This document shows, in pieces, positions 1-64,000 of a DNA stretch of 64,000 bases (positions are counted from its first letter, which is position 1; every line of letters starts with the position of its first letter). The translations under genes were made by a program, and so were the position numbers. The DNA comes from an uncultured Acidobacteriota bacterium (lineage in GTDB: Bacteria > Acidobacteriota > Terriglobia > Acidiferrales > UBA7541): the NCBI GenBank assembly GCA_963697575.1, contig CAVOOP010000009.1, forward strand, positions 63,100-127,099, in the 5' to 3' direction. Under the pieces are notes generated by a model, which did not search any database, was not told the origin of the DNA, and saw only the letters and a list, made by a program, of their open reading frames with translations.

Positions 1-578
1 TGACTCTCGATGGTCCGCATGGAGACTCCCAGGACGCCGGCGACTTCCTTGTTGCTTTTCCCGGCAGCGAGCAACTGAACCACTTCCACCTCGCGGGGGG
101 TCAGCGTGGTGCCGGGGATCAGGCTTTCCACGGGCCGGCAGGCCCGCGCACGAAGTTTTCGGTCATGGTCAAGGCCAACTGGCTCGTGAAGTAGGGCTGG
201 TGATGGCGGACGTGGTCCACGGCGGCGAGCAGGTCGGTGTCCGCATCGGACTTCAGGACGTAGGCGAGGGCGCCGAACCCGAGGCATTCGCGCGCGAATT
301 CCTCGGAAAAATGCATGGTGAGCACCAGGATGTCGGTCGAGGGGGATTCGTCGACGGACGGAGCGCACGACTTCGAGTCCGCTCATTTCCGGCATGGTCA
401 GGTCGAGGACAAGCAGGTCCGGCTTTTCCTTCTTGACGTAATGCATGGCCTCGACGCCGTTGGAGGCTTCGCAACACACCTCGATGCCGGGCTGGGATTC
501 CAGCATGGCGCGCATGCCGCGGCGAACGACGACATGGTCGTCGGCGATCAAAACTCGATAGGGTTTGGTGATGTTCAT
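1..578 (-). CDS. NarL/LuxR-family response regulator (REC + HTH); C-terminus runs off the window start; two apparent frameshifts
   Basis: ATG at 578. N-terminus MNITKPYRVLIADDHVVVRRGMRAMLE...DLLVLDLTMPEMSG is receiver-like. The middle part continues in the frame of ORF 119..325 (LVLTMHFSEEFARECLGFGALAYVLKSD). The last ~120 nt return to the first frame and read LTPREVEVVQLLAAGKSNKEVAGVLGVSMRTIES (LuxR-type HTH). Frame changes lie near 335 and 130. Confidence 0.85.
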   Translation of the reverse strand, partial: MNITKPYRVLIADDHVVVRRGMRAMLESQPGIEVCCEASNGVEAMHYVKKEKPDLLVLDLTMPEMSGLEVVRSVRRRIPLDRHPGAHHAFFRGIRARMPRVRRPRLRPEVRCGHRPARRRGPRPPSPALLHEPVGLDHDRKLRARACRPVESLIPGTTLTPREVEVVQLLAAGKSNKEVAGVLGVSMRTIES

Positions 579-678
579 GGCTTTGGCAGCCTCCTATACG
601 GACGATAAAGCCAATCTCCCTCCTTTAAAGTAACGCAATTCCCGCGGGTGGGCCCCTGCCGGCCGGGCAGAAGCGGCT

Positions 679-3509
679 TCAAGACGGCGGCTGGGAGTTT
701 TCGTCTTCGACTCCAGTCTCGACTTCAGTCTCGACTTCAGTACCGCTTTTGGCCACAGTCTCTCCCAACGGGGACGCGAATTCGGCCGCCGATTCGCAGG
801 GGACAATCGGAAGGACGGCGCGAACCGTAGGTCCTCGCCCGGCGACGCTTTCGATTTCGAAGGTGCCATCGAGCTGCTTGACGCGCTCGCGCATGCCCGC
901 GATGCCGACGCCCAGCCGTGCGTTGCGTCCCGGGGCATGGGGTTGAAGGCCGCAGCCCTGGTCCTGAATCTCGACGCGGACCTCGCCGTTTTCTTCGTGA
1001 CGCGTCAGCCGAATGGCGGCGATGCGGCTTCCGGAATAGCGATGAACGTTGGTGAGCGCTTCCTGGACAATTCGGAAAACGGTGGTTTCCACCTGCTGCG
1101 GCAAGCGGCCGAGGTTCTTATCCGCGATTCGATGGTTCGTTTCGATGCCGCTGCGCTCGGCAAAACCTCGCGCGTACCATGAGAAGCGTGGGGCCGAGGC
1201 CAGCTTCGTCAAGCATCGGCGGATGCATGAGATAGGAAAGCACGCGAACCTCGCGGATGGCGTCTTCCGCAAGCCCGCGGGCGGCATGCGAGGCCGGCTT
1301 GAACGTCCACTATTGCGATTTTCTCCGAAGGCATCTTCAAGATTGGCAAGGGTCATCTTCAGGGCTGCGAGGGTCTGGCCTGCGGATTCGTGGAGGTTGC
1401 GGGCGATTTGGCGGCGCTCGGTGTCCTGGGTGCGCAAGAGCTCCTGCGACAGGCGGCGGAGTTCTTCTTCGCTGTGCATCTGGCCGGTGATATCGTGCGC
1501 CACGCCGCGCACGCGCGCAGCGGAGCCGTCGCTCGCCGCGACGGTAGCGCCCCGCACGTGGTAGGCGCGCACTGTTCGACCGGGCAGGCGATAGCGGGTG
1601 AGGAATTCGAAGGGCTGGCATTGCGCGATGGAATCCAGAACCATTTGCCGGACCTTCTGGCGCGATCGCTGCGCAGGACATTCTCCCAAAAGCGTTCCAC
1701 GTCCCAGCGCTCATTGGAAGAAAAACCGTACATCTTCAAGAGGTGTTTGGAAAGAATGATCTGGCGGGTGGCGACGTCGTATTCCCAGCAGCCGAACCCG
1801 GCGATTTCCTCGGCTTGATCGAGCAGGGCCTCGCTGCGGCGGAGGCGAGTTTCTTCGGCGCGGCGTTCGGTGATGTCCTGCGACATGCCGGTGAAGCGTA
1901 TGGTTCGCCCCGCAGCGTCTACGTGCCGGAACGCGCGGCGTGCATCACCTGGATCTGCCCGTCCGCGCGAACGAGCCGGGCCTCATATTCGCAGCGGCAC
2001 GCTCTTGGCAATCGCGTCGTCGAGCAAGGTACGGAGCCTGTCGCGATCGCCGGGATGCACCAATTTCCACCAGGAGTCGAAGGAGGGCGCAGGCATAGAC
2101 GGATCCATGTCTGCCATGCGGAAGCGGTGAGTCGGACCAGTTGATGGCATTGTTTTCCAAGTCCCATTCCCAGCTTCCAATATTGGCGAGCGTTCGGCCT
2201 GCGCGAGCAGGGCTTCGCTTTTCTGGATTTTTTCCTGGGCCAGCTGGCGGTCGGTAATGTCCTGGGTGGCTCCCACGATCCGGAGCGGCTTGCCGGACTC
2301 GGAGAAGACCGGCGCAAAGCGGGTCTGGAACACGCGGACGGCGCCGTCTTTGAGCGTGCAGCGATATTCGTGTTCCTGGGGTTGGCGAGAAGAAATGGCC
2401 TGGGCCAGGAGATGACCTGGCGAACTCCCGGTCGGACGGATCGAGGAGTCGCGAACAGAATTCCTGCGTCAAGCGCAACTTCGCCGGCGGTCAATCCGCG
2501 AAGCCTGTAATATGTTTTCGGACCAGGTTACGGATCCGGCCCCTAGTCCCATTGCCAGCTTCCGAGATTGGCAAGCTGTTCGGCTCTGCGCAGCAGGGCC
2601 TCACTTTTCTGAATCCTTCCTGTGCCGAGTTCTTGCGCTCGGTGACGTCCTGCGTGCTCCCGACGATGCGGAGCGGGTTCGCCCGAGTCCGCAAAAAACC
2701 GGGACGAAGCCGCGTTCGGAAAAGGCGGACGGTTCCATCTTGGATGGCGCAGCGATACTCGTGTTCCGGGGTTGCCGTAGTCGAGAGACTGCGCGAGCAG
2801 CATTCCGGCATGTTCCCGGTCGTTTGGATGCAGCATTTCCAGACAACGCTCTGCGCTGGTTGCAACTTCGCCGGGCGCGAATCCATGCAGCCGGTAGAGA
2901 TTGTCGGACCAGACCACCGCGCCCGGTCTTAAAATCCAATCTCCCAGCTCCCGATATTGGAGAGCTGTTCGGATTCGACCAGCAGAGCCCGGCTTTTGCG
3001 GAGATTCTCTGTGGCAAGCTTGCGATCGGTGACATTCCGCGTCGAGACGGAGAGCATGCTGGCCCTCCGTGTTCGAGGCGGAAGCGGAACGATGCGGGTG
3101 ATAAACCAGCGGTCGCCCTCCGGCAAGTTCATCGAATATTCGATGCGCTCGGCGGCGCGCGTCTGACAAACGCGCTGCAATAAGTTGAGGAATGGAATGC
3201 AAAGTCTGGCCGGAACGATGTCCCGCAGTGTCTTGCCCCGGAGTCTTTTGCCGGGCGCGGCGAGGGGGCTTCATGCGAGGTCCACATGTGATCGATGGCA
3301 CCCTTAAAGTCGATGATGAAGACGAATTCACCGAATCGTTTGGCAAGCGCTTCGAGCGCGGGCGATGACGCGGCGTTCAGGTTTGCGATATCAACGGCAG
3401 TTGTAGCGGCGGATTCCGGGGTGGGAGTGAGTGATCGCGATATGCTCCGGTTCGCCTTGCGGCGTTTCCGGCGCCTTGTTCGTGCGGATTTTTTCGAGCC
3501 TGAGATCAC
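679..3509 (-). CDS. Multi-PAS sensor histidine kinase (HisKA_3 + HATPase_c), many apparent frameshifts
   Basis: ORF 679..1689 carries an H-box (TERRQIARNLHESAGQTLAAL) and ATPase motifs (VFRIVQEALTNVHRYS, DQGCGL, GVGIAGMRERV). Upstream, four PAS-linker copies (KSEALL.QAE..A..GSWEWD-like) recur about every 385 bp, near 1800, 2190, 2580 and 2965. They are spread over all three frames. GTG start at 3509. The gene lies directly upstream of the response regulator on the same strand. Confidence 0.8.
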
Positions 3510-4049
3510 TGCCTCCGTTGAGAGGACGGAAAGCGATCCACATCCACATTTTCTTTCGCGAGGCGGGTGGCTCCCAATCGTGCGTCGGGCGAAATTACAA
3601 GGAAAATAAGCTCGTATTACATCCTTGTCAATATCAAAACGTAAAAATAGACCAAAGAATTGCGGAGAGACGTACTGGGTCGGCGATGCCGAAGTACGGA
3701 GGAGGTCAGCAAGTACCGCAAAGCAAATGCCGTATTGTTCCGAATTGAAACTTGGTCACTTTAGGACTACGTTGGCGGCCTAGCTGGAAGGGGAAGTTGT
3801 CTATAAAAGGTCGTTGTGGGTTTCTCGCCTGGCAGGAAGTGGCGACAGGTTTACAGCGAACGAGGAAGAGGCTCCCGGCAGCTTTGAATCTGCGTCAGCG
3901 CCTGCCGGGCGAGAATGCCCTCAAAAAACAAGCGGTGACGTGCCGCTCTGGATTCCAACGGGAGGGACTGCGTACTGCGAAAAGCGAGCAGGACGTGAGT
4001 GAGTGGAAGTGTGTGCGTCAAGAGCCGCGGAATAGAAGAAGCGTGAATT

Positions 4050-4736
4050 ATGCCTGTGATAGCCATGCGCACGCTGTTTGTGGGAAAACCAGGTCCGCAG
4101 GACGTCGCCATGCTGACCCGCCTGGGGCGACGGGGATGGGGCTCCTACTCGGCTGATAATCTGGCGGAGGCTGGAGCGCTGATCGGGGGAGGAGGGTTTG
4201 ACCTGGTGCTGGCAATGCAGGGGCTTTCCGATGGGTGCGGGTACGAGCTGAGTTCTCGGTTGGGGAAGCGGGAGGGTCACTGTTCGTCGGGAATTGAGTT
4301 GTCGAACGAGAGGGTATGGATACCGGTGGTGGAACGCGGAGAGAGGGTGTTCGGAGATCGAGCGGTACACGCCGATAGCGCGGAGGCGGAATTGGAGCAG
4401 TTGCTTCGCGCTTCGGCGGAAGAAGACAAGGACGATGGCACGCGAAAAAACGCATGGCAGGCGGCGCCTGCTTCGCATGATATCGGCTATGCGCCGATTC
4501 AAATTCAACTGGATCCAGGCGATGGTGTCGCCAATCCACCCGCCCCCAAGCAGTCGCGCACCGCGGCAATCGCACGGCTCCAACTGCGATGCGCGAGTTT
4601 CGGACTGCTACGTGCAGGGGATGGGCGAGATGAGGCCGAGCGCAGCGATAAGGCGAGTGCAGCAGGGGTCGGGAGGCGGAGGGAAGGGGCGTCACGTATC
4701 ATTTCGGGAATGCGTTCCCATGGGCGAAGTGACTGA
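4050..4736 (+). CDS. Hypothetical protein with receiver-like (pseudo-REC) N-terminal region
   Basis: ORF from the track. MRTLFVGKPGPQDVAMLTRLGRRGWGSYSADNLAEAGALIGGGGFDLVLAMQGLSDG looks CheY-like by eye. The C-terminal third is low complexity and may be out of frame. Confidence 0.35.
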   Translation: MPVIAMRTLFVGKPGPQDVAMLTRLGRRGWGSYSADNLAEAGALIGGGGFDLVLAMQGLSDGCGYELSSRLGKREGHCSSGIELSNERVWIPVVERGERVFGDRAVHADSAEAELEQLLRASAEEDKDDGTRKNAWQAAPASHDIGYAPIQIQLDPGDGVANPPAPKQSRTAAIARLQLRCASFGLLRAGDGRDEAERSDKASAAGVGRRREGASRIISGMRSHGRSD

Positions 4737-5184
4737 TTGCCTGAGCGCGGCGTACGACTGCGTGTTGCGATTGATGGACGATGATGCAGGGGTGGAGGAA
4801 ACGCCGGGGTCGCAGTTCGTCGAACATTGCCGAACAGCGGAGGACCGGCGGATGCCGTGGCTGAACGTCGATCTTGGCGAGACGGATCGGTTTGTATACG
4901 CGCTGGCAAGTGTTCCCGGATATATGGGCAAGAACGTTTCGATCGGGCTGGAACCGGGCTGGCTGGCGATCCTGGCGCAGCGCGAGGGGGATGAGCTGAA
5001 CGGAACGGTCTGTGCGAACGGTGCGCAGGGCGCTGGGCAACGAAACGAGGGAGGAACCGGAATCACCGAGGCTGAGCAGACTTTTTGTGTGGTGGCACTT
5101 CCCGCCGAGGTGAATCCGCTCGATTCCATTGCGGTGCTGGCGAAGGGAGTTCTGGGCATTCGCATGCCGAAGGCTTGTGTGTAA
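4720..5184 (+). CDS. Hsp20/alpha-crystallin-like protein (tentative)
   Basis: In-frame ATG inside ORF 4294..5184. WLNVDLGETDRFVYALASVPGYMGKNVSIGLEPGWLAILAQRE ... FCVVALPAEVNPLDSIAVLAKGVLGIRMPK resembles an ACD beta-sandwich by eye. Confidence 0.45.
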   Translation: MGEVTDCLSAAYDCVLRLMDDDAGVEETPGSQFVEHCRTAEDRRMPWLNVDLGETDRFVYALASVPGYMGKNVSIGLEPGWLAILAQREGDELNGTVCANGAQGAGQRNEGGTGITEAEQTFCVVALPAEVNPLDSIAVLAKGVLGIRMPKACV

Positions 5185-5207
5185 GGCTTGGGGCTAGTTG
5201 TAGGTGT

Positions 5208-5243
5208 TCCGGCAGAGCTGGAAAGCTCCCGCGGCGTTTTTTT
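5208..5243 (+). terminator. Candidate intrinsic terminator after the 4720..5184 gene
   Basis: Imperfect stem CCGGCAGAGCT-GGAA-AGCTCCCGCGG, followed 2 nt later by T7 (5237-5243). Confidence 0.45.
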
Positions 5244-5315
5244 ATCAAGACGAGTCAAGAACCGCTGCGAAGTCCTGCCATGCTCTAGCAGGCCGCGGAA
5301 AAATGCCAAAATCTG

Positions 5316-5515
5316 TTCCTCAAGGGCTAAAGCCCTGTTGAATCCCGGACTTTATGTCGGAGCTGAAGCTCCGACCCCCTGAAAACCACAGTTTTTCCGC
5401 AACCTGCTAGTGCGTTGCGTGGCCGTCGCTTTGAAGGGTTGGGATCTTTGACTTTTTCGGTTCCGGCGAATCCTGCACAAAAACCCGACCCTCGAAACCG
5501 GAGGGTCGGGCACCC
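5316..5515. repeat. REP-B + REP-A composite intergenic repeat
   Basis: REP-B core GGACTTTATGTCGGAGCTGAAGCTCCGACCCCCT (8-bp hairpin GTCGGAGC/GCTCCGAC) at about 5345-5385. REP-A hairpin CCCGACCCTC-GAAACC-GAGGGTCGGG at 5484-5510. The same pairing recurs at 11821-11940 and, inverted, at 45044-45200. Confidence 0.85.
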
Positions 5516-5588
5516 GGAATCCCACGGACGCCCTAACGAAACGCAGCAATCGCCACACAGGTTCAACTTTTCCGACTCGCCGCTGAAT

Positions 5589-6443
5589 TCAATGTTCCGA
5601 CAGGGCGCGGCTCCGGAGATACCACCAGAGGGCGACTCCTGCCATTGCGGAAGCGAGGCCGGCGCACTGGGCGTTGGACATGCCCAGGAAGGAACGCGGA
5701 TTGATGCGGATGAATTCGACCAGAAAGCGCGCCACTCCCGTGAGGATGAGATAGGCGGCGAAGATTGATCCGCGAGGAATGGGATGTTGCGAAGCGGCAG
5801 TCGCGGGTCTAAGCAATCCGGCCTGGCTGGCCGGAGCGGCAGAAGACGACACGCGGGCGGCGATTTGTTTTGCGCCGAGTCGCCACAGCCACCAGGCAAT
5901 CGCACACGCAACGATTAGTTCGTAGAGTGGCGTGGGGTGTACGCGCTGGGTGGTAGGGACGAGACCGTTGGGAAAACTCATGCCCCAGGGCAGCGACGTC
6001 GGGATGCCGTAATCGCCGTCGCCTGAGAGGAAGCAGCCGATGCGGCCGATGCCGTATCCGAGCGCGGCGGCGGGCGAGCCGGCGTCGAGCATCTCGAGCA
6101 GCGGAATGCGGCGCATCCAGGCGAGCCACGCATAGGCGGCAAAACCCGCGAGCAATCCCCCGAACCACGCAAAACCGTACTGGCTCAGCAGGTGCTGGAG
6201 GGGGTGCGCGAAGAACTCGCTCGGCGATTGGAGTTCATGGTAAAGCTTGGCGCCGGCAATTCCGGCAAGGCACGGAAAAGCAATGAATGCCTCCGCGGTG
6301 GCGGCCGCGGACGCCTTGTCGGGCGCGATTCTGCGGCGAAAAATGTTGGCGCGCAGCACAAAGTATGCGCAGGCCATCGCCGTGGCGACCATCAGGCCAA
6401 ACGTGGGCACGGTGAGCCGCCCGAGATGGAGGAATGGAATCAC
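5589..6443 (-). CDS. lgt: Prolipoprotein diacylglyceryl transferase
   Basis: ORF 5589..6533. Polytopic membrane protein with Lgt-like motifs (GRIGCFLSGDGDYGIPTSLPWGMSFP, HPTPLYE). The start is taken at in-frame GTG 6443 (VIPFLHLGRLTVPTFGLM); the start is uncertain. Confidence 0.85.
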   Translation of the reverse strand: MIPFLHLGRLTVPTFGLMVATAMACAYFVLRANIFRRRIAPDKASAAATAEAFIAFPCLAGIAGAKLYHELQSPSEFFAHPLQHLLSQYGFAWFGGLLAGFAAYAWLAWMRRIPLLEMLDAGSPAAALGYGIGRIGCFLSGDGDYGIPTSLPWGMSFPNGLVPTTQRVHPTPLYELIVACAIAWWLWRLGAKQIAARVSSSAAPASQAGLLRPATAASQHPIPRGSIFAAYLILTGVARFLVEFIRINPRSFLGMSNAQCAGLASAMAGVALWWYLRSRALSEH

Positions 6444-6587
6444 GAGAAGAGAGTATACATGCCGGCGAAGCAGACCAGTGGCGCTGCGGAAATTGCGGCG
6501 CGGATGTCCAGATCCCCTTCGCAAGCATCGCAACGGGATGGGCTGGATTCACTACTGCGCGGAGGCGCCGGGCGAGTTGTGCACAAA

Positions 6588-6622
6588 GACCCGGCCCTCG
6601 AACCCGGAAGGTCGGACACCCG
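6588..6622. repeat. REP-A hairpin copy (diverged)
   Basis: AAGACCCGGCCCTCGAACCCGGAAGGTCGGACACCC. Confidence 0.7.
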
Positions 6623-6659
6623 GCACACACTGATGCCAAAAGCAAGATCGCAAAACTAA

Positions 6660-6842
6660 GTTCGCAAGACTAAGTTCAAAACCGAAATTCAAAACCGAAG
6701 TTCAAAACCGAAGTTCAAAACCGAAGTTCAAAACCGAAGTTCAAAACCGAAGTTCAAAACCGAAGTTCAAAACCGAAGTTCAAAACCGAAGTTCAAAACC
6801 GAAGTTCAAAACCGAAGTTCAAAACCGAAGTTCAAAACCAAG
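6660..6842. repeat. 13-bp tandem repeat, about 13-14 copies (unit GTTCAAAACCGAA)
   Basis: Perfect 13-nt periodicity from 6674 to 6829, with degenerate first and last units. The period is not a multiple of 3. It lies in the divergent region between lgt (start 6443) and the 7128 gene. Confidence 0.95.
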
Positions 6843-6876
6843 ACCCACCCTTACAGACCAAGGGTGGGGCACCCGC
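6841..6876. repeat. REP-A variant hairpin
   Basis: AGACCCACCCTTACAGACCAAGGGTGGGGCACCCGC. The same variant occurs at 29028-29065. Confidence 0.75.
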
Positions 6877-7127
6877 AAAAACGAGGCTGCGGTTGGTGTT
6901 GGGCCTTTGGTCGTTGCCTTTTCTCGTCGATTGGGCAGAAGTGACACCGAAAGTGACAGCAAGTGGTCGGTCTAGTAGTTACATTACGACACGGCGGCGC
7001 CGCGCCCAACGAGGCGCTCTCCGGTGAAACTTAATGGTGCGGAGGGGACTGCAATGGACTAGAATCAGCACGAATCGCTTCGCGCTGCCCTCGCGTTGCC
7101 GGCGTTCGGGAAAGGGAGGGTAGACAC

Positions 7128-8326
7128 ATGGCGCGCCTGAATTCCATTCGCCAGATCGTCCTGAAATCTACTTTGTTCGCTTGCGGTGTCGCCGGATTGG
7201 TGTCTGCGCCCGCGTTGACTGCCTGGGCGCAGCACGGCGGAGGGCATTTCGGAGGAGGCGGGCACTTTGGCGGAGGCGGAGGCCACGTAAGCGCGCCTCC
7301 AGCGCCCCATTTTTCGGCGCCGCCCGCTCGGATGCCCGTGCCCGCAGCGTCTGCCGGCGGGACGCACTTCATTTCCGCGCCGCCGTCACATATCGCGGCG
7401 CCCCTTCCGCTGAATCGGCCAAGCTTCGGGAACCATGTGACGATTATTCCGCCGCCGGTTGCAAGTGCGCCTCCACACACCGTGATTGGTTTTCCGCCGG
7501 CGACCGGTGGGGCGCGCATTCTCTCGACGCCGGGAGCGCTGCGAAGTTCCGGGGCGTTGAGCTTCTCCGGCGAAGGGCACGAGATTTGGCAGAATCCGGC
7601 CGTCGGAACTCCGGCGGCAGGATTTCATCGCGGATTTCCTATTTCGCCGATTTATCCGCGGCGGCCGATCTATCCGATTAGTCCGATTTTCCCGGTCTGG
7701 GGCTATCCGATTTTTGGCGGAGGGTTCTGGCCGGGATTCGGCTTTGGAGGATTGGGACTGGGCTGGGGATTGGGCTGGGATTCATGGGGTTGCGGCGCTT
7801 ATGGTGGCTGGGGATTCGGATGCGACGCGTTCTCTTACTACGATTCCGGATATGGAAATTACGGCTACGCATACAGCCCGGGAGTCTTGGAAGGGCAGAT
7901 CGAGTCGCAAGAACGGGCCTGCCATCTATGAGAATGCTCCCACGCCGGCCCCGCTCGTATTACGGCGGCGGAGAGCGGCAGCTCGTGCAGCTCTACATGA
8001 AAGACGGCAGCGAATACGACGTGACGGACTACTGGCTGGTGGATGACAACGAACTGCACTTCACGACCGTCGATGCGAACGGGAATCAGACTGAGCATGT
8101 GATCAGCTTCGATCAGCTCGATCTGCGGAAAACGATCGACGTGAATACGGATCGCGGATACCGGTTTGTGCTGCGGAACGAACCGATCCAGCAGTATCTG
8201 CAGGGCACGGAGAGCAATGCACCCGAGGGGACCGCGCCGGAGGGGCCGCTACAGCCGCCTGCGCCTTCGGCTCCGGCGGTTCCGGCGCAGCCCAATTCAC
8301 CTGCGCAGCCTCCGCAACCCAACTGA
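7128..8326 (+). CDS. Secreted Gly/His/Pro-rich protein with conserved C-terminal domain; about 2 frameshifts
   Basis: GGGAGGG upstream of ATG 7128. Signal peptide MARLNSIRQIVLKSTLFACGVAGLVSAPALTAWA, then a low-complexity body. After frame changes near 7905-7945 the reading continues YYGGGERQLVQLYMKDGSEYDVTDYWLVDDNELHFTTVD ... PAQPPQPN, with the stop at 8326. Confidence 0.6.
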
Positions 8327-8610
8327 CCGCGTTGCTGGCGCAATTGCCTGCGCTTTCAGCTCCGGCGGTTCCACCGCAGCGCGATTACCCGCTCAGTCCG
8401 CGCTGCCCAATCGACCTGCGCTTTTGGCTGCCCTGCGGTTACGACTCGGAGAGTTCCCTTGCTCGCTTCGCTCCGCTTCGGCCTTCAGCTCCGGCGGTTC
8501 CACCCCGGCCCGATGCACCCGCGCAGCCTGCGCAACCCCACTGAACCCGCACTCCTGGCTACCCTGCGGTTATGACTCGGAGAGGTCCCTCGCTCGCTTC
8601 GCTCCGCTTC
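8262..8610. repeat. Gene 3' end plus two diverged downstream copies, each followed by a REP-C-like hairpin
   Basis: TTCGGCTCCGGCGGTTCC...CTGCGCAGCCTCCGCAACCCAACTGA (8262-8326) recurs as TTCAGCTCCGGCGGTTCCACC... at 8355 and 8484 (period about 129). Each copy ends in CTGCGGTTAYGACTCGGAGAGKTCCCTYGCTCGCTTCGCTCCGCTTCGG. Confidence 0.75.
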
Positions 8611-8670
8611 GGGACGCCGATGCTCTTCGCATCGGCGCCTTGGACGATTTTTCACCACACCAACAATGAG

Positions 8671-8699
8671 TTGACAGAAATTTTTGAAAAGCGTAAAAC
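8671..8699 (+). promoter_or_regulatory. Candidate sigma70-type promoter (TTGACA-17-TAAAAC)
   Basis: TTGACA at 8671-8676, 17-nt spacer, TAAAAC at 8694-8699. AT-rich context upstream of the 8929 gene. Confidence 0.4.
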
Positions 8700-8810
8700 T
8701 TTTTTCGTTAACCTCGAATTGTGTCGATGGCTCCCACCGTTGTTTGACTCGAGCGAAACTTGAGCGGACAACGTACTGTGACGCCGGGTGAGAAACCCCT
8801 CAGGGGGACA

Positions 8811-8890
8811 CGTTCGCATCATTCGCACCTGTTCGCAGTGATTCGCACCGATTCGTAGTGATCCACGCCGATTTGTAGTGATCCACATTG
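8811..8890 (+). promoter_or_regulatory. Eight helically phased 10-bp repeats (ATTCGCAsyG-like; also read as 4 x 20 bp)
   Basis: CGTTCGCATC ATTCGCACCT GTTCGCAGTG ATTCGCACCG ATTCGTAGTG ATCCACGCCG ATTTGTAGTG ATCCACATTG. They sit between the candidate promoter and the RBS of the 8929 gene. Confidence 0.6.
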
Positions 8891-8928
8891 ACCCGCGCTA
8901 TTTCGCGCTACCACACTTTGGAGGAACT

Positions 8929-9297
8929 ATGCCGAATTACAACACACAGGCGCCGCCTTATTCGATTTTTCCGGGAGACGTGGCGCTGGCTTTCAATAGC
9001 GAGGCTCCGTCGGGCGGGCAGGCCAGCCAGCAGTTTGCGCTGCCCAGCTACGCGGGCATGCCGAACAACGGGCGCACCATCACGTGGCAGACGATCTACG
9101 GGAGCGCCCCTTCGGCGATCAGCGTGGTGCTGCAAACGGCGATGAACGACGTGGACGCGCAGTATGCGACCGTGGACACGTCGACCGCCACGGCCGGGGA
9201 GACCCGCGTGGTGACCAACGTGCGCGCGAACTTTATCCGTGCGAAGGTCTCGTCGATCACGGGAGGATCGGGCGTGACGGTGCAAGTGCTGGGGTAG
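8929..9297 (+). CDS. Hypothetical small beta-rich protein (122 aa)
   Basis: GGAGG lies 5 nt upstream of ATG 8929, which is in frame within ORF 8878..9297. No family recognised. Confidence 0.6.
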   Translation: MPNYNTQAPPYSIFPGDVALAFNSEAPSGGQASQQFALPSYAGMPNNGRTITWQTIYGSAPSAISVVLQTAMNDVDAQYATVDTSTATAGETRVVTNVRANFIRAKVSSITGGSGVTVQVLG

Positions 9298-9343
9298 TCG
9301 GTTAGAATAGGGCGTGGAGAGAAGGCCTCTCGGACGCTGGGGC

Positions 9344-9797
9344 ATGAGAAGAGCCACGGTAGCCACGCTGATCCTGCTGGCGGGCGCCATCGTCGCTTGC
9401 GGCCACGGCGCGCAGATCGAGCACGCGCAGGCCAGCGCCGCGCGACCCTGCCAACATGCATACCGTTACCGTGAAGTTTGACTACGACTTCACCAAGACT
9501 CCAGTGTGCTCTGCGGCAACGGCCAAGACGTGCATCAAGGAGTTTGTGGTCTACGATGTCTCGGGCGGGCGCTACAAATTGTTCACCATTCCAGCGCCGG
9601 CCGGGGCCAAAGGAGTCGTCAAGGGAATTAGCGGGCAAGGGCCGCCGCGCACCTTTGAACCGGGAACACATTTTATTTCGGTGACGGCGGTGAACGCTTC
9701 CGGCGCCGAATCGGATACCAGCGCGGCGAAGGTCTCGGTGGAAGTGAAGCGCAAGACGGACGTCGCGCCTGCCGCCGCGGCGCCCGAAAAGCACTAG
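9344..9797 (+). CDS. Lipoprotein with FN3/Ig-like domain; 1 frameshift
   Basis: ATG 9344 gives MRRATVATLILLAGAIVAC (lipobox). The domain lies in ORF 9456..9797 (VKFDYDFTKTPVCS...HFISVTAVNASGAESD) in a different frame. Confidence 0.55.
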
Positions 9798-9934
9798 CAG
9801 TTTTTGGCGCGGCCTGCGGGCTGACAAAAAGCCACGTGGCGCACAGATTCCGAAGCTCCGCTCCGACCCCCGAAAACCGGGAACTGTGGCGAGTACTTCC
9901 GAGCCGAGAATCGTTTCGATTCAGGCGGGTGTGC

Positions 9935-9975
9935 ACAAAGACCCGACCCTCGAAAACGAAGAGTCGTGCGCCCAG
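9935..9975. repeat. REP-A copy (diverged)
   Basis: CACAAAGACCCGACCCTCGAAAACGAAGAGTCGTGCGCCC. Confidence 0.7.
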
Positions 9976-10014
9976 AAACCCGGGCACCCGGAAACCCAAA
10001 GTCCGCTTGCCGAA

Positions 10015-10590
10015 CTAGCTGCGGCGCTTTTTGTGGTGGCTTGCCGCGCGGGCGTGGCGGCGAGGCTTCGCCGCTTTTTTCTCCGGCGGAGTCACGGGGA
10101 GGTCGGAGTTGTAGGTATCGACGACGACTTTCCATTTGCCGTCGGCCTGTTTCTGCCAGACCTCGACGTACTTGCCGTGGTCGGTCACCGTCTTGCCCTG
10201 GGGATCTTTCGTGGTCTCCTGATACACGCCCGTCGAATAGGCCAGATCGCCCGAGCGCGCGACCTCGACTTTGCTTGCTTCCCACGACACGGAAGTGCCC
10301 GGAACGAGAAACGCAGCCCATACCGCGCGAATAGCTTGTGTGCCGATGGCGATCGGTGCGTTCGCAGGCAGCAGGGAAGCGTCGTCGGCGTAGTAGGACA
10401 TCGTGCCGTCCAGGTCGTTGGCCGCCGCCTTTTTGGACCATTGCGCGTCCAGATCCTTGATGGCCGAGGCATCGGCTGCGCGCGTGTCGGGCGGGGCCTG
10501 CTGGCCGCAAGCGGTTAGCGCCAGAACGACGGCCAGACATGCCCATCGCAGCGCGTTCGATTCGTACATTTTTCCCTGACGGCTGTTCAT
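10015..10590 (-). CDS. SnoaL-like/DUF4440-type lipoprotein
   Basis: Intact ORF. Lipobox LALTAC. Pattern AIKDLDAQWSKKAAANDLDGTMSYYADDASLLP ... GKWKVVVDTYNSD is typical of the NTF2-like fold. Lys/Arg-rich tail. Confidence 0.75.
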   Translation of the reverse strand: MNSRQGKMYESNALRWACLAVVLALTACGQQAPPDTRAADASAIKDLDAQWSKKAAANDLDGTMSYYADDASLLPANAPIAIGTQAIRAVWAAFLVPGTSVSWEASKVEVARSGDLAYSTGVYQETTKDPQGKTVTDHGKYVEVWQKQADGKWKVVVDTYNSDLPVTPPEKKAAKPRRHARAASHHKKRRS

Positions 10591-10750
10591 CGGCTGATTC
10601 TCCTGGAAGAGAAAGTCTCGCTTGCCAGCTTCGCGTATCGCCCTTCTTGCGAAGTGCCGCTCATCTTACGGGTGCGCGGAGCGGCAAGTCAAACGAAACG
10701 CGGAGGGCTGTAATTTGATTCGCGATTCGGAACTCCTGAAGCGTTCTTCA

Positions 10751-10963
10751 ATGACACTTCTTTGCGTCGGCTTCGTTCGTGAGCGCGACCGTGCGCGGGC
10801 CTGGATTCCGTGCGGGCGGCCACGACTCGAGGGAGACCGGCTCTGCAAGCAGCATCGCGACGCGATGGATGGGGCCGTCATAGGGCTGATCCAGGCGCGG
10901 GTGTTCGGGGATGACCCAAACAAGACAAAACAGGCCGGGCGCGGGAGAGCCAAACGATCTTAG
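10751..10963 (+). CDS. Hypothetical small Cys/His-containing protein
   Basis: ATG in frame within ORF 10622..10963. Contains CGRPRLEGDRLCKQH, a possible zinc knuckle. No clear RBS. Confidence 0.3.
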   Translation: MTLLCVGFVRERDRARAWIPCGRPRLEGDRLCKQHRDAMDGAVIGLIQARVFGDDPNKTKQAGRGRAKRS

Positions 10964-11000
10964 CTCGAGTTTCGAATGCGTTCACGCCGTCGGGCCGACG

Positions 11001-11396
11001 ATGGCGAACACGAGCGCTAGCCCGGCGGGAAAAGCAAAGCGCGCCGTGGGTAGCAAGCGCAAGAAGGTTCATCAGCCGCTCCGGGCAAACCAGTGCAAGA
11101 AAAAGAGGCTCGCCGAGGCGCTGCGCGCAGCGGGGCTCGACGAAGGGAAGGTGGCGGAAGCCTACGTCGTGGTGGTCGAGAAGCTGCGAACCGGGAAGGG
11201 CGACGAGAATGCCACGATCAAGCTGCTGGTGGATGTGCTCAAGGAGTGCTGCCGGATACTCGAGCCGCCGGGCGCACAAGGATCGCGGGCGAGCGAGGGT
11301 CCCGCAGTGGTGAACCTGTATCACAACGTTCCGCGGCCGGTGCGGGGTTTCCGGCGAGGGAGCGCGGACGCGGAAGCAGAAGAGGAAGCGCTGTAG
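11001..11396 (+). CDS. Hypothetical basic helical protein (possible DNA-binding or small-terminase-like; speculative)
   Basis: ATG in frame within ORF 10911..11396. Lys/Arg-rich N-terminus (GKAKRAVGSKRKKVH), a helical middle and an acidic tail. Confidence 0.4.
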   Translation: MANTSASPAGKAKRAVGSKRKKVHQPLRANQCKKKRLAEALRAAGLDEGKVAEAYVVVVEKLRTGKGDENATIKLLVDVLKECCRILEPPGAQGSRASEGPAVVNLYHNVPRPVRGFRRGSADAEAEEEAL

Positions 11397-11408
11397 CGCG
11401 ATGCGCTG

Positions 11409-11567
11409 TCAGTGCGTCGCGGCCTTGTGGTGCGTGCCGCGGTGGCCACCGTGCCTGCCGTGCCGGTGGTGATGATGCCTCGATTTTGCGCTTGCGGGAG
11501 CGGCGACGATGGTAAACATCGCGAGCCCGAGCAGGATTGCGAATAGTTTCGAGCGCCAGGAATTCAT
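11409..11567 (-). CDS. Secreted His-rich peptide (52 aa)
   Basis: GGAGA upstream of ATG 11567. MNSWRSKLFAILLGLAMFTIVAAPASA signal, then KSRHHHHRHGRHGGHRGTHHKAATH. Confidence 0.5.
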   Translation of the reverse strand: MNSWRSKLFAILLGLAMFTIVAAPASAKSRHHHHRHGRHGGHRGTHHKAATH

Positions 11568-11714
11568 GTGGATTTCTCCGTGGGTGCGCGGAAGCAGGGT
11601 GCGCACGGCGCCATGCTACCACTTCGTTTTTTGCGCGGATATGAATTTCGGCGCGGCTTGACGAGAGAGGCAACGACGGGTGAGCAAGTTTTCGATGGCG
11701 CTTATTTTTTCAGT

Positions 11715-11940
11715 CAGCCAATCGGGAGATCGGCGATCGCAGGGAACCCCTTCGCGCGGGCTGATGGAGCGCTGATTTCGACTTTCGATGTTGAGGATTT
11801 ACCAACGGCGAATCGCGCACAAAGACCCGACCCTCGAAAACGGAGGGTCGGGCAAATCTGTTCCCCAGGGGCTGAAGCCCTGTTGATCCCCGGACTTTAT
11901 GTCGGAGCTGAAGCTCCGACCCCCTAAAAACCGGAGTTTT
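11715..11940. repeat. REP-D + REP-A + REP-B composite
   Basis: GCCAATCGGGAGATCGGCGATCGCAGGGAACCCC (REP-D-like), AAAGACCCGACCCTCGAAAACGGAGGGTCGGGC (11821-11853), then GGCTGAAGCCCTGTTGATCCCCGGACTTTATGTCGGAGCTGAAGCTCCGACCCCCTAAAAACCGGAG. Confidence 0.85.
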
Positions 11941-11951
11941 ACAGCTACCTG

Positions 11952-12885
11952 TCAGGGCGCCGGGGTTGCGGCGGGCACTGGCGCGGGAACGGGAGCGAGG
12001 ATGGGGGCGAGGAGCGACGACTCTGGTTCAGGTTCCGGCTGCGCTCGCAATCGGGACAGCTTGGCGACGCGAATCTGGCGGGCCAGGCCAAGTTTTTTCA
12101 GCGCCCAGATGCCGTACCAGTTGAAGTCGATCTCATACCATTTCAGGCCGTGGCGCGCCGAGACCGGGTGCGCGTGATGGTTGTTGTGCCAGCCTTCGCC
12201 CCAGGTGAGCAGCGCGACCCACCAGCTGTTGGTGGATTGATCGCGGGTGACGAAGCGGCGCGAACCCCACGAGTGCGTGGCGGAGTTGACCAGCCAGGTG
12301 GCGTGCAGGCCGAAAACGGTGCGCAGGAAAATTCCCCAGAGCAGGCAGGGCAGGCCGCCGATGGCGAACACCACAATGGCGAGCGCGATCAGCGGCACGT
12401 AATGGTATTTGGTGATCCAGACGTGAAATTTGTCGCGCGTCAGGTCCGGGACGTAGCGGGCTTCCGTGGTGGTGTCATGGTGGAGCGACTTGCCCATGAG
12501 GATCCAGCCCATGTGGGCCCACCACTTGCCGTCAAGCGGCGAGTGCGGATCGCCTTCGTGGTCGGAGTACTTGTGATGGATGCGATGCGTTGCGACCCAG
12601 AAGATCGGGCCGCCTTCGAGCGTGAGCGTGGCGCAGATCGTCAGGAAGATATTCCACCCATTTGGGCGTCTTGTAGCCGCGATGCGTGAGCAGGCGGTGA
12701 TAGCCCATTCCGATGCCGAGGCTGCCGGAGATCCACCACAGAAAAATCGAGAGAAAGAATGCCTTCCAGGTGAAGAAGAAGAGTGCGGCGATCGCTCCGA
12801 TATGAAATAAAACCATGACGGACGCCGTGAGCCAGTTGACCCCGTCGGCGCGCGCCTGCTGCTTTTTAAGGCTGTTGAGTGTCAT
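11952..12885 (-). CDS. Acyl-CoA/acyl-lipid delta-9-type fatty acid desaturase; 1 frameshift near 12652
   Basis: Three His boxes: HRLLTH, HRIHH (in the shifted frame: [37 protein letters not shown]) and HNNHH. Built from ORFs 12532..12885 and 11952..12512. Confidence 0.85.
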
Positions 12886-13097
12886 TGTTGCGTTGAGCCC
12901 TCAGTGGATTTGTCAATACCAGCGTAACAGTAGCCGGAAACTGGCTTTGTAATTGTTATGTAATGTTTCTTCCGGGATTGCGGCCCGGGAGAAGCAACAG
13001 GAACGGCGTTTTCACCCTCCAGGCATGGTTCCCGCCGGCGAAGAAAGTCAAAGGCCTGCTCCTCGAAACGAGAGGGTCGGGCACTCGTGACCGAATT

Positions 13098-13762
13098 TCA
13101 GACCGGGAGGGCGTAGGAGAACGGGCGGTGCGCGTGGCTTCGCCAGAAGTAGGCGAGGATGATCACGCTGGCGACCGCCGCGTAGGCGCACCACAGCGAA
13201 GTGAAGGCGTAGCGCTTCACCTCCATCACGATCAGCAGAATCGCCAGGTTGGCCGCGCCGAAGAGCGATCATCGGCCTGATTTTGGACATGAACAGCGAG
13301 CCGCACGTGGCGATCACATAGAGCACCGCGACCGCCGTATTGTTCGTCGCCGGATTGATGTACACGATGCTGTTGCCCCGGATATAGACCTGCAGCGGGT
13401 AGGCGATCAGCGCCCACAGGATGTAGAGCGCCGTGCCTGCGCCGATCATGAGGAACGGCAGCATGCGGCGGCGGCTTTTTCTGGTCCGGCTCAAACAGCA
13501 GGACGCTGAGCGGTAACAGGAAAGGCAGAAGGCCTTGCGCGTAGAGCATGAAGGCCGCGGCCATGTCGTGGGTGACCGTGGGCGAGAGAATGCCGTCGAG
13601 GCCGAGCCAGACGAAGCCTTCGATGAACTGGTGCACCGCGAACAGCGTGGGCAGCGAGGCAAAGAGGAGTTCGCGGCGGTGCTTCACCCGCGTCAGCGTG
13701 ACAACGCCGATCGCGCCCAGCGCGCCGCTGCCGACGAAGTTTGCTGCCGCTGAAAAGCACAT
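13098..13762 (-). CDS. Polytopic membrane protein (DUF6629-like by eye); 2 frameshifts
   Basis: MCFSAAANFVGSGALGAIGVVTL...HQFIEGFVWLG, then MLPFLMIGAGTALYILWALIAYPLQVY..., then FGAANLAILLIVMEVKRYAFTSLWCAYAAVASVIILAYFW, with the stop at 13098. Frame changes near 13475 and 13262. Confidence 0.5.
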
Positions 13763-13857
13763 GTTTGGTTCTCCTTGCTTCGCCGCCGCTCGCGATTGCG
13801 TCAAACTGCGCGGAATGCGAAATATAGCTGATGGAGCGAAGAGTTTGCAGGGAAAAA

Positions 13858-14160
13858 TTCCTCAGGGCTGAAGAGACTGTGTAGCAGCAGGCTAAATCGC
13901 CCCTCAGCGGCGGAAGCCGCGTTGATTTTTCAGGCATTTCCGGCACGGATGAATCCGTGCCCTGACGAACACCGACAGTGCCACACACTATAAGGACCAG
14001 TGTTTGAGTTTTTTCTGCGCGGCTGATCGCGCGCAAAGACCCGACCCTCGAAACCGGAGGGTCGGGCACCCGCAAAGGCGAATTGCTCGCGGCTTCACTT
14101 CTTCTCACCGTTGGCAATATCGACCCTTACCCCGCCAATCGGGAGATTGGCGTTCCCGGC
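13858..14160. repeat. REP-B-like variant, REP-A and REP-D cluster
   Basis: REP-A GCAAAGACCCGACCCTCGAAACCGGAGGGTCGGGCACCCGC at 14034-14073. REP-D CCGCCAATCGGGAGATTGGCGTTCCCGG at about 14125-14160. A B-like element lies at 13858-13970. Confidence 0.8.
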
Positions 14161-14173
14161 GACATCTTCGCGG

Positions 14174-14782
14174 CTAAGGGGCTTTCGTCAGCGGATAGCC
14201 CATGCAGGACTTTATGTCGGCGGAGATTAGATGGAAGCCGTCGAACAGGCCCATGGGGCGCGGCTGGATGTAGAAGTAGACATCGAAGACGATGCGCTTT
14301 TCTTCCTGGCCCGGAGGCATGCCGACGCCGTGCGGGGGCGCCGGCTTGGCTTTTGCGTCCTTGGCCTTGTCGTCTTTGGGTTTGTCGTCGGGCGTGGGCA
14401 GATGCGTGGTGAACTGCAGCACGGCGGGATATTCGTTGGCGGTCCATTCCTGGCCGCGCGCGTCGCCGAAGACGTAGGCGATTGTGAGCGACGTGACGCA
14501 CCAGGTGGCGCTGCCGTTCTTGACGCGCATGGCGAGGTCGTAGGTCATGGCGTCTTCACGGGCCGACACGCTGAAATCGGAAATGGTTACTTTCTTCTGC
14601 TCGGCGTCGGGCAGGCGAGCGACTTTCACTCCAAATGGAATCTCGCCCGTGCAACTGGCTTTGGGCGCGCTGCGGCTGCCGGCTTTGCCTGTGCGTGAGC
14701 GGAGGCGCCGCACAACGCGATTGCGAGGAGCGCGGGCAGCGCGGGAAACAGCGTGCGCAGCGTGATGGGAACTCATTCTCAT
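14174..14782 (-). CDS. Hypothetical secreted protein or lipoprotein; about 2 frameshifts near the N-terminus
   Basis: ORF from the track. A signal peptide (VPITLRTLFPALPALLAIALCGASAHA) is readable only in a shifted frame between about 14770 and 14650. The body has no recognised family. The 3' end overlaps a partial REP-B motif (GGACTTTATGTCGG). Confidence 0.45.
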   Translation of the reverse strand: MRMSSHHAAHAVSRAARAPRNRVVRRLRSRTGKAGSRSAPKASCTGEIPFGVKVARLPDAEQKKVTISDFSVSAREDAMTYDLAMRVKNGSATWCVTSLTIAYVFGDARGQEWTANEYPAVLQFTTHLPTPDDKPKDDKAKDAKAKPAPPHGVGMPPGQEEKRIVFDVYFYIQPRPMGLFDGFHLISADIKSCMGYPLTKAP

Positions 14783-14898
14783 CCGGACAGATTCAGATCA
14801 TACATCTGCGAAATCTTTTTGAGCGGGCATTTGGCTCGTGGTGCGCCACAAGTCAAGGGCACCGCATCACTTTTAACTAACTTTCCAAAGGAGGAATT

Positions 14899-15102
14899 AT
14901 GGCGGTGAGTACGAAGACGATCGGCTATTACGTGCAGTTGGGGGGGGTGGCGGCGTTTGCGCTTGGCGCAGCGCTGAGCCTGCATCACGTGGCGATTGGC
15001 GCGGCGTTCATTGGCGGGGCGGCGGCGTTCTATGCGGGGCACAAGATCCAGGCGCTAGCGGCAAACGCGGCGAATGCGGCAAACGCAGCGAAAAGCAAGT
15101 AG
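14899..15102 (+). CDS. Small hydrophobic protein (67 aa, two hydrophobic segments, AAN repeat tail)
   Basis: AAGGAGG lies 6 nt upstream of ATG 14899. YYVQLGGVAAFALGAALSL and IGAAFIGGAAAFYAG segments. Confidence 0.5.
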   Translation: MAVSTKTIGYYVQLGGVAAFALGAALSLHHVAIGAAFIGGAAAFYAGHKIQALAANAANAANAAKSK

Positions 15103-15191
15103 ACCCGGCGGCACACGAAGGCGGGGCAAGATGGCGGCTCGCGTTACATCGGGGATGGAGCGGTGGATCGCGGGGTGAATCCGCGGACCGA

Positions 15192-16799
15192 GTGACGCTG
15201 GCGCTGGGGTATGAGCCGTTTCCCAAGCAGAGGCTGTTTCACGGCTCCGCCGCGAAGTACCGGCTGTTTGGCGGGGCGGCGGGGCCGGGGAAGTCGAAGG
15301 CGCTGCTGATGGAGGCGATCCTGCAGGCGCACGAGCATCCCGGGCGCGAACACGCTGCTGCTGCGGCGGACGTTTCCCGAGCTCGAGCAATCGCTGCTGC
15401 TCTACTTCAAGCGCGACGTGCCGCGCGAGCTGTACGAAAATTTTCAGGAATCGAAACACGTGGTCACGTGGCGGAACGGCTCGACCACGCGCTTCGGCTA
15501 TTGCGCAGCGCGAGAGCGACGTCTACCAGTACCAGGGCGCGGAATTTCTTTTCATCGGCATCGACGAGCTGACGCTTTTCACGCTGCGGCAGTGGCAATT
15601 TCTCACCAGCCGCAACCGTTGCCCGGTGCCGGGCGCGTTTCCGTGCATGGCGGGCGCGACGAATCCGGGCAACATCGGGCACGCGTGGGTGAAGGCGCTG
15701 TGGATCGACCGCGAGCCCGCGCCGGGGATGGAACATCCCGAGGAGTACGACGCAGCGGACTACGATTTCATTCCCGGCGCGCGTGGCGGACAACCCGATT
15801 TATGCGGGCGATGCAAATTATCTGAAGACGCTGCGGGCGCTGCCTTCGCATCTGAAGCGCGCGTTTCTCGATGGCGACTGGGATGTGTTCGCCGGGCAGT
15901 ATTTCGACCGCTTCGACTGCTCGCGGCACGTGGTGCGCGCTGAGCAGATCGACTGGAAGCCGTGGTGGCCGCGGTGGATTTCGATGGACTGGGGATTCGA
16001 GCATCCGGCGGCGGTGTACTGGCACGCGCAGGGGCAGTGGGAGGCGGCAGGTCACGCGGACGCGGGCGGCGAAAGGGCCAATGCGCAAGGGAAGGGCGTC
16101 GTTACGTACCGCGAATATGTGACGCATCGCACGCCGCCGCGGGAATTAGCGCGAGAGATTGTGGCGCGTTGCGTGGCGGGGAGTGGCAACAACGGAAGTG
16201 GCGATGCGGCGCGGGTGTTGGGCAGCGGCGCTGACCGATACGCTGGAAGAGAGATCCCTCGCTACGCTCGGGATGACAACGAAAACCAACGTCGCGGCGG
16301 ATACGAGCGAGAAAAAATCGACGCGATTTATCTTTCGCCGGATGCGTTTGCGCGGCGCACCGATGAGGCTTCGATCGCGGAGCAGATGGGCGATATTTTC
16401 GCGGCGGCGGGGCTGCCGCGTCCTGTGCCGGCCGATGACGATCGCGTGGGCGGTTGGATGCTGATGTATCAAATGCTCGATGCGGAGGAGTGGCTGCTCA
16501 CCGAGAATTGCGCCGAGCTGATTCGCACGCTGCCGAACCTGGTGCGCGATCCGGTGCGCATCGAGGATATCGAGAAGATGGACGGCGACGACGCGGCGGA
16601 CGCGGCGCGGTACGGGCTGAAGTCGCGCTACGGAGTGGGACGAGGCAGGCAGGGACGCATGCCGCTCGACCAGAGGCTGGCGGCGCGGGCGGTGTCGGCC
16701 GATCCGACGATTCGCGCGATCCAGGCGCGCAAGGCGCAGATCGAAGAGACGCGGCGCGTGCAGCCGGTGTCGTTTGTGCGGCGCCGGCGGTCGCCCTAG
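15192..16799 (+). CDS. terL: Terminase large subunit; 3 frameshifts (about 15345, 15510, 15780) and an in-frame REP-C insertion
   Basis: Walker A GGAAGPGKSKALL, Walker B LFIGIDELT, coupling motif MAGATNPGNIGHAWV. Nuclease part WISMDWGFEHPAAVYW ... DGDDAADAARYGL. Assembled from ORFs 15192, 15418, 15626 and 15783. Confidence 0.9.
16246..16290 (+). repeat. REP-C element inside terL, in frame (reads REIPRYARDDNENQ)
   Basis: GAAGAGAGATCCCTCGCTACGCTCGGGATGACAACGAAAACCAAC. The same element is intergenic at 27949, 28950, 29197, 37850 (inverted) and 40395 (inverted). Confidence 0.85.
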
Positions 16800-17202
16800 A
16801 GGCGGAGTGGATCGACAACTCGCGGGAAAGGCGCCTCGAGTGGAAGGCGCTCCGCGCCGGTTCTTTATGTCGGAGCTGAAGCTCCGACCCCCTAAAAACC
16901 GGAGTTCGCGTGCAGCCGGTGTCGTTCGTGCGGCGCCGGCGGTCGCCGTAGAGGCGGAGTGGATCGACAACTCGCGGGAAAGGCGCCTCGAGTGGAAGGC
17001 GCTCCGCGCCGGTTCTTTATGTCGGAGCTGAAGCTCCGACCCCCTAAAAACCGGAGTTCGCGTGCAGCCGGTGTCGTTTGTGCGGCGCCGGCGGTCGCCC
17101 TAGAGGCGGAGTAGATCGACAACTCGCGGGAAAGGCGCCGCGAGTGGAAGGCGCTCCGCGCCGGTTTTTTATGTCGGAGCTGAAGCTCCGACCCCCTAAA
17201 AA
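16756..17202 (+). repeat. 3 x 152-bp near-identical tandem repeat (terL 3' end + stop + REP-B)
   Basis: GCGTGCAGCCGG starts at 16756, 16908 and 17060. The copies differ by only a few substitutions. Confidence 0.95.
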
Positions 17203-17252
17203 GAAGTTCCGACCCCTAAACGGCGAGTGGCGTTGTCACACCACTACCAAAC

Positions 17253-17314
17253 GGAGGGATCGATTTCTTCGGCGGTACAAAAGGGAGGGATCGATTTCTT
17301 CGGCGGCACAAAGG
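17253..17314 (+). repeat. 2 x 31-bp direct repeat (GGAGGGATCGATTTCTTCGGCGGYACAAA)
   Basis: Copies at 17253 and 17284, immediately upstream of the RBS and GTG of the 17322 gene. Confidence 0.85.
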
Positions 17315-17321
17315 AGCGATC

Positions 17322-17822
17322 GTGAGAGTTGGAGAGATTTGGCGGCGCGTGACGGCGACGCGGTATACGCGGGCGCTGGAGCGCGAGGTGGCGCGACTGC
17401 GCGCGGAGAATCGGGCGCTGCTCAATTCGATCCTGGGGATTGCGGGAGTGCCGCCGATTACGGTGGAGGCTGCGCCGCTGGATGGATTTGCGGCTCCGGT
17501 GGTGGGCCTGCACACGGAGACTGAGTGTGCCTTCGAGGCTGGCGGCAGCGGGAAGAGAGATTCCTCGTCGCTGCGCTCGCCCGGAATGACAGCGACCGGC
17601 AAAGGAACCGGCCAAGCGGAGGCGACGCGTACGAGGAGAATGCCTCGCGGCACCGGCGGGCGCGTACACGTGGCGGCGCCGCTGAGAAAAAGATCGTGGC
17701 AGCAGATCAACCGCGCGCTGGAATTTGCGTCGGCCAGGAAAGAAAAGCCGGGCAGCATGACGGAAGCGGATGCACCGGGAATTCCACGAACTGGGGAGAA
17801 CGGCCAGAACCGGAACGGCTGA
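17322..17822 (+). CDS. Hypothetical phage-region protein (coiled-coil N-terminus), contains an in-frame REP-C copy
   Basis: AAGGAG lies 7 nt upstream of GTG 17322. LEREVARLRAENRALLNSILG. REP-C at 17551-17605 reads KRDSSSLRSPGMTATGKG. Confidence 0.45.
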   Translation: MRVGEIWRRVTATRYTRALEREVARLRAENRALLNSILGIAGVPPITVEAAPLDGFAAPVVGLHTETECAFEAGGSGKRDSSSLRSPGMTATGKGTGQAEATRTRRMPRGTGGRVHVAAPLRKRSWQQINRALEFASARKEKPGSMTEADAPGIPRTGENGQNRNG

Positions 17823-17887
17823 AGAACAAAATTCTGACCGCTGTACCCCAGAGGGTTTGGCGCCCGGAGAGGCTACCGCCGGGCATT

Positions 17888-18292
17888 TCAGCTGGCTTTG
17901 GCCAGTTCGCGGCGGGCGATTTCGCGCTTCGGTTCGCCGACTCCGGCGATGGCCAGCGCGCTGCTCAGCAGGGCGATGTTTTTGCTGAAGTTGATCATGT
18001 TGTTCTGGCGTTCGCTGGGGTTCTTGTCGTTCCAGAAATTGTGCATGGTGGGAGTAACGGCCGCCAGGAAGCCGATGATTTGCGCGGCGCCGAACTTCGG
18101 CTTTACGCCCAGCGCGATGCTGGTGCCGCCGGCGATCAGGGCGATGCCGCTGGCGATTACGGCGGCGTCCGGCGCGGGGATGCCTTTTGCTTTGGCATAC
18201 TTCGCGAGTTCCTTCTCGTGGATCAGGTGGTTGATGCCGTTGTAAACGAAAAAACCGCCGAAGAGAGCGCGTCCTATCTTGTGAAGTTTCAT
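17888..18292 (-). CDS. DoxX-family membrane protein
   Basis: Intact 134-aa ORF. MKLHKIGRALFGGFFVYNGINHL ... four hydrophobic segments, typical of DoxX. Confidence 0.8.
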   Translation of the reverse strand: MKLHKIGRALFGGFFVYNGINHLIHEKELAKYAKAKGIPAPDAAVIASGIALIAGGTSIALGVKPKFGAAQIIGFLAAVTPTMHNFWNDKNPSERQNNMINFSKNIALLSSALAIAGVGEPKREIARRELAKAS

Positions 18293-18560
18293 GGGTGTTT
18301 TCCTCCCGGGCTGTTCGGAGCCCCTTCAAGACAAATCTCGTCGCCGGGTTGGCGGCTTCACAACACTGTCCCCGAGCGCCGTGCTGCGGCGCCATACAGT
18401 AAGTACCCCAGTGGCGGTCCCTGTGGGACTGAGCCGGTCTTACCTGGCGGCGAGCAGTAATCGCTTTTTTGGGCTGCGCAATGAAACAAGCCGGCGAGAC
18501 GCTGGTGTTACGAGTTTGACGCGGCCGCCACATCAACCGCTGCTCTATGAGGAGGGGGAA

Positions 18561-18986
18561 ATGCCATTTATCCGCGGAAGGTATCACATCAATCCGGTGC
18601 TGGGGGAGGCGCTCGAGGCGGCGCGGGAGGCCGAGAATGCGTTGACGGAGCTCGAGCAGGAAGAGCAGCGCAGCGGGCCGGATACTTCGCGCGCCAAAGC
18701 GCCGATTCATCGCGTGGAAATCGAAGCGGCGGAACTGGTGCCCGCGCATTCGGGGAGGGCCGCACGCGGATACGTGGCGCGCGTGCATCGCCAGGCTTTG
18801 ATGGCGCACGCGAGCGACGCCGGCGATGATGGATGCGACTCGCAGCAGCCCTCGAGGAACAGATTTGAGGCGGGCGCTTCCGGCAACCCGTCGCAGGCCG
18901 CGCCGGAAACGCACGTTTTCGCGAATCATGGCGACCTGCTGAGCTTCCTCGGCGACGAACTCGGAAACGACGCGCCGCAGCGGTGA
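18561..18986 (+). CDS. Hypothetical protein
   Basis: GGAGGGGG upstream of ATG 18561, which is in frame within ORF 18291..18986. No family recognised. Confidence 0.4.
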   Translation: MPFIRGRYHINPVLGEALEAAREAENALTELEQEEQRSGPDTSRAKAPIHRVEIEAAELVPAHSGRAARGYVARVHRQALMAHASDAGDDGCDSQQPSRNRFEAGASGNPSQAAPETHVFANHGDLLSFLGDELGNDAPQR

Positions 18987-19112
18987 ATCCGCGGAGGAGG
19001 CTGGCATCACTTGCATCGCGACACGCGGGCCTGAATTGGCGAGTTTTTCCAGTCTTCGTTTGGGACACACGGCGGCTCAAACCGCGCCGTGAGGCTGCTT
19101 TTTTGATTTAAA

Positions 19113-20147
19113 ATGGCCCTGAGGATCTCCCGCTTGCAAGCCTGGACCGACTGGACGCCCAGCTCCCGTACGCACCGGTGGAAACGCCGGAAGAAGAGCA
19201 ACGCGGTGGCGCGTGCCTGGGGCTGGTTTATCGGGGTGCTGCTGGCGTTGACGGTCACGGGCGTGCTTGTATGGGAGATTGCCGAGCACGTTCATGAGTC
19301 CGTGGCCCGGGGAAATTCCGTGGGCGAAGCGGCGCTTTCCATGATTCGAGGAAGCGCGCTGGCACCGTGGCAGCAGGACGTGCTGGACTCGCTCGACAAG
19401 TCGGCGGAAGAAGTGGGCGTGGGTCAGACCACGCAAGCAGCGATCGGCGTGGACCGCGTGTCGGAGCTGCTGAAGACGGCGCGCCTGAACTCCCAGCACT
19501 GCGAGCCTGACTTTTTCCAGATGGCGCTCACCGGCATGGATCGCGTGTGGAACCAGCGGCCGGACAACGACCGCCTCTTTCAGCATGTTACCAACGCGAG
19601 GGTGGAGCTTGCCGCGCTGCGCGTAGCCCAGGATGCATCTAGCGGACAAAGACCTGCGGGTTCCGCGGCGGCCGGGGCCCACGACCCCGATTGGATTCCG
19701 GCGGTGCACAACATTCACAACAATGGCGTCGCTGCGTCAGCGTCAGCAGCAGCGGCCGGCGAACAGGCGGCGGGGCGCGTGTCGATCACGGCGCCGCGAG
19801 AGATTGCGGCGAATTCCACGCTGAACCCACAGTCGCTCGGCGGCGATTATCTGGATGCCACGCGGATGACCGGTAATGGTGAGATTCTGATGCTGCCGGC
19901 GCAGGGCTCGTCCGACAATAACGTGCGCGTGGAGAATTTGACGATCGCAGGCGGTTCGCAGCGTCTCGAGGCGATTCACTGGACGAACGTGACGTTTGTG
20001 GGCACGGAAGTTCGTTACGAGAAGGGCCCGCTGGACCTGGAGAACGTTCACTTTGTGAGGTGCACGTTCCGCTTCGCTCCCGATGTGGGGGCGTCGCGCC
20101 TGGCGAATGCGATTGCGCTGGGGCAGACGTCGTTCACGGCGGAGTAG
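19113..20147 (+). CDS. Membrane-anchored hypothetical protein with beta-helix-like C-terminus
   Basis: Intact 344-aa ORF. One TM (WGWFIGVLLALTVTGVLVW). The C-terminus VRVENLTIAGGSQRLEAIHWTNVTFVGTEVRYEKGPLDLENVHFVRCTF is repeat-like. Confidence 0.5.
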   Translation: MALRISRLQAWTDWTPSSRTHRWKRRKKSNAVARAWGWFIGVLLALTVTGVLVWEIAEHVHESVARGNSVGEAALSMIRGSALAPWQQDVLDSLDKSAEEVGVGQTTQAAIGVDRVSELLKTARLNSQHCEPDFFQMALTGMDRVWNQRPDNDRLFQHVTNARVELAALRVAQDASSGQRPAGSAAAGAHDPDWIPAVHNIHNNGVAASASAAAAGEQAAGRVSITAPREIAANSTLNPQSLGGDYLDATRMTGNGEILMLPAQGSSDNNVRVENLTIAGGSQRLEAIHWTNVTFVGTEVRYEKGPLDLENVHFVRCTFRFAPDVGASRLANAIALGQTSFTAE

Positions 20148-20520
20148 TTCCTCGCTTGTCGTGTTTCCGATAAAAGCGGCTGTGCAGGGCACGCCTTGCA
20201 GATTGGGCGGAAAGCCAGAAGCATATCCCCCGCCGCGCTCGGGATGACGCGGGTGGGCTTTGTTGGGCTTTGGCGCGCCTGGCGCGCGACCGGCACCTGC
20301 GAGTAACCGCAGAAGGTCAAAAACCCGACCCTTAAAATCGAAGGGATGACGGGCACTCGGAAAACCTCGTTTACCGCGGAGTAGTTGCTCACCCTCGGTG
20401 TCTTTCCAACAAAAACCGGCTGCGCAGGATACGCCGTGCAGATGACATGAGTGGGTTTTGGTGCGCTTGGCGCAAGGAATGGCGCGAGTGCGGTTGGGCG
20501 CAGTCTGGAAGTGTTGAAGC
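20131..20520 (+). repeat. Diverged direct duplication of the 19113 gene 3' end plus downstream hairpin, separated by REP-C-like and REP-A elements
   Basis: ACGGCGGAGTAGTTCCTCGCTTGTCGTGTTTCCGATAAAAGCGGCTGTGCAGGGCACGCCTTGCAG (20134-) versus ACCGCGGAGTAGTTGCTCACCCTCGGTGTCTTTCCAACAAAAACCGGCTGCGCAGGATACGCCGTGCAG (20366-). REP-A at 20319-20358. Confidence 0.7.
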
Positions 20521-20548
20521 GTTTCGACATCCACTAGCGAGAAAACGA

Positions 20549-23071
20549 ATGGCGAACAATACGAAATTTGCGAAGGCTGATCCGGCGATTGTGCCGGTGG
20601 AAGGGCCGGCGGCAGCGCAGGCTGGGCCGGCCGCCGGCAAGCGCGAACGTCTTCCGGGAAGCCGAGCTACCGGCGACGCTGGCAGAGGGCCACTTCGCTC
20701 TGCCCAGGATGACAATGAAAGGCAAAAGCGCGCCGACGCGACAGGATCGGCAGAAAACAAAGCGCTATCGCCTTCCGGCGCGAACAACTACGGCGTGAAC
20801 AATTACGGCGCGAACAACGAGCAACTGCCGGAGCGATTGCAGGAGGCGCTGCGGCGGTTGGTGTTTGAGTTTGGCACCGAGTCGGAGCTTTCGCGGCGGC
20901 AGGAGATCCGGCGGATCAAGCAGGCGCACCAGTTCTGGCGCGGCTTGCAGTATTTGTGGTGGGACGAGCGCGATCAGAACTGGCACTTGCCGTTTGAGCA
21001 GAAGCTAATGAGCAACTCCTCGCTCGAGGATTTGCCGCGCTACGAGTTTGTAACGAATATTTACCAGGCATTCGGGCTGTCGCTGATTGCGGTGCTTTCG
21101 CAGGATGTGCCGCGGGTGCGGTTCTTTCCTTCATCGGCGCAGGCAGAGGAGGATGTGGCGGCGGCCAAGGCGGCTACCGAGGTGTCCGCGCTGGTCGAGC
21201 GGAACAATCGCATCGGGAATTTGATTGTAGATGAGGCGTTCAACCTTTGGACGGATGGAAAGGTTGGGGCGTACGTGAGGTTTGTGGTGGATGGGCAGAG
21301 GTTTGGGTTCCATCCGGAGATGGAGATCGGCGCGCGGGAAGTGCGGGTGGGAGGCGATTGCTACGTTTGTCCGGAGTGCGGGGAAGAAACGAAAGGGAAG
21401 CTGGAGGGCGACTCTGAAAGAGAGATCCCTCGCTCCGCTCGGGATGACAACGAAAAGCAACAACAACTGCGAAACCAACCGCAAGTGAGCGCGCAATGCG
21501 CGCACTGCGGGGCGCTGCTTACCGAAGAGGATTTCGTGGCGGTGGAGGTGATCACCGTGCCGGCGGCGCAGACGCGCTTGCGCGTGCCCAACGGGCAGGA
21601 GGTGATCACCATTGTGGGCGGGCTGGAATTGAAAACGCCGCCGTGGGCCAACGAGATGCATGAGTATCCCTACCTGCAATGGAACATGGAGGTGCACCAG
21701 GCGCGGCTGCGCGCGGCGTACCCGCACGCGGCGGATAAGATCGGCTCGCCGGTAGCGACCGGGATGCAGGAGTACGAACGCCTGGCGCGGCTCGCACAGT
21801 CGCAGGGCGGCCCGCTAACCGAGGGCGGCGACTTTAACATCAACCTGATCACGTTCCAGCGGACCTGGCTGCGTCCCTGGGCGTTCTTTGCGCTAGAGGA
21901 CAAGGCGCTGCGCGACGAACTGCTGCAGCTTTTCCCCGACGGCGCTTATGTGGCGCTGGCAGGCGATGCATACTGCGAATCGCGCAACGAGAATATGGAC
22001 GACCACTGGCGCGTGCTGCATGCGCTGCCGGGCGACGGATCGAGCGGGCGTCCCGCGCTGGGCGACGTGCTGATCAGCGTCCAGGAACGCTTCAATACGC
22101 TGTCGAATTTGCAGATCGAGACGTATGAATACGGCATTCCGCCGATCTATGCCGATAGCGAAGTGCTCGATTTCGACTCGCTGCAGAATCAGACGGCGGA
22201 ACCCGGCGCGCACTATCCGGCGCGGGCCAAGCCGGGGCAGTCGCTAGCGTCGGGATTCTTCCAGCCCGAGGCGGCGGAAGTGCCTCCTGATCTGGCGGAG
22301 CACGCCGCGAACCTGATGGGGCCCATTGCGCAGTTTCTTACCGGCGCTTTCCCGGCGCTCTTTGGCGGGGCGATGGCGAATAACGACACGGCCGCGGGCT
22401 ACTCGATGGCGCGCGACCAGGCCATGGGCCGTATCGGCCTCGTATGGCGGCGGATGAAATTTTTCCACGCGGACATCATGCTGCTGGCCGTCGATTGCTT
22501 TCGCAGGAACCGGCCGAACGACGTGGAGGTGACGCTGCTGGGGGCGGGCGCGGCGTTCGAGTCGAAGTGGATACGCCTGGCGGACCTCAAGGGCAACCTG
22601 TTCAGCTACCCGGAGACCGACGAGCAGTATCCCACGCTGTGGTCTCAGCAGCGCGCCGTGTTGATGCAGTTGCTTGGCAATCCCGATCCGCAGTTGCAGG
22701 CGGTGCTAGCGCATCCGGAGAACATGGCGCTGATCAAGCGGCTGATCGGGCTCGAGGAGTTTGTGATTCCGGACGAGGAGTCGCGCACCAAGCAGTATCG
22801 CGAGATCGCGCAGATGGTGGGCGAGGCGCCGGTGGTGAAGCGGGACGAAGGCAGCGGCGTCGAGCTGATGCTGCCGAGCATCATGCCGGATGAGTTTGCG
22901 GACAATCACGCCGTAGAGCTCGAAATCTGCATGCGGTGGTTTTCGTCAGACGCGGGGCAGGTGGCGAAGATCGACGCTCCGGCGGGGTATGCCAACGTGC
23001 GGGCGCACGCGATGTTTCACCGCGAGTATTTGCTCAAGCAGCAGCGGGTGGCGGCGCAGCGGGCTTCGTAG
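20549..23071 (+). CDS. Portal-like protein (about 840 aa) with an internal zinc ribbon; two in-frame REP-C-type insertions
   Basis: Intact long ORF, the next large gene after terL and before the scaffold and capsid genes. CYVCPECG ... CAHCG. Assigned by size and position; the sequence family was not verified. Confidence 0.55.
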   Translation: MANNTKFAKADPAIVPVEGPAAAQAGPAAGKRERLPGSRATGDAGRGPLRSAQDDNERQKRADATGSAENKALSPSGANNYGVNNYGANNEQLPERLQEALRRLVFEFGTESELSRRQEIRRIKQAHQFWRGLQYLWWDERDQNWHLPFEQKLMSNSSLEDLPRYEFVTNIYQAFGLSLIAVLSQDVPRVRFFPSSAQAEEDVAAAKAATEVSALVERNNRIGNLIVDEAFNLWTDGKVGAYVRFVVDGQRFGFHPEMEIGAREVRVGGDCYVCPECGEETKGKLEGDSEREIPRSARDDNEKQQQLRNQPQVSAQCAHCGALLTEEDFVAVEVITVPAAQTRLRVPNGQEVITIVGGLELKTPPWANEMHEYPYLQWNMEVHQARLRAAYPHAADKIGSPVATGMQEYERLARLAQSQGGPLTEGGDFNINLITFQRTWLRPWAFFALEDKALRDELLQLFPDGAYVALAGDAYCESRNENMDDHWRVLHALPGDGSSGRPALGDVLISVQERFNTLSNLQIETYEYGIPPIYADSEVLDFDSLQNQTAEPGAHYPARAKPGQSLASGFFQPEAAEVPPDLAEHAANLMGPIAQFLTGAFPALFGGAMANNDTAAGYSMARDQAMGRIGLVWRRMKFFHADIMLLAVDCFRRNRPNDVEVTLLGAGAAFESKWIRLADLKGNLFSYPETDEQYPTLWSQQRAVLMQLLGNPDPQLQAVLAHPENMALIKRLIGLEEFVIPDEESRTKQYREIAQMVGEAPVVKRDEGSGVELMLPSIMPDEFADNHAVELEICMRWFSSDAGQVAKIDAPAGYANVRAHAMFHREYLLKQQRVAAQRAS
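20684..20730 (+). repeat. REP-C-like element in the portal 5' region (reads RGPLRSAQDDNERQKR)
   Basis: GAGGGCCACTTCGCTCTGCCCAGGATGACAATGAAAGGCAAAAGC. Confidence 0.7.
21416..21470 (+). repeat. REP-C element between the two CxxC knuckles of the portal zinc ribbon (reads EREIPRSARDDNEKQQQ)
   Basis: GAAAGAGAGATCCCTCGCTCCGCTCGGGATGACAACGAAAAGCAACAACAAC. Confidence 0.85.
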
Positions 23072-23149
23072 CTGGTGGCACCCGCACTCTTGCCGGTTTG
23101 GTTCTAGCGCCGTTGTCTAATGGGCACTTTTGCTGTGGGTAGAGGATGA

Positions 23150-23292
23150 AAGTCAAGCCCCCGAACCTTCAAAGGCAAAGGGTCGGACAGCCGGAAAACC
23201 ATTGCTGAGCGGGCAGCTTTTCGCTCTTCGGATTGCATCGGCGAGGGCCGCCCGGCTAAAACCTGCCGATCGGGAGATTGGCTTTCCCGGGG
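23150..23292. repeat. REP-A (diverged) and REP-D copies downstream of the portal gene
   Basis: AAGTCAAGCCCCCGAACCTTCAAAGGCAAAGGGTCGGACAGCC and CCTGCCGATCGGGAGATTGGCTTTCCCGG. Confidence 0.7.
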
Positions 23293-23563
23293 CGCGGCGG
23301 CGGGTTTAGGTGTTTTGCTGGGCGCGAACACCCAAACCCTTGGCCGGCCTGATGCATCCCTGCGGAACTGTTGCCGTCCGGAGAGCGGACGTTATATCAC
23401 AAGCGGGCCTGCCGGCGCGCTCTTTTGCACGCGCAACACTGGCCACACGGGCCACACTGGCCGCGCTGGCTCGCGCGCTAACCGAACCGACGAACGGCGG
23501 CGCTAGACCTGCGATCCCACCGGCGATCCCGCCGGGCGATCCCGCAAAACCCTGCGCTGCACG

Positions 23564-24427
23564 CTAGCTTGGGTCGCCGGTGCGCGTGCCGTACGCGGTG
23601 CGTAGCGCGGGGGGTGGCGCTACCAGGCGCACTACCTGCTGCAGGCGCTCCGGCTTAAACGGCTTGGCCATGCACACGACCGCGCCCAACTGGTGACTCG
23701 TGGCGTAGTCGGCGGGCTGCGCGGCGCGCGTCATCAGGATTACGGGAACCTTCGCGAGCCGCTCGTTCTGCTTGATGATCACGCAAAGATCCTGGCCGGA
23801 CATGTCTTCGGCTTCCACTTCCGCGATGAATACGGAGGGAACCGTGGTGCGCAGAATCTCCAGCGCGGCTTGCGCGGACGGAACGGCGATTACGGTGTAG
23901 CCGTCCTGCTCGAGCATGTTGCGCATGGCTTCGGCGCTGCGCTGGTCCGGCTCAATGGCCAGCACGACCGACTGCCGGGCGTTTGAAGCTGCCGCCGAAC
24001 CCTGGCCTGCGGAAGCGGCGGGCGTCTTTCTATCGCCCTTGGCGTCTGTTTTTGCGGCAACAAACTGCACGGCTACGCCAAACCTTCCGTCGGGCTGCGG
24101 CACGATGCGCACGACTTCGGCGGGCTGGCCCTGGTTGATGGCGCCTGCCATCGCCGAGTACGGGAAAGCGACTTCGAGCATCTGCCCCTTCCAGTAGCCC
24201 GAAGATTTTGAGGTGAAGAGCAGGCCGTCGCGCGAGACGTCCACGCTCATGCAGACTTCTTCGAACGGCGCGGGCGCGTTGACGGCGCGAACGTGCACCT
24301 GAGCGGAAATCTTTGCCCGGCGACGGCGGCGGCGGTCTATGCCGCTCTGCGCCGAGTGGCCGGCTGGTCCCACTTGTCCCGCGGCCTTTGCATTCGGCGC
24401 GGCCGGGATGGTGGTGCTTGTGCCCAT
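23564..24427 (-). CDS. PilZ domain + receiver-like domain protein
   Basis: ATG 24427 with AAGGGGA upstream. PilZ motifs RRRRRRAK and DVSRDG. The C-terminal REC-like region (VLAIEPDQ ... SVFIAEVEAEDMSGQDL ... CMAKPF) appears to have Glu where the phospho-accepting Asp is expected (alignment by eye). Confidence 0.75.
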   Translation of the reverse strand: MGTSTTIPAAPNAKAAGQVGPAGHSAQSGIDRRRRRRAKISAQVHVRAVNAPAPFEEVCMSVDVSRDGLLFTSKSSGYWKGQMLEVAFPYSAMAGAINQGQPAEVVRIVPQPDGRFGVAVQFVAAKTDAKGDRKTPAASAGQGSAAASNARQSVVLAIEPDQRSAEAMRNMLEQDGYTVIAVPSAQAALEILRTTVPSVFIAEVEAEDMSGQDLCVIIKQNERLAKVPVILMTRAAQPADYATSHQLGAVVCMAKPFKPERLQQVVRLVAPPPALRTAYGTRTGDPS

Positions 24428-24535
24428 GAAATCCCCTTGAGAAGCGTGAGCGCGCGGTGATTGGTGCGGTTCGCCGGCTGGGTGCCGAATCACCGCTGCC
24501 TGGATAGAGTGGCATCGGGCGAACACGCAGCAAAT

Positions 24536-24583
24536 AGTACGCGCGTACTGTTTCGGTACAGGTGCATTTCACCTGTACCGAAA
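24536..24583. promoter_or_regulatory. Two adjacent perfect palindromes in the divergent PilZ-REC / scaffold intergenic region
   Basis: AGTACGCGCGTACT (24536-24549) and TTTCGGTACAGGTG-CATTT-CACCTGTACCGAAA (24551-24583, 14-bp arms). No T-tract on either side, so operator-like rather than terminator-like. Confidence 0.6.
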
Positions 24584-24655
24584 GTGAAACGCGCTCGTGG
24601 GAAGCAAACAACAAGCGAAAAGCGAACGAGAAGCACAAGGTTTGGAGGCTGATTT

Positions 24656-25780
24656 ATGCCAAGCACAGCAACGCCGGCGCTGGACGTCACGATTGGGCGG
24701 AAGGAAAGCGCGGTGCAGCGCCCGCAGCCACAGGACAGCGTCCGGAATGCCACGGATGACGAAATTCTTGGGCTGATGGCCGAAGCGGGGATCGACAGTA
24801 CGGCTGCCGCGGAGCGCGATGCCCGGGCGGACCGTGAATTCGATTCGGGTGAACCCGGCAGCGCTAAAGCTGTCGAGGGGCAACGCGGGCGGGAAGATGG
24901 CGCCGACACCGGGAAGACCGACGCTGGTGCCGGGCCCGATCCCGAGAAACTGCGCGCGGCCTATGAGGCGAATCCCGAGCTGCGGCAGGCTTGGGAGGAT
25001 GCGAAGGCGTATCGCGAAACCTTTGCCACGCCGGAAGACGCTCGGAACGCGACGGCCCTGCTGGCAGACCTGGATCGCATGGACGCTCTGTTCTATTCGC
25101 AGCGGCCCGAGGATCATGCGGAGCTGGCGCGCTCGATCGCCGCGCTCGATCCGGCGGCGTTCGCGTCGCTGGCGAAGGCCATCGGCGAGCAGGCGAGCAG
25201 ACAGGCAGCCCAGGGGGGAAGGAACTCCGCAGCGGCAACTGCTTCCGCGCCGAGCCAGGGGCAAGACAGTGCTGCTGCTCCCACGGCGGCGGAAATCTCA
25301 TCATCACAGGCGGAGTTCTTTCAGGCGGCAAACGCGGCGGCGGTGCAGGGCGTGCTTGACGCGATCGAGACGCAGGTGGAGCGGCTCCTTCCGGAGGGCG
25401 CGTCGAAGAGCGCGCGCAACCGCGTGGTGGGGGAGATCTACCGCGAGCTGGATTCCACGCTCGGCGCGAACCGGCAACTCTCGCAGCAGGTGCGCGAGGC
25501 GTTCCGGTCGGGCGCGCTCGACGACAGCCATCAGCGCGCGATTGTCTCGCTGATCACGGGGCGGGCGCGGCAGGCGCTGCCGGGCGTGGCCAAGCGCGTG
25601 ATGAACGAGTGGACCTCGACAATCGTCGCTGCAAACCAGGACCGCCGCGCGCGGCAGCATGCGGCGGAACGGCGCGTCGACATTGCCGGTTCGAGCGGCG
25701 GCGGCGAAGGCCGGCGCTCAATGGCGCCACGCGACATCGACTACGCTCGCATGTCCGACGGCGACATCTTGAATCTGTAG
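24656..25780 (+). CDS. Scaffolding-like protein (acidic, Ala/Gln-rich, helical)
   Basis: Intact 374-aa ORF between the portal-like and capsid genes, with GGAGG upstream. The call rests on composition and position only. Confidence 0.45.
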   Translation: MPSTATPALDVTIGRKESAVQRPQPQDSVRNATDDEILGLMAEAGIDSTAAAERDARADREFDSGEPGSAKAVEGQRGREDGADTGKTDAGAGPDPEKLRAAYEANPELRQAWEDAKAYRETFATPEDARNATALLADLDRMDALFYSQRPEDHAELARSIAALDPAAFASLAKAIGEQASRQAAQGGRNSAAATASAPSQGQDSAAAPTAAEISSSQAEFFQAANAAAVQGVLDAIETQVERLLPEGASKSARNRVVGEIYRELDSTLGANRQLSQQVREAFRSGALDDSHQRAIVSLITGRARQALPGVAKRVMNEWTSTIVAANQDRRARQHAAERRVDIAGSSGGGEGRRSMAPRDIDYARMSDGDILNL

Positions 25781-25795
25781 TGCGACGATGATCTA

Positions 25796-25827
25796 TTGAC
25801 CTCCAGAGGGGCGGTAGGCTAGCCTAC
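25796..25827 (+). promoter_or_regulatory. TTGACC -35-like box plus 14-bp perfect palindrome GTAGGCTAGCCTAC upstream of the 25855 cassette
   Basis: TTGACC at 25796-25801. Palindrome at 25814-25827. It lies in the 74-nt gap after the scaffold stop. Confidence 0.4.
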
Positions 25828-25854
25828 AGACGCAAAGTGCGAGAGGGGATTTGA

Positions 25855-26061
25855 ATGTCCACTTTCCGGCCTTCTTCTCCGCGTTCTGTTTCACTTTCCG
25901 AGCTGCCCGTCAATTCATGGATTGCCCTTACAGAGGATGAGAATCAGGTCATTGCTATCGGATCGACATATGAGGAAGCGGTCAGGAAAAGTGAGAGCGC
26001 CGGCGTCTCGGATCCGCTGATCATTAAGACCCCCGGGGAGTGGCTTCCGCTTTCGGTGTAA
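25855..26061 (+). CDS. Small DUF5678-like protein (68 aa)
   Basis: NSWIALTEDENQVIAIGSTYEEAVRKSESAGVSDPLIIKTPGEW matches the DUF5678-type pattern from memory. The stop lies 6 nt before the next gene's start. Confidence 0.55.
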   Translation: MSTFRPSSPRSVSLSELPVNSWIALTEDENQVIAIGSTYEEAVRKSESAGVSDPLIIKTPGEWLPLSV

Positions 26062-26067
26062 CTGCGA

Positions 26068-26493
26068 TTGCGCTATACCTGCAAGGACTATCCGACCCGA
26101 GATGGAGAAGCGGATTGGTGCTGTGTTTTGCCGGTCCAGCTTTCAAATCCAAAGAGGCATTCCCCGCCTTCGAAAAGGTTCGAGGCCTTAATTGACTCGG
26201 GCGCGTCGCGTTGCATTTTTCATTCCCAGATTGGCAGGTCGCTGGGATTCGATATTGAAAGCGGAAGGGAAGAGAGAACCGTTGGAGTGTCCGGAAAAGC
26301 CACAACCGTCTACATCCATGGCGTAGGCTTGTTTGTGTGCGGCGGCATCATCACGCTGAAGGTGGCTTTTTGCGAAGACTTGCCAATCGCAGGACTGTTA
26401 GGGCGGCGCGGTTTTCTGGAGCAGTTCAGGTTCACCTTCGACCCATCATCAATGCCCCCGGTGTTTGACCTGGAAAGAATCTACCGCGTTTAG
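26068..26493 (+). CDS. Retropepsin-like (clan AA) aspartic protease
   Basis: TTG start coupled to the upstream stop. Catalytic-type motif ALIDSGAS and C-terminal AGLLGRRGFLEQFRFTFD, typical of bacterial retropepsin-like domains. Confidence 0.7.
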   Translation: MRYTCKDYPTRDGEADWCCVLPVQLSNPKRHSPPSKRFEALIDSGASRCIFHSQIGRSLGFDIESGREERTVGVSGKATTVYIHGVGLFVCGGIITLKVAFCEDLPIAGLLGRRGFLEQFRFTFDPSSMPPVFDLERIYRV

Positions 26494-26616
26494 TTTCTCT
26501 CGTCCCGGTCAAGCCTTATCGACCGTTCTACCCGTCCGTGAAGGACACCCCCGCACCTGACTGGCCGCGCGCTCGCGCGGTGACACGAAATCCATTCCAA
26601 AGGGGAATTCCACCAC

Positions 26617-27895
26617 ATGGCACAAATGCAAAATGCGCAATCGGTTGCGCTGCAACTGGAGAAGGTGCGGGACAAGCTGCCGCTGCTCTACGAGCGGGAC
26701 GACATCCTGCTCACGATGATCCAGCAGCGCGGCGACGTGGAACGCGTCAGCTCGCGGAACATGCGGCTTCCGCTGCAGATACGTCCGGGAGGCAAGGCCG
26801 GCCTTGCGAACATGGACGGCGGGGACCTGGGCCGCGGGTCGGGAACCGTCTACGACGTGGCGCAGGTGACGCCGGTATTTTTCCGGCACGCCGTGGAAAT
26901 CACGAAGCTCGTCGAGTACGCGTCGAATGCGCCGGAAAAGGCCATCGAGAACGCGGCCAAGCGCGAAGTGAAGAACACGATGGCGCAGTTCCGTTCGTTT
27001 CTCGACAAGGTGATGCAGACGAACGGCAACGGCGTGCTGGGCACGGTCGGCTCGATCACCACCAGCGGCCTGCCCAGCGGCGTGGCCGCGCAGTTCGGGA
27101 TGGCCAAGCCGCCCGGCGCGCAGCTTTTCTACTACAACCAGACGATCCAGGTGTACGACCCGACGCTCACCACCAATCGCGGCTCGGCCAACATCCTGCT
27201 GGTCGATCCGTTCAATTCGCTGATTCAGGTGGACAGCTTGCCGACCGGCACCAGCGTGAACGACTTGATCGTCCACGACGGGCTCACCGGCGCGCAGCCC
27301 GTGTCGCTCTTCGGCATTTTGTATCACCAGACCAACGCGACCACCGGCACGTGGCTCAACCTGAACCGCGCGACGTATCCCGTGGAACTCGCCACGCCCA
27401 ACGTGAACGGCGAACAACTCGGCGATCACGCCGGGAGCGGTGCGCCTTGCGATTAACAAGGTGCGCAAATCGTTGGGCATCGAATCAGGTGAGCGAAACT
27501 CATCGCGTACACGGCGCTCGAGCAGGAGCACCAGTGGGAGCAGCTCGGAGTGACGATTTCGCAGATCATCAAGGAAGGAGCGGGCGGGCGCGCGAGCGAT
27601 CTCGACCTGCTGTTCACGGGCGAAAAAACGATGGCGGGCGTGCCGATCAAGTCGAGCATCAATGCCAACTCAGACGCGCGTGGATTTTCTCGATCTTTCG
27701 CACTGGGGACGCGCGGTGATGCAGGACATCGATTTCTACGATGTGGGCGGGCAAACCGTGTTCCCGATTTACGGGGCAAGCGGCGGCATCGCCGCGGCGT
27801 ACATCTTCTACTTCGTCACGGGATTCCAGGTGTGGAACGACTCGCCCCGCAGCGGCGCGTACATCAACAACCTGGCGATCCCGACGGGGTACTAA
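26617..27895 (+). CDS. Major capsid protein; about 3 frameshifts (about 27415, 27495, 27670)
   Basis: ORF 26617..27456 plus continuation frames (AITPGAVRLAINKVRKSLG; LIAYTALEQEHQWEQLGVTISQIIKEGAGG...; RVDFLDLSHWGRAVMQDIDFYDVGG...NNLAIPTGY, stop 27895). About 425 aa. Position after the scaffold gene. Confidence 0.65.
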
Positions 27896-27948
27896 GCGCA
27901 GAACAAAAGAGGGGTTCGTTGTCTAGATCGAAGGCGAATCGCTTCATC

Positions 27949-28010
27949 GAAGAGAGATTCCTCAGTCGCTTCGCTTCTTCGGAATGACAACGAAAATCGT
28001 AATGCCAAAA
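27949..28010 (+). repeat. REP-C element
   Basis: GAAGAGAGATTCCTCAGTCGCTTCGCTTCTTCGGAATGACAACGAAAATCG. Confidence 0.8.
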
Positions 28011-28039
28011 CAAAAAGGGGCGACCTTTATGGTCGCCCC
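28005..28039 (-). terminator. Intrinsic terminator, minus-strand specific
   Basis: On the minus strand: GGGGCGACC-AUAAA-GGUCGCCCC followed by UUUUUGUUUUGG. There is no T-tract after the hairpin on the plus strand. Confidence 0.8.
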
Positions 28040-37430: not shown

Positions 37431-37784
37431 ATGGCACTTGCATTCACGCTTGTGGACACGTGGGATGACGGCCAGCGCATCCACGTGGCCGGCACCGTAG
37501 CCGCGTCCGGAAACTATACGACCAGCGGCGATACGCTCGATCTGTCGCAATGGCCGGTGATCGCCGCCACGCAGGCGCCCGTTCAGGGCACCGCCTGGAT
37601 GGACGGCTTGTCCGGCTACGACTACGTTTTCTATCCCGGCAGCGCGATGAACAACGGAAAGGTGAAAATCTTCCAGCAAGGATCGAGCGCCGGCGCGTTC
37701 CCCGAACTGGCCGCAGGGGCCTATCCCGGCGCGATCGCGTCCGACACGATCACCTTTTACGGAATTTTCAAGAAGCTCCTTTAA
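37431..37784 (+). CDS. Hypothetical small phage-region protein (117 aa)
   Basis: AGGAGGA upstream of ATG 37431. Intact ORF. No family recognised. Confidence 0.5.
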   Translation: MALAFTLVDTWDDGQRIHVAGTVAASGNYTTSGDTLDLSQWPVIAATQAPVQGTAWMDGLSGYDYVFYPGSAMNNGKVKIFQQGSSAGAFPELAAGAYPGAIASDTITFYGIFKKLL

Positions 37785-37849
37785 TGGAGCCAGCCAGCGT
37801 ACGCCGGATCTTCACTTCGCCCGTGTAGCGCCGGCGCCTCGCCGGCTCT

Positions 37850-37912
37850 GTTGCCTTTCGCGGTCATCCCGAGCGAGCGAAGCGACGAGGGATCTCTCTT
37901 CCTGTCGCTTCC
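37850..37912 (-). repeat. REP-C element (inverted orientation)
   Basis: GGTCATCCCGAGCGAGCGAAGCGACGAGGGATCTCTCTTCC. Confidence 0.85.
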
Positions 37913-37932
37913 GCTGCGCGTGAGCCAGGTAT

Positions 37933-40321
37933 ATGTCGATCGAATCCTTTTCGCCATTGCCGTTGAACGTGTTCAGCACATGGGTCACGCTGCTCGACCC
38001 CTCCGACGTGCCGCCCGGCATGTCGCCAAATCTCGCCGACGTGGATTTCTTTCCCGGCGGCGTGCGCACGCGCCCCGGCCTCGTCTCGCAGTACCCGGTG
38101 ATCGGCGGGCGCGCCGCAAATCAATGGTCTGAAAACCTATATCACCACAAATCGCGTCCTGCGCCTGCTCGCGCTCGATTCCAACGGCAACCTCTACAAG
38201 GAAACCTCGCCCGGCACGCTCTCGCTGATCACCCCGGGCGGAGTAACGCCGGGGCTCTTCCTCGCTTCGACCACCCTCTTCGGCCGCGAATACATGGGCT
38301 TCGGCGACGGCGTCACCGGCCAGGACCTGCCGCGCCAGTTCGACGACACCTATTTCGATCGCGTGAGCCAGATCGGCCCCGCCGAAGGGCCGGCCGTCGC
38401 GGACTCCACGACTACCGGAAACATTTCGCCTGGCGTGCACCAGTGCTCGGTGGTATTCGTCACGCGCCAGGGCTACTGGACGGCCCCGTCGCCGCCGGTT
38501 TCGTGGACCGCCGCGGGCAATCACCAGGCGGTGGTGACAAATATTCCCACAGGCCCATCGAATGTCGTGCAGCGCCTGCTGATTTTCACCGCGTCGGGCG
38601 GCGCCGATTTCTACAATGTTCCGGCCACGATGGTGATCAACGACAACACCACCACGTCGCTCACCGTCGATTTCACCGATACGATTCTGCTCTCCGGAAC
38701 CAGCGCGGATTACCTTTTCAGCCAGATCGAACTGCCCGAGCAGCTTGGCGTGGCCGCCTACGTCGAGCGGCTTTTCTGGTGGGGCGAGCGCGCCAATATG
38801 GACAACTGGCGCAATCTCACCTTCGATGGCGGCTGGGACGCGTCCGGCGACGGGCGACCGCTCGGCTGGCAGCAGGACCCGTCATTTGGCGCGGGCGGCA
38901 GCAGGGAACCGAGCGACGTGGTGTGGGGCGACGCCTACCGCATCACGGCGGACGGCGTCACCGCCGCGCGCGGCATGATCGAGCAAAACGCCATCACCGA
39001 CGTGAACGGCGATCCGCTCTTCGCGAACAACACGGACTACTCCGTGCGCGCGCGGGTGAAGCGCAGCGCCGGGCTGTCCGCGGGCACTCTGCGAATCAAT
39101 GCGTACAGTCCCACGGCAGGGCAATCGGCGCGGGCCTCGCGGTAAGCTTCACGCAGGCCACCACCACGTACCAGGAATTCATCGCCGACCTGCTCGCGCC
39201 GCAGACCTCGCTGCCATCGGACCTGACGCTGCGCGTGTACGCCGACGGCGTGCCGGCGCCCAGCGGCGAATCGTTTCTCGTCGACAACATCGAAATATTC
39301 CTTACCAATGCGGCGCAGAATGCGTCGCTCGTGCGCGCGTCCGGCACCGAAACCCCGGAGGCTTACGACGGCGTCACCGGCATCATGAGCATCGCCGAAA
39401 ACAACGGGCAGGGAATTCGCTCCGCGTTCGTGCTGCGCAATAATCTCTACTTCGTGAAAGAGCGCAGCCTCTACGTCACCGCGACCGACGGCGTGAACGA
39501 GCCCGCGCTGTGGGCGGTCGAGGAAGCCTCCAACCAGGTGGGCACGCCATCCGCGCACGGCGTGGGAGTCGGCGAGGAATGGGTGGTGATCGCGGGCCGC
39601 TCGGGGCTTTATTTATTTGACGGCAGCAATCCCGTAAAGCTTTCGCAGGAAATCCAGCCCACCTGGGACGCGATCAACTGGGAAGCGGGGCAGAAACTCT
39701 GGGTGCAGGTCGATACGCAGCACAAGCGCATCCTGGTGGGCGTCCCGATGGGCGCCGCGACGCAGCCGAACCAGATCCTCATGCTCGATTACACCGAGGG
39801 GTTTGGCGACCCGCTCCTCGCCATGCTCACCGCGCCGGAGCGCTCGCGCAAATGGGCGCAGTGGATGATTCCCGCCAATTCCTGCGGCCTGATCGAACGC
39901 TCCACCGGCATCGCGCAGATTTTCTTCGGCACCAATAATTCGAGCGGGAAAATCTACGCGCTCACTGCCCGGGCAAACCTCCGACGACGGCGCGGCGATC
40001 AATTCCTACTACACCACGGCGTTTCTCGCGGCAACGGGACTCAGCGGCAGAAATCTGTTCGGCTATCTCACCGGATACGTGCAGGGCGCAGGCTCGCTCG
40101 CGTTGACGGCGCTCACTCCCGGCAACGCCACGGCGCTTTCGCTAGGCGCGTGGACGCTTGGTTCGCCCGCCTCGCGCGACATGGAGCAGTTCACCAACGT
40201 GCTGGCCGAGCGCGTTTCATATCAGTTCGGCACCAACGCCGCAGGCTCGTGGTTCTCGCTGACCAAGCTCGTCCCGTGGGCCAAGCCAGACCCATTCGCC
40301 ATCGTCCGCGGAACCAATTGA
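37933..40321 (+). CDS. Large virion structural protein (about 795 aa; nozzle or tail-tubular-B-like by size and position); 3 frameshifts
   Basis: The N-terminus is in the 37933 frame. 38108-39135 is in the frame of ORF 38294..39145 (…GAPQINGLKTYITTNRVLRLLALDSNGNLY…). The reading then returns to the first frame (GLAVSFTQATTTYQEF ... SSGKIYALT). From about 39970 it is in the frame of ORF 40079..40321 (…AFLAATGLSGRNLFGYLTGYVQGAG…PFAIVRGTN). Confidence 0.55.
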
Positions 40322-40394
40322 CGAGCGGGCGAGAATCGTCATCCTGAGGCGCGCGCAGTTGGCGCGCCCGAGGATCCCTTAAAATTGCTTGTGG

Positions 40395-40468
40395 TTGAGT
40401 TTGTTTTTCGCTTTCGGTTTTCGTTGTCATCCCGAGCGAGCGAAGCGACGAGGGATCTCTCTTCAAGA
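40395..40468 (-). repeat. REP-C element (inverted orientation)
   Basis: TTTCGTTGTCATCCCGAGCGAGCGAAGCGACGAGGGATCTCTCTTC. Confidence 0.85.
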
Positions 40469-40587
40469 TTTATCAGCCTCTTCGCAGTCCGCGCGCACGG
40501 TGTGGGTGAGTGCTGCGGCAAGCTCGTTTTCTTCGGCGATTTCTTCCGTTTTGCATACGAGGCTGCCGTCTCCCGTTCAAGGCGTAC

Positions 40588-40731
40588 CTAGCCATGCACG
40601 CGACGCACTTGGCTGATTGCGTGATCAAGCGCTTCGCCCATGCTTCCGGCATGGAGGCTCTTCATCCGCTCAACCAAGAACGCGTGGTTCTGCACCGAGA
40701 TCATCGCTGAAATGCGTTTCCACCTGGCCAT
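40588..40731 (-). CDS. Ribbon-helix-helix (CopG/Arc-like) small DNA-binding protein
   Basis: In-frame ATG within ORF 40588..40794. MARWKRISAMISVQNHAFLVERMKSLHAGSMGEALDHAISQV fits a strand-helix-helix pattern. A possible acidic continuation (…CKTEEIAEENELAAALTHTVRADCEEADKS, down to 40463) appears in another frame. Confidence 0.5.
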   Translation of the reverse strand: MARWKRISAMISVQNHAFLVERMKSLHAGSMGEALDHAISQVRRVHG

Positions 40732-40841
40732 GTGAGACTCCTCTTGAAGGGGAACCGCAACGTGTCCTTGGTTATCGCGCTCGGGGAACGTCAAGTGTCC
40801 ACAAATAGCTGACTGTCTGAATCCTCGTAAAGGAAAACACG

Positions 40842-41982
40842 ATGCTCACCGTTCCCCAAATTGAAGCGCTGCGGCAGACCAACCCGCAGCTTTACGAATC
40901 GCTCAAGCGGCTGGCGGGCGCGTCGCTCGGCCCGAACCAGGGCTGGAGCCTCGACAACCAGATCACCGACGGCACGAATTATGCGCGCGTCGTGACCGGC
41001 GCGCTCACGGCAGGGAACGTCGACCCCTCGAAGGCGGGCGTGCTGATGAAGGGCAGCGTGCCGCCGACGTGGTCCGGCGCGTTCACCTACGTCTCCACCA
41101 CCATCAAGCATCACCTGGAGCTGGACCGGCCTCACCATCTATCGCGCCGACGGCAGCACCACGCCCGTCCCAAACGGCTCGCTCGCCGATCACCGGGCTC
41201 ACTCCCGGCACCACTTATTATTTTTATCCTTACTGGAATGACGCCGCGTCCGCGATCGGCTGGGTGGCCGGAGGCACCGGCTCGCCCGCCAGCGCGCAGA
41301 CGGCCAAGACCAATCTCGCCGCGCAGCAGCAGGCGCTTACAGGGGCTCATCCCGCTCTCGCAGGGCGCGGTCGCTGGCCGCGACCACCACCTCGGGAACG
41401 GGCGGCGGCTCAGGAGGCGGCAGCGGCAGCTGCCTGCGCGCGGGAACGGTCGTGCTCACGAAAGAGCGCGGCACCGTCGGCATCGAAACATGCCGCGTGG
41501 GCGAGCATCTGCGCTGCCCGTCGCCCGCCGCCGGCGAAACCTGGACGCGCATCCTGCGCCTCGAAGTGCGCGACGCCGACACCTTCATCCGCCTGCGCTT
41601 TTCCAACGCCGAGTCGCTCGACGTGACGCCGCACCACATCTTTACCCTCGCCGACGGGTCGCCCATGCGCGCCGAGCGCCTCTGCCTGAGCGACATTCTC
41701 GTCGGCCGCTTCGGCCGCGTCACGCTGAAGCGCATCGAAGCCCTCGTCGAGGAGTCGCAGAAGGTCACCGTGAGCTGCGAGCCGTGCCACCAGTTCTACG
41801 CCGGCCGCCACGCCGCCAGCGTCCTGACGCACAACTACACGTTTACTTCGTATAATAGGATGGCTTCTCGCCGAGCGCTTATCTTCGTTAATCCGCCGCG
41901 ATTCATCTCAGGCGAGGAACAAACCCACTTCGTCTTTTCGCATGTAACAATTCAAAAGAAACGTCACAAATCGCCAGGCTGA
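40842..41982 (+). CDS. Virion-region protein: N-terminal domain + FN3-like domain + Gly/Ser linker + Hint (intein-like/BIL) domain + 48-aa tail; 2-3 frameshifts
   Basis: ATG 40842. ITWSWTGLTIYRADGSTTPVPNGSLAITGLTPGTTYYFYPYW (frame of ORF 41069). GGGSGGGSGS then CLRAGTVVL (block A), DVTPHH (TxxH) and SVLTHN (block G) in the frame of ORF 41452..41982. Confidence 0.65.
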
Positions 41983-42576
41983 GACGCCTGGCGCTACAGG
42001 CCCTTGCTGGCATTCAATTGCGGATATTCTTATGACTGGAAAACGCTACTACATCACGACGCTGGGCGCTTGGCGCGCGCATGCGTTGCGCTTCGCCAAC
42101 TCCGCATATCATCCTGCTCGACGCGCCACAGGCAGCATCCGCCGCGGCATCAAACGGACGCGCCGCGAGTTGCCGAGTCGACCGCGCGGCGGGCAGGGAC
42201 ATGCCGACCACGCACTCGCCACCCAGCCCGACACGCGCACCCCGACGATGCGACGCTGATCCTGGTCCTCGTCGAGGCGGACGAAGGCGCGCACCTTGCC
42301 CTCGAGGACGAGCCCGCATTCGAGGCGCTGCCGCATCCGCTGGCGCAGAAGGTGATTTCGCCAGCGCGCGCAGTCTGCGCTGGCCGCGCATGGCGTAGCG
42401 CCGGGCGCGACCACGTTCGATGCCGCCGAAGCCGTTGCGCGCGATTCATCCGCTGCTGCGCCACAGAGTTTTCTGAGCACGCCCCGCTGCAATTCGCGAG
42501 CGGGTCCGAGAAAGACCGCCCCCTACAATTCAAGGTGCTTGCCGTTTGCGCGGATTGGTCGGCGACGGTTTGCGGC

Positions 42577-43851
42577 TTAGCCCCACCACGGTTCGCCTTC
42601 GGCGCGATTGGCTTTCAGATAATCGTCGTTCAGCAGGATGCCCAGGCCCGGCATTGAGTGGACCTGCATTTTCCCGTCCTTGACCACGGGGATGTTCCCG
42701 GCGGCGTCGGGCGCTTCATCGAACCACGGGCGGCACTCTATACGCGGGCAGTTGAAGACGCTGGCCGCGAATTGCTGCGAAGCGAGGTTGAGCGCGTAGC
42801 CCGCGACGTTGTGGAGCGCAATGGGCAGGCGATACGAAGCGGCAACGTCGGCGATGATTTTGGTTCCAGTTATCCCGCCTCCGTGCACTAGGTCGATCTG
42901 CAGGCAGTCGACGGACTGGTTCTGGATGAACGGCATGGTCCCCTCGATCAGCGACAGGCTTTCTCCTGTGATGATGGGCACATTGGTGCCGCGTCGAAGC
43001 GCCAGCCAGGAATCCGAAAACTCGGGGAACAGCGGATCTTCGAAGAACAGGGGCTTGATGCCTTCGACCGCCCGGCCCACCTTGATCGCGCTGGGCAGAT
43101 CGAGCTCATTGTGGCAGTGAACATCGATGTCGTAGTCGGGCCCGAGGGCCTCGCGAGCCAGCTCATACACTTTCTGTACCTTGGCGACTTCCCGCGGGCC
43201 GAGGTCCGGCGTGAATTCGCCGTTCCGGCAGCCGAGCGACGGGTGAATATCGATCTTGAAGGCCTTGAAGCCGCCTTTGTACGATTTCAGCATCTGCGCC
43301 CGGGTCTGCCAGTTGTTCTTATCGAGGTAATCGTTCTGCGCCTCAATCACCGTGAGCTTGTTGTTGGGCGGCAGCAGGTGCGTGTAGGTGTCGATCTCGT
43401 CGCGGAAGTTGCCTCCGAGCAACTGAGAAACAGGCCGGTGAAGAATCTTCCCGGCCAGGTCCCAGAGGGCCATGTCGATGCCGCTGTAGGCGTAGACGTT
43501 CCGCGGCCGCTGCGCGCGCGAGTAAAACATATTGTGGAAGTGAACGCGGATGGCCAGCGGGTCCTTGCCGATCAAGCCATCGCCGCCGCCCGGACCGGTC
43601 TCGAGCGCCGCAATGGCCGCGCGCGTCTCCGGTCCTCCGTAGCTGGGGCCGTAGCCGACCAACCCCGAGTCGGTCTCGATCTTGATCAGTCCTTGAGAAG
43701 TCCCTCGTTTGCCATTCAGCCGCAGCGTTTTTATGGCGGTGATTTTTACCTGGCCCTGCTCCGCGGCCGCAAGGGCCTCATAGCTTGCAAGCGAAACGCC
43801 GGCGGGAATCGCCAGCGCGGTTTTCAGGAAGTTGCGTCTGGAGAGAACCAT
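42577..43851 (-). CDS. Enolase-superfamily enzyme (mandelate racemase/muconate lactonizing family, sugar-acid dehydratase-like) with Tat-type signal
   Basis: Intact 424-aa ORF. MVLSRRNFLKTALAIPAGVSLAS (twin-Arg). AFKIDIH, DVHCHNE and FFEDP match the metal-ligand pattern of this family. Confidence 0.8.
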   Translation of the reverse strand: MVLSRRNFLKTALAIPAGVSLASYEALAAAEQGQVKITAIKTLRLNGKRGTSQGLIKIETDSGLVGYGPSYGGPETRAAIAALETGPGGGDGLIGKDPLAIRVHFHNMFYSRAQRPRNVYAYSGIDMALWDLAGKILHRPVSQLLGGNFRDEIDTYTHLLPPNNKLTVIEAQNDYLDKNNWQTRAQMLKSYKGGFKAFKIDIHPSLGCRNGEFTPDLGPREVAKVQKVYELAREALGPDYDIDVHCHNELDLPSAIKVGRAVEGIKPLFFEDPLFPEFSDSWLALRRGTNVPIITGESLSLIEGTMPFIQNQSVDCLQIDLVHGGGITGTKIIADVAASYRLPIALHNVAGYALNLASQQFAASVFNCPRIECRPWFDEAPDAAGNIPVVKDGKMQVHSMPGLGILLNDDYLKANRAEGEPWWG

Positions 43852-43886
43852 GAGCGATCACTCCTTCCCTGGCACGGCGGCGAGAA

Positions 43887-44949
43887 TCAGTGCGCCGTGT
43901 AGGTTTTCTGGAAATTATTGCGGGCGTTGGTTACGGTGAACTGGCCGCTCCTGGAAGCGGAAACAGAGAGGTCCAGCCCCTGGTCCGACGGGCCTTCGTC
44001 GAGATTCGCGATCATCTGCTCTGAGGTGTTGTGGGCCGCGTCGCTCTGGACGGAGCGATGTATCTGCCAGACGCCCTCGATGCCGGGAATCTTCTCGATG
44101 ATCTCGTAGGAGGCGGCCTCGAAGCCCTTGCGCGGGCCATCGTTGACGATCACCACCTTCGGCCGCAAGGCCCACACGAACGCGGGCGAGCCGGACTGGC
44201 CTCCCGAAAAGCCGTGGTGCGAGGCCTGGAAGAGCGTCACCGTGCCGATTTTATTCACCGGGCAGGCCAGCATCATTTCGCGGTCCCAGGTCAGGTCGCC
44301 CAGATCGAGGAACTTGAACTTTCCGTAGGTGAGCAGGAAGCCCACGCTGCGCGAGTTCTCGGTCTTGTCCTCGGGCTTCTGCTGCGCGTCCTTGCAGTAT
44401 TGGTTCTGGGCGCCCCGTTGCTGATGGGGCTGCCGATCACTTCGCCATTGGCGCTCACCACCGTGATATCCACGCCCGCGAGGGGAATCTTGTCGCCGGG
44501 CTTGGCGATGGTGCGCTTGCCGTCCGACGGCGGCGATGTAGCCGTTGAAGAATTCGGGGCCGTGCTGTTGTGGCCATTTCGATGGACTCGCCGTGATCGT
44601 AAAATTTGTCAATCGGGATGAGCTTCGCGAGCGCCGGAACGCCGCCGACATGGTCGGCATGGTAATGCGTGACGATCAGGGCATTGAGTTTCGTGAGTCC
44701 CGCGGCCTTTACGGCTTTGACGATGCGGTCGGTATCGCGATCGCCGGGGAAGCCGGTATCCACGAGTAGCGACTCGCCCGAAGGGCTGACGATCAGCGTC
44801 GAGGCGCCGCCCTCCACGTCGATCCAGTAAATCCGCAGGTCGCGAGATCGCGCGTGGAGCATCGAGGCGGCAGCCAGCGCCGCCAGAGCCGCCGCCAAAA
44901 CCATTACCAGAAAAATTACCGGAACAGGGAATCGCAAGTTGGGTCGCAT
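43887..44949 (-). CDS. MBL-fold metallo-hydrolase (secreted); about 3 frameshifts
   Basis: IVTHYHADHVGG motif in ORF 44455..44949. Continuation through the ORF 44291..44473 and 43887..44660 frames (…FLLTYGKFKFLDLGDL…FQASHHG). Confidence 0.7.
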
Positions 44950-45043
44950 AGCGCCGCGATCCTATCACAGCGAAATGCCCGCAGCAACTGGAAATTAGGC
45001 AACGCCTCGACCGGCCATCTCGCGCCCCGGCTCGATCTGATTT

Positions 45044-45200
45044 TCCGGGTGCCCGAGCCGCCGGGTTCGAGGGTCGAGTCTTTGTACTCACTTCGCCGGC
45101 CGAAATGATTCTGCTGTTCTGATTTTTAGAAGGTCGGATCTTTTAGCTCCGACATTTCGACTGAACGCTCGCGGGGGCTCTAGCCCCTAAGGAACGGATT
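45044..45200 (-). repeat. REP-A + REP-B composite, inverted orientation
   Basis: CCGGGTGCCCGAGCCGCCGGGTTCGAGGGTCGAGTCTTTG and GGTCGGATCTTTTAGCTCCGACATTTCGAC...GGGCTCTAGCCCC. Confidence 0.8.
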
Positions 45201-45212
45201 GCCCGCCGTCTC

Positions 45213-45640
45213 ATGCTCATTCGCCAATACAAAGAATCCGATCTGGACGCCCTGCGCCACATGCACGCGCAACAGGGCTTCGACTATCCGTTCCCGGATC
45301 TCGCCGATCCCATCTTCGTTTCGAAGCTCGTTGTCGAAGACGAAAGCGGGCGCGCCGTGATGGCGTCGCTCGCGCGGCTCACCTGCGAGATGTACCTGCT
45401 CGCCGATCCCGAAGCAGGCCCATCCGCGCGACCGTTTCGCCCGCCTGCTCGCGATTCACGACTCCGGCGAGCGCGACCTTTTCGCTCGCGGGCTGGACGA
45501 CGCCCACGCGTGGCTTCCGCCGCGGATAGCCAAGCGCTTCGGCCGCCGCCTGCAGGCCCTCGGCTGGATTCGCGACGACACCTGGACGCCCTACTGCCGC
45601 CGCTTCACCGGCCGCGAAGCAAAAGGGGAAGCGAAAGTGA
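45213..45640 (+). CDS. GNAT-like acetyltransferase (tentative); 1 frameshift near 45420; 3' end uncertain
   Basis: MLIRQYKESDLDALRHMHAQQGFDYPFP...VVEDESGRAVMASLARLTCEMYLLADP, then RFARLLAIHDSGERDLFARGLDDAHAWLPPRIAKRFGRRLQALGWIRDD in another frame. Confidence 0.45.
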
Positions 45641-45960
45641 AATCCGCCGCCGCTACCTCTGACGCTGCTTGCAATTGCTGTCGTCTCGCCAGCGCCGCCG
45701 CGCGCGCCCAGCACAGCGTCAGCCTCACGTGGACGGCCAGCACCGACGCCGCAGCCAATCCGTCGCTCGCCTACAATGTCTACCGTTCACCAATCTGTAC
45801 CGGCGCATTCGCCAAATTGAACGCCTCACCGCTTGGCGCGACAAGCTATCTCGACGCAGCCGTTCTGCCAGGCGCGTCCTACTGCTACCAGGTGACCTCG
45901 GTCTTGAGCGGAGCCGAGGGCTCGCCTTCGAACCAAGCTGCCGTCCTGATCCCATCCCGG
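45637..45960 (+). CDS. Secreted FN3-domain protein (tentative); N-terminal frameshifts; 3' end uncertain
   Basis: HSVSLTWTASTDAAANPSLAYNVYRSP...LDAAVLPGASYCYQVTSVLSGAEGSPSNQAAVLIP. A signal-like LPLTLLAIAVVSPAPPRA is readable only in a shifted frame. Confidence 0.4.
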
Positions 45961-46358
45961 CGCGCGAAGAGAAATCCGGCTGCGCGCATCGCGGCAATCT
46001 CGTCGCCTGGCTCCGCTGCGTCGCAGCAGTCCAGCACGCCCAGCCCAAAAGAGGGAAGCCCGCGCCGTAGCATTCGAGTGATCCGCACCCGATCGATTTG
46101 CAGGGCCGGCGTCTTTGACTCTTGCTGCCACGGCGCAAACATTCCGCAGAAAACCCCGATCAGCTCAAACCCGGTAGGGTCGGGCACTCGCAAAGGCAAC
46201 TCCTGCAGCCACGAAAGCGGCATCAGCTTGTAGCCGCGCGGATCAGATGTCGTGGCGAAACCCAGCGCCTACGAACATTCTCAACGCCACCTTGCCAGGT
46301 CGAAGAAATCGCAAGCAAATATCAAATCGCGATTCCATCAACGCAAGGAGGGAACTCC

Positions 46359-46914
46359 ATGTCACGCGCCGCACAAAGCACCACCCGCAACCTCACCGAC
46401 CAGCAACTCGCGCAGCAGAATCAGCTGATCTCGCAATCCAACCAGCAGGGCCAGCAGGACCGCTCGCTGCATCATGCCCACCATCACGAGCCTGCTCAAC
46501 AGCCAGGGCTACACGCCGCAGCAGCAATCCGCCATCACGCAGCAAAGCCTCGGCGCCTCCAACACCGCCTTCGACGCGCTTCGCCAGCGCGCCGCCAATC
46601 GCGCCGCCGCCACCAATAACAGCGCCGGTTACGGCGACCTCACCGCGCAGCTCGGCCGCCAGCAGGCGCAGACCGACGCCAGCCAGGCGCAGCAGAATCA
46701 AATCGCCTTCGCCAATCAGCAGCTCAAGGAACAGCTCGCCGGCTTGAACGCCCTCGGCCAAACCTACGGCGTCGACACCAATCTGCTCGGCAAAGCCATG
46801 GGCGTTCCGTCGGAGCTGCTCAGCGTGCGCCAGCGCGCGTCAACCGGGTCCTCGACGAGCGGCCTGGGCGGTCTGTTCGGCCTCGGCTCCGGCATCGCCT
46901 CGCTCTTCGGATAA
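46359..46914 (+). CDS. Gln-rich coiled-coil phage protein with glycine-zipper C-terminus (internal-virion-protein-like; speculative); 1 frameshift near 46465
   Basis: GGAGGGA upstream of ATG 46359. QQLAQQNQLISQSNQQGQQ…, then the frame of ORF 46474..46914, ending GLGGLFGLGSGIASLFG. Confidence 0.45.
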
Positions 46915-47087
46915 GTGGCACCGGCACTCCTGCCGGTGCGCCGGATCTGCATTGGCCTCCGGCGTCAGCCGAGCTGCTCAGAACGCTGTCAGTGTCCCGG
47001 TAAACGGCTTGCTCGGCGGTGATCGCTCTCACTTCACGAGCGAACGATTCTCGCGAACTCGCGCCGAATGTGTTATTGTGCGTTGCC

Positions 47088-47125
47088 GGGTGACCGATCC
47101 TTCGATTTTAAGGGTCGGGTCTGTG
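47088..47125 (-). repeat. REP-A copy, inverted
   Basis: CCGGGTGACCGATCCTTCGATTTTAAGGGTCGGGTCTG. Confidence 0.7.
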
Positions 47126-47332
47126 GCTTTTTGCTCTGGCATGTGGATTACTAAGCGGAAAATCCCGACATTAGACACCGACGCTAGGATCGGCGATCCG
47201 GAAATTCTGACTTTCTGGCGCCGCTGACACGTCGGGTCGAAAACCGTACTTCGCTGGGCTCAGAATTACAGCGTAAAGCACACACGTCTCTTTCTTTTTC
47301 CGTCCCGCCCCAAAGGCGAGAACTGACCCCTC

Positions 47333-47541
47333 ATGCGCAACTTTCTGAGATCCTTACTTGGTGGACCGTCGGCCTCGCCTCACTCGTACAGCTCGTGTTA
47401 TTTCTGCGCTGGCTCTATCGCCGAATCCGCAATGAAGAGCTCATGCGCGCCTTCGTCAAGGACATGGCCACCAACCACCTCCCGCACATTTACAATCTCC
47501 TCGAAAAAATCTGCGAACAGCAGGGAATTCGAACGCCGTAA
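47333..47541 (+). CDS. Small single-TM protein (holin-like or lysis-associated); frameshift just after the start
   Basis: ATG 47333. From about 47350 the shifted frame reads ILTWWTVGLASLVQLVLFLRWLYRRIRNEELMRAFVKDMATNHLPHIYNLLEKICEQQGIRTP, with the stop at 47541. It lies directly upstream of the endolysin. Confidence 0.5.
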
Positions 47542-47663
47542 GCCCGTCCCGCCCATCCGCTGGGTCGACTTGAACCATCACCGCCGCCACTGAGCGATGT
47601 CTTTGTAGCGCCGGCGTCTCGCTGGCTCGGTCGCTTCTGCCTCCGGCTCTCGCTTTAAACGAC

Positions 47664-48093
47664 ATGTCACCCCCGCCTAATCTCGTCGCCCTCGCCCGCG
47701 CCATCGCGTCGCAGCACGCGCTCGACCCGGCGCTCGTCTGCGCCATCGTCGAGCAGGAATCCTCCTGGGACACGCACGCCATCCGCTACGAACCCGCTTT
47801 CCGCGCGCACTATGTCGCGCCGCTCGGGCTCTCGCCTACCGAAGAAGTCGCGCGCTCAATTTCCTGGGGTCTGATGCAGGTGATGGGACAATCCGCCCGC
47901 GAGCGCGGTTTCAACGGCAAATTTCTGAGCGCTTTGTGTGATCCGTCCAACGGACTCGCGATAGGATGCGCCGTCCTTGCATGCAAAACTCGCGCAAGCC
48001 TCGGGCGACATCCCGCGCGCCCTCGCGCTCTGGAACGGCGGATCAAACCCAAGCTATCCTTCCGAAGTCCTCGCCCGCCTGGCAAATTATTAA
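47664..48093 (+). CDS. Lytic transglycosylase (SLT-domain) endolysin; 1 frameshift near 47985
   Basis: LDPALVCAIVEQESSWDTHAIRYEP...SWGLMQVMG. C-terminus in the shifted frame: LHAKLAQASGDIPRALALWNGGSNPSYPSEVLARLANY, with the stop at 48091-48093. Confidence 0.8.
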
Positions 48094-48312
48094 ATACGGT
48101 AATCGAGAAAAGGGAATCAAAAGCAGTTGCCTTTTCGTGCGCGATTCCTCGCTATGTCAGGTTCGGGTCTTCGCGACCATCAAGCGTTCCGATCGTGAAG
48201 TTCGCTCCTGAAGCGCCTTAAACTAATGACTCGCAGCAATGCAGCCGGCCGGCATTTACGTCGTATCCTTCGATTCGCATCTTCCCAACAGTTTCGCCTC
48301 TGAGGAAAGGTG

Positions 48313-48510
48313 ATGATTTCAGCGTGTCAGGAATTGCAGGATACGTTGCGTCCTCTAAAGATCGCTCTGGGTCATAGCTCGGCCGCAAAAAGGAGTGCTG
48401 CGGCCAGCACCATCCTGCGCCTATATGCATTCCTCGATCATCGATCTGCCCCGGCCCCATCGCAATTCCCGGAACATCCCGGACGTCTTCTTCCGGGATG
48501 CGCCGACTAA
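48313..48510 (+). CDS. Hypothetical small protein (66 aa)
   Basis: GAGGAAAGG upstream of GTG/ATG 48310/48313. No family recognised. A 102-aa ORF on the opposite strand overlaps it. Confidence 0.25.
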   Translation: MISACQELQDTLRPLKIALGHSSAAKRSAAASTILRLYAFLDHRSAPAPSQFPEHPGRLLPGCAD

Positions 48511-48587
48511 GTCGCTTTCGAACCACCGTCCGCGTAGCGCCGGCTTCCGGCCAATCCGTTCACCGTGTAAGTAACAGGAGCAAGCAA

Positions 48588-49467
48588 ATGACCCGCCGCA
48601 CAATCGAACTCTTCGCGTTTTTGGCAGCGATTCTCATCGCAGCACTGGCGTTTCACGCCTGGCTCGCGTCTCACGACGAGCAACAGCGTCTCCAATCGAC
48701 CCTGGCCGCGCAAAAGCAACTGATCGACGCAGCCGACGCCCGCGAACGCACGCGCAATGCCTCGCTGAACGATACCCTCGCTCAAATCGCGAAACTCAAG
48801 CGCGCGACGCAAACACCCGAGCAAATATTGCGCACTCTGCCGAATTATCTGCCGCTTCCGCAACCCATCACCCTGGTAAATACATCCAGCGACCCCGTTC
48901 GCGAAGCGTCGAAAATCTCTCGAGACCCCCAGGGAGTCTGAAGCCCCAGACGGCTCTGAGAGCCTTTCATCCAGTCGATCGGTTTCACCGGGCTCGGCTG
49001 AAACACCCAACTCAAATTCCGCGCAAAAGTCTTCGGCCGCTCGGCTTGGCTCAAGCGGCGCGCCCTGCAAAAAAGCGAACGAGTGCGCACAACAAACACT
49101 CACCGCAGGAGCCACTTTGCAGATGCCGTTGAAAGAGCCCAGAGGACAAAACGTTCAGGGTGCAAAACTGAATTCCCAGTCGCCGCTGCCTTGTGCAAAT
49201 TCGGCGGATTGCGTCGCCCAGATTCCCACCGCAGACCTGAAGCCCCTCTACAATTATGTCCAGGACTGCCGCGCCTGCCAGACCGAACTAGCCACAGCAA
49301 AACAAAACGCCGCAGACGCCGCCGCCAAACTGGCCGCCCTCACCCGCGAGCGCGATGCCGCCATTACGGCCGCCAAAGGAGGCAGCATCTGGCGCCGCCT
49401 GCGCCGCAACGCCCTGTGGTTCGCCGTGGGCGCAGCCGCAGCCTATATCGCAAGAACGCGCCCGTAG
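48588..49467 (+). CDS. Spanin-like lysis protein (N-terminal TM, coiled coil, C-terminal hydrophobic segment); 1 frameshift near 48930
   Basis: AGGAG upstream of ATG 48588. ELFAFLAAILIAALAFHAW. Coiled coil QQRLQSTLAAQKQLIDAADARE. Second half in the frame of ORF 49117..49467 (…CQTELATAKQNAADAAAKLAALTRERDAA…ALWFAVGAAAAYIA). Confidence 0.5.
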
Positions 49468-49656
49468 CCCCCCGTGAAATAAGTTATGGACTTCCGCTAA
49501 TGAATATTATGTTTGCATGGGCCTAGGGCGAGTGCGGAAAGATTGACAGAAATGGTGGGAAGCATTTAGGGTTGGGATGTGCTAAGGTAACGGGTTTGAT
49601 TGCTGAGACTTGTGAGTCTTCGGGCTGGAAATTTGCCCGGGGAGAAACGTGAAATC

Positions 49657-51083
49657 ATGAAGAGTTCTTACAGCGGTGTGGCGGTTCCTTCGGATGGCAA
49701 GGCAATTGTGTACAGTGACGGCGTGTTTCGGGTGCCGGACCGGCCGGTAATTCCGTTCATCGAGGGCGATGGCACCGGGCGGGACATCTGGAAGGCGTCG
49801 CGGCGGGTATTTGACGCCGCTGTCGAGAAGGCTTACGGCGGAAAGCGGAAGATCGCCTGGCTGGAGGTGTATGCCGGGGAAAAGGCATTCAACGAATTCA
49901 AGGAATGGCTTCCTCAGGATACGGTCGATGCGATTCGCGATTTCCGCGTGGCGATCAAGGGGCCTCTGACGACTCCGGTGGGCGGCGGGATACGGTCGCT
50001 GAACGTGACGCTGCGGCAGATTCTTGATTTGTACGCTTGCGTGCGGCCGGTGCGCTATTTCGAAGGCGTTCCTTCGCCCGTGAAGAATCCCGAGCGCATG
50101 AACGTGGTGATCTTCCGCGAAAATACCGAAGACGTGTACGCCGGGATCGAATGGAAATCCGGCACGCCGGAAGTGAAGAAGCTGATCGACTTTTTGAATA
50201 ACGAGATGATGAAGGGCACCTCGAAGCGGATTCGCGAGGACTCCGGCGTGGGCATCAAGCCGATTTCTCCCACGGGCACCAAGCGGCTGGTGCGGCGCGC
50301 GATCCAGCATGCGATCGACAACGATCGCAAGGTGGTGACGCTGGTGCACAAGGGCAACATCATGAAGTTCACCGAAGGCGCTTTCCGCGACTGGGGATAT
50401 GAACTGGCCACCCAGGAGTTCCGCGACACAGGTGGTCACCGAGCGCGAGAGCTGGATTCTCGACAACAAGGACAAGGACGGCAGCCTCTCGGTCGAAAAG
50501 AACGCGGCGATGATCGAGCCGGGGCTCGAGCAGGCGACCGAGGAGTTCCGCAAAGCAATTTGCGCGGAGGTGAAGCAGGTGCTCGATGCGATTTACGCGA
50601 CGCACGGCCAGGGTCAATGGAAGCAGAAGATCATGGTGAACGACCGGATCGCGGATTCCGTGTTCCAGCAGGTGCTCACGCGCGCGGACGAATATCAGGT
50701 GTTCGCGACGCCCAATTTGAATGGCGATTATCTGTCCGACGCCTGCGCGGCGCAGGTGGGCGGACTGGGAATCGCTCCCGGGCGCAAATATCGGCGACGG
50801 CTATGGCGTGTTCGAGGCGACGCACGGCACTGCGCCGAAATATGCGGACAAGGACGTGATCAATCCCGAGTTCGGTGATGCTTTCGGGCGTGATGATGTT
50901 CGATTTCCTCGGATGGAAGGAGGCGGCGCGCTGATCGAGGACGGAATCGCGCGCACGATTCAGCAGAAGCGGGTCACCTACGATCTGGAGCGCCTGATGC
51001 CGGGGGCGAAGAAGCTGAAGACTTCGGAGTTTGCCGGGGCGATCATCGAGAACATGCAGGCGACGGTGGCGGCGGCGGGCTGA
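49657..51083 (+). CDS. icd: NADP-dependent isocitrate dehydrogenase; about 4 frameshifts (about 50428, 50785, 50865, 50930)
   Basis: [67 protein letters not shown]. Pieces lie in ORFs 49600, 50399 and 50721. Confidence 0.9.
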
Positions 51084-51362
51084 AACATAGGGCGGGGAAG
51101 CAAAGGACGCAGGGGAGGCAAAGGAGGCGGAGGAAATAGACGTCCGGCGCCCGAGTGGACCTCCTTTTGCGTCGGGAACGGACGCTTTGAAGCTCGAAGA
51201 GCGAGATTCATCGCTCAGCAATGGAGAACCGCTACTTCGCTCCGACTTAGAGTGACCGCAAGGGCGGAGATTTTCGCAGTCAGCTCATAACAGCTTACAG
51301 CCGTATCGATTGCGGCTGAAACTTCTGCCGGCGGGACGCCGGCGCAACAAGGAGACGTGCGA

Positions 51363-52302
<940 letters not shown>

Positions 52303-52429
52303 GGCACCCGGAAAAAGAAGCGTTCAATCTCGCCCAAGCGCTGAGGGAAATGCAGGTCCCTCAAATCCTCCGGGATGACTCTTTGAGTTTTGAGTCGGAG
52401 AGTTGTACGGCAGCGCTTGCGCCGGGGGA

Positions 52430-52478
52430 ATGAGCGAAGTCAAAGACCCGACCCTTACAGTCGAGGGTTGGGCACTCG
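52430..52478 (+). repeat. REP-A copy with extended 5' arm
   Basis: GCCGGGGGAATGAGCGAAGTCAAAGACCCGACCCTTACAGTCGAGGGTTGGGCACTCGG. The same extended form occurs at 53598-53650. Confidence 0.8.
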
Positions 52479-52937
52479 GCATCGAGGTGAGGGGTCTGCG
52501 AAATTGACTTTGATGTTTAAAGGCGGCGGCTACGGACGTACCTTTGGAGGCGCAACAGGGGTTCGTCTGCGGCATCACTACTGGACGGGCACAAACGATC
52601 TGCCGAGGTCCTCTGTGCCGCCACCAAATGGCGGACTTGAAAAGAAGCCGGGCCCATGGAAGCGTTTCGTTAACTGGTGCAAATGGGTCTTGATTGGCGG
52701 CAGGTGAAGTGTTTTAAGCACAGAGGTCCGCTGCTATTTTCAGGTGCTCTTGGGGAATGGAGCCAAGCAACTAATTCCCATTTGCGCTTCCATCCGGTTG
52801 AGGGCTGAGCGCACCGAAACTTGCGATCTTCTGTCACCGACGCCCGCTATTTACGATCCTGCAACGTAATTGCTTGACATGAAATGCCGCGCGGCTTGAT
52901 CTGCTAGGATTTTCTTCAGGGGTTTCATCCACTGACA

Positions 52938-53561
52938 ATGGAACAGTCCAGGCGTAATAATGCCGCGGCGCGCGCGGACTTGGATAAGCCAGGCGCCGAT
53001 ACCGTCTCGCATCTGCTGACGCTCGATCTTTCCCGGGCGGAAAGCCTGGCCGCGATGCTGGCGCATAGCCGCGCCTCTCAGGTGGTCGAGCTCTCCGACC
53101 TGGTTGCGGGAATGTATCTCTACGATTGGGACCGCCTGGCGAGGTATTGGGAACAGGGGGATCACGAGAAGGTTGAGTCGTTGTTGAGGACGATGTGCCG
53201 GATCAGTCCGGAACGATGGAACTACTGGATTCAGTTGTATGACAAGAAGCGGCGCGTGGGAGAAAAAGGCCTCAGTTCCCTGCCGTTGCTGCGAAGGTTT
53301 CGTAAGGAGGCCCCTCCCGATCCGCCGCCGGGACACTCCGCCGACCTGACTGCCATACTGAAAATTGCGGAAGGACTGGCGCCGTTTCGCGGCAATTCCG
53401 GCGGCCGGAACCTGCCGATACTGACGAGCGAATGCGTCCTGCTGTGCATCGTCCGAAGCCGGCGAAGCGAGATCAGCCGCAGACTGGCCGCGAGTGGAGT
53501 GAAGATGGTGGAGCTGGAGCGCGATGCACTGTCTTCGAGACGGGCGCGGCGGGAGGATTGA
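52938..53561 (+). CDS. Clp N-terminal-domain-like protein (two Clp_N-type repeats; tentative)
   Basis: Intact 207-aa ORF. VSHLLTLDLSRAESLAAMLAH and LTSECVLLCIVRSRRSEISRRLAASGVKMVELE resemble Clp_N repeats by eye. Confidence 0.45.
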   Translation: MEQSRRNNAAARADLDKPGADTVSHLLTLDLSRAESLAAMLAHSRASQVVELSDLVAGMYLYDWDRLARYWEQGDHEKVESLLRTMCRISPERWNYWIQLYDKKRRVGEKGLSSLPLLRRFRKEAPPDPPPGHSADLTAILKIAEGLAPFRGNSGGRNLPILTSECVLLCIVRSRRSEISRRLAASGVKMVELERDALSSRRARRED

Positions 53562-53597
53562 AAAGGCTGCGTGAGTCCGGCAGTTCTTGCGCCGGGG

Positions 53598-53650
53598 AAT
53601 GAGCGAAGTCAAAGGCCCGACCCTTAAAATCGAAGGGTCGGGCACCCCGG
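53598..53650 (+). repeat. REP-A copy with extended 5' arm
   Basis: GCCGGGGAATGAGCGAAGTCAAAGGCCCGACCCTTAAAATCGAAGGGTCGGGCACCCCGG. Confidence 0.85.
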
Positions 53651-53780
53651 CTTCCTCCAAGGAATAAACCGAAGAGTGTGCCGTACAGTAACGCAAGATT
53701 CGTAATCCGCACACGAAGAGGGATTCTTTCGGGCCACAATGCGGCCCTCAGAATGACGGCTTAACTGCAACTGCAACCGC

Positions 53781-54090
53781 CAACAGCAACAGCAACAGCA
53801 ACAGCAACAAAATGCAGATCCCTCACTTCGTTCGGGATGACACGTTTGGGTTGATAAGCGGAGGGGTCACTTCGGACGGGATGACACGTTGATTTTTAGC
53901 CGAGACGTCGCTTCGTTTGGGATGACACCTTGAGTCTCACCGACGGGGTGGAACTCAGTAGCAAGCAAAACAGGAGGTATCCTTCGCTGCGCTCTCAGGA
54001 TGACAGCGAAAGTGAAGAAAAACTCAGAAGAAACGCAGAAGCAGGTCCCTCACCGTGCGCTCTTCGCGCGCACGACTCAGGATGACACGG
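53781..54090 (+). repeat. (CAA/CAG)n microsatellite followed by five degenerate REP-C-type hairpins
   Basis: CAACAGCAACAGCAACAGCAACAGCAACAA, then ...GGGATGACACG at about 53834, 53877 and 53919, and ...CAGGATGACA at about 53996 and 54078. Spacing is irregular (about 42-82 bp). Confidence 0.8.
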
Positions 54091-54132
54091 AAAGAAAGAG
54101 GAACCAGAAGCGGAGTTACGCATGCGGGTGCC

Positions 54133-55706
54133 TCAGAGGATCATTTTGAAGTGCGGCCACAACACGGCCAGCGGGGCGCTGGGCTTGTGGCATAGATACA
54201 CCGGGACGTTCTGTTCGACCACCATGGCGTGCGGGTTGCCGACGGTGGCTACTTGGCGGACGTCTCCGAAAAGCTTCACTAATTCGGCGGAGCGTTCACC
54301 GAACAGGATCGCGCATTTCCCGTATAGTCCCTGGGGCCCCAATAGAAGTAGCTATTGTGACCGCTGATCGATTTAGGAAGTCCGAGCTTCGGGCCATAAT
54401 AATCGATCGCGCCTGCCTCGCCGTAGTTCCCTGCCACAATCGCGCACCCGGCCCGTTCTTGAACCGGAAGGCTGTGGTACACGCCTGAAATCGCCGCGGC
54501 CATGTCGTCCCAGCCGAACATCTCTGCGTATAGCTGAGGCAGCGGGACAGTGGGGTCGCGCTCCGTCTTCACGCGGAACATGGGCAGGCCTTCCGAGTAA
54601 TGCAGGAATGCGTTCACGGAAAGCAGCGGCACGCCGAAAGGAACCGTTGCCAGCCCGGCCGCGACTACCAGGGCGGGATAGCCGACGGCCAGCCAGCGAC
54701 GGGCGGGCCGGAGAGAGAAGGCTTCGAAGGCCACGCCCCCGGCGGCCATCAGGAGCGGATAAATCGGCAGCGGGTAATACGTCTTGCCATTAAAGATGAC
54801 AAATATCGCGAGAAGGATCAGGTACGTCCAGCCGAGAAAGCGAAAGCGCTTCCCTTCCCTCGAGGCGAAATACCATACGAGGCCGCCGGCCCAAATCGGC
54901 AGCTCAACCGGATGCAGGAAAAGAATCTGCTCGTAGATGAAACGGAGCGGAGAGACGGCTTCGTTCTTGAAACGCTGGGCGTTGCGTACGACTTCGATCT
55001 GCGGCCAGCCGTGGCGCGCTTCCCAAATCAGGTTCGGAAGAAAGATGCAGACGGCAACCAGCGCACCCAGCCAGATCCACTTCGAGCGGAAAAGCCGGTA
55101 TTCTCCCGAGAGGAGCAAGCCCACGGCGAGCGCAAAGCCGAAAACGAGCGTGGAATGCTTGTTTTCAAGCGCCACTCCGGCGACCAGTCCGAACAGGAGC
55201 CAAAGGCGAGGTGAGGCGCCCTTCACGATCCGCACCACGATCAGGGTGCATACGAGCCAGAAGAGCGGCTCGAAGGCGTTCATGGAGAGGAAGCTATCGA
55301 AGGCAAGATTCGCTGGAGCAAGCAGGATCGCTGCCGCCGCGAAACATTGCGCGAAGCGTCCGCCGCCGAGTTCCCGCGCGAGGATGCCGGTAAGCCAGAC
55401 GACCGCGGCCCCGGCCAGAATCGGGAACAGGCGCATCGAAACCATGGACGGCCCAAAAAGATGCCGAGCCAGCCACGCCACGAACGCGATCAGCGGCGGC
55501 TGATCGACGTATCCCCAGGCGAGATGCTCGCCGCACGCCATGTAGTAGAGCTCGTCGCGGAAGAAGCCATAGTGATTGATGCCGGCAAACTGGATGAGCA
55601 GCTTGGCAGCCGCAAGGCCTGCCAGCAGGGCCGTGGAGCGGACGACGGAGTGCCGCCGGGACTCCGAGGCCGCTTCCCGGGGGCCGATTGTTTTGGTCGC
55701 GCTCAT
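54133..55706 (-). CDS. GT39/GT83-type (PMT/ArnT-like) membrane glycosyltransferase; 1 frameshift near 54320
   Basis: FFRDELYYMACGEHLAWGYVDQPPLIAFVAW followed by many TM segments. The C-terminus continues in ORF 54133..54342. Confidence 0.75.
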
Positions 55707-55821
55707 GTGGGGGAGAATCTTGAGATGGTGTTGCTTTGACGCTGAGAGAAGCGCTTCCGGAGAGAGCCGGGATGGTTGCTCCAGCTCTCTCGCGGAGGCG
55801 GAAGTTCTTCAGATTCGCCGA

Positions 55822-56523
55822 TTACGGGGTGCCCGAGTGAGCGGCGGGCGGGACGATGGTGGCGGTTTCGATGCGATCGATGTTGGGAAAGTTTTTGTCG
55901 AGATAGGCTTTCCCCTCGTTGGTAATCGAACCCTGATCGGGGCGCTCGCCGTAGCCGCTGTAGAGTTTCTGTACCACGTCCATGCCGGAGGTCACCTGGC
56001 CAAATGCGGCAAAGCCCTGTCCGTCGAGGCCGGCGTTATTCCCCAGGTTGATGAAGAGCTGGGTGGTGCGGGTATTGGGGCCGGCGGTGGCAAAGGTCAG
56101 CGTGCCGGGGCGGTTGCTCTGCGTGACGGGATCATCTTTTATATTGGCGTTCTTCCAGGCGCGATTGACGGCGGGATCAGCGCCCAGCCCAAACTGCACG
56201 ATGAAGCCCGGCACGATGCGGAAGAATGCGGCGTCATTGTAGAAGCCGTGCTTCACGAGGTTGTAGAAACGGTCTGCGCCGATGGGCGCCCAGGAGCGCG
56301 TGACGTGCACGACGATGTCGCCCTTGGTGGTGGTAAATTTCACGTCGTAGGTATCAGGAGCCTTGGCGGTAAGAGTTGCAGGTTTCAGCAAAGCTGGATC
56401 GGTCGTCATATGTGTGGTTGTCCTCGGGTTTGCCGTTGCGGCGGGTTGGGCTTGCCCCGCGAATGCGGCGAGGGGCAGCAGGTTCAGCGTAAAAACAAAA
56501 AGCCGGGTGAAACGTCTCATCAA
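55822..56523 (-). CDS. Secreted cyclophilin-type peptidyl-prolyl isomerase
   Basis: Intact ORF with a signal peptide. FYNLVKHGFYNDAAFFRIVPGFIVQFG ... TTQLFINL ... FGQVTSGMDVV. Confidence 0.85.
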   Translation of the reverse strand: MMRRFTRLFVFTLNLLPLAAFAGQAQPAATANPRTTTHMTTDPALLKPATLTAKAPDTYDVKFTTTKGDIVVHVTRSWAPIGADRFYNLVKHGFYNDAAFFRIVPGFIVQFGLGADPAVNRAWKNANIKDDPVTQSNRPGTLTFATAGPNTRTTQLFINLGNNAGLDGQGFAAFGQVTSGMDVVQKLYSGYGERPDQGSITNEGKAYLDKNFPNIDRIETATIVPPAAHSGTP

Positions 56524-57739
56524 ATTCCCTCCAATTTGTGCGCTACGGCCTCCACATCTTGCATGAGGCGGATCGTATTGCCACCAAGAATTTTCCGCAC
56601 GTCGCTTTCGGAATAACCTCTTTCGAGCAATCCGCTGGTGATGCGCGGTAAATACGAAGCGTCGTCCAAGCCGTACGGCATGTCGGCGCCATCGAAATCG
56701 GATCCCAGCCCCACGTGATCGGCTCCGACTAGTTTAACGGCGTGGTCGATATGGTCAAGGATTTCCGTCCATTCGACACGCGGCAGCTTGCCCTCGTCGA
56801 CGAACTCGCGAACCAGTTTGCCGATCTCGATGAAGTGGCAGGCGTCGTTATCGCCGCAACGCTCCCTGGCGCGGGCTTCCATTTCGTCGTCGAAGTGCGG
56901 ATTGGCGTTTTTGGCGGCGCGGAATTCGTTGCTGAGAAAGCCGACGTGGAAATTGATCTGGACGACTCCGCCCTTCGCCGCGAGGTCTTTCATCATTTGG
57001 TCCGTGAGATTGCGTGCAGCATCGCACAGGGCGCGGCAGGAGGAGTGCGTGGCGATCACAGGCGCGGCGCTCGCGGCAAGCACGTCGTAAAACGTTTTGT
57101 CGGAAACGTGCGAGATGTCGACCATCATGCCGAGACGGTTCATATCACGGATCACGCGCTTTCCGAAATCCGTCGAGGCCATTGTGAGCGGGCTGGTCGG
57201 TTGAGGCGTCTGCCCATTCGACGTTCAGCACGTGGGTAAGAGTCATGTAGCTGGCGCCGAGAGCATGGAATCGGGCGAGCACGGCGAGATCGCTATCGAT
57301 CAGGTGGCCGCCTTCGATCCCCATCAGGATGGCAATGCGGCCGGTGGCGCGCGCGTGCAAAATATCGGCTGCCGTTCTGGCGAGCATAAGGTCCTGAGGG
57401 TGAAGCTCGACCTGGCGGTGGACAGCGGCGATCTGATCCAGCGCCCGGCGCACGGCCGGCGGCCCGGTGATCGTGCCGGGCGTCCAGATTGCGAAGAAAA
57501 CGGCGTCCACGCCACCTTGTCGCAGGCGCGGAATGTCCACCGAGCCGTCGGCGTCGGCGGTGCCAAGGTCAAACTCGCTGGCGAGCAGTCGCTGCGTGGT
57601 ATCGACGTGGGTATCGATCACAAGCGAGCTGAAGTGGAGTTCCCTGCGCTTCGGACGAAATCGCCAGGAGCGGAGGAGATCAGGCCGCGGCAGAAATCCT
57701 CCACAGCCGGTGTGAGATGAAGCGCATCTTTTGAGTCAT
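56520..57739 (-). CDS. Membrane dipeptidase (peptidase M19 family); at least 2 frameshifts
   Basis: VIDTHVDT, GGVDAVFFAIW, GIEGGH and YMTLTH in ORF 57145..57621. MMVDISHVSDKTF, IATHSS and LGSDFDG in ORF 56520..57182. ATGA overlap with the PPIase start. Confidence 0.8.
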
Positions 57740-57901
57740 TCTCCAACTTGCATTCCGGGATGTCCGGCAGGCACCGTATCGTAACATGCCGCACGGAGGG
57801 GTGCGTCCAAGGGCCGCGGGCGGGGGCGAGTGCAGGTAACTTGCGCGATATAGGTGCGTATAGTACCCGCTTGATCCCGCTTAATCGGCAATCATAGCGA
57901 T

Positions 57902-58475
57902 ATGATGGAATTGCGCGAGCGTGAGAACACCTTGCCGACGGCTACGGACAATCTGACGGAGCTGAAAAAGTGGGTGGCGGAGCTTTCCCGCAAGACGAAT
58001 GATGAGGAAGGCGTCCGGCTGAACCGCGCCGTGGAACTGATCGCGCGGACTTTCGAAGTCCAACTGCACGAGGTGGCCATTCTGGGGCTGACCCCCGATG
58101 GCCGGTCTCTCCGGTTTCTCGCGCCGGACAGCCTGCGAGCCGTAGGACAGATTCCGTTATCGAGCGGGAGCGCGCTGGCCGCGCGGACGATGCGCGAGCT
58201 TGCGCCCGGAAATCGTGAACCATTTTCACGTGGTTCCGCATGCTTCTGTATTCGAAGGAGTGCCGGTCGCCGAAGACCAGCGGGCCGATCCGATACAAAA
58301 AATCATGAGCTCGCCGATCATGCTGGGGAGCAAGGCACTGGGGGTTCTGCAGGTATCCCGCAAGGGAAAGAGCCCGGTTGAGGCGGGTCCGGATTTTACG
58401 CACCTCCAGCTTCGCAGCCTGAAAACCATCTCCGATGCGCTTGCTCCTTGCCTGCTGCTCTGCGCCAAGGAATAA
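57902..58475 (+). CDS. GAF-domain protein (tentative); 1 frameshift near 58205
   Basis: FEVQLHEVAILGLTPDGRSLRFLAP..., then the frame of ORF 58200..58475 (…KIMSSPIMLGSKALGVLQVSRKG). Confidence 0.5.
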
Positions 58476-58496
58476 TAATGTCCAGGGACCCTGGAC

Positions 58497-64000: not shown

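Follow-up and report, generated by a model that had tools for sequence, protein, structure and literature searches.

A small gene paired with a predicted retropepsin-like protease gene forms an accessory cassette in the head module of an acidobacterial prophage

In a stretch of 64,000 nucleotides from an uncultured Acidobacteriota bacterium (the window), two small genes lie between a scaffold-like gene and a gene assigned to the major capsid protein of a prophage (Table 1). Both open reading frames are intact in the window. The 68-aa and 141-aa ORFs, the ALIDSGAS and GLLGRRGFL...FTFD motifs of the larger protein, the TTGACC box and the perfect 14-bp palindrome GTAGGCTAGCCTAC were all recovered where a preliminary description, made from the letters alone, had placed them. 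Antisense ORFs within the pair (e.g. 26024-26305 on the minus strand) were taken as non-coding shadow ORFs. Concerning the flanks named in the same description, the capsid assignment is weakly supported by matches to phrog_14242 (3.9e-5) and NCBIfam capsid_maj_Podo (4.3e-7); the left-hand gene gave no Pfam, PHROG or NCBIfam match and keeps its syntenic place between the portal-like gene and the capsid gene across related viral contigs, 'portal' and 'scaffold' both being labels by position only. PDB sequences gave no informative match to either the portal-like or the capsid protein. The terminase assignment is strongly supported by a match of 3e-40 on the intact copy in the related contig L085. 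In the window, frameshifts affect the capsid gene, the terminase gene and a large tail-like gene of the prophage; the insertions in the capsid gene are located at 27409, 27482, 27495 and 27672, and an intact 424-aa copy of this protein is encoded in L082, a contig of 98 % identity.

Table 1 Coordinates of the pair, its upstream elements and the flanking head genes in the window.
Feature	Coordinates	Strand	Basis or remark
Scaffold-like gene, 374 aa, left flank	24656..25780	+	label by position only
Accessory cassette, 750 nt	25781..26530	+	all-or-none unit; metagenome contig joints and alignment to pair-less sister phages
-35-like box TTGACC	25796..25801	+	TTGAC recurs upstream of the small gene across loci
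Perfect 14-bp palindrome GTAGGCTAGCCTAC	25814..25827		covers the -10 box; possible operator
-10-like box TAGCCT	25820..25825	+	18 nt past the -35 box; upstream alignment of loci with unrelated surroundings
Small partner gene, 68 aa	25855..26061	+	ATG start; weakly DUF5678-like
Retropepsin-like (clan AA) aspartic protease gene, 141 aa	26068..26493	+	TTG start; Asp_protease_2, motifs, AF2 fold
Major capsid protein gene, right flank	26617..27895	+	phrog_14242, capsid_maj_Podo; four 1-nt insertions break the gene

By fold and motifs, the 141-aa protein was confirmed as a retropepsin-like aspartic protease, as had been proposed, with a predicted activity. Pfam Asp_protease_2 (PF13650) matched residues 36-113 above threshold (27.5 bits, cutoff 24.3, E=5.3e-6), gag-asp_proteas stayed below threshold and TIGR03698 was weak (E=0.0015). 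The Pfam and NCBIfam searches returned clan-AA families only and no head-protease family, and no PHROGs family, including those of head proteases, was matched at E<=0.01. The predicted catalytic Asp43 (codon 26194-26196) is part of the ALIDSGAS motif, and the second signature, GLLGR, lies within the C-terminal GLLGRRGFL...FTFD. In an alignment of 35 family members, D43, G45, A46, L111 and G112 are invariant and a flap-like segment, G73-x-x-G76, is conserved; in a profile comparison with 3s8i and 4z2z, the catalytic loop and the second signature align directly, the region of L111-G112 falling on LLG of human DDI1. The AF2 model is confident (mean pLDDT 92.5, pTM 0.85) and gave 47 Foldseek matches in the PDB at E<=1e-3, two of which are of the pepsin type (renin and plasmepsin X) and the rest of the retropepsin type, with 5c9f (APRc), the proteases of HIV-1, EIAV and XMRV, and DDI1 at the top. 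The 83 homologues found at E<=1e-3 are mostly 138-142 aa long, which supports the long, TTG-started reading of the gene. A wider family of stand-alone proteases comprises 2561 clusters at 50 % identity.

The product of the small gene, which is preceded by a Shine-Dalgarno-like GAGGGG at 25843-25848, was modelled (AF2, pLDDT 74) with a beta-beta-alpha-beta core and an N-terminus that is disordered and variable; its C-terminal tail, K-T-P-x-x-W, is conserved. The small proteins across loci are 64-76 aa long, and their alignment contains 16 invariant columns. The description as DUF5678-like holds as a remote resemblance only: Pfam DUF5678 (PF18929) matched with E=0.0042 and 17.3 bits, below the cutoff of 23.2, and 13 of 25 relatives matched at E<=0.01 (best 4.2e-4), all with scores below the gathering threshold. 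The region W-I-A-L...G-S-T-Y-E-E-A...P-L-I-I aligns to positions 8-48 of the 49 positions of the profile, and the small partners of the retropepsin genes in contig L086 and in a second pair of contig L081 also match weakly; DUF5678 itself, however, is without known function, so that membership would explain nothing yet. Scans against PHROGs, NCBIfam and PADLOC gave no match, the best Foldseek hit of the model in the PDB had E=1.6, and a profile search of PDB sequences returned noise only (AcrIIA15, E=1.8). Neither the model nor the Foldseek search against the PDB revealed a recognisable DNA-binding fold. The number of relatives was 34 in a first search and 1329 in a later profile search; among the best 120 matches listed, the alignment profile found close relatives only.

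The two elements on which a regulation of its own had been proposed for the pair fared differently upon comparison of loci. Of 77 loci, 46 have TTGAC at 40-90 nt 5' of the small gene, compared to 3.8 % of background windows, and its distance to the start codon is mostly 52-60 nt, suggesting that the box is more than a chance occurrence. The consensus of the cassette family reads TTGAC(c/t)-N17/18-TA(g/c)(g/c)CT-N5-6-GCrTCTAA, from which we infer that the cassette has a conserved promoter of its own; this promoter emerged solely by comparing loci, as a generic sigma-70 scan called none for the cassette. The palindrome, in contrast, is not kept family-wide: it occurs in the window and in L085, and partially in L001 and L006, a distribution by which it is lineage-specific. 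Of 100 shuffles, 6 attained a palindrome arm of 7, and across loci there was no enrichment of palindromes upstream of the cassette (mean arm 4.83, shuffles 4.65); taken on its own, the palindrome thus appears marginally unusual and not clearly non-random. Metatranscriptome contigs crossed the junction of the small and the protease gene (25970-26125, 0-3 mismatches), and the adjacent structural genes were barely covered. These RNA contigs are few and short, and DNA carry-over or a near-identical copy elsewhere could account for them.

The two genes are tightly spaced. In the window, the stop codon of the small gene is separated by 6 nt from the TTG start of the protease gene, and 68 of 69 loci have spacings between -4 and +10 nt: the genes overlap by 4 nt in 26, 42 of the other 43 have a gap of 0-10 nt, and one is an outlier. 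The protease gene starts with TTG in 28, with GTG in 28 and with ATG in 13 of these 69 loci, i.e. 81 % of the start codons are non-ATG. Translational coupling of the protease gene to the small gene is plausible from this arrangement.

A survey of 185,579 species genomes yielded at least 200 loci, and the neighbourhoods were taken from the best 80 of 200 homologous pairs (Acidobacteriota). [quoted passage not shown] The pair is thus free-standing, and the linkage to capsid genes that had also been considered was not found: no capsid, portal or scaffold homologue is located near any of these best 80 of 200 pairs. The immediate neighbours are unrelated housekeeping genes (TPR proteins, DHDPS, gyrA, M17 peptidase, TGT, dnaB and rpsO), among which defence or toxin-antitoxin (TA) genes are not enriched, and one cassette is inserted between lptB and rpoN. 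Most copies are chromosomal, without phage genes within 6 kb, and in IMG/VR relatives were present on only 3 of 2.9 million contigs. The distribution over species is patchy and the host context differs at almost every locus; in 71 of 71 loci the GC content of the cassette is lower than that of its flanks (0.525 vs 0.590), the values in the window being about 0.53 vs 0.65-0.72. Distances among the small proteins correlate with those among the proteases (Mantel r=0.71, reached by 0 of 999 permutations), i.e. the two proteins co-evolve. Mean column identity is 56-67 % over many species for both proteins, and identical cassette proteins are encoded on three independent metagenome contigs, and the ORFs of the pair are more than chance.

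Several loci are decayed. The protease gene is split in L085, L013, L057 and L064 and carries a 1.3-kb insertion in L086 and L087, and in L050 an IS256/Mutator transposase lies between the two genes. Decay mostly hits or uncouples the protease gene and leaves the small gene intact, a weak bias (about 5-7 cases vs 1) to be read with the indel errors of long-read MAGs, which make up many of these genomes, and with a protease gene of double the length of the small gene. As phage cargo, the pair was found in the lineage of the window and L085, in L086/L087 and in L081, and possibly in L106, where it is next to tail-fibre-like genes. The phage-like region L081 carries an additional, divergent DUF5678-like plus retropepsin pair, and such divergent pairs suggest a broader superfamily of modules.

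Bacterial retropepsin-like proteases have rarely been characterised, and the few that are known, such as APRc and RimB, have specialised roles. APRc constitutes the soluble domain of an enzyme that is anchored in the membrane and processes outer-membrane autotransporters. Among PDB structures, this protein (RC1339 of Rickettsia conorii; 5c9b/5c9d/5c9f) comes closest to the modelled cassette protease (E of 6e-5 to 2e-4 in Foldseek, TM up to 0.61-0.70) and shares with it a single-domain clan-AA fold and one catalytic Asp per chain, for which reason a homodimer would be expected; the cassette protease differs in being a stand-alone, cytoplasmic-looking protein of 141 aa with an obligate small upstream partner, and the identity is only 16-19 %. 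The DSGA/DTGA loop and the hydrophobic-hydrophobic-Gly signature are also common to the retroviral proteases and the RVP domain of DDI1/Ddi1, and the folds superpose, but those enzymes are contained in polyproteins or multidomain proteins. In its gene organisation, the cassette resembles type II TA systems, in that a short first gene is followed, within one two-gene operon, by an enzyme gene that is weakly initiated and translationally coupled to it, and with TA systems and morons it shares an own promoter, patchy distribution, variable sites including prophages, low GC content and decay preferentially in the enzyme gene. It differs from type II TA systems in that the small protein is without a known antitoxin DNA-binding fold. 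To our knowledge, there is no aspartic protease among the known TA toxins.

[quoted passage not shown] Like the cassette protease, it is a small soluble bacterial A2-type enzyme encoded in a fixed operon alongside its partners, but in the mobile cassette the partner is a DUF5678-like protein; rimK or rimA were found near none of the cassette loci. Another two-gene arrangement is PDC-M08, a candidate that was found within loci of BREX, DISARM or type I RM (Payne et al., bioRxiv 10.1101/2024.01.29.577857), which is listed in the supplements of that preprint only as FAM_03167>>FAM_00414, unannotated. Its second-gene model in PADLOC, PDC-M08B, was matched by 31 of 35 protease family members, although weakly (best E 9.8e-5; E=0.019 for the protease of the window), none of 25 small proteins matched the first-gene model, PDC-M08A, and PDC-M08 is itself only a candidate defence system. 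A literature search on DUF5678, PDC-M08 and retropepsin-like TA systems returned nothing relevant for bacteria or phages save the RimB paper and this preprint.

Within the prophage, the pair is part of a unit that is either entirely present or entirely absent. The left edge directly follows the TAG stop codon (25778-25780) of the scaffold-like gene, and the right edge is located just 5' of a conserved element, GTCCGTGAAGGACACC, upstream of the capsid gene. Contigs from the peat metagenomes X3 and X4 join 25780 to 26531, skipping exactly 750 nt, and a contig from the bog metagenome X1 joins 25776 to 26531; the same edges result from the alignment to the pair-less sister phages L098, L089 and L090. 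Across five metagenomes from bog and peat, the depth of the pair region was 4-9 vs 20-200 for the capsid gene, and contigs skipping the pair were found in three of the five. The depth of the variant without the pair was higher than that of the variant with the pair in X1 (46 vs 8.9) and similar in X3 and X4. The gap between the scaffold-like and capsid genes ranges from 137-176 nt to about 1.8 kb in sister contigs and may hold other cargo, namely an IS110 transposase, a DPBB_1 protein or a secreted-looking protein of 232-258 aa.

The preliminary description had offered two readings of the pair, and these data bear on the one in which a clan-AA enzyme processes the capsid or scaffold protein in the way a retropepsin does Gag. 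The pair does occupy the slot of the prohead protease in HK97-type phages, and its fold is that of the enzymes maturing retroviral capsids. However, among 18 viral contigs whose capsid protein is 80-97 % identical it was found in just one; the 17 contigs without it include L088, whose capsid protein is 97 % identical, and L098, L089 and L090, where the junction of just 137-176 nt is essentially empty. The related L086/L087 have the pair at another site, after the portal-like gene, and with an interrupted protease gene. The cassette furthermore has a low GC content and a putative promoter of an early type, and the protease resembles no head protease family of PHROGs. Since sister phages (93-97 % identical capsid) and co-existing variants from the same samples do without the pair and nearly all homologous pairs are found in chromosomal contexts other than phages, a role in head maturation is unsupported, and we consider it very improbable. 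Even less credible is that the pair is a non-functional remnant or a product of chance. The frameshifts of the prophage would fit with decay, but the conservation of both ORFs, with invariant catalytic residues, a confident model of the protease and identical proteins on independent contigs, refutes this reading.

Two functional alternatives deserve more weight. The protease could be a non-toxic regulatory enzyme with a dedicated substrate or adaptor, the small protein acting as substrate, precursor or specificity factor; cleavage in its variable N-terminal part or in the K-T-P-x-x-W tail might, for example, release a signal, comparable to the action of RimB on RpsF. The disordered N-terminus next to an invariant tail, the tight co-evolution of the two proteins and the many copies that are stable amid housekeeping genes agree with such a role, as does the precedent of the characterised bacterial retropepsin-like enzymes, which are specialised regulators and not toxins (RimB, PMC11957791). 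A housekeeping regulator would, however, be expected in a fixed context and to follow the species phylogeny, whereas the cassette varies in context at almost every locus, is always lower in GC than the host DNA, travels as phage cargo and is scattered over few of the species surveyed, and we therefore regard this role as rather unlikely, yet as the strongest of the competing readings. We judge as clearly less probable that the pair serves the phage in counter-defence or host takeover, with a protease that cuts an immunity or regulatory protein of the host and is held inactive by the small protein until needed. Carriage as a moron by at least three phage lineages, possibly four, and a promoter independent of the late genes would suit this function, but the predominance of chromosomal copies and the scarcity of relatives in IMG/VR compared to the genome loci speak against it, and there was no similarity to known anti-defence proteins, the hit to AcrIIA15 being noise.

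We lean, with modest confidence, towards the other reading of the preliminary description, i.e. that the pair is an autonomous mobile two-gene cassette carried as a moron, TA-like or defence-like with an aspartic protease as effector and without a role in head maturation. The anatomical part of this reading stood: the exact 750-nt indel, the low GC content, the own promoter and the free-standing conserved pair all agree with a moron in the head module, and the TA-like or defence-like function is what we infer beyond it. The cassette would consist of the promoter, the small DUF5678-like gene and the coupled protease gene, and, being horizontally mobile, would have entered a temperate tailed phage of Acidobacteriota at a hotspot for cargo, the interval from the scaffold-like to the capsid gene. 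The effector would be a protease homodimer, each subunit contributing the one Asp of the DSGA motif to the putative active site. The small protein would be synthesised before the protease and in excess of it, given that the protease gene mostly has TTG or GTG as start codon and depends on translational coupling, and would bind the protease and restrain or direct it, so that the pair might behave as a type II TA module or a module of the abortive-infection type, the small protein neutralising a toxic or defensive activity. Classic antitoxin autoregulation is unsupported, since the small protein has neither a DNA-binding fold nor a fold match in the PDB. Expression of the pair from the prophage would not depend on the late structural genes and would be to the benefit of the lysogen or of the element itself.

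For annotation, these results imply that sister genomes should be checked before a clan-AA protease between scaffold and capsid genes is called a prohead protease. The family described here is a large one of stand-alone proteases of about 140 aa, each with one small partner gene and an own promoter, at chromosomal sites and in cargo hotspots of prophages. More tentatively, and with considerable doubt on our side, it may represent an undescribed class of TA or abortive-infection systems, in which a retropepsin-like effector is checked by a DUF5678-like partner, that is found in at least 200 species-level genomes of soil Acidobacteriota and traded by phages as a moron. If the pair is a true TA or anti-phage module, aspartic proteases would join the effectors of TA and defence systems, and DUF5678-like proteins would gain a function.

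The TTGACC box, the perfect 14-bp palindrome, the 68-aa and 141-aa ORFs and the ALIDSGAS and GLLGRRGFL...FTFD sequences encoded by the latter, as reported in the preliminary description, were all found within 25796-26493, and both genes of the pair are intact in the window. The GC content is 0.52-0.55 over the pair, compared to 0.64-0.72 on the left (scaffold-like gene) and 0.60-0.67 on the right (capsid gene). The pair lies within the packaging and head module of a tailed phage: the window from ~15 to 35 kb is colinear with the IMG/VR viral contig L085 at 81-91 % nucleotide identity, the first gene of the module codes in the intact L085 copy for a large terminase of 600 aa (phrog_979, E=3e-40), and the gene right of the pair codes for the major capsid protein, with weak but consistent matches to phrog_14242 and NCBIfam capsid_maj_Podo. 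The 874-aa 'portal' and the 374-aa 'scaffold' gave no family match and are labelled by position and conserved synteny only. The capsid gene, broken in the window, is an intact 424-aa ORF in the 98 % identical contig L082; the broken capsid, terminase and 1264-aa protein genes reflect either assembly indel errors or a decaying prophage.

Features of the window and of comparison loci, in the coordinates of the respective sequence.
Feature	Sequence	Position	Strand	Remark
Large terminase; 1264-aa L085 protein	window	~15200-16800; 30746-33710		split into pieces
PilZ and response-regulator-receiver (PilZ-REC) gene	window	23564-24526	minus	between portal-like and scaffold-like genes
TTGACC box	window	25796-25801		upstream of 68-aa ORF
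Perfect 14-bp palindrome	window	25814-25827		GTAGGCTAGCCTAC
-10-like TAGCCT	window	25820-25825		within palindrome; placed by family upstream architecture
GC(A/G)TCTAA equivalent	window	~25831-25838		degenerate, reads GACGCAAA
GAGGGG, Shine-Dalgarno-like	window	25843-25848
68-aa ORF (small protein)	window	25855-26061
141-aa ORF (protease)	window	26068-26493		TTG start, six bases past 68-aa ORF stop
Asp43 codon of ALIDSGAS	window	26194-26196		in 141-aa ORF
Capsid gene	window	26617-27895		single-base insertions at 27409, 27482, 27495, 27672 vs L082
tRNA-Leu(GAG)	window	28130-28217	minus	just downstream of capsid gene
197-aa protein gene	window	28331-28924		no family match
94-aa protein gene	L081	2965-3249		weak DUF5678 match (E=0.077)
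160-aa RVP/gag-asp protease gene	L081	3203-3685		ALIDTGAT...LLGRD; overlapped by 94-aa protein gene
328-aa protein gene	L081	7518-8504		weak Hint/intein-like C-terminal domain (Pfam Hint E=5e-4)
Cassette between lptB (ABC_tran) and rpoN (sigma-54)	L107-L109	~7736-8360		one lineage
Disrupted copy	L050	4283-6408		Mutator/IS256-family transposase (445 aa, minus) between the two genes
Disrupted copy	L086	6878-8787		protease gene split by ~1.3 kb with membrane-looking ORFs; small gene intact; L087 alike

In order to compare sister phages, IMG/VR was searched with the intact capsid protein, which yielded 18 contigs with capsids 80-97 % identical. These share the order portal-like, PilZ-REC (minus strand), scaffold-like, capsid and 197-aa gene, a few short or divergent contigs lacking one flanking gene, and the pair was present only in L085 (L104 being the same contig). 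The junction between the scaffold-like gene and the capsid gene is empty in L089, L090 and L098, with 175-176 nt (L089, L090) or 137 nt (L098) from the end of the former to the start codon of the latter. Elsewhere this distance ranges from 250 to ~1800 nt and is filled by different cargo, namely a secreted-looking protein of 232-258 aa on the minus strand (L091, L092, L093, L095, L100), a DPBB_1 protein plus a 254-aa protein (L096), an IS110-family transposase (L105) or short unknown inserts (L088, L103). The junction, corresponding to 25781-26530 of the window, is a cargo hotspot in these phages (L088-L105). When the window is aligned with the empty-site phages, the insertion ends on the right at ~26531, just before the conserved element GTCCGTGAAGGACACC. 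In L086 and L087, whose capsids are 66-68 % identical, a distant copy of the pair lies elsewhere, directly behind the portal-like gene.

Contig depth in five metagenomes from bog and peat was 4-9 over the pair region and 20-200 over the capsid gene, the latter being pooled over many variants that have this gene. Contigs joining 25780, the final base of the stop codon of the scaffold-like gene, directly to 26531 were found in two peat metagenomes (X3, X4), and a joint from 25776 to 26531 in a bog metagenome (X1), where the joined form had a depth of 46 compared to 8.9 for the pair-bearing form, these Logan values being assembler word depths that indicate presence, not absence. Since joined and pair-bearing contigs coexist, 25781-26530 is a 750-nt presence/absence polymorphism within one phage population. 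The sister phages without the pair, the empty junctions and the pair-less metagenome variants argue against the earlier proposal of a protease for capsid or scaffold maturation, and the 141-aa protein also failed the membership tests for prohead proteases. We are highly confident that the pair is an accessory mobile cassette and not a head protease.

Several flanking genes deserve mention in their own right. The gene for the PilZ-REC protein (Pfam PilZ 1.6e-5, Response_reg 2.2e-17) keeps its position in 16 of the 18 related viral contigs and has the look of a c-di-GMP or two-component signalling gene carried by the phage within its head module. The tRNA-Leu(GAG) gene, within the L085-colinear region, could be a phage-encoded tRNA or an integration-site remnant. 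Related phages likewise encode the 197-aa protein downstream of their capsid gene, and it recurs at 71 % identity 3.4 kb downstream of the pair in L001, a locus of chromosomal appearance that may be a related prophage.

A survey of one genome per prokaryotic species gave 200 confirmed loci. The best 80 of these are almost all from Acidobacteriota (Terriglobia) MAGs, and 79 of them have the small gene directly before the protease gene on the same strand, the remaining locus being cut by a contig end. Homologues of the portal-like, scaffold-like and capsid proteins of the window were found near none of the 80, and, the pair aside, at most six of them have any gene family in common. Immediately adjacent genes are ordinary ones, among them those for TPR proteins, DHDPS, penicillin-binding proteins, gyrA, sigma-70, M17 and M20 peptidases, menaquinone synthesis, TGT, dnaB and rpsO; at L107-L109, the cassette interrupts an otherwise highly conserved lptB-rpoN-hpf-rapZ cluster. 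The few phage-like contexts comprise L081 (protease 70 % identical), with tail-fibre-like and muramidase genes, and L106, where the pair adjoins pectate-lyase-like tail-fibre genes. Gene calls in the comparison loci were simple ORF and GC3-based calls. The number of viral matches in IMG/VR, three, understates phage carriage because its collection of Acidobacteriota phages is small. The cassette is conserved, autonomous and mostly found outside phages, and it moves between sites in chromosomes and cargo hotspots in phages. Its GC content is lower than that of the flanks in 71 of 71 testable loci (0.525 vs. 0.590, Wilcoxon p=2e-13).

Unrelated contexts share the upstream architecture TTGAC(c/t)-N17/18-TA(g/c)(g/c)CT-N5-6-GCrTCTAA, and TTGAC occurs 40-90 nt upstream of the small gene in 46 of 77 loci compared to 3.8 % of background windows; judged by sequence, the cassette has its own putative promoter. 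Most cassette loci have, ~5-6 nt past the -10-like box, a conserved GC(A/G)TCTAA element, which may be a regulatory site or indicate where transcription starts. Only the window/L085 lineage has the full palindrome, L001 and L006 having partial versions, and it does not stand out statistically. The translational coupling noted earlier is plausible across the family: the protease gene overlaps the small-gene stop by 4 nt in 26 of 69 loci and starts 0-10 nt past it in all others but one. The start codon of the protease gene is TTG or GTG in 56 of the 69, in keeping with coupled, weakly initiated translation. Pairwise distances of the two proteins are correlated (Mantel r=0.71, reached by 0 of 999 permutations); their pairing is obligate and they co-evolve.

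Motif, Pfam score and fold all place the 141-aa protein in clan AA. It passes the Asp_protease_2 threshold (27.5 vs. 24.3 bits) and weakly matches TIGR03698 (clan_AA_DTGF). Gene callers choose a 121-aa version of the ORF; the long TTG-start reading is right, since the 83 homologues at E<=1e-3 are mostly 138-142 aa long and cover the full query. D43, G45, A46, L111 and G112 are invariant among 35 family members, from whose alignment AlphaFold2 gave a confident model (pLDDT 92.5, pTM 0.85). Apart from two pepsin-type structures (renin, plasmepsin X), all 47 PDB matches to this model at E<=1e-3 are retropepsin-type, including Rickettsia APRc, which is the closest solved relative, the HIV-1, EIAV, XMRV, FIV and SIV proteases and the RVP domain of DDI1, and in a profile search of PDB sequences the DSGA and LLG motifs align with those of DDI1. 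Taken together, these results confirm the proposed retropepsin-like fold. An exhaustive profile search at E<=1e-3 extended the family to 2561 clusters (50 % identity), the listed members being stand-alone proteins of 69-184 aa.

The 68-aa protein had been described as DUF5678-like. The weak similarity stands, with 13 of 25 relatives matching DUF5678 at E<=0.01, but its own score (17.3 vs. a threshold of 23.2 bits) does not make it a formal member. Conservation within its family is strong: 16 columns are invariant, among them S21-W-I-A-L25 and, separately in the C-terminal tail, K58, P60 and W63. The AlphaFold2 model (pLDDT 74) has a disordered N-terminus and a beta-beta-alpha-beta core, for which model and profile comparisons found no resembling structure in the PDB. 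The phage-like region of L081 that carries a close homologue of the pair contains a second, very divergent pair of low GC content (0.51 vs. 0.586), which suggests that the arrangement of a DUF5678-like protein with a retropepsin is more general than one family.

With regard to function, the protease would act as a homodimer and be the effector of the module, and the small protein, translated first and in excess, would bind it, either to inhibit it, as its substrate or as a factor that sets its specificity. The module would resemble type II toxin-antitoxin or abortive-infection systems in its action and serve, in the phage of the window, as a moron expressed in the lysogen from its own promoter. 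We propose such a mechanism tentatively. It is hinted at by matches of 31 of the 35 protease family members to the PADLOC model PDC-M08B (best E 9.8e-5), by short metatranscriptome contigs that cross the junction of the two genes, with structural genes barely represented, and by decayed copies (L085, L013, L057, L064, L086/87, L050) in which mostly the protease gene is broken or uncoupled and the small gene intact. PDC-M08B is the second gene of a candidate two-gene defence system that is found nested within BREX, DISARM or type I RM systems (Payne et al., bioRxiv 10.1101/2024.01.29.577857); membership in PDC-M08 is not demonstrable, as the A component is absent. The toxin-antitoxin-like or defence-like reading is weakened because no known antitoxin fold or PADLOC match was found for the small protein, because defence genes are not enriched among the immediate neighbours of the cassette loci, and because indel errors of long-read MAGs may explain part of the 'decay'. 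The main rival would be a regulatory protease that is not toxic and has a substrate or adaptor of its own, which we consider unlikely; it has a precedent in RimB (PMC11957791), a bacterial enzyme, small and soluble and encoded in a fixed operon, that is the closest functional precedent for the 141-aa protease.

No paper describing the pairing of such a small protein with a retropepsin was found in the literature searched. The two-gene moron envisaged in the preliminary description is supported in its anatomy, and its toxin-antitoxin-like or defence-like function is conjectural. The pair would represent a moron or a toxin-antitoxin-like two-gene cassette with an unusual type of effector.
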